64,000 nucleotides of DNA, taken from assembly GCA_048884965.1 (NCBI GenBank), contig JBHLQH010000009.1, positions 32,001 through 96,000 on the forward strand, read 5' to 3'. Each line of letters begins with the position of its first letter. The first letter of the stretch is position 1. The stretch comes from Candidatus Thorarchaeota archaeon. GTDB taxonomy: Archaea; Asgardarchaeota; Thorarchaeia; Thorarchaeales; Thorarchaeaceae. The translations under genes and the position numbers were made by a program. Shown here in pieces: positions 1-64,000 of the stretch. Below the pieces are notes generated by a model that saw only the letters and a program-made list of their open reading frames with translations, did no database searches and was not told where the DNA came from.

Positions 1-464
1 AGTCACTCTTGAAACGTAACATCCCTGCTGTCATCATCATCCTCTTCATCTCAATGGGTTCGATATTCTATTTCTCACTCGGATCTAATCTCCTTGCTGA
101 CCCCAATACATGTGATGTGACAGGTCTTGTTGACAATCCGTATAGATACAAGCCGTCCGACTTTACGGAATATTCGATTACCATTGAGGCTGAACTCAAT
201 GGTGCATATACTCACATTCCATTGACAAACTATACAGGTGTTCCTTTGAGCATCATTCTATCTGCTGCTAATCCCCGTCTTGATGCAACGGGCCTAAGGG
301 TGACTGCCAGAGATGGATATGTCATGATATTCTCTGACTTGGAGGACGTGATGGCTGATTCTGAACTGATACTCTCTCAGAATGGGGGCGGACTTTGGAT
401 CATTGCAGGGAATTATGATGGATCCTATTGGGTCCAGAAAGTATCCACACTAGAACTCTATTAG
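1..464 (+). CDS. 5'-truncated membrane protein ending in an extracellular Oxidored_molyb (sulfite-oxidase-fold)-like domain; probable substrate-capture component of the adjacent ECF transporter
   Basis: Frame is open to the window edge (tca ctc ttg...). TM helix (IPAVIIILFISMGSIFYF) is followed by YTGVPL...ARDGY...WVQKVSTLE, the same pattern as the repeats in 2803..4278. Confidence 0.55.
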   Translation, partial: SLLKRNIPAVIIILFISMGSIFYFSLGSNLLADPNTCDVTGLVDNPYRYKPSDFTEYSITIEAELNGAYTHIPLTNYTGVPLSIILSAANPRLDATGLRVTARDGYVMIFSDLEDVMADSELILSQNGGGLWIIAGNYDGSYWVQKVSTLELY

Positions 465-473
465 GCGAGGAAT

Positions 474-1931
474 ATGCTAGAAATCAAGAATCTTGCTCTA
501 TCGTATGATGAGAAGAATAGGATCCTTGATGGAATAGATTTCACACTTCACCCTCAGGAAATTGTCATAGTTGGAGGGAAAACTGGTTCAGGGAAGTCCA
601 CTCTGGCACGATGCATCTCCGGATTCATTCAGCCTGAAACTGTCCATTCACTATCTGGGTCAATATGTGTAGATGGGGAGGACATTCTCACTGCTGACAT
701 ATCAAGAATTGCCAGGAATATTGCTCTTGTTCAACAAGATGTAGAGAGTCAGATTTGTACATTGAATGTAGTCGATGAAGTTGCATTCGGTCCCGAGAAT
801 TTTCAGATAGATTCCTCTGAGATTGAGTCATTGATCACAAGTTCACTTCAGTCTGTAGATGCTCATCATCTTCGGAATCGTTCAACCTATGCCCTATCCG
901 GAGGGGAAAAACAAAGAGTAGTGATTGCGTCAATGCTTGCAGGCAGGCCTGATTATCTGGTCTTGGATGAACCAACCTCGAGTTTGGACCCTAAGGGAGT
1001 ACAACAATTGAAGGCACTCTTGTTGCGTCTACGAGATGAGGGTATGGGAATACTGTGCATTGAACATAGCATCACTCAAATGGCATCCATTGCTGATAGG
1101 TTACTAAAGCTACAGACGGGAAAGCTCACAGCAACCCCTCCTTCTGAGATTCAGGCACCTCTCATTGCATATCTGCGACCACACTCTTCTACATCATTTG
1201 AGCCGCTTCTAAGAGCCAACGGGATTAGCTACTCATATGGTAGAAAAAGGGCAGTGGATAACGTAACCCTTGAGTTCTCCAGAGGTGAGATTGTTGCCCT
1301 TATGGGTGATAATGGATCAGGGAAGAGCACCCTGCTTGCTTTACTCTCAGGACTTCTCTCTCCCGACGGGGGAACTATCTTCTTACAAGGGACCTTGATT
1401 AACGAAATGAGCAGGGTCCATATCGCTCGGAGTATGGGGGTCGTATTCCAGAATCCCAATCATCAGATATTCGAGCGTACCGTTTGGCGTGATCAGATAC
1501 TAGGGGTGAGCCTTCTCGAATTGGATCCTGATGAATACCTAGAAGGTGCACGAAGACTCCTGATTGAATCTGGACTTGGTGACAGACTTGAGCAAAATCC
1601 GTTTTCATTAAGCTATGGACAGAAACGACGACTAAATATCACCTCTACCTGCTTTCATTCTCCCGATCTTCTTCTACTTGATGAGCCGTTCATTGGTCAA
1701 GATTCTGAAGGGATTGAGTTCATCGCACAACAACTGCTCAAAGCCCAAGAGGTCGGAGGTACTACTATAATCTCAACACATGACCCATGGTTCGTTTCTC
1801 GATACTGTACACGGCTTATCTTCTTGAAAGAGGGATCCATTCTAGTTGATGGTCCCCCACGTGTTATTCAATCGTGGCTAAGAGAAAATGGGGAGCCGCT
1901 ATATGCAACATCAGGAGTTGGTCTGGAATGA
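474..1931 (+). CDS. ECF transporter duplicated ATPase (EcfA-A' fusion)
   Basis: Two ABC domains: GKTGSGKS / LSGGEKQR / LDEPT and GDNGSGKS / FQNP / LSYGQKRR / LDEP; adjacent T component. Confidence 0.9.
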   Translation: MLEIKNLALSYDEKNRILDGIDFTLHPQEIVIVGGKTGSGKSTLARCISGFIQPETVHSLSGSICVDGEDILTADISRIARNIALVQQDVESQICTLNVVDEVAFGPENFQIDSSEIESLITSSLQSVDAHHLRNRSTYALSGGEKQRVVIASMLAGRPDYLVLDEPTSSLDPKGVQQLKALLLRLRDEGMGILCIEHSITQMASIADRLLKLQTGKLTATPPSEIQAPLIAYLRPHSSTSFEPLLRANGISYSYGRKRAVDNVTLEFSRGEIVALMGDNGSGKSTLLALLSGLLSPDGGTIFLQGTLINEMSRVHIARSMGVVFQNPNHQIFERTVWRDQILGVSLLELDPDEYLEGARRLLIESGLGDRLEQNPFSLSYGQKRRLNITSTCFHSPDLLLLDEPFIGQDSEGIEFIAQQLLKAQEVGGTTIISTHDPWFVSRYCTRLIFLKEGSILVDGPPRVIQSWLRENGEPLYATSGVGLE

Positions 1932-2740
1932 GTTCTGCTATGAACTATACAGAATCCGATTCATTCCTCCATAGATTGAATCCCTTGCTGAAGTTCCTAT
2001 CCCTCCTAATCACTAGCATCAGCATTCTGATAAACCCAAATCTGCTACTTGGTATATTTCTGCTTGGTACAGTCTTACTACTCTTCGTCGCTGCAAAAGA
2101 ACATCCTCAACTCTCTAGGAGAAGGATACGCTTTCTCGTCATCTTCTCCATACTCCTATTCGTCCTTCAGGTACTGATAACAACGAATGGCACAATCCTC
2201 TTCTTCCTCCTTCCTAGCATTGAAGGCAGCTTGCCCCTATTCCCAATCACTACTTTTGGCATTGAGAGAGGTTTGATAATATCGACACGTTTTCTACTCA
2301 TTGTATTCTCAAGCATGCTTTTCGTAGCAGTGACTGATCCTACTCTCCTAGCATACTCTCTAGCAAGAGTAAGAATACCCTATCGCTACGCCTATACCTT
2401 AGTTATTGCACTTCGATTCCTCCCTCTTTTTGATATGGAGAACCAAGTCGTAAGAATGGCTCAAAGGTCTAGGGGGCTCTCCACTAATGTTCGGAGTCTA
2501 CGGAGTATAATGAGAACAGTTAGATTCACATTCTTCCCTCTACTTGTTTCTGCGCTCTCTCGGGTGGACGAATTATCTATCTCTATGGATGGCAGAGGAT
2601 TTGGATCATCAGACCAGCGGAACTACTACCGACAGGCACACTGGAGGTGGATTGATAGCCTTCTCTTGGTTCTGATGCTATCATTCCTGCTTTTCAGCAT
2701 CCTCTCAGCGATTGGGGCTATACCCTTCTTCTCACTTTGA
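1928..2740 (+). CDS. ECF transporter transmembrane T component (EcfT/CbiQ family)
   Basis: SFLHRLNPLLK N-terminus, ALRFLP, AQRSRG and MDGRGF (X-R-X) motifs; ATG at 1928 overlaps the ATPase stop (ATGA). Confidence 0.9.
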   Translation: MSSAMNYTESDSFLHRLNPLLKFLSLLITSISILINPNLLLGIFLLGTVLLLFVAAKEHPQLSRRRIRFLVIFSILLFVLQVLITTNGTILFFLLPSIEGSLPLFPITTFGIERGLIISTRFLLIVFSSMLFVAVTDPTLLAYSLARVRIPYRYAYTLVIALRFLPLFDMENQVVRMAQRSRGLSTNVRSLRSIMRTVRFTFFPLLVSALSRVDELSISMDGRGFGSSDQRNYYRQAHWRWIDSLLLVLMLSFLLFSILSAIGAIPFFSL

Positions 2741-2802
2741 TCTCTATCGTAATCCCAAGACTTTTATCTCGCATCGATAGGCACAGTAAAACATAACGGG
2801 AA

Positions 2803-4278
2803 GTGAAAACGATGAGTACTGGAGGAAACAAGCAACTCTATGCTATCTTGATGGTCGTGGTCATAGTCGCAGCTGGCTCTCTTGCTGCAATCGCGCTATT
2901 GCAGAATCCCGGTTCTGGTAATCCTATCCTAGATATCACAGGATCTGATGATACTACTCATACCCTAACGATGAATGAGCTCCTTTCTCTCACGCCAATC
3001 GAGAGACTCGGATCATACGAGAACTCGTACAATAACACGAGAGGGTTGGGTACATACATTGGAGCAAGGGTTTCTGACATAGTCGCATTGGTAGGTGGTA
3101 TGGATGCCAATGACATCGTTGTAATCAATGCCTCAGATGGCTATTCTCAAACTTTCACCTATGAGAATGTCTATCCAAGTCTAGCACAATATGGAATCCA
3201 AGGCGACATGGTCATAGCCTATTCTTTCAATGGAACCACTATCCCTGACTATGAGGAAGGACCTAGAGTCATGTTCCTACCAGAGGACGGATTCTTCTCA
3301 AATGCAGATGCCTCTGCTGTCATTGACCCTGAGTTCTCCGCTGGGGCCGCAGGACCAAAACTAGTTAGTAATGTCGCAGAGATATCTGTAATGAATAGGC
3401 CCCAACCAGAGGCTGATATCCTTACCATAAAGAGTGGATCTACAACTCTTGGTTATACTCTAAGTGAGATAATGGATTTGCCATCAGAAACTGGACTGGG
3501 AGGCTACAAGAAATCCTCGGGGACTATTGTTGGACCTTTTGAGTATACTGGCGTTTCTGTCGAGTACCTTCTCAATCAGACTGGAATTCTGCCCGTTGAA
3601 TATACCATTGAGGTGATTTCAGATGACGGATATACAACGTACTACAATAGAACTCAAGTTGATGAAGGGGTCTTTGAAGCGTATGATGAGTCAGGGAATC
3701 CGATTGGTCCCCAGGAGTTCACTTTGATCCTTGCCTATGCTGAAGGTGGTAGCCCTCTTCCTGAAGGAGGACCTCTTCGCATCGCGACTCTAAGTGAGGA
3801 CAGCTATCTCTCTGATGGCCACTGGTGGGCCAAATTAGTTGTAAACATCACCCTAATAGATGAAGTTGAGCCTTGGCTATTATCTCTAAGCGGTGTGCAG
3901 GACTGGGAGATGCCCCATGACACCTACTATGCTCTTGCGTCGTGTTCCCACCATCGAACTGAAGTGACATTTGACAGCACTACTTATGCGGGAGTCCCGT
4001 TATGGACCATTGTTTCGTCTATGGATGGTGGTGAGGATGCCCATTATACCTTTAACGTATCCCTCGCAGTTGCTGGATACAATGTGTCGATAATGGATGA
4101 CATCGGCACATCGGTGAACTTAACATCCGTCCAGCTCGCTGGGAATGCGAGTATCGTTATTGCAGGATGGGCAAACGGAACGCTCCTCGAAGGCGGTGAT
4201 TGGCCGCTAATGCTTGTCACCTCTGAGGGGACGATGCTTGGAAATGTGATTCGTATAGAGATGTGGGGCTTTGACTAA
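2803..4278 (+). CDS. Membrane-anchored extracellular protein with three Oxidored_molyb-like repeats; putative substrate-binding protein
   Basis: N-terminal TM anchor; three repeats with YxG[AV]...DG[YT]...[IL]A[YG]..[NE]G...P[LR]; acidic, with NxS/T sequons; TTTTAT box at about 2762. Confidence 0.65.
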   Translation: MKTMSTGGNKQLYAILMVVVIVAAGSLAAIALLQNPGSGNPILDITGSDDTTHTLTMNELLSLTPIERLGSYENSYNNTRGLGTYIGARVSDIVALVGGMDANDIVVINASDGYSQTFTYENVYPSLAQYGIQGDMVIAYSFNGTTIPDYEEGPRVMFLPEDGFFSNADASAVIDPEFSAGAAGPKLVSNVAEISVMNRPQPEADILTIKSGSTTLGYTLSEIMDLPSETGLGGYKKSSGTIVGPFEYTGVSVEYLLNQTGILPVEYTIEVISDDGYTTYYNRTQVDEGVFEAYDESGNPIGPQEFTLILAYAEGGSPLPEGGPLRIATLSEDSYLSDGHWWAKLVVNITLIDEVEPWLLSLSGVQDWEMPHDTYYALASCSHHRTEVTFDSTTYAGVPLWTIVSSMDGGEDAHYTFNVSLAVAGYNVSIMDDIGTSVNLTSVQLAGNASIVIAGWANGTLLEGGDWPLMLVTSEGTMLGNVIRIEMWGFD

Positions 4279-4314
4279 CGAATTCATGAAAGTAAGAAAA
4301 GAAGTAGAATGAAT

Positions 4315-4338
4315 CTGTGCCCTGTATTTGGGGCACAG
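4315..4338 (-). terminator. Hairpin terminator between convergent genes
   Basis: CTGTGCCC-N8-GGGCACAG, followed on the minus strand by a pyrimidine-rich tract downstream of rpl37e. Confidence 0.6.
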
Positions 4339-4349
4339 TCTATACTAGA

Positions 4350-4538
4350 TTATCCTCGAACTCGGACGCCATGGACTTTCTTGTGTGCCCATGCAAATTG
4401 ACGGAGTCTGCTTGAAACCCCAAATCCACATGCAGCGCATCTCTTGTGTCTCACATGATAGGATCTTCTGCCACAACGTCTACATCGAATGTGATGTGGA
4501 TTGTTCTTCTTACCTTTTGAGGGGGTACCTTTTCCCAT
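4350..4538 (-). CDS. rpl37e: 50S ribosomal protein L37e
   Basis: KGTPSKGK...[13 protein letters not shown]...CAACGFG zinc finger; directly downstream of Lsm. Confidence 0.97.
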
Positions 4539-4552
4539 CGGGTCTTACTCCT

Positions 4553-4810
4553 TTATTTCTTGGCCGTCTTGGGGGGAGGGCTCACAATAACCACATTGTC
4601 CCCACGCACAATCACGGTCTGAATTGATTCGACCGTTTCCTGCTCAGTTTCAGGGTCAATTGCAATCTCTTCAGCATCCTCGAGAATGAGATTCAGGTGT
4701 TGATCGTATCCTCGTAGTTTTCCTTTTAGCTTTCTCCGACCCTTGAGTTCGACAAGAACCTGTGAGCTAAGGGATTTCTGAAGGAGTTCCATAGGTCTAC
4801 CTGCGTTCAA
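4553..4810 (-). CDS. Sm-like (Lsm/SmAP1) RNA-binding protein
   Basis: VLVELKG...GKLRGYDQHLNLIL...IVRGDNVV Sm1/Sm2 motifs; conserved Lsm-rpl37e pair. Start set to TTG 4810, after a GGTGA SD. Confidence 0.93.
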   Translation of the reverse strand: MNAGRPMELLQKSLSSQVLVELKGRRKLKGKLRGYDQHLNLILEDAEEIAIDPETEQETVESIQTVIVRGDNVVIVSPPPKTAKK

Positions 4811-4934
4811 CAAATTCACCAAAGAATCTCGTTCGAGGGCTTGACGACCCACGACGTTGGCGCTAGTCACTTGGCTGGACTTAAAAAGATGACGATGGCT
4901 CCCAAATGTATCATATCAGATCACGAATCTTTCG

Positions 4935-5474
4935 GTGCCTTCAAAAGGGTCCATGGCTAATGACTATTTGATGCCAAAGATTGAGAAGATCAAGAAAAGA
5001 CATCTACTGAAGCGAAAGCAACAGAAAGCAGAGCTTGAGAAGATTGAGAATGCATTGGGCACTACAGTCAATATCGATGATAAGACCCAGCTAGAAACGG
5101 GAGTCTTAGATGATGGTACTCATGTTCTCTTATATCAGAATGAGATTTTATTCTTCGAGAAGGAGGGTAGGCTCTTTCCCACCTTACATGCTTTGCTAAA
5201 GGATATGATCAGAGTTCCAAGGATCGCAGTGGATATGGGTGCGATTCGATTCGTAGTCAACGGTGCAGACATCATGCGACCTGGTGTAATTACGATTGAG
5301 GACACTGTCCGGAAAGATGGTGTTGTTGCAATCGTTGATGAACGACATGGGAAGCCGCTGGCTGTTGGAATCTCGACGATGGATGCAGAAGAGATGCGTG
5401 CATGCACAAAGGGAAAGGTCGTTCTCTCGGCCCACTATGTTAATGATCATCTGTGGGACTTCACAAAGGGCTAG
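4935..5474 (+). CDS. PUA-domain RNA-binding protein (MCT-1/Tma20-like)
   Basis: LFPTL, VDMGAIRFVVNGADIMRPGV, HYVNDHLW. The real start may be a downstream ATG. Confidence 0.88.
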   Translation: MPSKGSMANDYLMPKIEKIKKRHLLKRKQQKAELEKIENALGTTVNIDDKTQLETGVLDDGTHVLLYQNEILFFEKEGRLFPTLHALLKDMIRVPRIAVDMGAIRFVVNGADIMRPGVITIEDTVRKDGVVAIVDERHGKPLAVGISTMDAEEMRACTKGKVVLSAHYVNDHLWDFTKG

Positions 5475-8173
5475 TCCTCATCATCATCCCTTTCTATCTT
5501 CGCCCGTACGTGAGCGAGGGCCGCTTTGTATATTTCCTTGGCATGAGTGATCCCGAGCCCAGAGTTCTTGGCAAACCTGTCCCTGGCGAGTGACTTCTTC
5601 TCAGGGTCTATATCTTTTCTTAGAATATCTGAGATGGACTTGTATCCAGTCGTAAACAGCTTTCTTGCATCGTCCTTTGAGATTGGCTCTGGATAGCCAA
5701 GTTCATTCTCTATTGCCAACTCTAGGATGTCGCTTGCTCCCAAATCTGCCTTCACACCATATTTGAGCTGCGCACTAAAGATCTCCATTCTGCTGGAGAT
5801 TCTGCGTTTATTGAGGAGTCCAAAGTAGGTACTGAGCTTCATCGCGACCTCGCCACAAATGGAGATTAGCGAGTCGAGGTCTCCCTCCTCAATTTCTACA
5901 GTTCCGATGTTCTCGTTGTTGATGACCATATCCCTTCCCTCCTCGTTGGCAATGGATAGCACCTCCGGCATTTGCATCTCACTGATCCAAATCTCTAAGG
6001 CTGTACCTTTAACTCGCATCCTTCCCAGGGTCAGAGCATCGTACCAGCTATCCGGAACCTCGAGTCCTGCCGCGCTAAGTTCGATGCTTGTGGGGTAGGA
6101 GGTCCTTGGCCTAACCATTTGTGCCATGTCGAAGGACAGTGCAATTTCGACTAGTTCTTGATCGGTCACATCTTGAGTCAATGCATCTAGCTTGTCTTTT
6201 ATCTCAAGATATCTGATAATGCCAAGTCCTGACTTGCCTGCAGCAGCGGTATCCTTTGATAGTTTGTAGGCATTTCCTTCTTTATTGAAGGAATCCTTCT
6301 GAATCATCCAGGCAAAGAGAGTATTGTACATCTTCTTGATATCGTCGATATAGTTCTCATAACGAATCGCTCGGAAACTTTCAGACACCTGCTGCAATAC
6401 TGCCTTCTCGAGTTCTGGTAGTGTGAACTTCTTTCCCTTAAGCATCTCGCGAATCATAAGATCTGCTAGGATTGATGGATAGATAGCTCCAGGTCTAATA
6501 GGTTCAAGAGGCTTGTGAAGAAGGGTTTCCTCTAGTTCTTGTACAGTCTGAAAAACTCTTGAAGGATACTCAAAGACAAGATACACAGAACCTCCATGTT
6601 TTGCTAGATGGTACTCTCCGATTCTCCCAGCAATCTGTAAGTATCTGGAACGCACAGACAAGAACCCCATAGCACGATCGAAGAGAATCGTTACACAATC
6701 GAAAGGAAAGCTAATACCAGCAGTTATTCCCGTTGTAGATACTACCGATTTGATTTCACCTGACTTGATCTTCTCTTCCAGCCTCCTACGCACTCCTGAA
6801 CTCAATCCTGCATGATGGAATGCAATACCATTTTTCAGGAATTCGTATAACTCTCCGGCTACAGGTAGTGTTCTATCTTGTCCAACTATGTAGTCCGCGA
6901 GTGAGGGATCCACTTTCCTTGGCCAGTGCCGCGAGAGCACACCAGCGAAAAATACCGCCTGATATCTGGATGATACAACGATTAGGATGGCCTTCTTCTC
7001 AAGGTCACCAAGATGCTCGATAACTGATTCGAGGACATATTCCTTCTGGAGTATGACTTTTTGTGTACCATCACTACTTGCTACTTGTATTCCATCAGCT
7101 TCCTTTGTGACAATATACTCGTCTGGATTGAGTCTGACGCTTGGTCTGAAAATCTTAGCATTCAACCATTTGGCTACGGATTCAGTGTCACCAAATCTTG
7201 ATGAGAGGGTGATGACTTGTGACCTCGATTTCAATAGCGTTACGAGCATGTCAAGTTTGGCACTTCTATCTGTTCCCAGATTACTCGCACTTGCATCCTT
7301 GATAGGAGAATCAAGCTCAGTGAGCTCATCAATTATTGCAAGCTTTACTCTCGATGTCCATTTCTCGCCCTGAAGGACATCTGAGAAGACGGCTTCATAC
7401 ACTCCCACTACGAGATCTGCCTCTTCCAACTCATTTACTGTCACCTGTTGACTACCATCATGGCGTACGACAGAATATCCAAGGTCTCTCAATAGTTCGC
7501 CATACTCATTGATGATTTGTGTATTGAGTGAGAGATATGGGCTGAGATACAAGCATTTCATGCCTTTTTGGAGATTCATTAGGACCGCAACCATTGCTAG
7601 AAATGTCTTCCCCGATCCTGGTGGCATCTGGATGATGATGTTCTCCTCAATGTTTCCTATCTCATTCAGGAACTTATCTTGAGTGGGTAGTAGTCTGATG
7701 TAATTCTTGTGTCGTAATAATAGCTTGGCGGTCTTGAAGAGGTCGGTATCTCTTGAAGAAGGACCTATCATTCCATCCATTGCGGATAGTGCTAGTCTTC
7801 CTTCGTGAGTAATCATGAAGGTTCGTTGTTTTTTCCCCTTGCTTCCCAATGCCTGAACATACCCTGCTTTCACGAGCTTATTCATGCTCTCATACAAGGT
7901 CCCTCCTGCAGAGAACTTCTGTCGCACTCTGTCAAACTTGACCTTCTCTGCAGATCTCTCTCCTTTTGGCACCGGTTTGGGTCTTTCATGTCCCATAGTA
8001 GATAGAATACCATCTACGATCTCATCCCATCCCATCTCCGGGATAATATCTCCAGATGCAGGACTTAGAATTTGGAGAATCTCAATGGCATAGCGATTGC
8101 CCAACGACCGAAGATTCTTCCTCAAATCATCAAGCTCATTTTCCTCAATCCTAATCGCAGGCATTACTTCCAC
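5471..8173 (-). CDS. Hel308/Ski2-like SF2 helicase paralogue with N-terminal wHTH and degenerate motifs II/III/VI
   Basis: Q motif LLPTQ, Walker A PPGSGKT, IIDELT, GIAFHHAGL, QIAGRIGE, C-terminal HhH-like ARKLFTTGY. Confidence 0.8.
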   Translation of the reverse strand: MEVMPAIRIEENELDDLRKNLRSLGNRYAIEILQILSPASGDIIPEMGWDEIVDGILSTMGHERPKPVPKGERSAEKVKFDRVRQKFSAGGTLYESMNKLVKAGYVQALGSKGKKQRTFMITHEGRLALSAMDGMIGPSSRDTDLFKTAKLLLRHKNYIRLLPTQDKFLNEIGNIEENIIIQMPPGSGKTFLAMVAVLMNLQKGMKCLYLSPYLSLNTQIINEYGELLRDLGYSVVRHDGSQQVTVNELEEADLVVGVYEAVFSDVLQGEKWTSRVKLAIIDELTELDSPIKDASASNLGTDRSAKLDMLVTLLKSRSQVITLSSRFGDTESVAKWLNAKIFRPSVRLNPDEYIVTKEADGIQVASSDGTQKVILQKEYVLESVIEHLGDLEKKAILIVVSSRYQAVFFAGVLSRHWPRKVDPSLADYIVGQDRTLPVAGELYEFLKNGIAFHHAGLSSGVRRRLEEKIKSGEIKSVVSTTGITAGISFPFDCVTILFDRAMGFLSVRSRYLQIAGRIGEYHLAKHGGSVYLVFEYPSRVFQTVQELEETLLHKPLEPIRPGAIYPSILADLMIREMLKGKKFTLPELEKAVLQQVSESFRAIRYENYIDDIKKMYNTLFAWMIQKDSFNKEGNAYKLSKDTAAAGKSGLGIIRYLEIKDKLDALTQDVTDQELVEIALSFDMAQMVRPRTSYPTSIELSAAGLEVPDSWYDALTLGRMRVKGTALEIWISEMQMPEVLSIANEEGRDMVINNENIGTVEIEEGDLDSLISICGEVAMKLSTYFGLLNKRRISSRMEIFSAQLKYGVKADLGASDILELAIENELGYPEPISKDDARKLFTTGYKSISDILRKDIDPEKKSLARDRFAKNSGLGITHAKEIYKAALAHVRAKIERDDDED

Positions 8174-8281
8174 TCACAGATACCGAGTAATCCAAGGTAA
8201 AATCTGTTTCGAGAGCCTAATAGATAATACTCGCTCTTTTCTTTGCATTTGATTCAACTAGAAACGAAGAGGTGAATCCAT

Positions 8282-8677
8282 GTGAGATTCCTGTTCAGAC
8301 GCAAAGGCGAAGAAAACGAATCGGATGGAACTGATAGATCGACACATTCTGGTCTGGGAATATTCTCTCCTCTGACCGAACCTGTACAACCTGATCCCCT
8401 GCATGAATGCAGACGACTTGCAGAGTTGAACGAGATATTCATTCGATCAAAGAGCCTAATGTCCTTGGATGATGTACCCTTCATTGTAGATCAAATCCGA
8501 AATGGCAACATCGTACTTCTGGATATTAAACGCCTTAATGATGGACGTGAGCAGACACACTTGGAGCTCAAGCGAATAATAGAGAGGATTCGAGGTGAAA
8601 CCCGTAGCTATAGAGCTGATATCGCCTTAGTGAACGATTCCACAGTCATTGTGGCTCCATCATTTGTTCGTTTCTGA
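8282..8677 (+). CDS. sepF: Cell division protein SepF
   Basis: Basic amphipathic N-terminus; DDVPFIVDQIRNGNIVLLDI...ELKRIIE...VIVAPSFVR core. Confidence 0.85.
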   Translation: MRFLFRRKGEENESDGTDRSTHSGLGIFSPLTEPVQPDPLHECRRLAELNEIFIRSKSLMSLDDVPFIVDQIRNGNIVLLDIKRLNDGREQTHLELKRIIERIRGETRSYRADIALVNDSTVIVAPSFVRF

Positions 8678-8682
8678 TGGAT

Positions 8683-10608
8683 TTATCGCAGCTTCGTTGT
8701 TTCAGTCACTGATAATGCCTTTGTATCGATATTCAAAGACTTATGAATCGTGGATGCAAGATTGATACACTTAGAGGCTTCGCCATGACAGGTCAAGATT
8801 TTCTCTGGGACTGGGTTGACTCTCTTCACGAAGTTGAGGATTTGCTTTCTATCTGAGTGACCTGAAAAGCCCTCTACAGTCTCAACCTGAAGATTGACTT
8901 GTACGACCTGAACTTTCCCTTCACGATTTCTCATTTGTGCCTCTTTCCATCCCTTCTGGATCCTTCGACCAAGAGTACCCTCTCCTTGGTATGATACGAA
9001 GCAAACAGTGTTCTTCTCATCATGTGCCAGTAGTCTGAAGTACTCAACACTAGGTCCTCCTGCAAGCATGCCTGAGGTTGCCATGATGATACACGGCTCT
9101 CCTTCGATGATCTGTTCTCGCTGATCGGGATTATCAACTTGAACGAAGATCTCATTCAAGAAGGGATTGACGCCCTGATGGAAAATCATCTCGCGTATCT
9201 TCTTACTAAGGGCTTCTGGATGAGTTGTATGAATCGCAGTGGCCTGAGCAATCATCCCTTCAAGATAGACAGGTATCTTGGGAATCCTACCCTTGGTGAC
9301 TAGGTCTTCAATGACCAGCATGATCTCCTGCGCTCTTCCGACAGCCAACACAGGAATCAAGACTTTTCCACCACGATCGATTGTTCTCTTGATGATGGTC
9401 GCGAACCGTTTCTCTACTTCCTGTCGTGGGGCCATCTTATCTGTTGGATGCCCATAGGTACTCTCAATTATCAGGGTTTCAAGTCTGGGGAATGTAAAGG
9501 TCGCAGGTTCAAGTAAGCGAGTTCTGCCAAACTTGAAATCACCAGTATATGCCAAGTTGTACTGTCCATCCCCTATGTGCAGATGGATGATTGCTGAGCC
9601 AAGGATATGCCCTGCGTTATGCAATGTGAGTCGAACATCCGGTGCGATATCTGTTACCTCTCCGTAGTTCAGTGGTATCGTATGGATGATAGCCTCCTTG
9701 ACATCACGATCCCTGTAGGGTCTGAGTTTTCCTTCTCTCTCTGCAACATCCAGATAGTCCAGCTGTAATAGCGTTGAGAGATTCAGGGTCGGGGCAGTCA
9801 TATAGACAGGTCCTCGATATCCATACTTGAAAAGGAAGGGTACCATTCCACAGTGGTCGAGGTGTGCATGGGAAATGATGACAGCGTCAAGTTCCTCAAT
9901 ATTGAACTCTGGCATATCTAACCTCGGGAATGCCTTACTTGGAGTCCCAACGTTCACTCCACAGTCTATGAGAATACTTGTTTCAGGGGTCTGTAGGAAC
10001 ATCGACTGACGTCCGACCTCTTTGAAACCTCCAAAGGCTGTCATTCGTATCCACCCATTGTCACTGATGGACTGTCGGTGGATCCTTCTTCCAATATCTC
10101 TGAATGCCTTGTTTCTCCTGGCCGCTTCTGATTGAATGATGTATCTAATCTGCTTGATGAGTTTGCTCTCTATAGGTGGAGTTCTCATCACATTCGGTCG
10201 CCAGAATGTCTGACGAGTGATCTCCCTGAGTGTGGTCCCACTTCGACCAATCACAAGCCCCGGTTTTTGAGCTTCGATGATGACCTCTCCTCTAGAGTCA
10301 TCAAAATCAATACTGCTAATTTCGGCTTCTTCAGGAACTAACTCTCTAACAGTTTTCTCAGCTTCCTCGTGAGGAAGCCTGACCTCTGGGGAAGACCTGA
10401 CAACGATTCTCTTTCTCATCTTTCGAGCTAATGCCTTTATCTTATCCCCATCATCGAGGAGAATCTTGGGGGCTTTCGAGTAGATGGCAATCTCTGGTCC
10501 TTCATATTCGACTGAGCTAATTGCAGCAGATCTAGGTAAGGCTGCTTTGACAGCCTCACGTATATCGATGTTCTCATTGTTATCATTGTTAGAAGCCATT
10601 ATTGTCAC
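8683..10608 (-). CDS. fttA: KH-domain beta-CASP ribonuclease aCPSF1 (transcription termination factor FttA)
   Basis: VEYEGPEI, KPGLVIGRSG KH motif, HAHLDH, AGHILGS, FSGHSD; downstream of psmB as conserved in archaea. Confidence 0.95.
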   Translation of the reverse strand: MTIMASNNDNNENIDIREAVKAALPRSAAISSVEYEGPEIAIYSKAPKILLDDGDKIKALARKMRKRIVVRSSPEVRLPHEEAEKTVRELVPEEAEISSIDFDDSRGEVIIEAQKPGLVIGRSGTTLREITRQTFWRPNVMRTPPIESKLIKQIRYIIQSEAARRNKAFRDIGRRIHRQSISDNGWIRMTAFGGFKEVGRQSMFLQTPETSILIDCGVNVGTPSKAFPRLDMPEFNIEELDAVIISHAHLDHCGMVPFLFKYGYRGPVYMTAPTLNLSTLLQLDYLDVAEREGKLRPYRDRDVKEAIIHTIPLNYGEVTDIAPDVRLTLHNAGHILGSAIIHLHIGDGQYNLAYTGDFKFGRTRLLEPATFTFPRLETLIIESTYGHPTDKMAPRQEVEKRFATIIKRTIDRGGKVLIPVLAVGRAQEIMLVIEDLVTKGRIPKIPVYLEGMIAQATAIHTTHPEALSKKIREMIFHQGVNPFLNEIFVQVDNPDQREQIIEGEPCIIMATSGMLAGGPSVEYFRLLAHDEKNTVCFVSYQGEGTLGRRIQKGWKEAQMRNREGKVQVVQVNLQVETVEGFSGHSDRKQILNFVKRVNPVPEKILTCHGEASKCINLASTIHKSLNIDTKALSVTETTKLR

Positions 10609-10713
10609 TTCTCATTTTGAGTCTAAAACTACTACAGCTGGCTCCTTCTGTCACTCGAACCAAACTTGGCTCAAGCTCACTACTACCTGATATTCAAAAT
10701 GATGCGAATAGAA

Positions 10714-11352
10714 TCATTCGCCCTTCCATATCTTTAGGATTGTTTCCTTGTCCACTTCTTCGTAGCCATTCTTGTCAATTATACTAACGAGAATTGAGTT
10801 ACCTGAGGCAGCATCTCGCTCAATTGCTGCAGCGACAGCGCGAACAGCAAGCTCGATCGCCTTTTTCTTTGGCAGATCGTCCTTGTACTCGGCTTCTAAG
10901 ACACCGAGTGCAATTGGTGAGCCTGACCCAGTTGAAGTGAACTTATCGGGTAGTACGGATCCGATGTAGTCAGTGTAGAACACTTGTGGACCCTCGTCAT
11001 CAAAGCCTCCCACGAGACATTGTAGCATATAGCCACCTCGTGCTTGGAACATTATGTTGCTAAGCAAACGTGTTAGTGCTTTCACCCTGATTGGTCTGTT
11101 TCGCTGAATCTCAAAGAGTTTTGATTCTGCTCTCAAGAGATCCATGATGTTCTGTGCATCTGCTACAGAACCTGCGATTGTAGCACCAATTCTGTCGGTG
11201 ATTTTGTAGATTTTCTGGGCTGTTTTGTTCGCAATCAAGAAACCCATTGTGGCTCTCTGATCGCTAGCTAGCACTACACAGTCCTTTGCAATCATGCCGA
11301 CTGTTGTTGTACCTGTTTTAAGTTCATGTTCGGATTGCATTGGATGTTCCAT
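10714..11352 (-). CDS. psmB: 20S proteasome beta subunit
   Basis: Propeptide then GTTTVG, DQRATMG, AGSVADAQ, TGSGS. Confidence 0.97.
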   Translation of the reverse strand: MEHPMQSEHELKTGTTTVGMIAKDCVVLASDQRATMGFLIANKTAQKIYKITDRIGATIAGSVADAQNIMDLLRAESKLFEIQRNRPIRVKALTRLLSNIMFQARGGYMLQCLVGGFDDEGPQVFYTDYIGSVLPDKFTSTGSGSPIALGVLEAEYKDDLPKKKAIELAVRAVAAAIERDAASGNSILVSIIDKNGYEEVDKETILKIWKGE

Positions 11353-11478
11353 TTCGAGTAACTCCCTTTAAAGAGATTGAGTCTCGGAGAACTAGTGACG
11401 GTAGTCGTGTTTTGATGAGTTGATTTAAAGGTTTCCACGTGGAACAAAATGCTCCACGTGAAATCTTGAACTACATTA

Positions 11479-12357
11479 TTAGGTTTGATTCTCTTTTGGA
11501 GGCTCAGGACGTTGCCAAGTAGTTACTAACTTGACCTCACTCGCCTTTTCAACAACCTTGAGAGCGTCAGAAGCAATACCTATCTCTGCATATTGGATAT
11601 TCTCTATGTACCTTGACTCCTTCGGAAGCTCTATTGTAATCGTCTTTCCACTAATGGAAACACTATACTCATCCTTTGGCATCGCAGGGATTCGTCTTCT
11701 AACAACAGCAAGTAGCTTCTCAATCGGGTCCGAGATGATCTCCTTGATGGCGATATCGAACACCAGAGTCTTACCTGCTAGAGGATTGTTGAAGTCCACA
11801 CGGACTGTGCGTCCTAGGCTTGCTGTTATAACACCTCTCTCTCTACCGAATGTGATCTCCTCGCCTTTGTATCCACGTGCACCTTGCTTCTGCAACTTGG
11901 CGAGAGGAATCTTCTTGATCAGATTGGGGTCTCTGGGACCTGCACCCTTCTCGGGAGGAACTTCGATGGTCTTCGAGTCTCCAACCTTCAAACCTATCAT
12001 CTCCTCTTCAAGAGCAGCTAAGAGCCAATTCCATCCGATAGCGACGAGCATAGGTTCGAACGTTCCCTTGTCTGTAGGCAAGTCGTTTGCTTTCGCGACT
12101 TCTTCCAGAGTTGTATCGAAAACCTTGCCATCATCCTTGGTCTTGCCGGTGTAATCGATGTAGACAAGACTCTGCTCACCAACGACATTTTCTGCCTTTG
12201 CCTTCTTTGCGGCGGTCGTTTTCGTTTCACCATCAGACCCAGCCTTAGCCTTCTTTGCAGGTGCTTTCTTTGCAGGGGTCTTCTTCTCAGCAGTCGTTTT
12301 CGGTTTCTTCTCTGTGGTCTTTTTCTTGGCCTTCTCGGCTGAATCCTTGCTGGACAT
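11479..12357 (-). CDS. Long-type archaeal FKBP peptidyl-prolyl isomerase with Lys/Ala-rich N-terminal extension
   Basis: IDYTGK...VFDTT...VPPEKGAG...VDFNNPLAGKTLVF plus the C-terminal domain of long archaeal FKBPs. Confidence 0.9.
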   Translation of the reverse strand: MSSKDSAEKAKKKTTEKKPKTTAEKKTPAKKAPAKKAKAGSDGETKTTAAKKAKAENVVGEQSLVYIDYTGKTKDDGKVFDTTLEEVAKANDLPTDKGTFEPMLVAIGWNWLLAALEEEMIGLKVGDSKTIEVPPEKGAGPRDPNLIKKIPLAKLQKQGARGYKGEEITFGRERGVITASLGRTVRVDFNNPLAGKTLVFDIAIKEIISDPIEKLLAVVRRRIPAMPKDEYSVSISGKTITIELPKESRYIENIQYAEIGIASDALKVVEKASEVKLVTTWQRPEPPKENQT

Positions 12358-12434
12358 GTCTAATTCCCTCTAAGGGTTCACAATCGTACTTTGCGGCCCT
12401 GCTCAGAGATGTTATAAAACGCTTTCCTTAGGTC

Positions 12435-13028
12435 CTATTTTCCTTCTAACACGCCCTTGAGAACCACTAGTTTCTCAAAGAAGAGAGATTCTTCTGCAAC
12501 AATCTCAGATCTAAGCCCATTCTCTTCCATCGTTTCTCTTAGGAACTCGATGTTCGATAGATTCGAAGCGACGAGGTAAACCCTTCCATGAGGTATCATG
12601 TGCCTTACGCATTGATCCAAGAAACTCTTGGATACCTCTACTCCTTGTATCCCACCAACTAGAGCAGGGTCCATTGAAGTTGCTTCATCATCAGCTGGCA
12701 AATAGGGCGGATTGAATGCGATTAGGGAGAATTTTGCAGATGGTGATACGGCTTGAAATAAGTCCGATTGAGCGACACTTGCTTTGAAGAAGTTGTTGTG
12801 TTTCAGAAGATTCTGATAGGTATTGACAACCGCATTGTATTGGATATCCAGAGCGACAATCCTTCTGACCGAATCGAGAAGATTCAGGGATATGTACCCA
12901 GAGCCACAACCCATGTCAAGCAAGGTATCAGCAGGGTATGCATCGATTGCGTCTTGGAGGATATATGTGTCCTCTCCTGGAGGATACACACCTTGAAGCA
13001 CATCTACGGGTCGACCGACTCCTCTCAT
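12435..13028 (-). CDS. HemK2/PrmC-like protein N5-glutamine methyltransferase
   Basis: VYPPGEDT, LDMGCGSG, FNPPYLP, FFEKL. Confidence 0.9.
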   Translation of the reverse strand: MRGVGRPVDVLQGVYPPGEDTYILQDAIDAYPADTLLDMGCGSGYISLNLLDSVRRIVALDIQYNAVVNTYQNLLKHNNFFKASVAQSDLFQAVSPSAKFSLIAFNPPYLPADDEATSMDPALVGGIQGVEVSKSFLDQCVRHMIPHGRVYLVASNLSNIEFLRETMEENGLRSEIVAEESLFFEKLVVLKGVLEGK

Positions 13029-13032
13029 CCCA

Positions 13033-13899
13033 TCATCCCCTCGGATCTGGTAGTATTCCCTCTTCGACCAACCCGAGAATCACGTCTGAGAGATATACCA
13101 AGTCTGACAGATGCAGTGATCGTAGACGAGTAGTCAGATCAATGCCACTTTCTAGTCGTTCTACTAACAGATCTAACTGAGATGGACATTTCAGGAGATT
13201 GAACCAGATTCCAAGTGCCTTCTTTAGTTGCTTGTTTGGGTATGAATAGATACCATGAACAACCCAAAAGAACACTTCCGCATTCTTGGCAAATACTCCC
13301 TCTCCTCTCTTTCGAATAGCAAGCACAGAAGAATCCACCTTGGGTCTAGGATAGAAGTGTTCTGCTTTGACATCCAGAACATGCTCGGCGGTTCCCAAGT
13401 ACTGGAAGTCTATTGATAACCTCGAGTACCCTGAGGAACCCGGATTTGCCAGAAGCCTGTCTGCGAATTCCTTCTGATACATGAGAATCGCAACCTCAAA
13501 GGAAGCCTCGTTCAGAAGTCGAAAGGTTATCTCTGATGCCACGCTGTACGGTAGATTTGCCACTATCTTAGTTACTGCTGGCAAGTCGGTAGTCAGAGCA
13601 TCATCATGAATCAGCGTCACGTTGGGTAGCTCGCTTAAGCGGTCTGATAGCACGTGTACAAGACTCTCCTCAATCTCTATCACATACAAATGATTCACTT
13701 CTTTGGCGAGAAGTTGTGATAGTATTCCCAAACCCCCACCTATCTCCAGTACGATGTCCTCTGGTACTAGATTGGCGGCATTGACAATATTCTGAGTAAC
13801 ACTCAAAGATGTGAGAAAACTCTGTCCTCTATCCTTGCTTGGTTTGATTGAATACTTTCTTAGTAACGATTGTACTTCGGACTCGTGCAGGAATCTCAC
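13033..13899 (-). CDS. rsmA: 16S rRNA adenine dimethyltransferase KsgA/Dim1
   Basis: GQSFL, LEIGGGLG, VANLPYSV, MYQKEFA, FYPRPKVDS. Start moved to GTG 13899 to avoid overlap with DUF655. Confidence 0.93.
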   Translation of the reverse strand: MRFLHESEVQSLLRKYSIKPSKDRGQSFLTSLSVTQNIVNAANLVPEDIVLEIGGGLGILSQLLAKEVNHLYVIEIEESLVHVLSDRLSELPNVTLIHDDALTTDLPAVTKIVANLPYSVASEITFRLLNEASFEVAILMYQKEFADRLLANPGSSGYSRLSIDFQYLGTAEHVLDVKAEHFYPRPKVDSSVLAIRKRGEGVFAKNAEVFFWVVHGIYSYPNKQLKKALGIWFNLLKCPSQLDLLVERLESGIDLTTRLRSLHLSDLVYLSDVILGLVEEGILPDPRG

Positions 13900-13912
13900 C
13901 CTAGTGGATCTT

Positions 13913-14518
13913 CTATCTTCTAGGAGGCCGTTCTCGTTCTTCCTCATCTCTCTTTGGCGGCCTAACGAATAACCAACGCTTGACATCCTCTTGGAGTTCG
14001 TCGATAATCCGCGCTGTCAACACTTTCTTTGGATGCTGAAGTTTGGTTCTTGCAGCAATATCATCAAAGCTCTTGAACGGTTCTCGCTTCCTTTCTTCAA
14101 GGATTGCCCACATCAATGTTTGGCCTATTCCGGGAAGCAGCTGCAATGAGTGCATCCTGGTGGTCAGAGGTTTGGCTTCATTGAAGAATTGAACGAACTT
14201 ATGTTCGAACTTGGTAACAATAATCTCTACAATCAGTGGCAGTTCCTCAGCACTCTCAGGTGCCAAGTCCTCAAAGAATATACGTCGTTTCACATGATCT
14301 ATCTTACCACGGGCATTCCTGGTAATTGGCACTCGTTCTTGGGGGTGTAGGGTCACACCTCTCATCGGCGTAAGCTCGAGCAGCGTGAAGAATGATTCAC
14401 CAATTGCTTGTACTACTGTTTCGCCTCGTGGTCGATTGTCACGTAGAAATACCTTCGGTGGAATGACTGCTAGGATGTATGCGTGCGTCTCGAATGCTCT
14501 GTTTTGAGAATCTTCCAT
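13913..14518 (-). CDS. DUF655 family RNA-binding protein
   Basis: QAIGESFFTLLE, TTRMHSLQLLPGIG HhH, ERKREPFKSFDD; conserved position between rpo4 and ksgA. Confidence 0.9.
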   Translation of the reverse strand: MEDSQNRAFETHAYILAVIPPKVFLRDNRPRGETVVQAIGESFFTLLELTPMRGVTLHPQERVPITRNARGKIDHVKRRIFFEDLAPESAEELPLIVEIIVTKFEHKFVQFFNEAKPLTTRMHSLQLLPGIGQTLMWAILEERKREPFKSFDDIAARTKLQHPKKVLTARIIDELQEDVKRWLFVRPPKRDEEERERPPRR

Positions 14519-14637
14519 TCATTTTCGCTCCTAGTTGTATCAGACCACATCAAGCATCAATAGTCATGCTAGAGATAAAAGTCAATCGGGAGGCGCATTT
14601 AGCTAGCGCCATTGGAATTTCTACGAGTTTTCAGGTA

Positions 14638-14985
14638 TCACGACCGTTTGCTTGCAATCATCTCAGTGATTTCAGTCAACTGCTCCTCAGTTAGGTCTGT
14701 TGACTTAGCATCAAGAACTGTCTTTAGCTCTTCCACATTCACTGGTGCAATATTTACTACTTGAACAGCTTGAAATCTTGTCAAGTCATAGCCCTTCATC
14801 AATCGATCAACAAGCTTGGTCGATTCAGCGGGTGGCATTCTAGAGAATGTAGATGCATGTTCAAGAGTGATAGATTGCTGAAATGAAAGCTCGCCTTCCT
14901 TTCCTCGTTTGGTGAGTAGTTTCTTCACTTGTGGGAGTGGTACTTCTTCCTCACTTACGATTTCCTTCGGCATTTTCCCCCTCAT
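14638..14985 (-). CDS. rpo4: RNA polymerase subunit Rpo4 (F)
   Basis: ELSFQQSITLEHA, AVQVVNIAP; synteny rpl21e-rpo4-DUF655. Start may be ATG 14973. Confidence 0.88.
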   Translation of the reverse strand: MRGKMPKEIVSEEEVPLPQVKKLLTKRGKEGELSFQQSITLEHASTFSRMPPAESTKLVDRLMKGYDLTRFQAVQVVNIAPVNVEELKTVLDAKSTDLTEEQLTEITEMIASKRS

Positions 14986-15278
14986 CCTTTGACTGGTCGA
15001 AGATGCTCAGGTCTAATGATAAGGGATTTTATTGCCTTTCCAAGACTGACATCTACAAGTAGGGCTCGACCTCGTCGACCTGAAACGACTCCAGTTCTGC
15101 CATGATATCGCTTGTGGGGCATTCCTTTGTGAACGGCTGAATCTATGACAATATTGACACGATCGCCTTCTTCATAGTCGATAAGGACCGCGCTCAATGA
15201 ATTAAGACCCTTATTCCTAATTCTTTTTGACATCAAGTTGCGAGTTCGTGCACGGAATCCATGACTATTCTTGACCAT
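14982..15278 (-). CDS. rpl21e: 50S ribosomal protein L21e
   Basis: SHGFRARTR, KGMPHKRYHGRTG, IRPEHL. Confidence 0.97.
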   Translation of the reverse strand: MVKNSHGFRARTRNLMSKRIRNKGLNSLSAVLIDYEEGDRVNIVIDSAVHKGMPHKRYHGRTGVVSGRRGRALLVDVSLGKAIKSLIIRPEHLRPVKG

Positions 15279-15388
15279 AACGCATCATCTTTTCGATTTG
15301 ATACCTCTGCTAAGAGAATAAGGTATACTCTATACGAGAGGCTCAGCATTTCCTCTTGGGTGGCAACTTAAAGATTATGGTGTGTTAG

Positions 15389-16741
15389 TTAAGTGTGTAC
15401 CGCCATAACATTCAGTTGTGTACACATGCATTGAGTGCCTAGAACTTGCGTCAGGGAGGGCGAGGTTCTCCCTTCGTCTCCTGATATCAGCTCCTTGATA
15501 TAGGTCCCTCCTTGAACTTTGAAGTACCCCTCTAGGGTATGCGATTCTGTCTTGGACAGACGAATATCAATCACTTGCTTCTTTCTGATCAAGTCGCTTC
15601 TTCTATGCGACACCCGATTCGGGGTTCGTTGGTCCAGTATCGCACCCTTTAGCTCTTGCATCGCTTTCTCTAGTGCATTAGCGTCTACCTCTTCTTCTGT
15701 ATGAATCAATGCTTCATACTCCTTGACGCTTTCTGACGCGCTGATTTTCAATACTTGGAGCTTGTTCCTATTGGTAATCTCAAGAGACTCGATCTCTACC
15801 TTTCCAGCTGCTGAGCTATTAATCATCTCTGTCAGAATATCTAGATCGGGATGCCGGAGTCGGGGTTCTGAAATCTCCACAACGAACGGACGACCTGACC
15901 CAAGCATAAGTACGTCGATATCCTCCCTTCCAGCAGCATGAAATTTGAACTTGGTCCCTTTCAGTGCTTCTTGAATCGGAACCGCAATGTATTCAGATAC
16001 AGAATCTTGATAGTTCCTACCCGTCCCATCGCACTCTGCACAGCCCTTCCCTCTGCATTTTCTACAATCCCATCGGCTCTGAGGAATGCCTCGCATAAGC
16101 TTTCTATATCTGCCATAGATAAAGATGGGATTGATTCTGATATCCACAGTATCCTCTCGCATACTATAGAATGTGACCACATCTGGTTTCTCAAAATCAA
16201 CTGATTTTCCTAGAATGTCAGCTAGTGTCTTGCCTAGCATTCGATTGAACTCAGACTTGAGAAGCTCAGCATCTGTAAGTCCGATTTTCCCTCGTATCTC
16301 ATCATTCAATTCTGCAAGCTCTTCAACTGGTGTGGATCCAACTAGAAATGAATCATAGTCTAGTGATTCCAACAACTTCACAACTCTCTCAGCAATGGAT
16401 GGGATTCGCTCAAAGACGCTCACACCAGCAATGGTGCAAAGATGACAATCCTCTCGCATCTCAACTCGTTGTCCATATTTCTCGCACAATGATACTGCTG
16501 GCTGGAACATCCCATTTTCAGCGAGAATCTTTAGCAGCTCTAATCCTTCAGTCGTATTCCCTGATTTGTAAATACTATCAGCAAACATGGAGAGGGTAAG
16601 TTTCAATGATTGGCCTCTTGCTTCGTTTGAAGATTCAGTACTTAGCCAGGCGAATTGGCGACCAAGACACCTATCGCATATTGGGACGAGCTCTAGGATA
16701 CTTGCTGCCTGTCTTATCAAATCTGGACCCGAGTCTTCCAT
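15389..16741 (-). CDS. pus10: tRNA pseudouridine(54/55) synthase Pus10
   Basis: CDRCLGR, GRYRKLMRGIPQ, AGREDIDV, QRTPNRV, GGTYIKELISGD. Confidence 0.95.
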   Translation of the reverse strand: MEDSGPDLIRQAASILELVPICDRCLGRQFAWLSTESSNEARGQSLKLTLSMFADSIYKSGNTTEGLELLKILAENGMFQPAVSLCEKYGQRVEMREDCHLCTIAGVSVFERIPSIAERVVKLLESLDYDSFLVGSTPVEELAELNDEIRGKIGLTDAELLKSEFNRMLGKTLADILGKSVDFEKPDVVTFYSMREDTVDIRINPIFIYGRYRKLMRGIPQSRWDCRKCRGKGCAECDGTGRNYQDSVSEYIAVPIQEALKGTKFKFHAAGREDIDVLMLGSGRPFVVEISEPRLRHPDLDILTEMINSSAAGKVEIESLEITNRNKLQVLKISASESVKEYEALIHTEEEVDANALEKAMQELKGAILDQRTPNRVSHRRSDLIRKKQVIDIRLSKTESHTLEGYFKVQGGTYIKELISGDEGRTSPSLTQVLGTQCMCTQLNVMAVHT

Positions 16742-16802
16742 TTACTTACACCATTATCGCTTCTGTCGAATGACGATTCATAAAGATGTAGCTATATGCT
16801 AT

Positions 16803-17999
16803 CTAGAAGGGGTAAAGGTAACGGATGGTCCGAAGTCCGAGAAGCAGCATCTTGGGATTCTGCAGCAAACGAGAAATAACCTTCCTCTGCATATCCATAT
16901 CCCCTTCGCGCCTTACTATCTCAAGCAATCCATATCTATTGGCCCCTTCTACGACTGTATCGATTCCCTTGTCAGAGAGTGAAGTGAGCATCTTCTGTGC
17001 GATGAACATTGCTTGTAGTTCTCGATAAAGCACAGATTTCCATTTATGATCGAACTTGTTCAGCTCGACTGTACCGTTTTCTGTGAGAAGGACCTTTGAG
17101 ATATAGGCTCCTGCTATCTGAGCCATTGCCCCTCCAACGACGATTCCCCCGCCTGTTGTAGATTTTACGATCCCTGCCGCATCCCCCAGACTAACAGCAC
17201 CTTTATGCGCCGTCCTTGTCATTGGAAGGCCAACTAGTACGACCCCTCCAAATCCCCTCTCTATCTGCATTCCCCCCAGACGATCTGCCATGACCTCATG
17301 TTTTCGCATGCATCTTTCAAGTCGCAATTTCGCATGGTCTTTTGACGCAATTCCTACCCGCGCTCGACCACCACCAAGGGGAATGAGCCAAGCGAAAAAT
17401 CCCTTTGAGATTTGACGACCATAGAACATCTCTACATAGTCTACAGGTATATCAACTCCAGAGACTTCGTATTGGTATGCAGGGTATTTGTGACTTCTTG
17501 GGACACGGGACAACCCAAGTCTTTTGGCAATATGTCCTCGTGAGCCCTCCGCATTGATTACGACTCTCGAGCGCTCGGTCACAGAGCGACCATGGCTATC
17601 GCAGTGAACGATATACTCCCCTCTCTCATAGAACACATCTCTCACTGGGCACTCGGTTCTGATTTCAGCTCCTGAACTCTGTGCCTCTCTTGCTAGCCAC
17701 TTGTCGAACTCATGCCTGTTTACGACCAAAGCCTCTCTTTTCCCTCGTTCAATCGTCAGGGTGTGATTGGAAGGTGAGAATATTCTTGCTCCTGTGATGT
17801 TATTCTGAATCACTTCTTTTGGCGTCTTTAGTCCAAGCCTGCTCAACCCTGAGCTACTGATAAGACCAGCACAATGATCAGGATACCCGATATCTCTATG
17901 CTCCTCAAGAATGAGGACCTGGTGCCCATCTCTTGCTATTCTCTGAGCAGCTATGAGGCCTGACGGACCGCCTCCAATTATGATTACATCATAGCTCAC
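16803..17999 (-). CDS. Geranylgeranyl reductase family FAD oxidoreductase
   Basis: GGGPSG, PDHCAG, FAWLIP, GDAAG...TGGGI. Confidence 0.85.
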   Translation of the reverse strand: MSYDVIIIGGGPSGLIAAQRIARDGHQVLILEEHRDIGYPDHCAGLISSSGLSRLGLKTPKEVIQNNITGARIFSPSNHTLTIERGKREALVVNRHEFDKWLAREAQSSGAEIRTECPVRDVFYERGEYIVHCDSHGRSVTERSRVVINAEGSRGHIAKRLGLSRVPRSHKYPAYQYEVSGVDIPVDYVEMFYGRQISKGFFAWLIPLGGGRARVGIASKDHAKLRLERCMRKHEVMADRLGGMQIERGFGGVVLVGLPMTRTAHKGAVSLGDAAGIVKSTTGGGIVVGGAMAQIAGAYISKVLLTENGTVELNKFDHKWKSVLYRELQAMFIAQKMLTSLSDKGIDTVVEGANRYGLLEIVRREGDMDMQRKVISRLLQNPKMLLLGLRTIRYLYPF

Positions 18000-18083
18000 T
18001 TAGGACACCTGTGAAATAGCTGTATGCTATCCTTTTTATCATTCTCCAAACAGCTTCGATGCAGAAATCAGGCGGCAAATATC

Positions 18084-18452
18084 GTGAGTGGCAGACAATT
18101 TTCATACAAGCAAGTTATCGCTGTAAGGACAGACCTAGGCATGAGTAAAGGGAAGATGGCTGTTCAGGTAGCTCATGGCGCTGTCGGTGCAGCTGAACGC
18201 GCAAGGGTGAGTAGTCAAGATATTTGGCGGTCTTGGTTGAGAGAAGGGCAAAAGAAGGTCGCAGTCAAAGTTCAATCAGAAGAAGAACTCCTCCAACTAA
18301 TGCGAGAGGCAATCGCTCACAGATTACCATACTCTCTTATTCGTGACGCTGGAATGACTGAACTACCTCCTGGAACTATGACCGTTATTGGCATTGGACC
18401 TGCAAAGTCTGATGATGTGGATAAAGTAACTGCAAACCTCAAGCTCCTATAA
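18084..18452 (+). CDS. pth2: Peptidyl-tRNA hydrolase Pth2
   Basis: YKQVIAVRTDLGMSKGKMAVQVAH, GQKKV, DAGMTELPPG; GTG start at 18084. Confidence 0.95.
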   Translation: MSGRQFSYKQVIAVRTDLGMSKGKMAVQVAHGAVGAAERARVSSQDIWRSWLREGQKKVAVKVQSEEELLQLMREAIAHRLPYSLIRDAGMTELPPGTMTVIGIGPAKSDDVDKVTANLKLL

Positions 18453-18463
18453 GAGGGATTCAT

Positions 18464-19816
18464 GTGAATAAACCTCATCCATTAGAACTCTCTATCGGTA
18501 TGGAGAATTACAGCACCTCCTTTCGAGGAGTGGGAGGCAATCTGAAATCGCGATATGAGGATTTCATTGTAGAGGAGATTGACTCAGACCACCAAGTTGC
18601 CATGGCCAGTATCCCATTCGACGCTCCCTGTGTTGTTCCAGATCCACTGGAAATCCGCGGAGTGGAGAAGAAAGCAAGGAACATCCATTTCACCATGCAA
18701 AAAATGGGTATTGCTACTTTAGATGCAGCAAGTCTGTTGGCAGCCTCCTTGAAGATTTCGCGCCATATGGTGACCTATGCAGGTCTCAAGGATAAACGAG
18801 CATTGACAGCGCAAAGAATGGCAATCCCAAAGTTTGCAATAGACAAATTGAAAGAGCTCAGTTTGCATCGCATTTGGATCAGGGACCTTTCATACTCTAG
18901 GCGCTCCATCAACATTGGCGATCTCTGGGGCAACAAATTCTCGATCTTACTAAGGGATATGGATGTATCCTGTGAAGAAGCACTTGAGAATATTGCTGGC
19001 ATTCAAAACACTTCCATGATGAACTACTTTGGTATTCAGAGGTTTGGTGTTTCAAGACCCTTCACGCATTTGGTTGGCAGAGCTATCATCAAGAGAGAGT
19101 ATGAAGAAGCTATTGATTTGATTCTTACAGAATCAAGCAGATATGAGCCCCAACAGGTCGCTGAGATTCGCAGACGTATCAAGGATGAGGGGATTTCTGA
19201 GCGCTTGATCGAGGAACTCCCTCAAGATTTGAGGTATGAGAAACTGGTTGCTCGGAGTCTGCTTAAACATCCCGATGACTATCAACTGGCTTTCTCAAGA
19301 ATCACCCCTCGTATCCAGACCCTTTTCATACATGCCTACCAGTCCTATTTGTTCAATCGTACACTCAGTTTGAGGTTTCAGCAAGGTATGTCTCTATCTG
19401 AGCCAATGCCTGGTGATTTCCTTATTCGTCTCGATCAAGCACATACTGGACGGGATGATTGGATGTACGTGACGGAACGGAATCAAGAATCTCTTCTCGA
19501 GAAAGTCAAGTCGGGCGAATACGGTCTTGCAGGTACTATAGTAGGGTACGCATCCAAGATGCCTAACGCACCTCAATCTGATCTGATTCGTCGTGTCCTA
19601 AAAAGTGAAGGAGTATCTCTTTCCAGTTTTAGGAATGCTGATAATCAGCATCTGGATTCTCCTGGAGGTCTTCATCTGCTGGCGATAGAAATCCCTGACA
19701 TTGAGGGGTCTTGCACTTCTGAAGGATTGAGGGTTGAATTCAAGCTTAGAAAGGGATCATATGCTACGGTAGTACTTCGAGAATTGATGAAGAATAGCCC
19801 CTTGAATAGATCTTGA
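18464..19816 (+). CDS. truD: tRNA pseudouridine(13) synthase TruD
   Basis: EDFIVEE, YAGLKDKRA, GNKF, NYFGIQRFG, HAYQSYLFN, GSYATVVLRE. Confidence 0.95.
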   Translation: MNKPHPLELSIGMENYSTSFRGVGGNLKSRYEDFIVEEIDSDHQVAMASIPFDAPCVVPDPLEIRGVEKKARNIHFTMQKMGIATLDAASLLAASLKISRHMVTYAGLKDKRALTAQRMAIPKFAIDKLKELSLHRIWIRDLSYSRRSINIGDLWGNKFSILLRDMDVSCEEALENIAGIQNTSMMNYFGIQRFGVSRPFTHLVGRAIIKREYEEAIDLILTESSRYEPQQVAEIRRRIKDEGISERLIEELPQDLRYEKLVARSLLKHPDDYQLAFSRITPRIQTLFIHAYQSYLFNRTLSLRFQQGMSLSEPMPGDFLIRLDQAHTGRDDWMYVTERNQESLLEKVKSGEYGLAGTIVGYASKMPNAPQSDLIRRVLKSEGVSLSSFRNADNQHLDSPGGLHLLAIEIPDIEGSCTSEGLRVEFKLRKGSYATVVLRELMKNSPLNRS

Positions 19817-19817
19817 G

Positions 19818-20399
19818 CTACCGTGTTCGTGTTGAGAATTCCCTAAGCCTCTCACCAAACATATCAGCTTCGGATTCCTCATCCTTCTCAATTCGTTCAT
19901 CTTGATACTGAAATATAACCGATTCGCCGGTCACAGCAGTCGTTATAGCTCGTAGTTCCTGGTTTGAATATTTGATTCTCTGCCTATCCTCAGGATTCAG
20001 CATGACGATGTTCTCTTTGATTCCATTTGGCAGATACAGACTATTCACTCCCACTTCAATAGCTGGCTGAATCAGTTCCCTAACGATGGTTCTCAGCTTT
20101 GCTGGTCCTTCAACAATCAATGTCTTTCCATAGGTTTCATCAATAGCTTCCATGATAGGCTCATGCTCAAGCAAGATATCCTTGTTCTTCTTCTTGACAA
20201 CAATGATTAGAAGATCTTTGGTCCTTATTGCCCGTAGAAGATTCAATTCATCGAGATCCGGATAATCTTTTGCCGCCTCAAGAAGCCACTTACTGAACTC
20301 AACATCAAAAGATGTGATCTCTCCATTATCAAGGCGATCCTGGCAATTAGGACATAACATATCTGATTCAATGTCAAAAACACATACAGGGAGTCGCAT
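19818..20399 (-). CDS. NusA-like (zinc ribbon + KH-like) archaeal protein
   Basis: PVCVFD...LCPNCQ N-terminus; lies downstream of alba, as is common in archaea. Confidence 0.7.
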   Translation of the reverse strand: MRLPVCVFDIESDMLCPNCQDRLDNGEITSFDVEFSKWLLEAAKDYPDLDELNLLRAIRTKDLLIIVVKKKNKDILLEHEPIMEAIDETYGKTLIVEGPAKLRTIVRELIQPAIEVGVNSLYLPNGIKENIVMLNPEDRQRIKYSNQELRAITTAVTGESVIFQYQDERIEKDEESEADMFGERLREFSTRTR

Positions 20400-20472
20400 C
20401 TAATATTCCTCGTCGAACTTGAAATTTATGATATCCAAGCTCGGGAGGAGCTTCTTATGAGACTTCCGAACA

Positions 20473-20784
20473 TTACCTTGTTAGTACTATATCAATGGTT
20501 GAAACGTTCAGGTCACTGCCCTTGTCAGTTTGAACAGTGGTGGTTCCAATTTGAATATCTTTGACTTTGACATCATCAAGAAATCGATGACGTGTTATCT
20601 CAGCAACATCAACGGCTCTACTGATCAGTCTCCCTCTTGCTCGAATTAGGACTTCTGTTGACCCTTTGTTGAAGAGCGTCACACATGCTAGAACGTAGCT
20701 CATGACGTTTTTAGAACCAACCAGTATCGTAGAATCTCCGCGGTTGTCGCCATCATTGTTTATCTCTTGTCTATCCTCCGCCAC
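20473..20784 (-). CDS. albA: DNA/RNA-binding protein Alba
   Basis: [37 protein letters not shown]. Confidence 0.95.
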
Positions 20785-20978
20785 ACAATGTCTCTCCAGT
20801 TGCTGTGGTAGTTCAGCGCATGAAGTACTATCGGTAGCAATAGATATAGATTTCGATTCCTTGGTTGGTACTCATCCTTGAGTACAGCACTTGTTCAAGC
20901 TAACTTGAACACCGAATGCCCTCATTCGCAAGCTTTTTCATCAATAGACGTTGGTCGAGGACTGGAAGTTACAAATAG

Positions 20979-22247
20979 ATGGCACAACTAACCTGTCTGG
21001 GTTCCTGTCGTGAGATTGGCAAGTCCGCCTTTCATCTCGAAGAAAAGAACGAAAGCATGCTTATCGATTATGGAACCAAATTCACAAATCCCCCGACATT
21101 TCCTGATATGCTCCCCACAGACAATCTTCAGGGTGTAGCAATCACACACGCTCATTTGGATCATTCGGGAGGCATTCCACGCATATTAGCCGCAGATGAT
21201 AACATCTCTCTCTTTTGCACCCCAGCTACAAGAGATCTCTGTATTCCCCTTATTCGTGATATGTACAAGATCTCAGGTGGTAGGATGCCATTCACAAGAA
21301 ACGATATCGCCAGAATTAGAAAGCAATGTCAACCGACTGCATATGAGGAAACCGTACCTCTAGGCAGGAAGTTCGAAATGACCCTCTTCAATGCAGGGCA
21401 TATTCCAGGAAGCTCTATGGTATCTATCCGCTATAATGGAAAGAGAATTCTATTCACTGGGGACTTCAATGCAATCGAATCTCGCCTTAATAGTGGGGCT
21501 AGGATCAACCTTCCCAAACACGACATAGTCGTAAGTGAGAGCACCTATGCTCGTCGTCTAAATCCTGATCGTGAAGAGATTGAAGAGGCACTGGTTCAGA
21601 CAGTTCTTGAAACAGTAGAGCGGGGTGGAATCGCTCTTATTCCAGCATTCGCTGTTGGGCGTAGTCAAGAAGTGATGTGCATATTAGAAGAACATGGCAT
21701 ACCTTCAAAGTATCCTATCTATGTGGACGGAATGGCTCGTAAGGTAAATGAAGTTGTTGTCAAGCATCCCAAATACATTAGTTCTCCTCAAGCATTCGAA
21801 CGGGCAGTACAACGCGCAAAAATCGTCTATGACCGGAGGGATCGCGATAACGCAATGAAGCGACCTGGTATCATAATTTCTCCTGCTGGAATGTTAAAAG
21901 GTGGCGCATCACACCATTATTTCAAGATGGTCCACGGAGATAAGAAGAACAGCATAATCTTGGTCAGCTTCCAGATTCCTGGTACTCCTGGGGCTGAGTT
22001 GCTTTCAAAGAAGCAAGTATCTGTAGGCCCTGTAGAATATAACGTGAAAGCAGATGTTCGGTATCACCACCTTAGCAGTCACTCCGACGCGAAAGGGCTC
22101 ATGCAGATGCTTCAAAGCATTCCTGGAGACCCCGAGTTCTATTTGGTACATGGAGAAAGCGAATCCTGTGATGCGTTAGCGGCGAAGTTGGAGAAGAAGG
22201 GGCGAAAAGTGACCATTCCAGAAACAAATCAGTCTTTTGAGGTATGA
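20979..22247 (+). CDS. Beta-CASP metallo-beta-lactamase ribonuclease without KH domains (aCPSF2-like)
   Basis: THAHLDHSG, NAGHIPGS, ESTY, PAFAVGRSQE, SSHSD, LVHGE. Confidence 0.88.
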   Translation: MAQLTCLGSCREIGKSAFHLEEKNESMLIDYGTKFTNPPTFPDMLPTDNLQGVAITHAHLDHSGGIPRILAADDNISLFCTPATRDLCIPLIRDMYKISGGRMPFTRNDIARIRKQCQPTAYEETVPLGRKFEMTLFNAGHIPGSSMVSIRYNGKRILFTGDFNAIESRLNSGARINLPKHDIVVSESTYARRLNPDREEIEEALVQTVLETVERGGIALIPAFAVGRSQEVMCILEEHGIPSKYPIYVDGMARKVNEVVVKHPKYISSPQAFERAVQRAKIVYDRRDRDNAMKRPGIIISPAGMLKGGASHHYFKMVHGDKKNSIILVSFQIPGTPGAELLSKKQVSVGPVEYNVKADVRYHHLSSHSDAKGLMQMLQSIPGDPEFYLVHGESESCDALAAKLEKKGRKVTIPETNQSFEV

Positions 22248-22262
22248 CCCGGCTTACCGAAT

Positions 22263-22466
22263 CTAAAGTTCAGGCCTATCCTCAGAAGGACCTCGATCTA
22301 CTCTGCGCATCCTTAGAATATTGAATGCTATAACCCCCAAGAAGATAGCCACTCTAAATATGATATCAATAGGAATGAAGAAGATAACTAATACTAGAAG
22401 AATTCCTATTGTCGCATGTGTCAAGAGGTTTTTCCAATCAGTCAGATAGTTTCTTAGAGATTCCAA
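22263..22466 (-). CDS. Small two-TM membrane protein
   Basis: 67 aa with two hydrophobic helices; upstream GGTGAG SD-like sequence. Confidence 0.6.
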   Translation of the reverse strand: MESLRNYLTDWKNLLTHATIGILLVLVIFFIPIDIIFRVAIFLGVIAFNILRMRRVDRGPSEDRPEL

Positions 22467-22566
22467 AACTTGTATGATACACTCACCGCTAAGTCACGGA
22501 ATGAGTTGATGCTTTCCTGTTGTCTTTCAACTACAAAAATCAGATACTATTGAAAGTCTGAGGCTA

Positions 22567-22785
22567 CTATTCCTCTTCTTCAGCCTTTGGTCTAGCCTCG
22601 ACGACGTTGCATTTAATTCTTGATCGAATCTCTTCTGCTTTCTGGGGCTCTAAGATAATCGTGTAGAGGTACTTGGCAGTACGTAGTTTGTATTTGACGT
22701 GATCTGAACCTCTCTTGATACGACATTCAACAGCGTCTTCAGTCATTTCAAGGAACTTTTCTACATCATAGATTTGTTTTGGCAT
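22567..22785 (-). CDS. rpl38e: Ribosomal protein L38e
   Basis: MPKQIYDVEKFLE...KYKLRTAKYLYT. True ATG at 22785; the ORF-track extension runs through the tRNA. Confidence 0.9.
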   Translation of the reverse strand: MPKQIYDVEKFLEMTEDAVECRIKRGSDHVKYKLRTAKYLYTIILEPQKAEEIRSRIKCNVVEARPKAEEEE

Positions 22786-22815
22786 TTTTCTAGCCCCGTT
22801 CTGTTTGATTTGGGA

Positions 22816-22891
22816 TGGTGGGCCGAGAGGGAATCGAACCCCCGATCCCCGCCGTGTGAAGGCGATGTCATAACCACTAGACCACCGGCCC
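22816..22891 (-). tRNA. tRNA-Val(CAC), intronless, CCA encoded
   Basis: GGGCCGG acceptor stem, TGGTCTAGTGGTTATGAC D arm, TCGCC-TTCACAC-GGCGG anticodon arm, GGGGGTTCGATTCCCTC T arm, ends ACCA. Confidence 0.96.
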
Positions 22892-22910
22892 ACACGTATG
22901 AGTCAGGAAA

Positions 22911-23066
22911 TTACTTCTTCCTTCGCTTTGGCCTGAGATCCTTGTTCTTACACTTCCTGCACTTCTTGGCACCAAGTGGGTTTGTTGCTCCACATGTGCG
23001 GCATACCGACTTGTATAGCAAATAGTGCTGTGCGAGTCTTCGTTTCTCAATGTCGGAAACTGGCAT
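22911..23066 (-). CDS. rpl40e: Ribosomal protein L40e (51 aa; not in ORF track)
   Basis: Manual translation [51 protein letters not shown]; CxxC...CxxC; GAGGT SD. Confidence 0.95.
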
Positions 23067-23175
23067 TATTAGGACCTCATTTGTTTGAAATAGTGGACAA
23101 TATGTAGTCCGCTCTCAGGCCAACCGCAAGACTATGAATATAAACCTGTTCCTCTGGTAACAGAAAAAGGAAGCT

Positions 23176-23197
23176 TGCTGAGGGAATTCCCTCAGCA
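23176..23197 (-). terminator. Perfect 22-bp palindrome, sucCD terminator
   Basis: TGCTGAGGGAATTCCCTCAGCA, followed on the minus strand by AGCTTCCTTTTTCT. Confidence 0.7.
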
Positions 23198-23213
23198 TGA
23201 CTTGAGTAGTGCA

Positions 23214-24083
23214 CTAAAGCAATTCTTTGAGGATTCTTGCAACGTCACTAGGTTTCTCGGCTACTTGGATTCCAGCAGCGTTCATTGCCTTGATTTTAGC
23301 ATCTGCAGTGCCAGTGCTGCCGCTGATTATCGCGCCTGCATGACCCATTCTCTTTCCTGGAGGTGCAGTTCTGCCTGCTATAAAACCTACCACTGGCAGG
23401 TCATAGTGTTTCTGCACATAGGCTGCCGCTCGCTCTTCAGCATCTCCACCTATTTCTCCGACCAACACTAGCGCTTTGGTATCCTTATCTGCCTTGAATA
23501 GTTCAACCGCCTCGATGGTGGTCAGACCCACACATGGGTCGCCTCCTAGTCCAATCGCTGTGGAAATGCCAACTCCTGCATTTGTCATTCCAGCAGCTAT
23601 CTCATACGTAAGAGTCCCGCTCCTCGACATCAGGCCGACATCACCATCGGAGAATACATGACCTGGCATGATGCCTAGCTTTTGCTTGGCACCTGGAGTG
23701 ATGATTCCCGGAGTGTTTGGACCAATGATAGAAATCCCTTTGCCCTTCGCGGCATGGATGATCATCATCTCATCCTGCACTGGGACATGCTCAGTAATCA
23801 GTACGACAGGATTCAAGTCATTGGCAATGGCCTCTAATGCTGCATCACCTGCGAAGGGTGCTGGTACGAAAATTACGGAGGCAGTAGCATCTTCAGCTTC
23901 CTTTGCCTCTCTTACACTATCATAGACAGGGATTCCATGTACTTCTTCGCCCTTCTTACCTGGCGAGGTTCCAGCAACGATCCTAGTCCCATACTCTAGC
24001 ATGGCTTGGGAATGAAAAGTGCCTTGGGAACCAGTAATCCCTTGAATTACTACTCGTGTGTTCTTGTCTACCAATACTGCCAT
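23214..24083 (-). CDS. sucD: Succinyl-CoA synthetase alpha subunit
   Basis: QGITG, IGPNTPG, SRSGTLTYE, GEIGG, RMGHAGA. Confidence 0.96.
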   Translation of the reverse strand: MAVLVDKNTRVVIQGITGSQGTFHSQAMLEYGTRIVAGTSPGKKGEEVHGIPVYDSVREAKEAEDATASVIFVPAPFAGDAALEAIANDLNPVVLITEHVPVQDEMMIIHAAKGKGISIIGPNTPGIITPGAKQKLGIMPGHVFSDGDVGLMSRSGTLTYEIAAGMTNAGVGISTAIGLGGDPCVGLTTIEAVELFKADKDTKALVLVGEIGGDAEERAAAYVQKHYDLPVVGFIAGRTAPPGKRMGHAGAIISGSTGTADAKIKAMNAAGIQVAEKPSDVARILKELL

Positions 24084-25229
24084 CTATTTCGCCTCCTTAA
24101 CGAGTTCTACCACCTTTGAAGCAGCTTCTTCCATCGTCTTGAGGAATGGTATTCCCGCCGTGCTCAAGATTTCCTGTCCTTGTTTTTCATTCGTTCCGAC
24201 CATTCTAATTACAAGTGGAACGTCAATTCCTTCATCGTCACGAACTGCTACGATGCCTGCTGCAACATCATCACATCTTGTGATTCCTCCCATGATGTTG
24301 ACCAAAATTGCCTTCACCTTATCGTATTGCAATGCAATCTTGATGCCCTTTTCGACTCTTTCCTTGTCAGAACCTCCTCCAAGGTCCAAAAATGTGCTTG
24401 CTTTCCCTCCGTATAATGAAACAGCATCAAGAGTTGCCATTGTCAATCCTGCCCCGTTACAGATGCAGGCTATATCACCATCTAGCTCAACATATGCCAT
24501 GCCTTCCTCTGTAGCTACTCTTTCTCGCTCATTCATCTCAGCTGGCTCTCGCTGTATTCGTTCAATGATGTCTTTGTGTCGATAGAGTGCGTTATCATCA
24601 ATATTGAGTCTGGCATCTGCTGCTAAGAATCTGCCATCCTTTGTTAGGATTAGGGGATTGATCTCTGACAGCTCCACATCGTACTTGTCCACTATTTGCC
24701 AAAGCTTTTGGAAGAAACTAGCAAGCCTATTGATATCCTTCCCCCTAAAACCCATCTTGATTGCCATATCTCGGGCTTCATATGCTTGGAAGCCTAGGAA
24801 TGGATCGACGTGATACTTGATTATCAACTCCGGGCTTTCTTCTGCAAGCTCCTCAATTGACATTCCACCAGCGGCACTACCGATCATTACATACTTCCTT
24901 TCGTTTCGATCGACGGTTATTCCAGCGTATATCTCCTGATGGATGTCAAGCTTCTCCTCTATCAATACTGACTCAACAGGCAGATTGTTGATTCTCATTG
25001 CTAGGATTTCTTTGGCATGGTTCGCAGCTTCCTCTGGAGTGTCTGCGAATTTAACGCCTCCTGCTTTCCCCCTCTTTCCAGAGAGTACCTGAGCTTTGAC
25101 AACTACAGGCTTTCCGACTTCAGCTGCTCGTTGTTTCGCCTCTTCGGGAGTTCTGGCAACTCCTCCAGGAGGTGTTGGCATGCCAAAGGCACGGAAGATT
25201 TCTTTCGCTTCGTGCTCGAATAGCTTCAT
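24084..25229 (-). CDS. sucC: Succinyl-CoA synthetase beta subunit
   Basis: MKLFEHEAK, KAQV..GKRGKAGGV, EINPL, NGAGLTMAT, GGITRCD. Confidence 0.96.
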   Translation of the reverse strand: MKLFEHEAKEIFRAFGMPTPPGGVARTPEEAKQRAAEVGKPVVVKAQVLSGKRGKAGGVKFADTPEEAANHAKEILAMRINNLPVESVLIEEKLDIHQEIYAGITVDRNERKYVMIGSAAGGMSIEELAEESPELIIKYHVDPFLGFQAYEARDMAIKMGFRGKDINRLASFFQKLWQIVDKYDVELSEINPLILTKDGRFLAADARLNIDDNALYRHKDIIERIQREPAEMNERERVATEEGMAYVELDGDIACICNGAGLTMATLDAVSLYGGKASTFLDLGGGSDKERVEKGIKIALQYDKVKAILVNIMGGITRCDDVAAGIVAVRDDEGIDVPLVIRMVGTNEKQGQEILSTAGIPFLKTMEEAASKVVELVKEAK

Positions 25230-25309
25230 GGGTTCATACCTTCTATCAGGGGGAATTGGCGACTTGACCCCCAGCACGAACCCGCATCCATCCTTTGATA
25301 GTAAAAAGG

Positions 25310-27514
25310 TTAACTGAATGCATCAAGTATCTTCTTCAAGTGAGTATCCATTGCCTTGGCTTGTTCTTTCAGAGTCTTTTGCTTTTCATCAATCAGTCCC
25401 AATAGAATCGAGTTGAAGTATTGCAGGTCTTCAAGGCAGTTTTCCATCGTTCCTGGAGTATCCTTGTCGCAGAATTCTATAGGTTTCCCATCACTCTCTC
25501 TCACTATCTTCAGAATTCGTTCCCATTCGTTTCTAGGCACTAGAGAATGTGCTTCTGCAAGCTCGAGCAATATCCTACTAAGATCCACTTTTGCCGTAGA
25601 TAGGACCTTCATGACTCTCTTGGCATCTTTCACAGGTATTCCAAGAAGGGTCACATTCTTCCCTAGTTCTGTACAGTCTATTCTCTTCTCAACTCTATAG
25701 ATAAGTCCAGTTTTCTCAAGCTCATCAAGGATTTCCAAACCCGCTAGCGATTTACGAATAACTGAAAGTGCATACTGTGCGATCTCTTTCTTCTCTGATG
25801 CGTACTGCATGAACTTGACTAGGTGTTTACACAACCGATGCCGTCGAATTCCCTGATACTTCCAAGATTCACAAGTACATGATAATCCTTCATCGTCTCG
25901 AAGTATCACGTGGTGCCAGAGGTCTCGGCTCTCGCTGTGGATAAGACCTTCTATTTTCCTTGGAGTGACTGATACTAGTTTCACGCTTGAGTTTGGAATC
26001 TCATTCGCTCTAGTAATTGTTGATCTCACTGCTCTTTGACTAATATGAGACCTAATCGATTTTGCTTCGTCTGATAGTGTAGATTCTTTCCCTTCTCTTA
26101 CATTTGTTGAAACTGCCCAGTATGTTCTGTTTACCACGGCGAATGGATCGTCAGTGCCATCCTTGGATGCACATAACTCACCCATTACAAGGTCCTGAAT
26201 ATTTTCCGGATCATCCATATTGCTGTCGACTTCACTAAGTAGAGGTACGATGCTACCATCTGTATTCGTGTGGAAGTACTTTGATATGACTCGCTTTCTC
26301 TCTGCATCATTATCTACAACGACTATCCCGAAGGCTCTATTATCAAATCCTCGCCTTCCTGAAGAATATAGGACATCAGATAGCTGCCATTCAGAAATTA
26401 GTGTGAACTCTCCTTGCTCCTTCTGTTCACCGATCTCTTGCATGTAGACTCCTATGACGAACACAGTATATGCCTTCAGACCACTGGCAACAGCGAAACC
26501 GGTAGGCATAACAAGAACAGGAAGTAGTCTGCTTTCCCACGCATTTGAAATTATCCTTCTTTGTTCACGTGATAATCCCTCGTGGAGGAATCCAACTCCT
26601 TTTCTAAGATTTTTGGCTATCTTCTTGGAGATATCACATGCTGGATAGTGCTTCAGCACATCACTGGCAAGTTCACGAAGTTCCTCTAGATGCCCGAGGG
26701 ATAGCTTCAGGTCCAGTTTATCAGTTCCAGCCCTACCCTCGACTAGAATCGACGAAAGTTCTTCAGCGGCGCTTGCGCCAGCGCTTAGTAATAAGACTTG
26801 ACCTTTCTTTGTCATAGTGAATTCTGTTAGTTCGGTGAGGGATTCATACACATTGTCGAATGATTTGACACTGAAGATTCTCTGGATATCCGCCTTCATA
26901 TCTTCAATAATATCCGATTGTAGCCAGAGTTGTAATGCATCAATATCTGCAACAGGTGGACATACTGAGATGAACTGAATATCTTCGCTTGCTCCTTTAA
27001 TCGTAACAATTGATTTCTCCAATAGCACTCCGATGTTTGGTTGACCTATTAGATCAAGCCTATCTATGAGGACCGACTGTACATCTCTCAACAAGTCAGG
27101 CTGGGTTCGCAACGCTATACTGAAAGATCTGTAGGTTGCAACAACGACTCTACCCATCCTTCCAATAGGACTCAACGCAGCTCGACGTCTTGCTATGATG
27201 GTGGTTTCTATTCCTAGACGTGTGCATCTTTGACTTACTGAGTGGAATCGTTTCTCAGCATGATGCGGATTGGGGCAAAGGATAATCACTCTCGCCCGAA
27301 AATCTGATGATACATGATTCAGCAAAGCAATCTCTGCTATTTCATATGCTTCGTCATAGTCATGTGTTTGGAGAATTTGACTCCTCCCTCTGATGATTCC
27401 TCCTACTACCGCCTGTTTCTGGAACTCCGTAAGCTGAGCAATCCCTTGTCTTCGAAGCACTTCAAGTAGACGAGGTGATGTTTGAACAAGTTCGAGTTCC
27501 CTTAATGTACTCAA
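25310..27514 (-). CDS. Inactive Hel308/Ski2-like helicase derivative with inserted SWIM zinc finger
   Basis: Q motif LTEFQ, no Walker A, IDRLD for DExH, GVGFLHEGL, SGRRGFD; CTC-x13-CKH SWIM; TELG winged-helix remnant. Confidence 0.75.
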   Translation of the reverse strand: MSTLRELELVQTSPRLLEVLRRQGIAQLTEFQKQAVVGGIIRGRSQILQTHDYDEAYEIAEIALLNHVSSDFRARVIILCPNPHHAEKRFHSVSQRCTRLGIETTIIARRRAALSPIGRMGRVVVATYRSFSIALRTQPDLLRDVQSVLIDRLDLIGQPNIGVLLEKSIVTIKGASEDIQFISVCPPVADIDALQLWLQSDIIEDMKADIQRIFSVKSFDNVYESLTELTEFTMTKKGQVLLLSAGASAAEELSSILVEGRAGTDKLDLKLSLGHLEELRELASDVLKHYPACDISKKIAKNLRKGVGFLHEGLSREQRRIISNAWESRLLPVLVMPTGFAVASGLKAYTVFVIGVYMQEIGEQKEQGEFTLISEWQLSDVLYSSGRRGFDNRAFGIVVVDNDAERKRVISKYFHTNTDGSIVPLLSEVDSNMDDPENIQDLVMGELCASKDGTDDPFAVVNRTYWAVSTNVREGKESTLSDEAKSIRSHISQRAVRSTITRANEIPNSSVKLVSVTPRKIEGLIHSESRDLWHHVILRDDEGLSCTCESWKYQGIRRHRLCKHLVKFMQYASEKKEIAQYALSVIRKSLAGLEILDELEKTGLIYRVEKRIDCTELGKNVTLLGIPVKDAKRVMKVLSTAKVDLSRILLELAEAHSLVPRNEWERILKIVRESDGKPIEFCDKDTPGTMENCLEDLQYFNSILLGLIDEKQKTLKEQAKAMDTHLKKILDAFS

Positions 27515-27748
27515 CGCGGCGTATCTCCTGCTGTAAAATGCGCAATTCTCTCTTTTAGTGTCTTGTATTTCTTAGCTATCTACAAATAATCGATATTATG
27601 GAGTATTTATAGTAATTTGTCACGAAAAATGGTAACGTTTGCGAATCCTGTGCTATCAGTTACTCCTACCCCTGTTATTCGCACATAACATAAGAGTAAT
27701 TATTGTTTAAAATCGCAATTTGTACCATCCTATGACCAAGACAGGCAC

Positions 27749-28519
27749 ATGAATCCTGTCTATCGAGGCTTGGAAGTAATGGCTTTCGTAGCAACTAAAG
27801 ATACTAGTTTCAGTGTAATCCTGAAGGAAGGGTTCAAGATCAAACCCAATTCAATATTCATTTGCGGTTTTCATGGGCTTGGTGAGGTCGGGTTCCTGAG
27901 TACTGCGCACCTAACTCGCACTCTTGATGCAGAACGGGTTGGATTCATAAAAAGCGACATGCTGCCCCTCTTCGTTTCCATGGAGAATGAAAAACTCGTT
28001 CTCCCGTTTGAGCTCTATTCATACGAGGAGAAGAACATGATTTTCTTTGTCCCACGCTTTCAGCCTCATCAGAGTGAGCAATGGGGCTTTATTGAGAAAC
28101 TTGCAGAATGGATTGTAGAACAGAAGTTTGGAGAAGTACTGCTTCTTGGAGGTCTTGATGCCAGCTTCAAAGAAGATGAGGCGGATATGCGATGCGTTCC
28201 CACAACTATCTATCATGAGAAGCTTGAGAAGTGGTCAGTTCCTCTTCTAGAAGAAGGTCTCTTCGTTGCAGGTCCGCTTGCTCTATTATTGGCAGAGCTT
28301 GAGATGAAAAACGCTCCCGGTATCGGCCTTCTTACGTATGCTACTCGAGGACGACCTGACCCTCGTTCAGCAGCGACAATGCTTGAGAAAATCAATGAGG
28401 TCTATGGAGTCAGTGCTAATGTTGACCAGTTGATTGAAGAGAGCAAAGAAATCGAGCGTCTTGAGAAGATGCGGAAATCGATCGAGGCTGATTCAGATCC
28501 CTCGCAGATGTATCTCTAG
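27749..28519 (+). CDS. PAC2-family proteasome assembly chaperone (Pba-like) with C-terminal HbYX (MYL)
   Basis: GFHGLGEVG, LLGGL, PDPRSAA, ends QMYL. Start may be ATG 27779. Confidence 0.88.
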   Translation: MNPVYRGLEVMAFVATKDTSFSVILKEGFKIKPNSIFICGFHGLGEVGFLSTAHLTRTLDAERVGFIKSDMLPLFVSMENEKLVLPFELYSYEEKNMIFFVPRFQPHQSEQWGFIEKLAEWIVEQKFGEVLLLGGLDASFKEDEADMRCVPTTIYHEKLEKWSVPLLEEGLFVAGPLALLLAELEMKNAPGIGLLTYATRGRPDPRSAATMLEKINEVYGVSANVDQLIEESKEIERLEKMRKSIEADSDPSQMYL

Positions 28520-28538
28520 AACAAAATGGTAGTGGTAG

Positions 28539-29081
28539 TCATCCTAGTCTTCGGAGGTACCATCCGATATCGACAAGGTTCTTGGCTACCAGCTTCTCTT
28601 TTCCTAGTTTCTCTAGCAACCGTCCATCTACCGATAGGACTGCCAAACCAAGGACGTGACCTTGCTGATCTTTTACAATCACCCGTTTACCACGTTCAAG
28701 AGTAGCACTCAAGCTAGCAACGCCTTCCTTGAGGATACTTCTTCCATAAGTGAATGCTTCAGCACTCTTCTTATTGACCACGATGATATTCTCTGTCAAT
28801 GTTGACAGCTTCTCAAGGATGGGGAGGCTTAGACGTAATCTGTCCTTAATCATATCCCCTAACCAGATTCCCAGATAGCGCACCTCAAAATCATTGAAGT
28901 CTTCATCAACCATGGACATCCAATCATTAGGTACCAGATACATCGACTTCGTATCGCCATGTTCAATCACAGCTGGAGCTAGGTTGCCAAGTATCTTGTT
29001 TGTTATTCCTTCTCCAAAATCCGAGTCCATCTGCTTCATGACTGATTCCCATAAGACCGGGTCGATAAATTCTGGCTTCAT
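28539..29081 (-). CDS. Nip7-like PUA-domain ribosome biogenesis protein
   Basis: YLGIWLG, AFTYGRSI, VLGLA, NLVDIGWYLR C-terminus. Confidence 0.8.
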   Translation of the reverse strand: MKPEFIDPVLWESVMKQMDSDFGEGITNKILGNLAPAVIEHGDTKSMYLVPNDWMSMVDEDFNDFEVRYLGIWLGDMIKDRLRLSLPILEKLSTLTENIIVVNKKSAEAFTYGRSILKEGVASLSATLERGKRVIVKDQQGHVLGLAVLSVDGRLLEKLGKEKLVAKNLVDIGWYLRRLG

Positions 29082-29127
29082 TGCTGATTACAGTTCCCTT
29101 GCATCGCTTATTAGATGTGTCATCCAA

Positions 29128-30771
29128 CTATGCTTCCATTGTGGAGAGTCTGGTTTTACCTATGAACAAGAATGTCGAGCCAATAAAAAGGATAGGAAGA
29201 ATGGCAGCGATTGACCCAAGGATTACATTATCGAGGAATATCTCCGAATTGAACTCGTAAAGGAAACCAACTAGGATTCCAATCATGGAAACAACTATTG
29301 TGGCAATGGTATTGATATGGAACGCGGAGCTCTTTGTATCTTCATAGGCTGGATTCATACAAGTGATTCCAATACTGACAAATATCGTACAACAGAGCAC
29401 AAGATATGCATGTACTAGCATGATTATTGCATTTAGTGGAGCAAGTAGAAAGACTACTGAGAGAATGAGGACAGGAATCAGTGTCATCGGGATCGCGAAA
29501 AGAAATGAATCAATGATTCTCGCCATCAAGAATTTAGAGGTCCCTCTGGGGACACTTTTAATGACCCAGAGGTGATCCTTTGACTCTAGGAAGCCAATAC
29601 CTCCAAAGGTCACTCCTCCGATCAGACCAAGGAACATACTGATAAAGAATGTCATAAAAACCACGAGATATACTGAATCTTGAAAACTCCCAAGTCCCGA
29701 ATAGCTGATCATCAAGGGGACAATGATTGAAAGCAGAGTCGCATAGACTACTTTTGATGTATTTTGTGCCTTCCTACTAAAGTCTTTCATCATCAACACA
29801 ATGATGACTCCTTGCGGCCCAGGAACAACTCGTCTGAGTATACGTAAGAACAGATTCTCCTTTCCTACGGTTGTTATCGTTTCTGTACGAGCACCAGCTT
29901 CCAGACTGAATATTCTATCTGGAGTTATGAATCCAAGAACTAGTACTATAAGTGCAAACAGACCTACTAATGCAAGATCTATCTCGATACCTAGACCGAG
30001 TATTTCTTCAAATACTGCTATCACTGCAGATGGCAAATTCACTCCATTATTATAGATTGTAATCCATGTGATGAGGTCCGCTGCCCACGTGGATGGCAGT
30101 ATGAGAAAGACATTGAGTCCAAGCAATTCCGCGAAGGACTCTGCAAAGTATATCAGACCATAGAGTGGCACCAAGAACACAAGGACGATTATCAGTCCCA
30201 TTCCTTTTGCTATATCATTCCCTCTGGCAGAAGTCCCAAGTCTTGCTTGGATTGCGGTGCTAATTACCGTTGAAAGGAGAAGGGTGGCTATGACAAAAAT
30301 CCCGATGATTAGGTAGGTAAACACCTGTCCAAGGATCGACACTTCATAGAAAATAATGAAGGGCGATACTAAGAGTGGTGCCATGAATATGACCAGAATG
30401 CCATACTGTGGAATCTTTGCCATGAACATACCAAATAGCATGTCCCGAGTACTCACATTGTTGCTCAACATGATTTCCCATTGACCAATCTTCACCTCTT
30501 GTAGAGAATAGGTAATTGGATAGATGAGCACCATCATCCACAAGATGAGAATGACAGAGCGCATCAACCCTGGATATGCTGCCTGTAAAACAAGCTGGAC
30601 CTGTTCGGAGAACAAATCCAAAAAGCCTTGCATTATCGCAGGAGCAACGAAGAATGCCCATACAAGTCCTATTAGAATTAGCGCGAGCATTACCTGTGGT
30701 CTTCTATTCCTAAAGCGGGAGGTTGCAACGCGAAATTCTGCTTTTGCAATGGTGGCCCATGCCTTTGGCAC
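29128..30771 (-). CDS. ABC exporter permease (multi-TM)
   Basis: Many hydrophobic helices, IAKAEFR and MMKDF motifs; translationally coupled to the ABC ATPase. Confidence 0.75.
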   Translation of the reverse strand: MPKAWATIAKAEFRVATSRFRNRRPQVMLALILIGLVWAFFVAPAIMQGFLDLFSEQVQLVLQAAYPGLMRSVILILWMMVLIYPITYSLQEVKIGQWEIMLSNNVSTRDMLFGMFMAKIPQYGILVIFMAPLLVSPFIIFYEVSILGQVFTYLIIGIFVIATLLLSTVISTAIQARLGTSARGNDIAKGMGLIIVLVFLVPLYGLIYFAESFAELLGLNVFLILPSTWAADLITWITIYNNGVNLPSAVIAVFEEILGLGIEIDLALVGLFALIVLVLGFITPDRIFSLEAGARTETITTVGKENLFLRILRRVVPGPQGVIIVLMMKDFSRKAQNTSKVVYATLLSIIVPLMISYSGLGSFQDSVYLVVFMTFFISMFLGLIGGVTFGGIGFLESKDHLWVIKSVPRGTSKFLMARIIDSFLFAIPMTLIPVLILSVVFLLAPLNAIIMLVHAYLVLCCTIFVSIGITCMNPAYEDTKSSAFHINTIATIVVSMIGILVGFLYEFNSEIFLDNVILGSIAAILPILFIGSTFLFIGKTRLSTMEA

Positions 30772-31547
30772 TATTCGTTCCTCCAGCTCAAGAGAGTGCT
30801 TCTATCAACCTCTCCGCCAACAAGCTTTAGGTATGCAGCTTCCAAATCTTTGGTCTGAGTCTTTTCGATTATCTCCTGAGGTGTATCCAGTACGATTAGC
30901 TTTCCCTCATTCAGAATACCAATGGTTTCGCATACATCCTCGGCAAAATCTATCATGTGAGTACAGATGAAGAATGTAGTATCCATCTCCTCTGTCATGG
31001 CTAGAATGAGTTCCTTTACAAGAGCACTAGCAGCTGGATCAAGGCGCGATGTGGGTTCATCAAGGAAGACCAGTTGCGGCTCATGGACAAATGTTGATGC
31101 TACAAGGACTTTTTGTTTCATTCCAGAGCTATAGCTCTCCAACAGATCATTCTGCCGACCTTCTAGTCCTAGGATTCCAAGGAGTCGGTCAATACGTGTG
31201 TAGAGTTGTGGTCCGCTTAGGTCATTTAGTGCTCCAATGAATTCCATGAATTCAACAGCTGAGAGCTTTGAATAGAGGCCAGGAGCCTCAGGAAGTAATC
31301 CTGTTGCTGCTTTGATCTCATTTCTCTGAGTATGAATATCATATCCGCAAACCGTGGCATTTCCAAATGTTGGCTTCAAGAGCCCTGTCAAGATACGAAC
31401 AGTCGTAGTCTTTCCTGCTCCATTTGGACCCAGGAATCCAAAGGTTGTCCCTTTCTTGACCTGAAGCGTAAGCGAATCGAGGGCTTTGATTTGACCAAAG
31501 CTCTTGCTTAATTGAATCGTATTGATTATTGAACCATTCTCACTCAA
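30771..31547 (-). CDS. ABC transporter ATP-binding protein
   Basis: GPNGAGKTT, YSSGMKQK, LDEPT, CTH. Confidence 0.93.
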   Translation of the reverse strand: MSENGSIINTIQLSKSFGQIKALDSLTLQVKKGTTFGFLGPNGAGKTTTVRILTGLLKPTFGNATVCGYDIHTQRNEIKAATGLLPEAPGLYSKLSAVEFMEFIGALNDLSGPQLYTRIDRLLGILGLEGRQNDLLESYSSGMKQKVLVASTFVHEPQLVFLDEPTSRLDPAASALVKELILAMTEEMDTTFFICTHMIDFAEDVCETIGILNEGKLIVLDTPQEIIEKTQTKDLEAAYLKLVGGEVDRSTLLSWRNE

Positions 31548-31604
31548 AAGATTGCACCCTGTTCAAAAAAAGAATGACACACAGGTTACTAATATGGCTG
31601 CTGT

Positions 31605-32576
31605 TCAACTCATCTTTTCCATCTTACAAATGAAGAACCCTTCGGTTCCGTGCAGGTGGGGCAGAAATCGCCGAGAATGCTTCAACGAATCATCGAGTTG
31701 CACACCATATGGTGTTGAATAGCCTGGACTACCAAAATCGATGTCTATCGGGATCACTCGTACCTCTGGATATCTACGTAGGATATTGTCAACTACATAT
31801 TCATTTTCCTCAGGAGCAATGGAACAGGTCGAGTAAACCATTTGTCCTCCTGCACTAAGTTTCCGTATCGCTGCATCAAGAAGGTCATCTTCTCTGGTCG
31901 CACAGTATTGGATGTCCGCCATGGTCTTGCTTGTCTTTCTACTTGGATCTAGAGGTATGAGGCCCTCTCCTGAACAAGGTGCATCTAGTAGCATCTTTGT
32001 TGGTTCGAGACCTATCCCATCAATCTTCTTGGCATCTCCCCTAAGTACAAGTGAGTTGGTGACTCCACATCGAAGTATATTACTTCGCAGGCTATCTATA
32101 CGAAGACGATCCTGCTCAACTGCAAGTACAAGTCCAGTGTTCTTCATCATCTGGGCGAGATGTGTTGTCTTGCCTCCAGGTGCAGCCGCTAAATCCGCGA
32201 CAACCTCATCTGGTTGAGGGTCAAGCACCTCGACCGCGGTCATCGAAGGTACTCCTTGGATATAGTAGAAACCAAGCATATGTTCAAGCAACGCTCCTGG
32301 CGAATGTCTACCGAAATCGGCATAATATCCATACTGCAGCCATGGTATCTCTTCCATTGCTATGCCCTTCCTTCGTAAGGCATTCAGTGTATGTGCTTTC
32401 TCATTCTTCAACGTGTTAATCCTTATTGCTGTCCTAATTGGCTGCTCACATGCCTGAAGGAACTGAAGGGTTTCTTCTTCCCCCCAGAGAGTCAGATATC
32501 TTTCTATCATATATTGAAGATAGCCATATTGATCTGCGAGTTCCTTCGCTCTTGCTTTAGTTTCTTTGCGGGACAT
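31605..32576 (-). CDS. NOL1/NOP2/RsmB-family RNA m5C methyltransferase
   Basis: RINTLK, DLAAAPGGKT, LDAPCSGEG, YSTCS, GFFI. Start set at ATG 32576. Confidence 0.93.
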   Translation of the reverse strand: MSRKETKARAKELADQYGYLQYMIERYLTLWGEEETLQFLQACEQPIRTAIRINTLKNEKAHTLNALRRKGIAMEEIPWLQYGYYADFGRHSPGALLEHMLGFYYIQGVPSMTAVEVLDPQPDEVVADLAAAPGGKTTHLAQMMKNTGLVLAVEQDRLRIDSLRSNILRCGVTNSLVLRGDAKKIDGIGLEPTKMLLDAPCSGEGLIPLDPSRKTSKTMADIQYCATREDDLLDAAIRKLSAGGQMVYSTCSIAPEENEYVVDNILRRYPEVRVIPIDIDFGSPGYSTPYGVQLDDSLKHSRRFLPHLHGTEGFFICKMEKMS

Positions 32577-32583
32577 AGGACCA

Positions 32584-33033
32584 TCATTCTCCAATATCTT
32601 CATTCCATAGCTCTGGATTATCTTTGATGAAGTCTGTCATGAGTTCTCTGCATTGTTGATTATCGAGGACCTTGACTTCAACCCCTCTTGACTTAACATA
32701 ATTCTCTGGACCTTTGAAGGTTCGATTCTCACCAATTACCACGGTAGGGATTCCATAGAGCAGGATTGCTCCACTACACATATCACAAGGAGAGAGGGTC
32801 GAGTAAAGAACAGCCCTCTTGTAATCCTTTGATTGCAAACGACCTGCGTTCTCCAAGCAATCCATCTCTGCATGAAGGACAACACTTCCCTTTTGGACCC
32901 GTTTATTATGTCCTTGACCTACGATTTTTCCATCAATGACCAGCACAGAGCCAATCGGGATTCCTCCCTCCTCTAATCCCTTCTTCGCTTCTTCGATCGC
33001 TACTTGCATGAATTTGCCATGGTCAATTCCCAT
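32584..33033 (-). CDS. Cytosine/nucleoside deaminase (FCY1-like zinc deaminase)
   Basis: GIPIGSVL, HAEMDCLENAG, PCDMC, WNEDIGE. Confidence 0.9.
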   Translation of the reverse strand: MGIDHGKFMQVAIEEAKKGLEEGGIPIGSVLVIDGKIVGQGHNKRVQKGSVVLHAEMDCLENAGRLQSKDYKRAVLYSTLSPCDMCSGAILLYGIPTVVIGENRTFKGPENYVKSRGVEVKVLDNQQCRELMTDFIKDNPELWNEDIGE

Positions 33034-33047
33034 TTATTGTACCTTCT

Positions 33048-34298
33048 CTATTGTTGTTCTAGAGCCTTTACGAGCTCTGAAACATCAGGTGAGATAACAG
33101 GAACCTTTGGTGTTAAGCGGTCCGGTGTAGCTAAATCCTTGAACCCAGAGCCCGTAATGGGCACCACAATCGTATCAGATCTCTCAATCATCCCGTCATT
33201 CACCAAGGTTTCGAGACCTGCCATCGCAGCGACTCCGCTAGGTTCTGCGAATATGCCTTCATATTTTCCTAGCAGGACCAGATGCTTTTCGATTTCTTGG
33301 TCGCTTACTGAAACTGCAGTACCATTTGCCAGATGCAAATACTTCAATGCAGCATCTCCATCCCATGGGAATGGGTCAGCTAGTCCCCCTGCAACTGTAT
33401 CATTCGAGTCCCACGGTGTGATGCTAAGGGGATCTTGATTGTTCTCGAAGGCTCTGACAATAGGCGGACATCCCTCTGGCTGTACGATTACTGGCCGTGG
33501 CAAATCATCAATGAGGCCCATTTCTTTGAACTCCCAGAAGCCTTTCATCGTACCTGCCATCAAGCCTCCACTACCTGTAGGAAACAATATCCAATTAGGG
33601 ACATTCCAACTCATTTGCTCAGCAAGTTCATACCCTAGAGATTTGGTTCCTTCGAACTGGAAGCCATTGAATGGACCAAATGAGGGAGTAGGAGTCCATC
33701 CTAACTCATCACACGCGGCATGCAGGATGGTCGTTGTCGGGTCAATACCTTCCTTTACCTTGCGCACGCGGAATACATTGGCTCCCAAGGTTCTAAGATG
33801 TATCAGTTTTCCAGCTGGTGCATTCTCTGGGACAAACACAACTGCTCGAAGACCTGCTCTTGCCGCATACGTAGACATGGCAGCAGCGGCATTTCCTGAG
33901 GATGCTGCAGACACGGTTGTTGCTCCATCTTCTTTCGCTCGAGTCACTCCTACGCATATAGGGCGGTCCTTGAAGGATCCAGAGGGATTTAGGGTTTCAA
34001 TCTTGAGTGATAGATTTGACAAGCCCAGCTCTCTTGCTAAGTTCTTACTGGGCACAAGGGGGGTGTTCCCTTCTCCAAGAGAGATGATGCTCTCTCTCCT
34101 ACGTATTGGCATGAACTCAAAATATTTCCAGAGTCCTCCCTTTCGTCGTTCTATGGTTTCTCGGGTGAAAGTTTCCTTCAGTGCCTCAAGATCGAGGACT
34201 ATGTCTATTCGTCCTCCACACCTATCATTTGGAGGGACATTCGTCTCTTCATATTCCTTGCCGCATTTTGCACATCTATAGCGCCTGATTCCGCTCAT
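33048..34298 (-). CDS. thrC: Threonine synthase-like PLP enzyme
   Basis: CAKCG zinc ribbon, SLGEGNTP, NPSGSFKDR, SSGNA, PTGSGG, EPSG, ITGSGFKD; ATG 34298 after a GGTGA SD. Confidence 0.8.
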   Translation of the reverse strand: MSGIRRYRCAKCGKEYEETNVPPNDRCGGRIDIVLDLEALKETFTRETIERRKGGLWKYFEFMPIRRRESIISLGEGNTPLVPSKNLARELGLSNLSLKIETLNPSGSFKDRPICVGVTRAKEDGATTVSAASSGNAAAAMSTYAARAGLRAVVFVPENAPAGKLIHLRTLGANVFRVRKVKEGIDPTTTILHAACDELGWTPTPSFGPFNGFQFEGTKSLGYELAEQMSWNVPNWILFPTGSGGLMAGTMKGFWEFKEMGLIDDLPRPVIVQPEGCPPIVRAFENNQDPLSITPWDSNDTVAGGLADPFPWDGDAALKYLHLANGTAVSVSDQEIEKHLVLLGKYEGIFAEPSGVAAMAGLETLVNDGMIERSDTIVVPITGSGFKDLATPDRLTPKVPVISPDVSELVKALEQQ

Positions 34299-34417
34299 GG
34301 TGTCACCAGCGAAATACCTCATGGATGACTCGGTTATGTGGATTGCGTTTTTTATCGTCAAAGAGAAAGACCTAATTCTTTCATTGCTGCATGGATAGTC
34401 GACTGGTAGTGAAGACC

Positions 34418-35008
34418 ATGGCTACAACTAGCTTTGAAGTAGAGGTCAAGATTGCAATCAAGGATCCGAAGAAGATAGAGGGTGTCCTAATTGAGATGGG
34501 GTCGGTGAAGACCAACAGGGAAACGCAAGTTGACACATATTTCAATCATCCCTGTAGGTCCTTTGAAACTACAGATGAAGCACTTCGTCTGAGGACAAGG
34601 GAAAAGATAGCTATCTCTAATCAAGCCGGGAATATTCCTGCTACCAAGATTGAGCTCACATACAAAGGTCCGAAACTGGATACAACTACCAAGACCCGTC
34701 TGGAGCTTTCAGTTGGGATACGGGATACAGAGTCGATTCGTGCAATATTGATACAATTGGGCTTCCAAGAGGTTGCCACCATTGTCAAGGATAGAATATT
34801 CTTCGCCCTTGAGGGCATGATAGCAAGTATAGATCATGTAGATAAAGTGGGTTCTTTTCTTGAGGTCGAGACAGTCGTTGATTCAGAGGATCGAATTCCG
34901 TCGGCAAGAGAGGAGATCCTCAGCTTCGTAGAGAAGATTGGGCTAAGACGTACGGACTCAATTAGAGAATCATATCTCGAGCTCTTCTTGAGGAAGCTGC
35001 ACTCCTAG
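34418..35008 (+). CDS. cyaB: CYTH-domain protein (class IV adenylate cyclase / triphosphate tunnel metalloenzyme)
   Basis: EVEVK, DTYFNHP, EALRLR, TYKGPK, FLEVE, SYLEL. Confidence 0.88.
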   Translation: MATTSFEVEVKIAIKDPKKIEGVLIEMGSVKTNRETQVDTYFNHPCRSFETTDEALRLRTREKIAISNQAGNIPATKIELTYKGPKLDTTTKTRLELSVGIRDTESIRAILIQLGFQEVATIVKDRIFFALEGMIASIDHVDKVGSFLEVETVVDSEDRIPSAREEILSFVEKIGLRRTDSIRESYLELFLRKLHS

Positions 35009-35601
35009 TCACTTGCAGAAATCTCCTTACGTAGCTGCTTGACGAACCTCTCTAGTAATGAGTGACGGTCGTGGGCGATGCGAGACGCTTCCTGCGTGTA
35101 GAGCATGTCTTTGAGTTTCAGAAGCTTCTCATCAGCGTGCTCGAGAAATCCACGTAATCCCTTTCCAGAAACTGTGGCCTGTGCAATAGATCGAAAGACT
35201 CCAATTGCACCAATGGCATCAAGTTTGTCCGCATCGCTTAGAATCCTGCCTTCAAGTGAAATAGGCTCTATTCCCTCACTAAACCTATGTGTTCTAATTG
35301 CACTGAGAACTTCTTCGATCTCATGGTCTGTATACCCAATGTCTTCAAGGAATCTCTTGCTAAGCTCGCCTGATATGACAGAGTGGGACTTTCCATATTG
35401 TTCTTCAAAAGGTCTACCTATGTCATGAAGCAACGCTGCTGCTCCTAGGATGCGAATCTTTGCCCCCATAGTATTTCCAATCTCCAGACAGACCTGTAGT
35501 ACCCGGCGTGTATGATCGTAGGTATGAGCTCCCTCGCCATTATCTTCAAGGATACTTCTGGAGAAATCATCAATTTTGGCTTCTGGGAACAGTTCTATCA
35601 C
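35005..35601 (-). CDS. HD-domain phosphohydrolase
   Basis: HTYDHTRRV, LLHDIG, HRFS, DADKLDAIGAIG. Confidence 0.9.
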   Translation of the reverse strand: MIELFPEAKIDDFSRSILEDNGEGAHTYDHTRRVLQVCLEIGNTMGAKIRILGAAALLHDIGRPFEEQYGKSHSVISGELSKRFLEDIGYTDHEIEEVLSAIRTHRFSEGIEPISLEGRILSDADKLDAIGAIGVFRSIAQATVSGKGLRGFLEHADEKLLKLKDMLYTQEASRIAHDRHSLLERFVKQLRKEISASD

Positions 35602-35784
35602 AATCCTCTACGAGTTTCGTCAATGAAACGCTTGTCCTTTCTTAAAATCGACGGAAGTTACAATTATTGATGAATAAATATGCTAGAAACGCTTTAATCA
35701 TTAGGAATCGTCGGAATACTGTTAAGGAGTTGTGCACCCCCTTAGCCAGCCAAACGCCACCCATGGCAGCGAGAGGAATCATAC

Positions 35785-38700
35785 TTGAGTGCCAGTGAAC
35801 CTGTAACCAAACGCAAAGTCGGGATAACAACTATCCTCAGTGCTATTTTCATAATTCTTATGATAGTATGGGGCACCTACACAGTCATCCTAATTTCTCT
35901 CGAACAAGTACGGTCTGAGAATCCACATGTACAGCTGAACGACGTTGAGCCATGGAACTACAATATCAATTGGGCTGGTGGACGTACAAATTGGTTCGAT
36001 GACATCAACTATACTGATCTCCCACTAGATCAGCAGCTCCCTGAGGATCTATTGGCCCAGCTCAACAATACGCTATTCATTGTTAGTCCAGCAAATCCGG
36101 GACAGCTATGGCGAAGCACCGCGTATGACAGCTACGATGGTGCAGGATGGCGAAAGACATTAGACTTGACCACTGAATCTGTCGGGGTAATACCAGCATC
36201 TAGTGCAGTGAACGAAGTCTATACCATCAGTATGAACATCACCGTTAGCGCTAATACTGATCCTATAGAGCTACCAGTGTTATTCCCTTATATTCTAGTC
36301 ATTGAGGACTCCTTCACCAGTACACCTTCTGATGCGCTAATCAGTTACTATCTTGAGTATGATGTATACAATACATTGCTATTCTATCCGTTCCTATCCG
36401 GAAACTTGGGCGACACAGTACTAATCCAGTACCAAGTGACCTATTTGACCCAGGACCTTGCCTATATTGAAGCCAACGCACAGGAAGGAATTACTGCAGA
36501 TCGCACAACTCAAGACCAATACGGCCGTGATGCGACTACCACTGATTTATCTGACACCGTACGTAATGAGATTGAACCATTCAGAACCATAGGTACTAAT
36601 GCATATGACAAGGCGATGGCCGTTGATGTCTACTTCCGATCGAACTATCAGCTACTAATGGGAGAGGATGAGATCAATGAACGCCCTGCAGCTGATCAAG
36701 AGGTCACTGATTGGTTCATCGAGCGAGGTGGCGGTCTGCCTATGGACTTCGCTACAGCCTATTGTGTGTTCATGAGGGAGTTGGATATTCCAGCTCGGAT
36801 GACCTTGGGTTATGCTCTGGGTGACCCCAATCCTGATGGCAGCAATTCTCGACTAGTACGAGTTCTTCATATGATGTTCTGGGCTGAAGTGTACATCCCA
36901 TTTGATGGGACGGACGGTGAATGGATTCAGGTCATTCCAATTCCACTGCCCTCTGATTTTGGGGGTGGTGATCTTCCTGAGAATCTTGATCCCGCCAATG
37001 TTACGCTATACGTTGGAACTCCCGAGAATATTGTATTGCAATGGCTCTATCCCGGTACCCCTCTTATTCCTCAATGGTCCATGATTGGTGATTCCTTCAA
37101 TCTGAGTGCCATGCTAATAGTAAATGATCAACCCTATACTGGCTCAGAGAATATCAGATTCTATGACCTGACTGATGGAGTCGAGCTGGGAACAGTACCT
37201 ATAGAATTCACTCCTGATGCTCGACATCTACCTCTTGCAAACATATCATATTCCTTCCCTGATGGAGCCAATCCTGGTGCGCACAATATCTCCGCAATGT
37301 GGATCACCTCTACTTTCCTATCGACTGGATTCACTTCTTGGGTCGCAGTCGGTCAATCAAATCCCTATGCACCAATCCTCCCAACTTCTCAATTCGCTCC
37401 TAGCGAAACAATAGACCTGAATGTGAAACTCGGACTGACCGATTATTCAGCACAATGGATGGATACACTACATGTCTATGGAACTATGACTATTGGTGGT
37501 TCTCCAGCCAATGGAACAAAACTAGCTGAGCTCGGGAATGATCAAATGTGGCTTCTATGGGATGGTATCTGGTATGGAAATGCGACCATTGGTTCAGACG
37601 GATACTACGAGCTTGATATCTATCTTGATCCAACGGATTTGGCCAGAATGACAGCCGGCCAACATAACGTGACTGCATTCTATGCAGGTGTCTATGATCC
37701 TTTCACTGGTATTCCAGTAGTTCTTCCAGGCTATTCCCCTGATAACATTGTAACGCTAAGTGCTGTTGTAGGGTTCACACTCTCAGTCAATCCTACCACA
37801 ACCGCTGGTGGAGGAACAATAACCTATGATGGGTATCTCTATCTCCTGAATGGTACAATCTTGCCAGGTGAAACTGTGGGGATCATGTTCGATGGAACGA
37901 TTGTTGATACTGCTGTAACCAATGGTTCTGGCGGATTCACCTATGACTATGTCGTCCCACTTTCTCAAGTAGAAGGAGATTATCCTGCACAGGTCAATTT
38001 CACCTCTGGATATTCCCTCGTAAATGGAAATACAAGCTTACCAGTTATCATAACCATCGAGAGTGCTTCTGCAACACTTACCATCGATTCAACCCCGAAG
38101 GACCCTACACCATTGTACATCTACGAGAATATCACAATCTTTGGCACTCTCACCATTACATCAAATAGCTCACCACTAGTAGGTAGGACAGTGGACCTCT
38201 ATTGGGACTGGAACAATGGTACTGTACAATACCTTGGCTCCAATATTACTGGTGCCGGGGGATACTATGAATTCACTTACCAGATCCCAGCATACTCTGA
38301 AGGTTATGGCACATATTGGGTCGAATTCAACTCTCTCGAAGCTACACTCCAATCAGGAATCTCACCTACGATGAGCATCACCGTGAAGCGATACGATGTC
38401 CAGGTATACATCCAAGCCCTTCAAAGTTCAGTCGCTGTTGGAGAAGAACTTGATATTCAGGGCTTCCTCTACCTTCCTGAACTTTACGGTCTTCTTCCGA
38501 ATGCACTCGTATCATTGTGGTGGGATAATGGCTCTGTGTTCAACATTGCAAATGTTATGACAAGTCCTGCTACTGGCTTTTACACCTTCAATTATACAAT
38601 TCCTCTAACTCACGCTCTACAAGTGAACTCACTATGGGCGAACTACTCATCAATCTCACCACTACTCTATAGCAACGAGTCCATGTTTCTCCCAATCAAT

Positions 38701-41700
38701 GTTCGGAACTATGACTCTTATCTCTCAATCAGCTCAAACTCTTCTGTCGTTCATCTTAATGAAACAGTATACATCTACGGATATCTGGAACATGAGAACG
38801 GGACTCCTTTGACTGGAATGTTAGTGAATATTCAATGGAATAACGGGTCCGTTACTGTCTTCCCTGTCTACACGAACTCCACTGGTTGGTACAACTTCTA
38901 CTATAATTGTTCTCTATCTATTGATGATGAGGGAACTGTCACCGTAACAGCAATTCATACTTCCATCGATCTATCATACAGTAGCTCAAGTGCTATCCTC
39001 TCACCACCCCTCACACTACAACTATACCAACTGACTCTGGCTACTACTGTGGATCCAAATCCAGTCCATCTTGACGAATCCTTCATTTTTGATGGCACTC
39101 TTACGCTTGACATCAATGGGAACCCTGTATCAGGAGCTACGATCTGGGTTCATTACCGTTATTCTAACGGGACAGAATACTCTATTCCTAGACTGACTAA
39201 TTCAACTGGAGGATTCTTCTTCCAGTATAACTGCTCGCTAAGTGATACCTTAGGAGCAATCTATGTCTGGGCACAATTCAATAGCGGCAACCCTCTCTGG
39301 GATGATGCGATGTCCCTGAATCATACGGTGAACCTAATATTATACTCTATGACTCTGACCGCATTCACTGACAAGGCATCCTATTATCTTGATGAGGCCA
39401 TCTATATTTGGGGTCAATTGACGTATTCGCATAACTCCACGCCATTGGATGGGCATCAGGTAAGGGTGTATGTATCCAATGTATATGGTCCCGTCTATTG
39501 GACGGTAGTAACGAATAGTAGTGGTCATTTCGAGTACACCTACCCCCTATCGCCAAGCGATGAAGGACCAATTGATATTTGGGCTACCTTCACGACTTCA
39601 GTGCCATTATGGGACAATGCAACTTCTTCAACAGTCCAAGTCAATGCTATCAAGTACGATTTGACAATCGATTTGATGATTTCGCCTAATCCCGTGTATC
39701 TGAATGAAACTATTACCATTCTCCTTCATCTATACTTCTCGCACAATTCGACCGACATTCCTAATGAATGGGTGACCGTTTGGTGGGACAACGGGGTAGA
39801 TTCCGCATTCATTGTGGGCGTAGTCCAGACAAACTCCTCAGGATATGCTGAGTTTACCTATTCGGGCATGGACGACTATACGATTCTAGTTGGAAACGAC
39901 CTCTATGCAGTCAGTGGTGGAACGACCTATTTTGATTATGTCACATCAAATCATGTTTATCTCGATTTGCAGAGATGGTCCACTCTTATCCATAGTCTTG
40001 ATACAGGTGGCTCTACCAACTTTCAACTCACCGATACTGTAACGGTTACAGGATATCTTGTCTACGATGGACCCGAGCCAGACGTTCCATATTCATCAAT
40101 TCAGGTTGAGATTCTTGTCGATGGAGAGATAGTGGATACTACATTGACTGCATCTGATGGTTCATTTACAGGCTATTGGGTGATTCCTGACGATACGACG
40201 ACTGGCACTCATGTCATATCTGCTAGATTTTCGTCATCTGTAAACTGGATTGCCAACTATACTCTGGTTCCTGGAATCTCTGTTGATGTTACCGCAATCA
40301 ATATCATTTGGACCTTCTCTGCGACCCCTGATCCGGTCTATAGAGGCAATTGGCTCTATATCTCAGGTACTTTGGACTTGGACAATGGTAGCGTCTATGC
40401 TGGAGCCATCGTTACAATCTATTGGCAAAGTCCATCCCAAACAATACCCTCCGAGATAGGCACTCGCATAACAGATGGAAGTGGATTCTTTGAGATGCGG
40501 TACCGCGTAGGCGACACTGCTGAGCTAGGACTTACCATGATTCTGGTAGATTGCTCATCCGGAACCCCAGTTATTGCCTACAGTGGAGATTCTGATACAG
40601 TTAGTGTTGAGATGATCCCAGTGACACTTACCGGAGGGGGTGATATATCAGGCGTCATCTATCTTGGTGATACCATTCAGTTCTCTGGTACTCTGACCTT
40701 TGGTAATGGCACCTCAATGGTTGGCTACGATGTAAGTATCATCTGGGATGGTGAAGTGCTAACAACAATTACGATTACCGATGGGGTTGCAGGCGCGTTC
40801 TCATACTCGTATTTACTTCCGTGGGATGAATCCGTTCAAGACATCACCTACTATATTCAATTTGACAGGCCCTCTGAGGCATATCAGGAAGCACAGACGG
40901 TATCTACGGACTTGGAAATCCGTGATGCGGTATCCATAGCCATTGATACACAATCTGTGACAATCATCTTCCGTGATGACACTCTTCTCATTACTGGAAT
41001 TGTGACCAATGGTGGTGGTCCGGATGCTGATGTGCCTTTGGAGATACTAGTTGATGGCGCTGCATCAGGTTCCTATGCCATAACCGATCAAAATGGAAGA
41101 TTCTCTGCTTCCTTTCTCATTCATGACGCGATTGACAGCGGAACCCGTAACTTCACTGTAAGTCTCGATTCAACGAACTATGATCAGTCAAGTTCTCCAG
41201 CATACTGGTTGGTCGATGTTTACCTCCATTCATATATCACTGTCAACTTCCAAGATTTATCTGATCTAATGCCGGGCGGATCGTTCAACATAAGCTTCAA
41301 TATCTTCGATGATGATCAAAACACACCCATCGGTCAGTTCGTTTCTGTATATCTTAATACTACCTACATTGGAGATCTCCTCGTTACTACAGCGGGTTAC
41401 AACACATATCTCATGGACCTTGATGCATCTTGGTCTGGCGGGTCTGGTTACTTCGTAGCAATCGTTGAGTGGGATGGTGATTCGTTCATCGAGGGCTCTT
41501 CCGGTCAGACTCGTTATTCCATCCATGTATATGACGAGGTGGTGTTTAGTGGATTTCAACCCGGATATGCAGAAGTCAACGCACAGGTCTTGCTTCGAGG
41601 ACAATTACTTGATGGTGCTGGTAATCCTATCATTGGGGCAACAGTCAATCTATATCTGAACACAACTCCTTCGCCTTTAGGACCATCAGCAGTCGTTATA

Positions 41701-42015
41701 ACAGGTGAAACAGGAGAGTTCACGTATACTCTGCCTTTTAGATTCACATCAGCAGGTAGTTACTTCTTTGTTGCAGAATTCGTAATGCAAGATGGCACTC
41801 CCGTTACAGGCAGGCATGATTTCTTGGTCACACCAGGAGGACCTCCTGGTCTTGATACAGCTTTGCTATTCACTTGGGTGATAGCAATTGGGCTTGAATT
41901 GATCGTTGCCATGATAATAGTCGCGCGATACCGATATAACCGCGGAGGTTCTGGTTTATTTGGGTTTAGACTTCGCAGCAGAGCTTCAGAGATTTATGAT
42001 ACTTTAGTCAGGTGA
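35785..42015 (+). CDS. Giant surface glycoprotein: N-terminal TM, TgpA-type transglutaminase-like domain lacking catalytic residues, about 15 Ig-like repeats, C-terminal TM
   Basis: LWRSTAYDSYDGAGW, DFATAY...LDIPAR..LGY, WAEVY; about 100-aa repeats G.L...G.P...V...W...T...G.[FY]..[Y]; many NxS/T; C-terminal LLFTWVIAIGLELIVAMIIVARYRYNR. Confidence 0.8.
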   Translation: MSASEPVTKRKVGITTILSAIFIILMIVWGTYTVILISLEQVRSENPHVQLNDVEPWNYNINWAGGRTNWFDDINYTDLPLDQQLPEDLLAQLNNTLFIVSPANPGQLWRSTAYDSYDGAGWRKTLDLTTESVGVIPASSAVNEVYTISMNITVSANTDPIELPVLFPYILVIEDSFTSTPSDALISYYLEYDVYNTLLFYPFLSGNLGDTVLIQYQVTYLTQDLAYIEANAQEGITADRTTQDQYGRDATTTDLSDTVRNEIEPFRTIGTNAYDKAMAVDVYFRSNYQLLMGEDEINERPAADQEVTDWFIERGGGLPMDFATAYCVFMRELDIPARMTLGYALGDPNPDGSNSRLVRVLHMMFWAEVYIPFDGTDGEWIQVIPIPLPSDFGGGDLPENLDPANVTLYVGTPENIVLQWLYPGTPLIPQWSMIGDSFNLSAMLIVNDQPYTGSENIRFYDLTDGVELGTVPIEFTPDARHLPLANISYSFPDGANPGAHNISAMWITSTFLSTGFTSWVAVGQSNPYAPILPTSQFAPSETIDLNVKLGLTDYSAQWMDTLHVYGTMTIGGSPANGTKLAELGNDQMWLLWDGIWYGNATIGSDGYYELDIYLDPTDLARMTAGQHNVTAFYAGVYDPFTGIPVVLPGYSPDNIVTLSAVVGFTLSVNPTTTAGGGTITYDGYLYLLNGTILPGETVGIMFDGTIVDTAVTNGSGGFTYDYVVPLSQVEGDYPAQVNFTSGYSLVNGNTSLPVIITIESASATLTIDSTPKDPTPLYIYENITIFGTLTITSNSSPLVGRTVDLYWDWNNGTVQYLGSNITGAGGYYEFTYQIPAYSEGYGTYWVEFNSLEATLQSGISPTMSITVKRYDVQVYIQALQSSVAVGEELDIQGFLYLPELYGLLPNALVSLWWDNGSVFNIANVMTSPATGFYTFNYTIPLTHALQVNSLWANYSSISPLLYSNESMFLPINVRNYDSYLSISSNSSVVHLNETVYIYGYLEHENGTPLTGMLVNIQWNNGSVTVFPVYTNSTGWYNFYYNCSLSIDDEGTVTVTAIHTSIDLSYSSSSAILSPPLTLQLYQLTLATTVDPNPVHLDESFIFDGTLTLDINGNPVSGATIWVHYRYSNGTEYSIPRLTNSTGGFFFQYNCSLSDTLGAIYVWAQFNSGNPLWDDAMSLNHTVNLILYSMTLTAFTDKASYYLDEAIYIWGQLTYSHNSTPLDGHQVRVYVSNVYGPVYWTVVTNSSGHFEYTYPLSPSDEGPIDIWATFTTSVPLWDNATSSTVQVNAIKYDLTIDLMISPNPVYLNETITILLHLYFSHNSTDIPNEWVTVWWDNGVDSAFIVGVVQTNSSGYAEFTYSGMDDYTILVGNDLYAVSGGTTYFDYVTSNHVYLDLQRWSTLIHSLDTGGSTNFQLTDTVTVTGYLVYDGPEPDVPYSSIQVEILVDGEIVDTTLTASDGSFTGYWVIPDDTTTGTHVISARFSSSVNWIANYTLVPGISVDVTAINIIWTFSATPDPVYRGNWLYISGTLDLDNGSVYAGAIVTIYWQSPSQTIPSEIGTRITDGSGFFEMRYRVGDTAELGLTMILVDCSSGTPVIAYSGDSDTVSVEMIPVTLTGGGDISGVIYLGDTIQFSGTLTFGNGTSMVGYDVSIIWDGEVLTTITITDGVAGAFSYSYLLPWDESVQDITYYIQFDRPSEAYQEAQTVSTDLEIRDAVSIAIDTQSVTIIFRDDTLLITGIVTNGGGPDADVPLEILVDGAASGSYAITDQNGRFSASFLIHDAIDSGTRNFTVSLDSTNYDQSSSPAYWLVDVYLHSYITVNFQDLSDLMPGGSFNISFNIFDDDQNTPIGQFVSVYLNTTYIGDLLVTTAGYNTYLMDLDASWSGGSGYFVAIVEWDGDSFIEGSSGQTRYSIHVYDEVVFSGFQPGYAEVNAQVLLRGQLLDGAGNPIIGATVNLYLNTTPSPLGPSAVVITGETGEFTYTLPFRFTSAGSYFFVAEFVMQDGTPVTGRHDFLVTPGGPPGLDTALLFTWVIAIGLELIVAMIIVARYRYNRGGSGLFGFRLRSRASEIYDTLVR

Positions 42016-42485
42016 GAACAATGCAATTGGATTTAATTGAGATATTAATGCCAGCGGTTGCACTTACAGGGGCTGTGATAGTTGTACTCCTGTACCTTTA
42101 CTATGTCAAAGGTATGTTTCGTAGTACCACACGAGCTGTTACTTCTGTAGACATCCCTGGCAAACTCAGAAATATCAAGAAACTTGCAGATGCTGGTAAG
42201 TTCGAGGCGGCGATAACTCTTGCTTATCGTACCTTTGAGCAGATGTGTGGGATGAAGATCGGGTCAGAAAGGATGTCTTCCGAAACTGCACGCGAGTACA
42301 TCGAGCGTGTCTTGAAGATCATACCCCTTGATGCCGAATCAGTTGAGGAATTCGTGAAAGCATATGAAGAAGCGAGATTCTCAAGCCATGAAATCTCTCG
42401 TGATAGATACGAGCTAGCAATCAAGGTCTTCACGGATATCTATCCCCGAATCGAAGGGGCTACATTAGTCAAGGAGAAACTATAG
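42012..42485 (+). CDS. DUF4129-like membrane-anchored protein
   Basis: N-terminal TM; SETAREY, YEEARFS motifs. Confidence 0.8.
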   Translation: MRTMQLDLIEILMPAVALTGAVIVVLLYLYYVKGMFRSTTRAVTSVDIPGKLRNIKKLADAGKFEAAITLAYRTFEQMCGMKIGSERMSSETAREYIERVLKIIPLDAESVEEFVKAYEEARFSSHEISRDRYELAIKVFTDIYPRIEGATLVKEKL

Positions 42486-42510
42486 GGTTATTCCAAGGTG
42501 GCGTGTTGAG

Positions 42511-43893
42511 ATGGGATGGAAAGAGGCTCTGCAAATAACGCTGTTCGTCTTAGCTTGGATACCAATAGGGTATCTTAGCATCACGACTGCAATCAACTAT
42601 GAGCAGCAGTACGAGTATGACTTCTCCATCTACAACACCAACTGGGATGGTTGCAGCGAATTTCGCGCGATGATTGAGCGTAATGGGTACGAAGCAAAGA
42701 CAATTCAGTCATCCATGAGTGTGATTAATCGATACGAGGGCAATGCGACAATCGTCATCCTAGGGCCTGTGCGTGATTTTTCCATTGACGCGACCTTAAC
42801 TCTTCTCCAGCACATGATAGCAGGTGGAGGGGTGATTATTGCGGATGACTTTGGTACAGCGAACAGTTCTTTTGTTTGGCTGAACGAATATCTGATTAAT
42901 CTTCTGGCAGGTGATTCTCCCTATCTCCAATACATTGATGGGTTCCTCTCCTTCACCAAGGGAATCCTCATGGATCTTGATTCATACTATGCAAGTCCGC
43001 GTCTACCAGTCATTAGAGACTTCAATGCGCATCCGCTTTTCAACGGTGTGTCCTCAATCACGTTGAACAATGCATCAGCACTGACTCCGACAAGTATCCT
43101 TGGGGCAACTGGAATAGCATGGACAACTAATCGTGCATGGAGTGAAACGAACATCTCTGACCCGAATCCTACCCCCACCGAAGGTGAATTCGCAGGTAGA
43201 CTTCCCGTTATTGGTGTACTGGATAACAGCTATGGCATCCCAATTGCAGGGCGAATGGTAGCGATATCTGATCCGAGTATCTTCATCAATGAGATGTGGG
43301 ATGCGTTTGACGGCAATCGCCAATTCGGAGCAAATCTCGTCAATTGGATATCTGGTGGAAATCAAGACCGTCCTATTATTTTCTGTGAACAATTACTCGC
43401 AACGCCAATCGTTAGTGCTGAATTCTTCTTTGGCGGATACATGTCTAGGATGCTTTGGGCTAGTACCAATATCTTTCTCGCACCAATCTATCCTCTAATG
43501 ACCGCCATTGGTATCAAGAAGTACTTGCCTGACATGAAGAAGCCCGAAGTCAAAAGCGTATCTGAAGTCTTCATGCGTAGAGGTCAGACCTATTTCAGTG
43601 AGAGGATGACATATTATCGTACAGAAGGGAATTACGCCCGTGTCATAAAAATGATCTATAGAAAGCTCCGTCGAGGGATACGGAAGAAGTATCAATGGTC
43701 TGACTATAAGTCTCAAAGAGTATGGGAACTAATTCGATACAAGGATCCCTCAATAAAGGAGGCTGACTTTTTCAAAAACCTCCAACGGATTGAAGAGATA
43801 TCTTCCAAGCCAAATATGAAAATTAGAGAGGCTGAGATGATGAAACTCTTCTTCTGGATGAAGAACATTCAAGATAAATTAGTAGAAACATAA
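42511..43893 (+). CDS. DUF4350-like (GATase-fold) membrane protein
   Basis: FSIYNTNWDGCSEF, GGGVIIADDFG, ISDPSIFIN; N- and C-terminal TMs. Confidence 0.75.
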   Translation: MGWKEALQITLFVLAWIPIGYLSITTAINYEQQYEYDFSIYNTNWDGCSEFRAMIERNGYEAKTIQSSMSVINRYEGNATIVILGPVRDFSIDATLTLLQHMIAGGGVIIADDFGTANSSFVWLNEYLINLLAGDSPYLQYIDGFLSFTKGILMDLDSYYASPRLPVIRDFNAHPLFNGVSSITLNNASALTPTSILGATGIAWTTNRAWSETNISDPNPTPTEGEFAGRLPVIGVLDNSYGIPIAGRMVAISDPSIFINEMWDAFDGNRQFGANLVNWISGGNQDRPIIFCEQLLATPIVSAEFFFGGYMSRMLWASTNIFLAPIYPLMTAIGIKKYLPDMKKPEVKSVSEVFMRRGQTYFSERMTYYRTEGNYARVIKMIYRKLRRGIRKKYQWSDYKSQRVWELIRYKDPSIKEADFFKNLQRIEEISSKPNMKIREAEMMKLFFWMKNIQDKLVET

Positions 43894-43897
43894 GAAG

Positions 43898-44899
43898 GTG
43901 GAACATAAAGAAATGACAATAGATTCAACGGAAACCAATATGGAAAGTCTGGGTCCACCAATGACCATCTCCGAGGTTCACGACCTCACATCAGAAATTC
44001 TACGTGAATGTGGTCGCATTATCGTTGGGAAGATTGACATAATGCGTGATACATTGATAGCATTTCTTTCAAATGGTCATGTGGTCCTAGAAGGGGTTCC
44101 CGGTCTAGCCAAGACGTATATGGCACGTACCTTTGCGTCTATTCTGGGATGTGCTTTCAAGCGGATTCAGCTTACAGTAGACACCCTACCCGCTGATTTG
44201 CTCGGAAGCAACGTGTTCAACCAGAAGACCGGTGAATTTTGGTTTAGAAAGGGACCCGTCTTCTCAAACTTGGTACTGGCTGATGAAATCAATAGATGCC
44301 CTCCAAAATCTCAGAGTGCACTCCTTGAAGTCATGGAGGAGCGTCAAGTTTCAACTGAAGGCATCACAAGAGCATTACCCAGACCCTTCCTGATTATAGC
44401 TACTCAGAATCCTGTCGAGCAAGAGGGTACTTATCCTCTGCCTGAGGCACAGCTAGATCGATTCATGTTCAGACTCATACTTGATTATCCTACTGGGTCA
44501 GAAGAAGCTGAAGTGATACGAAGGAAGCATGTTGGTGAGGCATCTGACCTACGCATTCTTGCCGATCCCGTTACCATGATGCGAATGCAAGAAACCTGTA
44601 AGACCGTCTATATTGAGGAGGATATTATCAACTATATCCGTGATATCATAGTCAGGACGCGAAATGACCCTCAGATTTTGCTTGGCGGCTCACCTCGAGC
44701 ATCATTAGTATTGATGAACTCATCTAAGACCCGTGCTGCAATGCATGGTCGTGATTATGTCGTTCCCGAGGATGTGCGAAAGCTCGCTGTTCAAACTCTG
44801 AATCACAGACTCGTTCTCAAGCCTGAGGCAGAACTGGAAGGTCTCACGGTTGAAAGAATCACCAGTAAGATTCTAGGCGAAGTTGACTGTCCACGCTAG
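43898..44899 (+). CDS. moxR: MoxR family AAA+ ATPase
   Basis: GHVVLEGVPGLAKT, RIQLT, LADEINR, ATQNPVEQEGTYPLPEAQLDRF, GSPRA. Confidence 0.96.
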   Translation: MEHKEMTIDSTETNMESLGPPMTISEVHDLTSEILRECGRIIVGKIDIMRDTLIAFLSNGHVVLEGVPGLAKTYMARTFASILGCAFKRIQLTVDTLPADLLGSNVFNQKTGEFWFRKGPVFSNLVLADEINRCPPKSQSALLEVMEERQVSTEGITRALPRPFLIIATQNPVEQEGTYPLPEAQLDRFMFRLILDYPTGSEEAEVIRRKHVGEASDLRILADPVTMMRMQETCKTVYIEEDIINYIRDIIVRTRNDPQILLGGSPRASLVLMNSSKTRAAMHGRDYVVPEDVRKLAVQTLNHRLVLKPEAELEGLTVERITSKILGEVDCPR

Positions 44900-44923
44900 G
44901 AACCTAAACGGAGATTAGATGCT

Positions 44924-46246
44924 ATGCTGACCCAGAGAGGCTTTGTTGTGGTGTTTGCAGGGGTCCTATTCCTTACCAGTGGATTCTCTTTCGCTAATTT
45001 CTATCTGACACTACTAGGCGTCTATCTCATCATAGGTCTCGTGGTAACACTGCCCCTTTTCGCAATGACCGCTAATCTCTCTGGGATAGAGGTTGACCGA
45101 CAAATTGACAAGGTCAAGGTGTTCTCAGGGGATTTTCTACGTGTCAAGGTGACGATTAAGAATAGCTCCAAACGTCATTTCGATTTCATTGAAGTCCATG
45201 ATCAGTATCCCGAACTATGGATATTAGCAATAGGTGCCAATTTCATTGCATCACGGATACAACCTGGTGGTAGTATCACCTTCTCATACATACTTCAAGT
45301 GCGGATGCGAGGAAGATATTATCTTGGACCTACTGAAGTCATCATGCGTGATAGACTTGGTCTCCACTATTACAAAAGGATTCTAAAGGAACAGACTGAG
45401 GTTCTTGTTTATCCAACATGGAAAGATGTCAGACGTCTTGAGGCACTTGGGAAACAGCGACAACTCGGGCTGATGTTTGGCGCTCACCGAACCAAGGTCG
45501 TTGGCATGGGCACTGATTTTACTGGTTTCCGAGAATATCAAACTGGAGATTCATTCCGTAATATTGACTGGAAGACAAGTGCCAAACGTGGTGATTTGGT
45601 CATAAGGCAATATGAGATGGAAAAGAACATACAGATCATGTGCATGGTCGACACGAGCGGTTCCATGGGTAATGGATATCCCGAGAACACAAAGCTAGAA
45701 TATGCTATTCGTGCAGCTGTTCTTCTAACACATATGGGTCTTGAGAGAAAAGATCTCGTTGGCACGTGCATCTTTAGTGATGTTGTACATTCTTTTGTTC
45801 CACCTTCTACTCGTCCCAATCACATGTACAACGTACTTGAAGCACTGGCAATGGCTGAGCCTAAGGGCTGGAGCGATTATGAAACTGCCATTTCCTACGT
45901 AACTCAGCATGTAAAGAAGCGAACCTATGTCATATGGCTAACTGACCTAGAGGAATCTCCTGCACCTCTATTGAATGCAATGAAGTCTGTTGTTGCCAAC
46001 GGACATCGAGCCACAATCATCAGTCCCTTTGGTCCATGGTTCGAAGCACCAGTTGGACAACTAGGTGCAGTCGAGAAGGTATTGGCTGAGGCAGTATCTG
46101 AAGAACTGTGGGAACGAAGGCAGAAGATTACTCGAGCTCTCGCAAGGTTTGGAATCACTGTTGTAAATGTCGGTCCCGAGGACTTCTTGCCTATGATTAT
46201 CCGACAGTATGAAGAAGCAAAGCAAAAAGGAGTGGCGATGTTTTGA
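44924..46246 (+). CDS. DUF58 / von Willebrand factor A protein
   Basis: REYQTGDS..IDWKTSAK, MIDAS DTSGSM, LTDL. Confidence 0.92.
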   Translation: MLTQRGFVVVFAGVLFLTSGFSFANFYLTLLGVYLIIGLVVTLPLFAMTANLSGIEVDRQIDKVKVFSGDFLRVKVTIKNSSKRHFDFIEVHDQYPELWILAIGANFIASRIQPGGSITFSYILQVRMRGRYYLGPTEVIMRDRLGLHYYKRILKEQTEVLVYPTWKDVRRLEALGKQRQLGLMFGAHRTKVVGMGTDFTGFREYQTGDSFRNIDWKTSAKRGDLVIRQYEMEKNIQIMCMVDTSGSMGNGYPENTKLEYAIRAAVLLTHMGLERKDLVGTCIFSDVVHSFVPPSTRPNHMYNVLEALAMAEPKGWSDYETAISYVTQHVKKRTYVIWLTDLEESPAPLLNAMKSVVANGHRATIISPFGPWFEAPVGQLGAVEKVLAEAVSEELWERRQKITRALARFGITVVNVGPEDFLPMIIRQYEEAKQKGVAMF

Positions 46247-47652
46247 AACCAGTTACAGTCGTTCTACAGATACTCTCCATTGTGCTGTTCTTTCTAATGT
46301 GTTTGAATGTCTATTTAGCACTTGAAGGGTACTGGAACTGGAATGCTCCTTATGTGTTCATTGTAACAGTATTTCGACTCATATCCCTCATCCTGTTCTT
46401 CGTTGGTTCGATGGTCATCGCAGGACTCGTCGCTCCGTTCACAGGCTTTACTCCCAGTGAAGCTCTGGTTGGTCTTTACAACACTCAATTATTGCGAATG
46501 TGGTATATGCAACCCTATGGAGTTTCAGGGCCCTTTACGTCAATTCGGGATGTCTTTTCGTCCGTCACAGGAAATTTTGGACAACTGTGGACTATACTAT
46601 CTCAGTATAGCTTCAACTTCATGTTCTTCCTAGCTGCTGCCTTGGGAATCGTTTTCTTCCTTCAATCTCTTTTCCGCTTTGACCACAAATTTGTAGGTGG
46701 GGCATTCATATCGATTCAATCTGTGTTGGTGATTGCTGCTGTTCGTGCAACTGTTTTTCCCCTACTACCTGTAATCCCAATACCTGAATTTGCATCAGGA
46801 TCAATCCCGCCTGATTTCTTCGAGTACCTTTTCGATAACGCTCAGATAATAGCTCTAATTTCATTTGCTTACCTTGAGATTAGCTACCAAATGATATACA
46901 GCCATTCAGTAGGCAAACCTGTGGAAGAACGAGAGGACACCTTGAAGAAGCAGCTATTAGCACTTCGTCAAGTCACACGAAAGAAGGAAGCCATCGAGAA
47001 GGGTGAAAAGATCAGCACGACTGCTATGAGTCGGTCATCCGGTGCCACTGCTTTCTCATTCTTGCGAGAAGCAATCGAACGAAGGGTGTTCGGTGAGAGT
47101 GAGGTGGTCGAAAGTCTGGATGCGATTGCGGATGTAAGACGTCTTCAGATATTTGTCGACGAGCTCTTGTCCACTGATCCAAATGCGAGGGACGAATTGA
47201 CAGCCAAAGCAGCTGCGCCCTCTTCTGCATATATCATCTCATCGACCATTTCTGGATCTATTATCCGTTTCCTCGGCGTCATAACGATCGCCTTCCTATT
47301 TGTGAATCCACTGATTTTCACAACTCTCTTCAGTCTACCCCCTGGGATCCAAAATAGTGTCGAGCTCGAGCAACCTGAACTGGTGATTCTATTTCTTCTA
47401 CCAATTCTTCTCGTCTTTGTACTGGTAGCTATGATAATTGGCTGGGCTACCGCACGAGAGGTGGAAGAGAAACCTGCGATGTCCAAGGAGGAGAAGGAAG
47501 CAGAAAATACCAGAAAGACCGAGCTAAAGAAGAAACGAGCCGATGCCAAGAAAGCTAGGAAAGAGCGAGAGATGGCAAGAAAGAAACGGAAGGACTCTTC
47601 TGAGCCTGTTGACGAATGGGATCGGGCATTAGAAGAAACATACAAGACGTAA
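46243..47652 (+). CDS. Multi-pass membrane protein with cytoplasmic helical insert and Lys-rich tail
   Basis: Several TM segments; overlaps the DUF58 stop, so in the same operon; no family recognised. Confidence 0.7.
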   Translation: MKPVTVVLQILSIVLFFLMCLNVYLALEGYWNWNAPYVFIVTVFRLISLILFFVGSMVIAGLVAPFTGFTPSEALVGLYNTQLLRMWYMQPYGVSGPFTSIRDVFSSVTGNFGQLWTILSQYSFNFMFFLAAALGIVFFLQSLFRFDHKFVGGAFISIQSVLVIAAVRATVFPLLPVIPIPEFASGSIPPDFFEYLFDNAQIIALISFAYLEISYQMIYSHSVGKPVEEREDTLKKQLLALRQVTRKKEAIEKGEKISTTAMSRSSGATAFSFLREAIERRVFGESEVVESLDAIADVRRLQIFVDELLSTDPNARDELTAKAAAPSSAYIISSTISGSIIRFLGVITIAFLFVNPLIFTTLFSLPPGIQNSVELEQPELVILFLLPILLVFVLVAMIIGWATAREVEEKPAMSKEEKEAENTRKTELKKKRADAKKARKEREMARKKRKDSSEPVDEWDRALEETYKT

Positions 47653-48642
47653 ATGAGGCAATATCCAATGGACTCTGTCGTGCTCTCACATGGAGATGTT
47701 GATGGAATTACTTCTGGTGCCATCGGACTGTTGAAGTTCCCTGGATCATCCTTCTATTTCTCGCGTCCTTCACAAATACACTCAGATCTGTACCGGATTG
47801 CGAAGGACCGACCGAAGACAGTTAGTGTGAGTGATATCGCTATCAACGAGTTGAGATTCGAACATATTCTAAGAGCATTGGATCGATTTCCTGAAACTAC
47901 CGAGATTTACTGGACTGACCACCACCCTCTCAGCAAAAAGCAGAGGGATCAGTTGCAGAAGAAAGTCCATTTGTTTCATGAGGTGGGCGCATCTGCAGCT
48001 GAGCTGATGTATCGTAGATTTAGTGATGACTTACCAGAGCATGGCCTTAGGCTTGCCCTTTATGGTGCGATTGGAGATTATTGTGACGCCACGTCCTTCG
48101 CAACTCATCAGTTCGAGAACTACGACAAGAGAACGCTGTATCTGGAAGCTGGACTATTGGTACAAGCTTTGCAAGAGATTGACTATCAAAGAGAATCAAT
48201 GGATTTGGTACATGAACTCACTCTAGGTATTGAACCAAGTGCAATGAACAATATAGTCACCCTCGCGATGAAGGCTACTCGAGTCGAGAGAGAAGTCTTC
48301 CGGTATATAGGACACAATGCTAGGAAGCTAGGACCCATAGGATATATTCTTGATATGCCAATAAGCGGTTATCGCGGAAAATCTGCAAAGTTTGCTGCTT
48401 ATTTGACTGACTCGAATATAGGAATAAGCGCGAAATCCTCTGAAGATGAGGTCGATATGAGTATTAGACGAAGAGGAAAGAAAATAGACCTGAATAAGGC
48501 ATTGAATTCCATTCTCCCTGAGCTTACAGATGCGCATGGCGGAGGTCATCCTGCTGCAGCTGGAGCTACTTTGAATAAGAGCGAGTTTCCGAAATTCCTC
48601 GACTATCTAGCCGAGTACGTAGATAGCAACATTAGCCCATGA
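47653..48642 (+). CDS. DHH/DHHA1 family phosphoesterase
   Basis: HGDVDG, SDIA, TDHH, GGGHPAAAG. Confidence 0.9.
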   Translation: MRQYPMDSVVLSHGDVDGITSGAIGLLKFPGSSFYFSRPSQIHSDLYRIAKDRPKTVSVSDIAINELRFEHILRALDRFPETTEIYWTDHHPLSKKQRDQLQKKVHLFHEVGASAAELMYRRFSDDLPEHGLRLALYGAIGDYCDATSFATHQFENYDKRTLYLEAGLLVQALQEIDYQRESMDLVHELTLGIEPSAMNNIVTLAMKATRVEREVFRYIGHNARKLGPIGYILDMPISGYRGKSAKFAAYLTDSNIGISAKSSEDEVDMSIRRRGKKIDLNKALNSILPELTDAHGGGHPAAAGATLNKSEFPKFLDYLAEYVDSNISP

Positions 48643-51148
48643 ACATTAGAAGCGCGTTATACAAGACCCAAATCACCGTAACAATTGCCTCTCCTGCTAT
48701 CACGCCACTAAGGATTTTGACCCATTTTCTGTATTTCGGCGTTTCAGTTGGATCTGGAGCCTTCTCTGCAATACCTTCCTTCTTCAATCTGTAATCCATA
48801 TACCCTCCAAAGAGCATCGCAATGGTGGTGGCAGGTGGTACAAGAATCCCCACTGCAAGACTAATTGGACTCAGATTCCTTTTGCTCAGCTCTCTTCCTG
48901 CAAGGAATCCAATTATCCCGAATATCAGCAGATACGTGAAGGACAGTAAGGGGTGAACATCAGGAAAAGTATCCAATCCGGGTAACTGGAAGTTGCTCAG
49001 TCCAGTCAAGCTTACGACAAGAAAGCCAAAAAGTTGTGCCGCAGGTGCCGGGAACTCAGTCCCTCCAAATCCATATGTCGAATAAAGCATGAACGTGATT
49101 AGAGACCCTACAAAAGTACCAAGAAGTGCGCCTACAAAGACCCCTTTTGCGATATCTCTTCCACGCACTCCCGTGAGCGTACCTAGTTTGAGATGCACTA
49201 GAAGGGCAATCGCGGAATCTTGGAGAGCTCCCAGCATGGCCATGAACGTCGTTATCGCTGCAAAGGATATACGAAACAGTAGTATAGCTGGTATCGATAT
49301 CATGTCCGAGATGTATCCCGCTAGCATCCCTGTTTCGCTGATTGAACGAGCCGTGAAGTATGCCGAAAGCATTGTGATTGGAGAACCTAGGACAAAGAGT
49401 AGTATTGGAACTTCAATCCCTGCGAAGGGGCGGATTACGCCGAAGATGAGCGTACCAATTAGGATGAACAGAGCCATCGAAATTCCAGCGACCCATATTG
49501 GAACGTGTCCCCTTGTCGAAAGAAGATAACCCCGTGGGTCTCGTACCATAAAGCGGATTTCTTCCTTGAAGACCTCGAGGGACAGTATCTCCTCTTGCAC
49601 CCTAAGCAACTTGGGAGATTTCTCACCTTCACTCATGATGTCATCGGTGGTACTAGCCTTCTCCTCTTCTGACTGCTCATCTTGTGTTTCATCATCCTTT
49701 TCTTTGCCAGAGAATATATCCCCAACAATCACTGTGATGAATATGCCAATAGCCAAATACAGGATTTCTGGACGAGTTAGATGGTCTGCATATTCCATTG
49801 GAAGGGCCCTTTCGAGTACAATCCAGAAGAAGATCGATACTACACTTCCTATGAACATGGTCAGGACCCGCTTCCATCCTACAAAGAATCCGATCGCACC
49901 CATCAATGGTGAGTTCGTTACACCAATCCAATCCGGAACAGCAGGTGTAAAGGCATGAGGTATCGATGACAATCGCAATCCATCATTTGCAGCTTCGATA
50001 GCTTTCATACTCCCTACATATGCTGCAGAAACCGTCAGTCCCTTCATCACTGTTCTCTTCGATTCAGAATCTGCTCCCAAGGAATTGATGGTTTCAGCCT
50101 GAGGTCGCACTTGTGGCCATGGATCATCCTCAAAGTTCTTTCTGAAAGGAGCTAGTAGAAGCAACCCGAATATGGCACTAAGGCCAGTTACAATTGCAAT
50201 GAATTCAAACGTGATAATGGTAGAAACGTCAAGCCAGGGCATCTGAGTGGGACCAAAGATGGCGATTGCTGGGAATGTAATCAGCACTCCAACTGAAACC
50301 ATGGATGAAGTGTTTGCGATAGCAACAGAGATGGTGTTCTCCTCTGGAGTATATCGACCATTTAGGCTCAAGAGTAAGAATCCCAGAAGCTCAGCCCCAA
50401 CAAAATATACGATACCAAGCTTTAGAGCCAGATAGATTCCAAGGAAGGTCATTACGACGCCGACAATGATTCCTGTTCCTACTGCTCTTTTAGTAAGCGG
50501 AAATTTCGGTTCGCTCATCAATCCTGCGTAGATCGTCATCCCTGCTGCTGCCATCACGACAACTTCTGAGAAATCTCCAAAGAGAAATGAGAACAAGAGG
50601 TACGCAAAGATAGCTACTGAAAACAACCCAAGCCCCTTCTTGTCTAGTGCACCTTGAGTAATCGAGCCAACCAAGAGAAGGAACTCAAGTATAATTGCTA
50701 CTATTGTTCCATAGCTGGCTCCTTCTGTACTTGTAGCAAATACTGCATAGAAGAATCCTGCTGCATATATCCCGACTAGGAACAATCTAGTAGAGCTCAG
50801 TTTTGAAGCCAAAGGCTTGACAAAAATGGATTCTGTCATCTCTCCACTCAGAGTAATGAAAATGGCGAATCCAATAGATGCCATCACAACATAGAATGAG
50901 AAGATTTCCAACAGCAATGAGATTCCGATATAGCCTGTGACTGCAACAATCGAGAAGATGACCTCGTTTCGACTCAGTGTTATCCGTGAGATTGAGCAGG
51001 CGAGGAGTAAGCCTTCTATTACAAAGGCTCCAATCATGCCAAAGTCTGGACTAATATCTGCCATTCCAATAAGAGCGATGAGCAACCCTGTTGCAAAAGT
51101 AAGGACCATCAATAATCGAGTGGCATCGAACCTATCCATCATTTGCAC
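48632..51148 (-). CDS. OPT-family (oligopeptide / metal-chelate) transporter with duplicated N-terminal membrane domain
   Basis: LTKRAV..G...YLALKLG, EENTI, PAPAA, SGVIAGEA OPT-like motifs. Confidence 0.75.
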   Translation of the reverse strand: MQMMDRFDATRLLMVLTFATGLLIALIGMADISPDFGMIGAFVIEGLLLACSISRITLSRNEVIFSIVAVTGYIGISLLLEIFSFYVVMASIGFAIFITLSGEMTESIFVKPLASKLSSTRLFLVGIYAAGFFYAVFATSTEGASYGTIVAIILEFLLLVGSITQGALDKKGLGLFSVAIFAYLLFSFLFGDFSEVVVMAAAGMTIYAGLMSEPKFPLTKRAVGTGIIVGVVMTFLGIYLALKLGIVYFVGAELLGFLLLSLNGRYTPEENTISVAIANTSSMVSVGVLITFPAIAIFGPTQMPWLDVSTIITFEFIAIVTGLSAIFGLLLLAPFRKNFEDDPWPQVRPQAETINSLGADSESKRTVMKGLTVSAAYVGSMKAIEAANDGLRLSSIPHAFTPAVPDWIGVTNSPLMGAIGFFVGWKRVLTMFIGSVVSIFFWIVLERALPMEYADHLTRPEILYLAIGIFITVIVGDIFSGKEKDDETQDEQSEEEKASTTDDIMSEGEKSPKLLRVQEEILSLEVFKEEIRFMVRDPRGYLLSTRGHVPIWVAGISMALFILIGTLIFGVIRPFAGIEVPILLFVLGSPITMLSAYFTARSISETGMLAGYISDMISIPAILLFRISFAAITTFMAMLGALQDSAIALLVHLKLGTLTGVRGRDIAKGVFVGALLGTFVGSLITFMLYSTYGFGGTEFPAPAAQLFGFLVVSLTGLSNFQLPGLDTFPDVHPLLSFTYLLIFGIIGFLAGRELSKRNLSPISLAVGILVPPATTIAMLFGGYMDYRLKKEGIAEKAPDPTETPKYRKWVKILSGVIAGEAIVTVIWVLYNALLMFMG

Positions 51149-51236
51149 CGTCAGCTAGTAGTCAGGCATCGCAGAAGCAAACATTATTGGTCGGAGTTGT
51201 TTCCTTGAAGGCTATCGTGAGAGCATGGTCCAATAT

Positions 51237-51545
51237 TTAGCCATTGTGTAATTTGGAGAGCCTCTCGAGCAGTTCCTTTTGGGAGATATGTTGAAGAATG
51301 AGGGTCTTTTTTTTCGCCTTGTGACCAGCTGCTATCACAATATCCAAAGATGATAAATCAAGGGACTTTGATAGCCGTTTGATCAGCTCAGTATTGGCCT
51401 TTCCATCTCTTGCAGGGCTGCTTAGGTTCAAGACGATCTCACTATCATCTAGAGTATGAACAAGCTCTCGTTCTTTTGAACCGGGTCGCACTACCACAAC
51501 AAGGAATGTTCCTTTCTCACTTTCCCATATCCATTCTTCAGTCAT
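51237..51545 (-). CDS. DUF167 (YggU) family protein
   Basis: VVRPGS, PARDGKANTELI, IAAGHKAKKK. Confidence 0.88.
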   Translation of the reverse strand: MTEEWIWESEKGTFLVVVVRPGSKERELVHTLDDSEIVLNLSSPARDGKANTELIKRLSKSLDLSSLDIVIAAGHKAKKKTLILQHISQKELLERLSKLHNG

Positions 51546-51661
51546 ACATGTAATGATTGAAACGCCGAACTTAAAGGTGTTTCATCAAGGATTCTTTTTT
51601 ATGGACTTCCTGCGGCGTAATGTGTAGAAACCGTGTTAATTTTACCACGGGGTGAAGAAAG

Positions 51662-52042
51662 ATGTCCGATCCTGTTATGGATGCATATACACAAGCGTAT
51701 AATACGTCAGGTCAGATGGTCCAAGCCTTTGGTGTCATAAAAGGCGACGGCTCTGTTCTCTGGCAAAGTAACAACTGGAGTCTAGAAGCTGATGCTAAGA
51801 GCCTAGTTGCAGCTGTAAATAATAGGGCTGCAAGCGTCACTCAGAACCAGGTGAAATACAGCACGATGCGTACAAGCCCAGAAAGCCTTGTTGCCCGCAG
51901 TATTCAAGGCAATGGAATCTTGATTCTTGCAAGGATCGAAGGTGACAAATGGGTCGTCGCGTGGGCGTCCCCGGATGCTGCTCCGGACGGCGTCTATGTT
52001 GATGTTGACCGTGCTGCAAAATCCCTTAAGGGAAGAATCTAG
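51662..52042 (+). CDS. Asgard profilin homologue 1
   Basis: 126 aa; AFGVI..DGSVLWQSNNW, QVKY, GNGILIL, WVVAW..P match the Asgard profilin pattern recalled from Lokiarchaeal profilins (QTENW, IKY, GKGH); GGTGA SD. Confidence 0.8.
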   Translation: MSDPVMDAYTQAYNTSGQMVQAFGVIKGDGSVLWQSNNWSLEADAKSLVAAVNNRAASVTQNQVKYSTMRTSPESLVARSIQGNGILILARIEGDKWVVAWASPDAAPDGVYVDVDRAAKSLKGRI

Positions 52043-52052
52043 TTCTACGTAT

Positions 52053-52070
52053 GGGGGAACCACTTCCCCC
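52053..52070 (+). terminator. GC hairpin between the two profilin genes
   Basis: GGGGGAA-CCAC-TTCCCCC. Confidence 0.55.
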
Positions 52071-52111
52071 TGAACTTGATTTGAAATTCAAATCTGAGGT
52101 GTGATGATTCT

Positions 52112-52471
52112 CTGTCACTAGATGATATTTGGACGCATCTTTATTCTCATAATAACAAGATTCAGGCCTTTGCAGTGATTAGCGCAGGCAAGATTGTCTG
52201 GCAGACAGACAATTGGAATCTCGTGGACTCTGTTTCATCATTGCTTGAAGGTGTGACAAAACGAGCAGGGACCATCGAAGTATCGAATATTCCCTACCAG
52301 ATCGGTGAAGCGACTGGTGATTCGCTTATCGCAACATCAACAGAGGGGAAAGGTCATGTTCTCATGGCTAAGACAAAGAATGATGCTTGGTTTGTCGCAT
52401 GGGCGACGCCAGACTCTATTTCAGACCTCACCATTATCGATCTCAAGTATGCTGCATCCAAGGTGAGGTAG
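52112..52471 (+). CDS. Asgard profilin homologue 2 (probable CTG start)
   Basis: QAFAVI..GKIVWQTDNW, IPY, GKGHVLM, WFVAW; similarity to profilin 1 extends upstream of the GTG at 52175 to (M)SLDDIWTHLY; GAGGTG at 52096-52101. Confidence 0.75.
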   Translation: MSLDDIWTHLYSHNNKIQAFAVISAGKIVWQTDNWNLVDSVSSLLEGVTKRAGTIEVSNIPYQIGEATGDSLIATSTEGKGHVLMAKTKNDAWFVAWATPDSISDLTIIDLKYAASKVR

Positions 52472-52600
52472 CAATCAACACGTTCGTTTTCAAACGATTG
52501 TTTTCGTCGTTTGCATGAATTGGAGCTTCCACACCTTTATAGCGCACACAAAGAATAAGAGTACGGTTGTATAAGAATCCATAAGGAGAGGAAGCTACCA

Positions 52601-52834
52601 TTGACAGTTACAGCGTTCATTCTGCTTACGGTTGAGATGGCATCTCAGCGAGAGATATTAAACACTATACGTGCTCTTGATGAGGTATCTGAGGCTCATC
52701 TTATCTTTGGAGCATTTGATATTATAGTGAAGGCTGAGTTTGGAAATAACGAGGAACTAAGTGTGTTCGTCGTGGATAAAATCAAATCGATACCAGGTGT
52801 TGGCGACACCCAAACGAACATTGCCGCTGTATAG
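52601..52834 (+). CDS. Stand-alone Lrp/AsnC ligand-binding (RAM) domain protein
   Basis: AFILL, HLIFGAFDIIVK, IKSIPGV..TQT. Confidence 0.88.
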   Translation: MTVTAFILLTVEMASQREILNTIRALDEVSEAHLIFGAFDIIVKAEFGNNEELSVFVVDKIKSIPGVGDTQTNIAAV

Positions 52835-52906
52835 GACAGGAAGCAGGTTCCCGTCCACACACAGGCATACAGTTTATGGTGATTGCAACAGATTGTCTTT
52901 CGTTGG

Positions 52907-53641
52907 TTATTTGAATAGGAGATCTCGAATCTTCTTATGAATCTCAATGTATTCCTCATTTCCTAAGGCATACATCTGCAAGAGAAACTCGTACATGTCC
53001 AGAACATCCTTGTCTGCAACATCGCTACGAATCAGTTTCACAATCTCTTTCCGTGCTGCAAGCTCGATTTTCAAGGCATCAAACCTAAGGTTCTCGAACC
53101 TCTTCTGTTCCTCCTCAGTTATATTGATCTTGAAATGCTGCATCATCTTCTGAGTGACTTTCTCGTTCTTCTTCCTGAGCATCTTCTCATCAGCGGCACT
53201 CAACACTCCTGTGATTAGGACAAAGCCTCCTGCTGTTCGTCTATAGTAATCTGTGGTTCTCTTTCCTGTGGTGACTGTGCCCAGCTTTATCACATACCCC
53301 ATTTCAATGAGCTTTGGTAAGTGATGATAGACCTGATTCTTGGTCACATTCTCGACATACTCGATGTCTTCTGACATCTTGACAATCTCTACAACTGACA
53401 GAGCTTTCCTTGTGACCTCACGTTGACGAATGATTGTATCGCCGGTTTCAGGATCCTTCGTCTTGGTGGTCTTTGTATCTTCAACTCCTTTTCTCAATAC
53501 TTGAAGGATGGCTAGACGTACGCTATCATCGAGCTCCTTCGCTCGGTCTATATCATATACGAATTCAATATCAGGTACTGCTTTCTTGGCCTCAGGAGTC
53601 AATTCAATGCCTTCCAAGGTGTCGGTTATATCATCGTCCAT
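52907..53641 (-). CDS. Winged-helix (ArsR-like) transcriptional regulator with helical C-terminal domain
   Basis: DSVRLAILQVL, LSVVEI, NQVYHHLPKLIEMGYV, YYRRTA; GGTGA SD. Confidence 0.82.
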   Translation of the reverse strand: MDDDITDTLEGIELTPEAKKAVPDIEFVYDIDRAKELDDSVRLAILQVLRKGVEDTKTTKTKDPETGDTIIRQREVTRKALSVVEIVKMSEDIEYVENVTKNQVYHHLPKLIEMGYVIKLGTVTTGKRTTDYYRRTAGGFVLITGVLSAADEKMLRKKNEKVTQKMMQHFKINITEEEQKRFENLRFDALKIELAARKEIVKLIRSDVADKDVLDMYEFLLQMYALGNEEYIEIHKKIRDLLFK

Positions 53642-53688
53642 TCTATCACCATTTCAAGTGCTTTATCTCACTATTATCTATAATTGGA

Positions 53689-53792
53689 TGGTATATTAAA
53701 GTTTTGTTAGATGAACCGTTTTAGGCACGAATGAAAATTACATAATAGTTTGGTATACAAACCTTTATATGGAAATGTTGTGGTGTATAAAC
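53689..53792. promoter_or_regulatory. Divergent promoter with two TATA boxes and three operator-like boxes
   Basis: TTTAATA (minus, 53694-53700) and TTTATAT (plus, 53764-53770); TGGTATATTAAAG 53689, TGGTATACAAAC 53751, TGGTGTATAAAC 53781. Confidence 0.65.
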
Positions 53793-53803
53793 TGTGAACA
53801 ATC

Positions 53804-53911
53804 ATGGCGTTAGAAAGCAACTCACGAACCGAATCTGGAACAAAGAACAAGAAGATCGCACAGTCAATCTCGACTGCAGCTATCCGATACGCATACGCTT
53901 ACAGGAGGTAA
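53804..53911 (+). CDS. Micropeptide A, 35 aa (MALESNSRTESGTKNKKIAQSISTAAIRYAYAYRR)
   Basis: ATG about 34 nt after the TATA box; C-terminal motif shared with the next ORF; not in ORF track. Confidence 0.75.
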   Translation: MALESNSRTESGTKNKKIAQSISTAAIRYAYAYRR

Positions 53912-53917
53912 GAAACG

Positions 53918-54004
53918 ATGGCACTTGTTAAGAAGCAAAGCATGAAGCCAAGGAATACGATTTCAACTCAAGCAATACGCTTTTCCTACATCTATAATAG
54001 GTGA
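53918..54004 (+). CDS. Micropeptide B, 28 aa (MALVKKQSMKPRNTISTQAIRFSYIYNR)
   Basis: Strong SD AGGAGGT embedded in the last codons of peptide A; paralogous to A. Confidence 0.78.
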   Translation: MALVKKQSMKPRNTISTQAIRFSYIYNR

Positions 54005-54009
54005 TTCAA

Positions 54010-54129
54010 ATGACTCGCGAATCAAGATCCCTGAGCTCAAATGAGCGATTTAACGCAGCATACACCATTGATAAGATTCGCCGGCAAGAAATCACGACCA
54101 AAGATGTTCTTGAACTAGAGGCGACCTAG
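54010..54129 (+). CDS. Micropeptide C, 39 aa (MTRESRSLSSNERFNAAYTIDKIRRQEITTKDVLELEAT)
   Basis: SD AGGTGA overlaps the stop of B, 5 nt before the ATG; ends inside the terminator hairpin. Confidence 0.65.
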   Translation: MTRESRSLSSNERFNAAYTIDKIRRQEITTKDVLELEAT

Positions 54130-54147
54130 TCGCCTCCTTCTCTTTTT
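54118..54147 (+). terminator. Hairpin + U-tract terminator of the micropeptide operon
   Basis: GAGGCGAC-CTA-GTCGCCTC followed by CTTCTCTTTTT. Confidence 0.75.
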
Positions 54148-54174
54148 GAAACAGGCTCTATTGATACTGTACAG

Positions 54175-54984
54175 CTACTTTCTGAAGACGATTTGGTAGA
54201 ATGTGTCATTCATTACGTAGGTGACTTCTACTTCCTTTGCTCTTTCAGGAAGGTATTCCAGAGGTGGTTTGGCGGCAAAGAGGCTATTCGCCTTTATGAT
54301 CTCTTGACCTCTGTCAGTCCCTCGCAGTCTGGGAGAAACTCCCTCATCGATCACAATGACAAATCCATCCTTCTTTACAATTCTGAGCATCTCTTCTAAG
54401 GCTCCGGATATATCTGAGAAAGTATTGATTCCTCCAGTATGTAGCACGATATCGAAGGTATTGTCAGGATAGGGAATATTAAACACACTACCATGTACAA
54501 GATTGATTGTTAGACCGAGCTTCCCTGCTTTTCTTTGGGCAACGTGAAGCATCCCCCATGAGACATCAAGTCCATGCAGATTGAAACGTCCCATCTTTCC
54601 TTTGAATGCACTCTCAAGAGCTTCAAAGTTAGCTGCTGTGCCTATGCTCACGTCAATGATCTTTGACGGACCTTCTATTGGTATGAACTGGGTGAATCCT
54701 TGTCGTTCCTTGTTTATATCTATATCAAGCCACTCATTGTACTGCTTGACAGCTTCATCATACCCCTCTGCCATCTGATCATATTCCTCAATCCATTTCT
54801 TGTCCTCGTCGGTCAGATCTGGGAAAAGAAGTGAGGGGATTCCATCAATGATTGGCCAATGATGGCCCTTCTCACAGGTCAAGGATCCGTTATCAACGCC
54901 ATCAGTCTGCTCTGTCACATCTGATATCCTAAGGCCGTTTTTGCATTTTGGACATCGTAGAAGATTAAGGTGTGGTGTTTGCAT
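54175..54984 (-). CDS. Class I SAM methyltransferase with N-terminal Trm112-like zinc ribbon
   Basis: LLRCPKC...LTCEKGHHWPIIDGIPSLL; IDVSIGTA, GLDVSWGML, IPYPDNTFD, EMLRIVK. Confidence 0.82.
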   Translation of the reverse strand: MQTPHLNLLRCPKCKNGLRISDVTEQTDGVDNGSLTCEKGHHWPIIDGIPSLLFPDLTDEDKKWIEEYDQMAEGYDEAVKQYNEWLDIDINKERQGFTQFIPIEGPSKIIDVSIGTAANFEALESAFKGKMGRFNLHGLDVSWGMLHVAQRKAGKLGLTINLVHGSVFNIPYPDNTFDIVLHTGGINTFSDISGALEEMLRIVKKDGFVIVIDEGVSPRLRGTDRGQEIIKANSLFAAKPPLEYLPERAKEVEVTYVMNDTFYQIVFRK

Positions 54985-55060
54985 TGGTAGTCAGATTTGA
55001 AAGATATCAATCATTTATGAAATAATCGCAAAGTCGTAGGATATGTTATCCTATGTTTCT

Positions 55061-55936
55061 CTAACTCTCTTCTAGGATGCTGTGGATGAGTCCCTCGATT
55101 GTGTATAGGGCGGTCTTAATGACCTGCCATTGAATTGTTACGATAAGTGGGTTCCTGATGTGCAATGCCCAAGGCTTCTGACTCTCAGTCATTGGTCTGA
55201 ATATTGCGATACTCTCTATTCCGTCAATCATCATGATTGACATGGCATCTGGATTCCAACCTATATACTGTAGGTCAATCTCCTGCAATACTTGTCGAAG
55301 GTTCTCAACTAGAACCTCCGAACTAGGTATTGCGCTATGAATTTCCATGTAATGCCTGAAGGGCTCAAAGCTCTCCACTAGTGAACCCGTGGTATGCAAT
55401 TCTATATTTACTCCTCTTGCCTTTGCTCCAGAGAATGACGAACGCAGCGGACTAAGAAGGCTTGGAAGTCTGGTCGCTATGAATATGGACCTCTTTGCCC
55501 CTTCCAAGGCTGACATGATCCCGAGATTGATTTGCTCATCTCCCTGTGTCGTCCAGACGAACTCCTCTTCAACAGACTCTCTTTCGCTCTCAAGATTCTC
55601 AAGTGCAGCAAGTGCTGACTCACTAGAGGATTCTAGCTTCTTTCGAAGGAACTCAATAGTCGTTCTTGGTGGTGCTGCCTTGAATGTCGCAGGTTCTCTT
55701 CCGAGAACTCGCTGGATTATCCCCCGCTTCTCCAGCAAACCAACCGTTTCGTAGACCTTGCTTCTTGGGATGCCAGAGACCTCTGCAATCTCTCGTGCAG
55801 TTGAGTTTCCTTGTTGCACCAGGGCCTTGTAGGCCCGAGCCTCGTTGAGTGTAAGACCAAGCCGTATTAGGTCATCTATGACAGAATCTGAGAGCAATCT
55901 TATCGCCAACCTTACTAGTACACCATCACATATCAA
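55061..55936 (-). CDS. TrmB family transcriptional regulator
   Basis: LGLTLNEARAY..L, AREIAEVSGIPRSKVYE, AKRSIFI, RGVNI. Start may be TTG 55909. Confidence 0.9.
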   Translation of the reverse strand: MICDGVLVRLAIRLLSDSVIDDLIRLGLTLNEARAYKALVQQGNSTAREIAEVSGIPRSKVYETVGLLEKRGIIQRVLGREPATFKAAPPRTTIEFLRKKLESSSESALAALENLESERESVEEEFVWTTQGDEQINLGIMSALEGAKRSIFIATRLPSLLSPLRSSFSGAKARGVNIELHTTGSLVESFEPFRHYMEIHSAIPSSEVLVENLRQVLQEIDLQYIGWNPDAMSIMMIDGIESIAIFRPMTESQKPWALHIRNPLIVTIQWQVIKTALYTIEGLIHSILEES

Positions 55937-55941
55937 TTAGT

Positions 55942-56053
55942 TGTCACTCTAGGAGTTACACATTTACATGTCTTCAACAACTCTGAGTTTTCAAGAACTC
56001 AGAGCTCCTTTGGAAATTCGACTCTCGAATATGATGTTACTCCCTTCGTGACA
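55942..56053. promoter_or_regulatory. Two TGTYAC-N7-GTKACA palindromes, likely TrmB operators
   Basis: TGTCAC-TCTAGGA-GTTACA (55942-55960) and TGTTAC-TCCCTTC-GTGACA (56035-56053), between divergent trmB and ABC genes. Confidence 0.65.
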
Positions 56054-56090
56054 TCAGTGCTATATTCTCCGTTGTCAAGTAGAGTATGAG

Positions 56091-57053
56091 TTGATGTTGT
56101 TGATTGAAATAGAACATCTAAGCCATATCTACTCAGGTGAGATAAAAGCGCTTGATGACCTCTCTTTCAAAGTAGAGCGAGGAGAGGTTATTGGGCTGCT
56201 AGGTCCAAATGGAGCCGGTAAGTCTACCTGTGTGAAGATGATAACAGGAGCGCTTAAGCCAACTGCTGGTAGTGTCCGGGTTTCTAACTATGAGGTTTCT
56301 GAGAATCTAAGGGCAGTCCGTCGCCTCATAGGTGTGATGCCCCAAGAAACTGCTCTCTATAGAGATCTCACTGCTCAAGAAACCCTTGAATATCATGCTG
56401 ACATCTATGGGGTACCAAAAGAGGAACGAGATGATAGGATCGCAGAGATGCTTGAGCTTGCAGGTCTTACAGCGCGTAAGGATGACCTTGTCAAGACATA
56501 CTCGGGTGGTATGAAACGTAGGCTTGCCCTTGTTCGTGCCCTACTCCATAAGTCCGAGCTGCTGATATTGGATGAGATGAGCTTGGGCGTTGATGTCCAG
56601 AGTCGTGCTCTTATTTGGCAGCAGGTCAAGCTGCTCAAGAAACAAGGTAAGACCGTTCTCTTCTGTACGAACTACATGGATGAAGCTGATGAGCTGGCCG
56701 ACAGGTTGGTAGTCATAGATCGTGGAAAGCTTATGGCTGAAGGTTCTCCAAGAAGTCTCAAACAAGCACATGTGGGAAACTACATCATTGAAGTAGAGCT
56801 AGAAGGTCTCACTGAAGGACAAGGAGAGTCATGGATCAGTGAGCAGGTGGGACTTCAGGTCGACAAGGTAACTGAATACAAGGAAATGCACTCACGAACA
56901 GCACGCATCTGGAGTGTGGAGGGATACAAGGATCTCCCACTAGTGATACGGGTCCTTTCAGAGCGTGGGATTGTAGTGAAGCAAGCATCAATGCGAGCTC
57001 CTTCACTTGGCGATGTGTTCCTGACAATAACTGGTTCGAAGCTGAGGGATTAG
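56091..57053 (+). CDS. ABC-2 exporter ATP-binding protein (DrrA-like)
   Basis: GPNGAGKS, YSGGMKRR, LDEMS, YMDEADELADR, SLGDVFL. Confidence 0.92.
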   Translation: MMLLIEIEHLSHIYSGEIKALDDLSFKVERGEVIGLLGPNGAGKSTCVKMITGALKPTAGSVRVSNYEVSENLRAVRRLIGVMPQETALYRDLTAQETLEYHADIYGVPKEERDDRIAEMLELAGLTARKDDLVKTYSGGMKRRLALVRALLHKSELLILDEMSLGVDVQSRALIWQQVKLLKKQGKTVLFCTNYMDEADELADRLVVIDRGKLMAEGSPRSLKQAHVGNYIIEVELEGLTEGQGESWISEQVGLQVDKVTEYKEMHSRTARIWSVEGYKDLPLVIRVLSERGIVVKQASMRAPSLGDVFLTITGSKLRD

Positions 57054-57055
57054 AG

Positions 57056-58186
57056 TTGATGCGTGAGTTACTTGCTATAATTAGAAAGGATTTGAGAGTC
57101 GCACGAAGAGACCCCAGATTCCTTGGTCCCTCTCTCATCGTGCCCTTCGTTCTTCTAAGCGTCTATGTCATCCTGTGGTCATCCTTCGGAGGAGGTGAAG
57201 CCTTTACGTGTGGCCTAGTTGTTCAGGATGATACTGTCTATGGTGAGGAGATGGCTGAGATAATCGAAGGGATGCGATCATCGACCAATCACACTTGGTT
57301 CTCCATAACGAGATATGACCTTACAGAAGCAGAGAACCATTTCCTGTCAGGTGACTTGATTGCATACATAGTAATACCATCTGGTTTTGGGGCGAACATC
57401 TCTAGTGAGAATGATGCACAGTTAATCATGTATGTGAATAACATCAATGATGATATAGTCAAGAACTATGTGCATAGGATTGAAGCAGCTGTCCTCCTGT
57501 ACAATCAAGGTGCTCTATCTCCTGACTTTGACCAAAGTGAGGCCATGGTCTCCCTAGAAGAATATCACTCACTGGCACTGACACCAGGAAATACAGAATA
57601 TGCTGGAGCTGCTGCAATCATTCTCTCGTTGATTACATGCACTCTTGCCGGCCAAGGAATGAACACTGCTGCTGACTATGAGAATAAGGCAATTGAGGAT
57701 ACGCTAAACTCACCTGTTTCAAGAGTTGTCCTTATGTTAGGACATTCTCTATCAGCAGTTCCTCGATCATTATTTGTTCTGGTCATCAGCTTTCCAATCG
57801 TTTCGATTATTCTGAATATCTCTCCTGTCGGGAACCCTGTTCTTTTGCTCGCAGTGCTCATACTCTCTGCACTCGCATTGACCCCTCTTGGAGAGCTCAT
57901 AGGCATCCTCACAAAGGAAAAGGAGAAGGCGCTGCTGGCATCGGTTCTTCTTACAATCATCGGTTTTCTTGCAGGTGGAGGATTAGCGCCAGTATCTCTG
58001 ATGCCTATTCAATTCAGAATGGTTGCACTAATGATCCCAGTCACTCACGTGATTATCCTATGGACTCGCTTGTTCTATTTCGATACGACATTGGGTCTTG
58101 TTTCCAGCTCACTTGCTCTGGTAGTGTTCTGGCTACTTTTCACAGCTGCTGTTGTCTTTGTCACAAAGAAGGAGGTCGAGAGGTAA
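57056..58186 (+). CDS. ABC-2 permease
   Basis: IIRKDL, N-terminal TM, extracellular domain IVIPSGF, C-terminal TMs. Confidence 0.85.
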   Translation: MMRELLAIIRKDLRVARRDPRFLGPSLIVPFVLLSVYVILWSSFGGGEAFTCGLVVQDDTVYGEEMAEIIEGMRSSTNHTWFSITRYDLTEAENHFLSGDLIAYIVIPSGFGANISSENDAQLIMYVNNINDDIVKNYVHRIEAAVLLYNQGALSPDFDQSEAMVSLEEYHSLALTPGNTEYAGAAAIILSLITCTLAGQGMNTAADYENKAIEDTLNSPVSRVVLMLGHSLSAVPRSLFVLVISFPIVSIILNISPVGNPVLLLAVLILSALALTPLGELIGILTKEKEKALLASVLLTIIGFLAGGGLAPVSLMPIQFRMVALMIPVTHVIILWTRLFYFDTTLGLVSSSLALVVFWLLFTAAVVFVTKKEVER

Positions 58187-59343
58187 TGAATCCGTTCCTT
58201 AGAGTCTTGGAATCGACAATTAGAAAGGAATTCAGAATCCTGCGTAGGAACAAAGCCAAGATTGGACTCGTAGTTCTCTCGCCCTTAATGTTCTGGTCAG
58301 GATTCGTCTTACTAATGGGCGGTGTCTACTCACAGGGTATCGAAGCTGGTTTGGTGGTGCTCGAAACCAATCCCGGGTACTATACAAATGGGCTCATTGA
58401 GATCTTGGGGGAGCATGATGAGATCCCTCCAAGCCTCGTTCTTCTTGAGATGGACAATGACACAGCCTATAGCCTCTTTGCATCAGGAGAAATCATGTTA
58501 GTGATTGTAATCCCTGAAGACTTCGAGGAAGCCCTTGGTCAGAATGAAACTACAAACATCAAGATTTGGGTCAATAATGTGCATGAAGACATGACAAAGA
58601 ATCTGCGCATGCCCGTCATTCGAAAGCTGGATATCTTCTATCAAACATATCTGGATGATGCTCCTCTTGTAGACTTTGACTATGAATTGCTGCGCACCTT
58701 TACATATCCACGTCTTGGCTATATGGCATGGACCATGTCTATCTATGCAGTGATGTTTGGCGCTATGTTCTCGTCAGGATCAATGATCACACAGGAATTT
58801 GAGAACGAAACATTCGAGGAGTTGGAGATGGCCAATCAATCACCTATAGCCATCAATGCGGGAAAGATGCTCACAGGTATGTCAGTTGGGTTCATAGCAC
58901 CCCCTATCCTGATGATTATCGGTCTGCTGGGATTTGGAGTCTGGCCTAGTGGTAGCATCGGAGTATATCTCCTACTAACCATACCCTTGGCAATTATAGC
59001 ATCAGGGATTGGTATTGTTCTTGGAGCAATAGCAAGGAGTTCCATCTATGTAGTCCCCCTCGCTGCACTCTCCTCGCTATTCTATTGGATCATGGGCGGT
59101 GGTATGGCACCTCTGCTGCTTGCTGGTCTTGGATTCGATTGGGTTGATTCATATTCTCCCATTTCGAATGCCTATCGTTCATTGACAAGTATGTTTGTGG
59201 ATGGTAACTATGCTTCACTCATTGTTGATTTGGGAGTTCTTGGGATATCGATCCTCGCCACTCTCATAATTGCTCCCCTCGTGACAGATAGGCTTTCAAG
59301 GGTCAAGTATCCGAGTATATCACGGCCTAAGAGGCGGAGATGA
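58186..59343 (+). CDS. ABC-2 permease (second)
   Basis: ATG overlaps the upstream stop (TAATG); IRKEF, IVIPEDF, EFENET. Confidence 0.85.
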   Translation: MNPFLRVLESTIRKEFRILRRNKAKIGLVVLSPLMFWSGFVLLMGGVYSQGIEAGLVVLETNPGYYTNGLIEILGEHDEIPPSLVLLEMDNDTAYSLFASGEIMLVIVIPEDFEEALGQNETTNIKIWVNNVHEDMTKNLRMPVIRKLDIFYQTYLDDAPLVDFDYELLRTFTYPRLGYMAWTMSIYAVMFGAMFSSGSMITQEFENETFEELEMANQSPIAINAGKMLTGMSVGFIAPPILMIIGLLGFGVWPSGSIGVYLLLTIPLAIIASGIGIVLGAIARSSIYVVPLAALSSLFYWIMGGGMAPLLLAGLGFDWVDSYSPISNAYRSLTSMFVDGNYASLIVDLGVLGISILATLIIAPLVTDRLSRVKYPSISRPKRRR

Positions 59344-59370
59344 GGTCTCTATAGGGTTGGGACTTGTTTC

Positions 59371-60213
59371 TCAACCCTTTGCTGGGGATCCAATGGAGTA
59401 CATCATGTTAGAGAATGAAGGCATCTCCATCCTACTACGCACCATTCTAATTGAGAAGAACTTCTCGTGAAGACCCACTCTGTTCAAAGTATCAAGAGCG
59501 TTCTGATTCGTTTCTAAGACTCCTATTGACAAGGATTGACTCTTTCTTGCTCTTGCAACTGCATTGATAAGATCTCCTGCATTTTCATGGTGATTTGAAA
59601 TAATCCAAGGAGCGATTCGTACTGTACTCCCTCTATCACTGGCCATGATGAAACCATCCACTCTATCTTCACCACTATCGATGACATAGCAAAGATCTGG
59701 AAACTCCCTATATCGATGTTTCAAGAAATGCGATCGGTTTCCTGCAAATGCTCTTTCATCCAGACGGAGGAGTCCTTCGAGGTCATCATCAGTTGCTTTT
59801 CTTACATTCCTAACCTCTGTCGCATCCGGGATACCGCTCAAGCGTAAGGACTTACAACATCTTTTGAATCCCAATCCTTCGTATATTGGAGCCGCATCAG
59901 GGACTGCATCAAGCATCATAGTCATTGCCTGATTACTCTCCAAGTAGCTGATAGCGTGTTTCATGAGGGTAGTTCCGATCCCTTTCTTTCTATGGTCTTT
60001 CAATACAATGAGACTACCAATGAACCCAATTGTTCCATAGGCAACAGCACTGATCATACCTATGGACTGGCCATTTTCCAATGCAATGAATGCCGCTTGT
60101 GGACTATGGGAGATGAGCATCTCAAAGTCACTTCGAATGTCCGACCAGCCCTCGCTGGATGTGAGCTGCAGTGCAAAGTCAATATCCTCATTCTCCATGA
60201 ATCGAACTCTCAT
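59371..60213 (-). CDS. GNAT N-acetyltransferase (tandem GNAT)
   Basis: IVLKDHRKKGIGTTL, IYEGLGF; second degenerate GNAT domain. Confidence 0.88.
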   Translation of the reverse strand: MRVRFMENEDIDFALQLTSSEGWSDIRSDFEMLISHSPQAAFIALENGQSIGMISAVAYGTIGFIGSLIVLKDHRKKGIGTTLMKHAISYLESNQAMTMMLDAVPDAAPIYEGLGFKRCCKSLRLSGIPDATEVRNVRKATDDDLEGLLRLDERAFAGNRSHFLKHRYREFPDLCYVIDSGEDRVDGFIMASDRGSTVRIAPWIISNHHENAGDLINAVARARKSQSLSIGVLETNQNALDTLNRVGLHEKFFSIRMVRSRMEMPSFSNMMYSIGSPAKG

Positions 60214-60359
60214 GATGATGCGCTCCTGCTACTCACATCACTAACTAGTATATCATTCTACACTTCAAAGTAAGAATCTGAGTTTGAGCAACTCGGCATG
60301 CTATTATACTGGTACTGCACATGTAGTAGGTCGTACTCTTGATTCAAGGAGAGAGAGAA

Positions 60360-61703
60360 ATGTCGAACGAAGATTCTACTGTTACTGAAACTCCTGTGAC
60401 AAAGAACGAGTCTGAACCGATGCGTTGGCTCTATGTCTTCGTCATAGGACTTGGATTCTTTACGACTGGAGTCAGCTGGAGTGTCTACAACAGCTACCTT
60501 CCTGCTGATTTCCTGCCGTTATTCATCCAAGGTCCCATTCAGAACACACTCATTGGTCTCATAATGGTACTTGATAACGTGTTTGCACTTTTCCTGCAGC
60601 CGTATATTGGTGCTCGATCAGACCGCGAACGCTCCAAGCTAGGTAGGCGAATGCCATACATTCTAATCGGCACTCCTGCTGCAGCAGTCTTCTTTGCGCT
60701 TATTGCACTCGGGTGGGCCGCATTCAGCTTCTGGTTGATGTTCTTCTTCATCACAGTGTTCAATGTGTCAATGGCATACTACAGGGCACCTGTTGTTGCG
60801 CTGATGCCTGATGTTGTATCGTCTGAGCATCGCAGCAAAGCGAATGGTGTCATCAATCTAATGGGCGGCGTTGGTGCCATTTACGCATTTGCTATAGCCT
60901 CTCAAATCTACAAGATAAAGGATCCCGGACTTGCAGCACTCTTTGGAACGACAACCACAAGAATAGGGCCTATCCTAACGTTCCTCACCACCTCTGTGAT
61001 TATGATCGTGGCTACAATCATTCTCTTTGTAATTGTTAGGGAACCTGAGGTGCCGCCTATCGATCCAAACAAACCGAAGGAAGTCGGAATAGTTGAGGCG
61101 ATAAAGCAAGTTTCCTTTGGTACTGATAAATCGGTCATTGCCCTCCTCCTTGCCATCCTTTTCTGGTTCTTTGGGTGGAATGCCATGGAAACTTGGTACA
61201 CCAAATATGGTGGAGAGGTTCTTGGATTCGCAACCGCTGATGCCGCATTCCAGCTGACCGCATTTGCATTATCATTCGTCATTTTTGCCATTCCTGGAGG
61301 ATTACTAGCAGGGAAACTTGGTCGAAAGAGGACGATCCTTGGAGGGCTCATCATCATGATAGCTGGAATTGCGCTGCTGTTCGTCATAACAGACTATTAC
61401 ATCATGATGATTATCCTCGTGATCGCTGGCCTCGGATGGGCGATGGTCAACGTTAATTCCATAGTGATGGTATGGGAAGCACTTGGGAAATCTCGGATAG
61501 GCGCAGGAACAGGGCTCTACTACCTATTCAGCATGAGCGCTGCCATCTTTGGCCCTCTTGTCAGCGGTATCATCTTTGATTTAACCTCGATATCGATTCT
61601 GTTCCCACTTTCAATCGCATTCTTGGTCATCGCCTTCGTTTTCATGCTCGGAGTCAAGACTGGAGAGGTTGGCGACGAAGCGACTTCTGAGCATGCCGCA
61701 TAA
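60360..61703 (+). CDS. MFS transporter (SLC45/MalT-like sugar permease)
   Basis: LQPYIGARSDR...GRRMPY, ALMPD, RSKANG, GKLGRKR. Confidence 0.88.
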   Translation: MSNEDSTVTETPVTKNESEPMRWLYVFVIGLGFFTTGVSWSVYNSYLPADFLPLFIQGPIQNTLIGLIMVLDNVFALFLQPYIGARSDRERSKLGRRMPYILIGTPAAAVFFALIALGWAAFSFWLMFFFITVFNVSMAYYRAPVVALMPDVVSSEHRSKANGVINLMGGVGAIYAFAIASQIYKIKDPGLAALFGTTTTRIGPILTFLTTSVIMIVATIILFVIVREPEVPPIDPNKPKEVGIVEAIKQVSFGTDKSVIALLLAILFWFFGWNAMETWYTKYGGEVLGFATADAAFQLTAFALSFVIFAIPGGLLAGKLGRKRTILGGLIIMIAGIALLFVITDYYIMMIILVIAGLGWAMVNVNSIVMVWEALGKSRIGAGTGLYYLFSMSAAIFGPLVSGIIFDLTSISILFPLSIAFLVIAFVFMLGVKTGEVGDEATSEHAA

Positions 61704-61712
61704 TTAGATTCT

Positions 61713-61743
61713 GGGAGCTTCGGCTCCCCCTCTTTTCTTCTTC
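61713..61743 (+). terminator. UUCG-tetraloop hairpin terminator
   Basis: GGGAGC-TTCG-GCTCCC, then CCTCTTTTCTTCTTC. Confidence 0.75.
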
Positions 61744-61885
61744 ATCACGATACGTAAGTTACTTGAGAGAATCCCTTCATATTGCCACAAACGAGTCGTT
61801 TCTTTCAATGCTTGAGATCGATGTCCATATTCCAGAACGAACATGAGCATCTTTGTGTGCAGACAGAGCATCTCATAGCATATAG

Positions 61886-61911
61886 AAAAAAGGAGAGAGT
61901 ATTCTCTCTCC
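61886..61911 (-). terminator. Hairpin + U6 terminator
   Basis: Minus strand GGAGAGAG-AATA-CTCTCTCC-TTTTTT, downstream of 61937..62491. Confidence 0.75.
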
Positions 61912-61936
61912 AAAAAGTAGAATCTTGCTAAGTGTA

Positions 61937-62491
61937 CTAAGCTGTCATATAGACTTGTACGACGGGTTGTCCCAGAATCCATGCCGAATCTGACAAATCC
62001 GAATCGGGATTTGCATCATTGAAGAAGATGTATACCGTATTTCCTTCAGCAGCTGATCCAAGGTTAATAGTGATATATGCACCATTCAGATAATTGCTTG
62101 GAGAATAGGTATAGACTCCCCAATAACCTGACCCCGCGGCTACACTTACTTTCATCGCCTCATTATGGTACAAGCCAAAGAAGTAGAAATACGCCTTAAA
62201 GTAGAATCTGACTCGTACTCCTGAAATATCAACACCTCCTGGAATATTGCTTGGGGTGCGCCATGAGGCACTGAAAACATATCGTGCTGATCCGCCTGGT
62301 GGCGTAATTAGTCCCTCAGAGGCTGTTTGCGTACTTGGGTAGTATTGAGAATTGAGAATCAATGTTGGTCCTGTCATACTCACATCTACCCATTCACCGG
62401 TTGGACCCGCCTGAGTAGGTATAGGTGCCACACTGATAGATACCAAGAAAACTAATGCTGCCATTAGAATTTGGATTCTTCTATTATTCAC
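61937..62491 (-). CDS. Secreted beta-rich hypothetical protein
   Basis: Signal peptide (NNRRIQILMAALVFLVSISVA), AGGAGG SD, own terminator. Confidence 0.7.
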   Translation of the reverse strand: MNNRRIQILMAALVFLVSISVAPIPTQAGPTGEWVDVSMTGPTLILNSQYYPSTQTASEGLITPPGGSARYVFSASWRTPSNIPGGVDISGVRVRFYFKAYFYFFGLYHNEAMKVSVAAGSGYWGVYTYSPSNYLNGAYITINLGSAAEGNTVYIFFNDANPDSDLSDSAWILGQPVVQVYMTA

Positions 62492-63049
62492 TATTTGATA
62501 TTCCTCCTAATGAGCTTCAACACTAAGAATGATTGTCAACACATTGACCTGATTTTTCATTCATCAAGTCATTTGATATTGAAACCCTATCCTTGTCGAA
62601 ACTCCACACATGCAAATGCCTAACTGCCTATACTCTGTTTTTGTGTTGTGAAATACACCTTTCATGCTATATCGAAATAATCCATAGCAGCTTGATTCTA
62701 AGGATATCATTTGATTAATGGATATACTGATTCTCTTTCCATATGAGTTCGAACCACATTTCATGAAGCGTCAGACTCGTCCTTGACAACCTCTATCTGT
62801 ACAGAGAGGTGGAGCAAGGATTCCCCCGTATCGTCGCAATAGGGTCGAAATTGTGAGGTGTCTTCGCTATCTACTTCAGTTGACATATATCTAGTAATGT
62901 GTTCAAATCAATTCAGTATTGAGTATCAAATACAAAGCCACTCATAGAAACTTATTGCGTTTTTTAGAATCCCATATCCTCTCATAGCTCGAAAAGGACC
63001 TTTATAGATTGTATTTGTGAAAGATGACAGAGACTTCGAAACACACACT

Positions 63050-64000
63050 CTATGTGCAATCTCGTTCCAATTTAGTGTCTTTCTCGATGATAATCTCGAT
63101 AGAACTTTTCCGCTCTTGAAGCCCGTTCTCTAGATCTCGATTGCTAAAGTAGAATATCACGAAGGAAATTATTGCCATAATGGCTGCAAAAAAGATGATG
63201 GTGTAGTAGTCACCACCTAGAGTGAACAACACAGCTGCATAGATTGGACCCAACACCCCAGATATTGAGAGCATGGACTGGAGCAGTCCTGATGCTGTTG
63301 CACGCTCCGCATTCCGTTCTGTGACATACTTGAGAGCGCCAACATAGAGGCACGCCCATGAGAATCCGAGCAGGACCTGGGCAGGGAAGACTTCCCAGAT
63401 TGTTCGGGCGAGTCCTATCCAGATGAATGTGGCAGAGGAAGCAATGAGTCCTGTAGCAAAGAGCTTGGTATATTCGAATCGATCCGTGATTGCAAGCATG
63501 AAGATTACTTGAGACAGAGAGTTCGTAGCTTGAATGAGACCTATAGTAACAAGGTCTCCCCCAAGATTCGAGAGGATGAGAGGCCAGTAGGTCCATACTG
63601 CGAAAGCACTGCTGTGTCGAATAAAGACCGCCAGATACACAGGGTAGTTCTTCCTGAAGGTTTCGACTGGAAAGAGCGGGACCTTGATTGGTGTTACCTG
63701 TATCTTTGGGAGGGTGAATGCGCTCGCGAATGCCAACAGGAAGAATAGGGCAGACACCAAGAACGCGTAGTAGATATTGAAACCAGCTGCGTACCCAGCT
63801 AATACCGTACCAACTCCCCATCCAAGTGCCCCGAATGATGCAAAGCGACCCATCTTCATCTTCGATTCGTATGCATAGGCTGCAAGAGCACCTGGGTAGA
63901 TGCCTATTGAGAACCCATTCAGGACTCTTACGATGAAGAGAATCTCCAATGTACTAGAAACTAGAAGCAGTCCAAAGCTTAGTGTAGACAGGAATATTCC
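63050..64000 (-). CDS. MFS transporter, 5'-truncated by window edge
   Basis: Frame open to 64000; RVLNG, MGRFASFGALGW, ITDRF, ERATASG. Confidence 0.85.
   Translation of the reverse strand, partial: GIFLSTLSFGLLLVSSTLEILFIVRVLNGFSIGIYPGALAAYAYESKMKMGRFASFGALGWGVGTVLAGYAAGFNIYYAFLVSALFFLLAFASAFTLPKIQVTPIKVPLFPVETFRKNYPVYLAVFIRHSSAFAVWTYWPLILSNLGGDLVTIGLIQATNSLSQVIFMLAITDRFEYTKLFATGLIASSATFIWIGLARTIWEVFPAQVLLGFSWACLYVGALKYVTERNAERATASGLLQSMLSISGVLGPIYAAVLFTLGGDYYTIIFFAAIMAIISFVIFYFSNRDLENGLQERKSSIEIIIEKDTKLERDCT

What the first reader, a model, noticed from the sequence alone, without database searches (positions are those of the whole stretch)
53804..54147. Hidden three-micropeptide operon with paralogous IST.AIR[YF].Y.Y.R peptides, divergent from a wHTH regulator
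Seen: the apparently empty 530-bp gap holds a complete transcription unit. It runs TATA (53764), ORF A 35 aa, SD AGGAGGT, ORF B 28 aa, SD AGGTGA, ORF C 39 aa, then hairpin + U tract. A and B both start MAL, have a basic variable linker and end in ISTAAIRYAYAYRR / ISTQAIRFSYIYNR. The shared residues often use different codons (ATC/ATT, TCG/TCA, GCT/GCA, ATC/ATA, CGA/CGC, TAC/TAT), which suggests selection on protein sequence. Each terminal Arg codon plus stop doubles as the next SD. Established: short peptides encoded divergently from their regulator occur in bacterial peptide signalling (Rgg/SHP), and tandem precursors occur in RiPP clusters. I know of no such system described in Asgard archaea. 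Inference: a peptide-regulator circuit (signal, co-repressor or anti-repressor), RiPP precursors, or small basic nucleic-acid/ribosome-binding effectors.
Basis: partly seen in the sequence, partly recalled or inferred. Interest (0 to 1): 0.88.

Follow-up and report, generated by a model that had tools for sequence, protein, structure and literature searches.

The report
Thorarchaeota three-micropeptide operon, regulator-linked copy
The "empty" gap holds a real mini-operon for three tiny proteins (35, 28 and 39 residues) that only one family of Asgard archaea (Thorarchaeota) carries, usually in several copies; it is tied to a neighbouring DNA-binding regulator and to a lineage-specific membrane transporter, but its cellular role is still unknown.

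Summary
Observation confirmed. ORFs A (53804-53911), B (53918-54004) and C (54010-54129) are real genes. The same A-B-C unit lies divergently upstream of the orthologous winged-helix regulator in 48 of 61 named Thorarchaeota loci. It is under purifying selection. It was found in 68 of 76 genomes of that family and in 0 of 224 genomes of 29 other Asgard families.

The scan had already found this family in other Thorarchaeota genomes. Added here:
- A palindrome (GTTTG-N5-CAAAC) abuts the TATA box in about 37 of 42 regulator-linked loci.
- The same operator-TATA module precedes a lineage-specific MFS transporter gene in this genome.
- Other copies have an A-B-MFS layout in place of A-B-C.
- A conserved 3' hairpin contains C's stop codon and shows covariation.
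- The 70-residue "B-C fusions" in public databases are gene-calling artefacts.

A and B are hydrophilic and cationic (median net charge +5 and +6). C is mildly acidic. No known protein or RNA family matches any of them.

Function is inferred only. Most likely (about 0.35) the peptides work with the MFS transporter, as modulators or as cargo, under the neighbouring repressor. No description was found in the literature searched.

The parts
52907..53641 (-). Divergent winged-helix regulator, 244 aa. ArsR/PadR-like wHTH plus a C-terminal helical domain.
   Evidence: Weak Pfam HTH_5, HTH_20 and PadR hits. AF2 model with pLDDT 85.7. Best fold matches are PH1932 (1ULY/2CWE, E 4e-8), then PadR and VanR. 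Orthologues in 23 of 24 family genomes.
53748..53762 (.). Palindromic operator GTTTG-N5-CAAAC. It ends one base before the TATA box, at the BRE position.
   Evidence: Sequence. A palindrome with at most one mismatch is present in 41 of 42 regulator-linked loci. It starts 15-16 nt before a TATA-like heptamer in about 37 of them. Only three such operator-TATA modules exist in the whole genome.
53764..53770 (+). TATA box TTTATAT, 40 nt before ORF A's ATG.
   Evidence: Sequence. Same spacing in many orthologous loci, with TATA at -40/-41.
53793..53798 (+). Weak SD-like TGTGAA, 5 nt before A's ATG. Orthologues have GGTGAA here.
   Evidence: Upstream sequences of the orthologues.
53804..53911 (+). 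ORF A, 35 aa, net charge +5. N-terminal MAL, a variable basic linker and a conserved C-terminal motif ST.A[IL]..AY.YRR.
   Evidence: HMM E 5e-14 genome-wide. dN/dS below 1. Synonymous codon diversity at conserved residues.
53903..53909 (+). SD AGGAGGT for ORF B, made of A's two last Arg codons and the first base of its stop.
   Evidence: Sequence. The last two codons are xGG-AGG in most family members.
53918..54004 (+). ORF B, 28 aa, net charge +6. Paralogue of A.
   Evidence: HMM E 4e-9.
53999..54005 (+). SD AGGTGAT for ORF C, overlapping B's last Arg codon and its TGA stop.
   Evidence: Sequence. Equivalent AGGTAGAT in most relatives.
54010..54129 (+). ORF C, 39 aa. Variable polar N-terminal part and a conserved C-terminal [IL][TS]..[ED]VL.[LW]EAT.
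   Evidence: HMM E 1.4e-11. For the N-terminal part, pN/pS is 0.39 in frame against 1.6 and 1.9 out of frame.
54118..54136 (+). 3' hairpin, 8 bp. ORF C's stop codon (54127-54129) spans its loop and the first base of the 3' arm.
   Evidence: In most relatives it is a 12-bp stem with another register that also holds the stop codon: 88% of cells paired, covariation above all 500 shuffles.
54137..54148 (+). Pyrimidine/T-rich tract after the hairpin; likely transcript end.
   Evidence: A T-rich tract follows the hairpin in most copies.
54175..54984 (-). Convergent neighbour (context only): Trm112-like zinc ribbon fused to a class I SAM methyltransferase.
   Evidence: Pfam and NCBIfam. Conserved next to the regulator-linked copy in 20 loci. 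No functional link shown.

Best explanation
This is the regulator-linked copy of a multicopy micro-operon found only in Thorarchaeota.

Shown:
- Three tiny protein-coding genes are transcribed from one promoter. They are chained for translation, because each next Shine-Dalgarno sequence lies in the last codons of the preceding ORF.
- The unit ends in a conserved hairpin that contains C's stop codon, followed by a T-rich tract.
- A and B are hydrophilic, cationic paralogues with a predicted helical, Tyr-rich C-terminal motif. C is polar to acidic with a short hydrophobic-acidic C-terminal helix.

Inferred, about 0.65: the divergent ArsR/PadR-like protein binds the palindrome that abuts the TATA box and so controls the operon. 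The position over the BRE suggests repression.

Inferred, about 0.35: the peptides work together with a lineage-specific MFS transporter. The same operator-TATA module precedes such a transporter gene in this genome, and in other copies the transporter takes the place of gene C (A-B-MFS). Two forms of this reading remain open. A and B could be cytoplasmic modulators of the transporter, like MntS in the MntR-MntS-MntP circuit. Or they could be cationic effector peptides that the third component handles, with C sequestering them or the MFS exporting them.
For: Coding and conservation:
- Same A-B-C order, frames and motifs in 17 of 19 related genomes and 48 of 61 named loci.
- Architecture among collected copies: two peptides plus C in 30, one peptide plus C in 9, three peptides plus C in 3.
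- dN/dS 0.08-0.56. In-frame signal for C's variable part. Varied synonymous codons at conserved residues.
- Found in 68 of 76 family genomes and 0 of 224 genomes of other Asgard families.
- One metatranscriptome contig (217 nt, 97% identical) covers 53818-54031 and nothing else of the 2.2 kb laid. This is a weak hint of transcription.

Regulation:
- The palindrome abuts the TATA box in about 37 of 42 loci.
- The regulator has a DNA-binding fold.
- In three genomes with a single peptide match (G010, G016, G017), that copy is the regulator-adjacent one.

Hairpin:
- 12-bp stem, 88% of cells paired against 28-51% when the partners are slid.
- 57 cells changed on both sides against 28 +/- 4 in shuffles.
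- The Leu codon CTC/CTT covaries with the stop codon TGA/TAA.
- Hairpin-plus-T sites are not enriched in the surrounding 20 kb.
- The main-register hairpin motif (the register that most relatives have) occurs only in micro-operons in this genome.

Transporter link:
- The operator-TATA module occurs three times in the genome. One is here and one precedes a 36-codon leader ORF plus an MFS gene.
- The MFS orthologues in two sister genomes carry the same operator.
- Two peptide genes are followed by the MFS gene, or the MFS gene by peptide genes, in the same orientation in at least five genera.
- The MFS family was found in 13 of 15 family genomes and in none of 9 others.

Composition: median net charge is +5 (A), +6 (B) and -3 (C), and GRAVY is about -0.7 for all three.
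Against: - No experiment and no direct evidence of translation.
- The window copy has no transporter next to it. Its link is one shared operator, seen only in one genus.
- Most copies are self-contained, ending in a hairpin and a convergent gene, so a transporter is not obligatory.
- Export of hydrophilic 30-residue peptides by an MFS carrier has little precedent (my own knowledge).
- The peptides lack any signal sequence or transmembrane segment.
- No tool placed A, B or C in a known family.
- Part of the C-terminal conservation is explained by embedded RNA signals (SD, hairpin) rather than by protein function.
- Binding of the regulator to the palindrome is inferred from position and synteny only.
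Confidence: 0.45

Rival explanations
1. An intracellular trio that binds polyanions. A and B are abundant, conditionally made basic micro-proteins that coat or bind nucleic acid or ribosomes, like small acid-soluble spore proteins, Coxiella ScvA or ribosome hibernation factors. C is an acidic partner or chaperone made in equal amounts.
For: Net charge +5 and +6, hydrophilic, no signal or transmembrane segment, conserved aromatic residues. Multicopy, with within-genome homogenised copies that suggest dosage: 84-96% identity between paralogues against 70-78% to orthologues. Several promoter classes. Tight translational coupling suggests fixed stoichiometry.
Against: It does not explain the recurrent adjacency to, and shared operator with, MFS transporter genes. 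There is no homology to any nucleic-acid-binding family. Some genera keep only one peptide or none.
Confidence: 0.25
2. Cis-acting regulatory ORFs. A, B and C are leader or arrest-type peptides whose translation, not their product, matters. Ribosomes are relayed from A to B to C, and the last one melts the hairpin that holds C's stop codon. This would set transcript termination or stability, or the expression of a downstream transporter.
For: In all three ORFs conservation is concentrated in the last 12-14 codons, with variable upstream parts. Stops overlap SDs and the stop of C lies inside a covarying hairpin. ORF lengths of 26-39 codons resemble known arrest peptides (own knowledge). Some copies sit directly upstream of an MFS gene.
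Against: Most copies have no downstream gene in the same orientation, only a T tract and then a convergent gene. The N-terminal MA[LI]xK is conserved too. Residues are kept through varied synonymous codons. Multicopy homogenised units are odd for a cis element. The window copy keeps the peptide motif of C with a differently placed hairpin.
Confidence: 0.12
3. The peptides are ligands of the divergent regulator (signal, co-repressor or anti-repressor), as in Rgg/SHP-type peptide signalling.
For: Divergent pairing is conserved in 48 of 61 loci. The regulator has a C-terminal helical domain that could bind a ligand. In three genomes with a single peptide match, that copy is the regulator-adjacent one.
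Against: About seven other copies in this genome lie far from all five regulator paralogues. The regulator fold is PH1932/PadR-like, not TPR. The peptides are hydrophilic and cationic with no export or processing signal. Conserved divergent pairs are explained more simply by the regulator controlling the operon.
Confidence: 0.08
4. A and B (and perhaps C) are RiPP precursors, matured by enzymes encoded elsewhere.
For: Tandem paralogous short precursors with conserved ends and a variable middle. A SAM methyltransferase is a conserved convergent neighbour of this copy. An S9 peptidase gene shares the promoter palindrome of the other copies.
Against: No maturase family (YcaO, radical SAM, LanM and the like) lies next to any copy. 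Neighbours differ between copies. The variable part is Lys/Asn/Thr-rich with almost no Cys. The conserved part is C-terminal and partly dictated by the SD.
Confidence: 0.04

Closest known systems
MntR-MntS-MntP circuit of E. coli and other hydrophilic small-protein modulators of transporters such as SgrT-PtsG (own knowledge; lead from earlier scan note e1-5424185)
   Same: A transcription factor's operator precedes both a small-protein gene and a transporter gene. The small proteins are hydrophilic, unannotated and under 45 residues.
   Different: There is no homology. Here there are three chained peptides, many copies per genome, an archaeal promoter and an MFS carrier of unknown substrate. 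No interaction has been shown.
Leaderless multi-peptide and two-peptide bacteriocin operons (aureocin A70, garvicin KS, enterocin L50; class IIb with an immunity gene) (own knowledge)
   Same: Two to four tandem paralogous cationic peptides of about 30 residues without leaders. They are made in equal amounts and followed by a third 'handling' gene. There is a link to a transporter.
   Different: Bacteriocin peptides are hydrophobic and amphipathic and use ABC exporters. These peptides have GRAVY about -0.7, have no ABC transporter and are chromosomal in stable syntenic sites. No antagonistic activity is known.
Ribosome arrest or leader peptides (TnaC, SpeFL, ErmCL, fungal arginine attenuator peptide) (own knowledge)
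   Same: 24-35 codons, with conservation focused on the C-terminal residues. The stop codon is embedded in RNA signals. Some copies lie upstream of a transporter gene.
   Different: Most copies regulate no downstream gene. The N-terminus is conserved as well. There are three in a row, and the unit is multicopy.
Rgg/SHP and other RRNPP peptide-regulator pairs
   Same: Small peptide genes lie divergent from a transcription factor.
   Different: The regulator is a PH1932/PadR-like wHTH, not HTH plus TPR. The peptides are hydrophilic and cationic, not hydrophobic pheromones. No export or import machinery was identified.
PH1932 of Pyrococcus horikoshii (PDB 1ULY/2CWE) and two-domain PadR regulators (for the neighbouring regulator)
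   Same: wHTH followed by a helical C-terminal domain. Foldseek E 4e-8, TM 0.49-0.60.
   Different: Only 20% identity. A beta-hairpin insertion and an acidic N-terminal extension are present. The ligand is unknown.

Membership tests
Thorarchaeota three-micropeptide operon (family known only from this scan) | Two A/B-type peptides with ST.A[IL]..AY.Y(R)R followed by a C-type peptide ending in VL.[LW]EAT, chained by SDs | tested here: met
   Profile matches at E 5e-14, 4e-9 and 1.4e-11. Same architecture in 30 of 56 collected copies and 35 of 61 named loci.
Thorarchaeota three-micropeptide operon (family known only from this scan) | Restricted to one Asgard family, several copies per genome | tested here: met
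   68 of 76 against 0 of 224 genomes. 1-12 profile matches per genome. About eight copies in this genome.
RiPP gene cluster | Precursor genes next to one or more maturase genes | tested here: not met
   Neighbours of the copies share no family. The flanks here are a regulator and a Trm112-domain methyltransferase. No YcaO, radical SAM or lanthipeptide synthetase is present.
RiPP gene cluster | Post-translational modification of the core peptide | not testable with these tools
   Needs mass spectrometry.
Rgg/SHP (RRNPP) peptide signalling | Regulator with HTH plus a peptide-binding TPR domain | tested here: not met
   The AF2 model matches PH1932 and PadR two-domain wHTH proteins. No TPR is present.
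Rgg/SHP (RRNPP) peptide signalling | Short hydrophobic exported and processed pheromone | tested here: not met
   GRAVY about -0.7, net charge +5 and +6, no signal sequence.
Leaderless multi-peptide bacteriocins | Tandem small cationic leaderless paralogous peptides | tested here: met
Leaderless multi-peptide bacteriocins | Amphipathic, hydrophobic membrane-active helices and a dedicated ABC exporter or immunity genes | tested here: not met
   The peptides are hydrophilic. No ABC transporter is at any copy. An MFS gene is at some copies.
Ribosome arrest / leader peptides | A downstream gene in cis whose expression depends on the ORF | tested here: not met
   At this locus, C is followed by a hairpin, a T tract and a convergent gene. 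The feature is met only in the A-B-MFS copies elsewhere.
Ribosome arrest / leader peptides | Ribosome stalling on the nascent peptide | not testable with these tools
   Needs toeprinting or ribosome profiling.
Known RNA families (Rfam) | Match to a covariance model | tested here: not met
   Only two sub-threshold snoRNA-like hits inside the regulator gene. None lies in the operon or hairpin.
Toxin-antitoxin / defence systems (PADLOC) | Match to a defence or toxin-antitoxin profile | tested here: not met
   No hit for A, B or C.

The most novel reading that the evidence does not exclude
A and B are cationic peptides that Thorarchaeota export through their own lineage-specific MFS carriers, with the neighbouring wHTH protein as the switch. 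This would be the first peptide-based cell-to-cell signal or antagonism system in Asgard archaea. In this reading, gene C or the transporter protects the producer. An even stranger variant that is not excluded: the basic peptides bind the stop-codon hairpin of their own mRNA, in the manner of lambda N and boxB.
Probability: 0.15. Interest if true: 0.85.

Novelty: new variant of a known kind. Interest (0 to 1): 0.6.

Why it matters
Thorarchaeota are among the archaea closest to eukaryotes, and almost nothing is known about their small proteins. This report describes an unannotated gene family that nearly every member of the lineage keeps, often in several homogenised copies. It has dedicated operators, is linked to a lineage-specific transporter, and has an unusual 3' hairpin that holds a stop codon.

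If the peptides modulate or travel through the transporter, they would define a new small-protein-transporter circuit in archaea. If they bind nucleic acid or ribosomes, they would be a new class of archaeal chromatin or translation factors.

There is also a practical point. Gene callers miss these genes, or fuse them under a wrong genetic code, so Asgard annotations lack a conserved family.

Tried and rejected
- Complex prediction on A+B+C with alignments: score 0.02, no verdict, controls not run. This is neither for nor against binding.
- AF2 of an artificial read-through concatenation A-B-C (NCBI table 6, 17 paired rows; a device for co-folding, not a claim of natural fusion). The three conserved motifs are predicted helical, with pLDDT up to 86, but there is no confident packing (pTM 0.25).
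- 'Rosetta-stone' B-C fusions of 70 residues in the public protein library looked like support for a B-C interaction. They translate only with TAG read as Gln and are gene-calling artefacts.
- Exact look-up: this genome's proteins are not in the collection.
- No hits for A, B or C in Pfam, NCBIfam, PADLOC, PDB profile searches or the ESM Atlas. Rfam gave nothing in the operon.
- Viral contigs: the alignment was too variable for a protein scan, and the hairpin pattern gave 0 matches.
- The first genome-contig scan with the single regulator protein found nothing. The alignment-based scan worked.
- Genome-wide count of GTTTG-N5-7-CAAAC alone: 17 against about 14 expected, so it is not informative without the adjoining TATA box.
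Loci with the window's spacing have only one site.
- RNA runs: only one contig of one metatranscriptome covers part of the operon. The uncovered flanks prove nothing.
- Literature searches found no description of such peptides in Asgard archaea.

Full report
**Observation.** Between the regulator gene (52907-53641, minus strand) and a convergent methyltransferase gene (54175-54984, minus strand), the plus strand carries three small ORFs.
- A: 53804-53911, 35 aa.
- B: 53918-54004, 28 aa.
- C: 54010-54129, 39 aa from the ATG.
- The TATA box TTTATAT lies at 53764-53770.
- AGGAGGT (53903-53909) is built from A's two last Arg codons and the start of its stop codon.
- AGGTGAT (53999-54005) is built from B's last Arg codon and its stop codon.
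- An 8-bp hairpin (54118-54136) is followed by a T-rich tract.

**The ORFs are real genes.**
- The neighbouring regulator has orthologues in 23 of 24 genomes of the same family. In 17 of 19 fetched loci the same ordered peptides lie divergently upstream, sometimes with GTG or TTG starts.
- In 61 named loci from public species genomes, all labelled Thorarchaeota or Promethearchaeota, 48 carry the unit. Of these, 35 have two peptides plus C, 2 have three peptides plus C, and 6 have one peptide plus C. The 13 without it are mostly distant paralogues or truncated contigs.
- A and B fall into one alignment with the motif MA[LI]xK ... ST.A[IL]..[AS]Y.Y(R)R. C ends in [IL][TS]..[ED]VL.[LW]EAT.
- Close pairs give dN/dS of 0.08-0.56 in eight of nine informative comparisons.
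- For C's variable N-terminal part, pN/pS is 0.39 in frame against 1.6 and 1.9 in the other two frames, from three pairs only.
- Conserved residues use many synonymous codons: Ser five, Ala four, Thr and Ile three. The terminal Arg is mostly AGG, so the final 'RR' is partly an SD constraint.
- A metatranscriptome holds one 217-nt contig, 97% identical, over 53818-54031. This is a weak hint of transcription, because DNA can be present in such libraries.

**Distribution.**
- The A-type profile finds matches in 68 of 76 genomes of this family, besides the window's own genome, and in none of 224 genomes from 29 other families of the phylum (smaller sample).
- A profile search of 1.84 billion representative proteins returns 47 hits. 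Of these, 46 are 29-70 residues long and the remaining one (439 aa) looks spurious. They are unnamed or called 'hypothetical protein'.
- No match was found in Pfam, NCBIfam, PADLOC, PDB, the ESM Atlas or Rfam. None was found in viral contigs, and no paper was found.
- The scan's own notebook shows that the family was met before in other Thorarchaeota genomes.

**Other copies in this genome.**
- The profiles find about seven more copies on contigs C53, C1, C81, C40, C11, C29, C62 and C32. None is near the five regulator paralogues.
- Several sit at contig ends, including both ends of C40, because a sub-family is 84-96% identical over about 250 bp.
- Orthologues at the same syntenic site in sister genomes are only 70-78% identical. 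The copies are therefore homogenised within the genome or recently duplicated.
- Neighbours differ between copies, but each copy keeps its own synteny across genera. The unit is self-contained and not obviously mobile.
- The window copy has no nucleotide-level twin in the genome.

**Regulation.**
- In regulator-linked loci a palindrome GTTTG-N5-CAAAC (at most one mismatch) is present in 41 of 42. It starts 15-16 nt before a TATA-like heptamer in about 37 of them, so it covers the BRE position. About a dozen loci have a second copy some 54 nt downstream, near the expected transcription start.
- In the window the palindrome is at 53748-53762, one base before the TATA box.
- The regulator's AF2 model (pLDDT 85.7) is a winged helix with a helical C-terminal domain. 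It is closest to PH1932 (1ULY/2CWE, E 4e-8) and then to PadR and VanR.
- That this protein binds the palindrome is an inference from conserved divergent synteny and position. A site over the BRE suggests repression, from established knowledge of archaeal promoters.
- In three genomes with a single peptide match (G010, G016, G017), that copy is the regulator-adjacent one. This suggests that it is the founding copy.
- The other copies use a different promoter with a GT[AC]ACA-N3-TGTGAC palindrome. In this genome the same palindrome also precedes a bactofilin-domain gene and an S9 peptidase gene.

**The 3' hairpin.**
- In most relatives the last seven codons of C, its stop codon and the next four bases form a 12-bp stem with a GAAG loop, followed by a T-rich tract.
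- On 57 distinct sequences, 88% of cells pair, against 28-51% when the 3' partners are slid. Fifty-seven cells differ on both sides, against 28 +/- 4 in shuffles (0 of 500 reach it). Four pairs show compensatory change.
- The Leu codon CTC/CTT covaries with the stop codon TGA/TAA. A Leu/Trp replacement covaries with a silent change in the Ala codon. The RNA structure is therefore itself selected.
- In the window and its closest relatives the hairpin has another register (Glu-Ala-Thr codons against the bases after the stop), yet the peptide motif is kept. The peptide end is therefore selected as well.
- Hairpin-plus-T sites are not enriched in the surrounding 20 kb (15 against 13.2 expected). 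The main-register hairpin motif (the register of most relatives) occurs only in micro-operons in this genome.
- Its most likely role is to form or protect the 3' end. A ribosome that reaches C's stop codon would have to melt the hairpin. This is noted but not interpreted further.

**Link to a transporter.**
- The operator-plus-TATA module occurs only three times in the genome. One is this operon. One lies on contig C5 before a 36-codon ORF that ends in Phe-Arg-Arg-stop (again forming AGGAGGT), followed by a 488-aa MFS transporter gene. The third is a weaker match.
- The MFS orthologues in two sister genomes have the same operator.
- This MFS family is itself lineage-specific and multicopy: 13 of 15 family genomes, 0 of 9 others, eight copies here.
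- In at least five genera, two A/B-type genes are followed in the same orientation by such an MFS gene with no C and no hairpin. In other cases peptide genes follow or sit between MFS genes. Peptide and MFS genes lie within about 3 kb of each other in 7 of 14 genomes.
- Earlier scan notes had reported this link in other genomes. It holds here.

**Function (inferred).**
- A and B are hydrophilic and cationic (median net charge +5 and +6, GRAVY about -0.7) and have no signal or membrane segment. C is mildly acidic, with median net charge -3.
- Tight coupling suggests equal amounts of the three products. The conserved motifs are predicted helical.
- My best reading, at about 0.35, is that the peptides act with the MFS carrier under the same repressor. 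They could be MntS-like cytoplasmic modulators. Or they could be cationic effectors that the third gene handles, with C sequestering them or the MFS exporting them.
- Rival readings and their weights: an intracellular nucleic-acid or ribosome binder (0.25), cis-acting arrest or relay ORFs (0.12), ligands of the regulator (0.08), and RiPP precursors (0.04).
- Structure-based tests of A-B-C assembly gave no answer.

**Comparison and novelty.** The operon is not a member of any described family (see the membership table). It works most like small-protein-plus-transporter circuits or leaderless multi-peptide operons, but it differs from both in peptide chemistry, copy number, lineage and the stop-codon hairpin. 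I rate it a new variant of a known kind (a conserved small-protein operon under a local regulator). There is a real chance of something more novel once its target is known.

Noticed in passing
L131:1360-3000 (G000 contig C5:172359-174002): A near-identical operator-TATA module drives a 36-codon ORF that ends in Phe-Arg-Arg-stop (forming AGGAGGT), followed by a 488-aa MFS transporter. A class II micro-operon starts right after it, at the contig end.
   Followed up: partly
L127:136-1485 and L128:227-2200 (G000 contigs C2 and C88): The palindrome GT[AC]ACA-N3-TGTGAC and the promoter of the other micro-operon copies also precede a bactofilin-domain gene and an S9 (prolyl-oligopeptidase family) gene. 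This suggests a second regulon.
   Followed up: partly
L130:1423-1542 (G000 contig C53); also L019 and L065: A third promoter class. These copies are preceded by a fourth small ORF of about 36-39 codons, ending near ..[DE]GG.., whose stop overlaps the first peptide's start. A TPR protein with a Lys-rich N-terminus lies divergently upstream.
   Followed up: no
L037:289-501, L038:1142-1354: Public metagenome gene calls list 70-residue 'B-C fusion' proteins. They translate only with TAG read as Gln, so they are artefacts of code choice on short contigs.
   Followed up: yes
G000 contigs C40 (both ends), C11, C29, C62 and C5 (ends): Contigs break inside near-identical micro-operon copies, so the true copy number is probably underestimated in this and similar assemblies.
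   Followed up: partly
L008, L038, L074 and about 15 other loci (alignment A8): A, B and C lie in one reading frame, separated only by single TAA and TAG stops plus two codons. This is probably a by-product of the fixed 6-nt spacer. Programmed read-through was not tested.
   Followed up: no
L011:911-1051 and L092 (around 785-828): In two relatives C's stop codon is lost and the ORF runs on (47 aa in L011), and the usual hairpin is absent.
   Followed up: no
window 54175-54984 (-): A Trm112-like zinc ribbon is fused to a UbiE-type SAM methyltransferase. It is a conserved convergent neighbour of the regulator-linked copy in 20 loci, and its 3' end lies 46 nt from C's stop.
   Followed up: no
window 51662-52471 (+): Two tandem small proteins. 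The first has a sub-threshold Pfam Profilin hit (E 4e-4), consistent with an Asgard origin.
   Followed up: no
G000 contig C1:86531-90411: A paralogue of the MFS transporter (C1:86531-87952, minus strand) lies 1.7 kb from a paralogue of the regulator (C1:89686-90411, plus strand).
   Followed up: no
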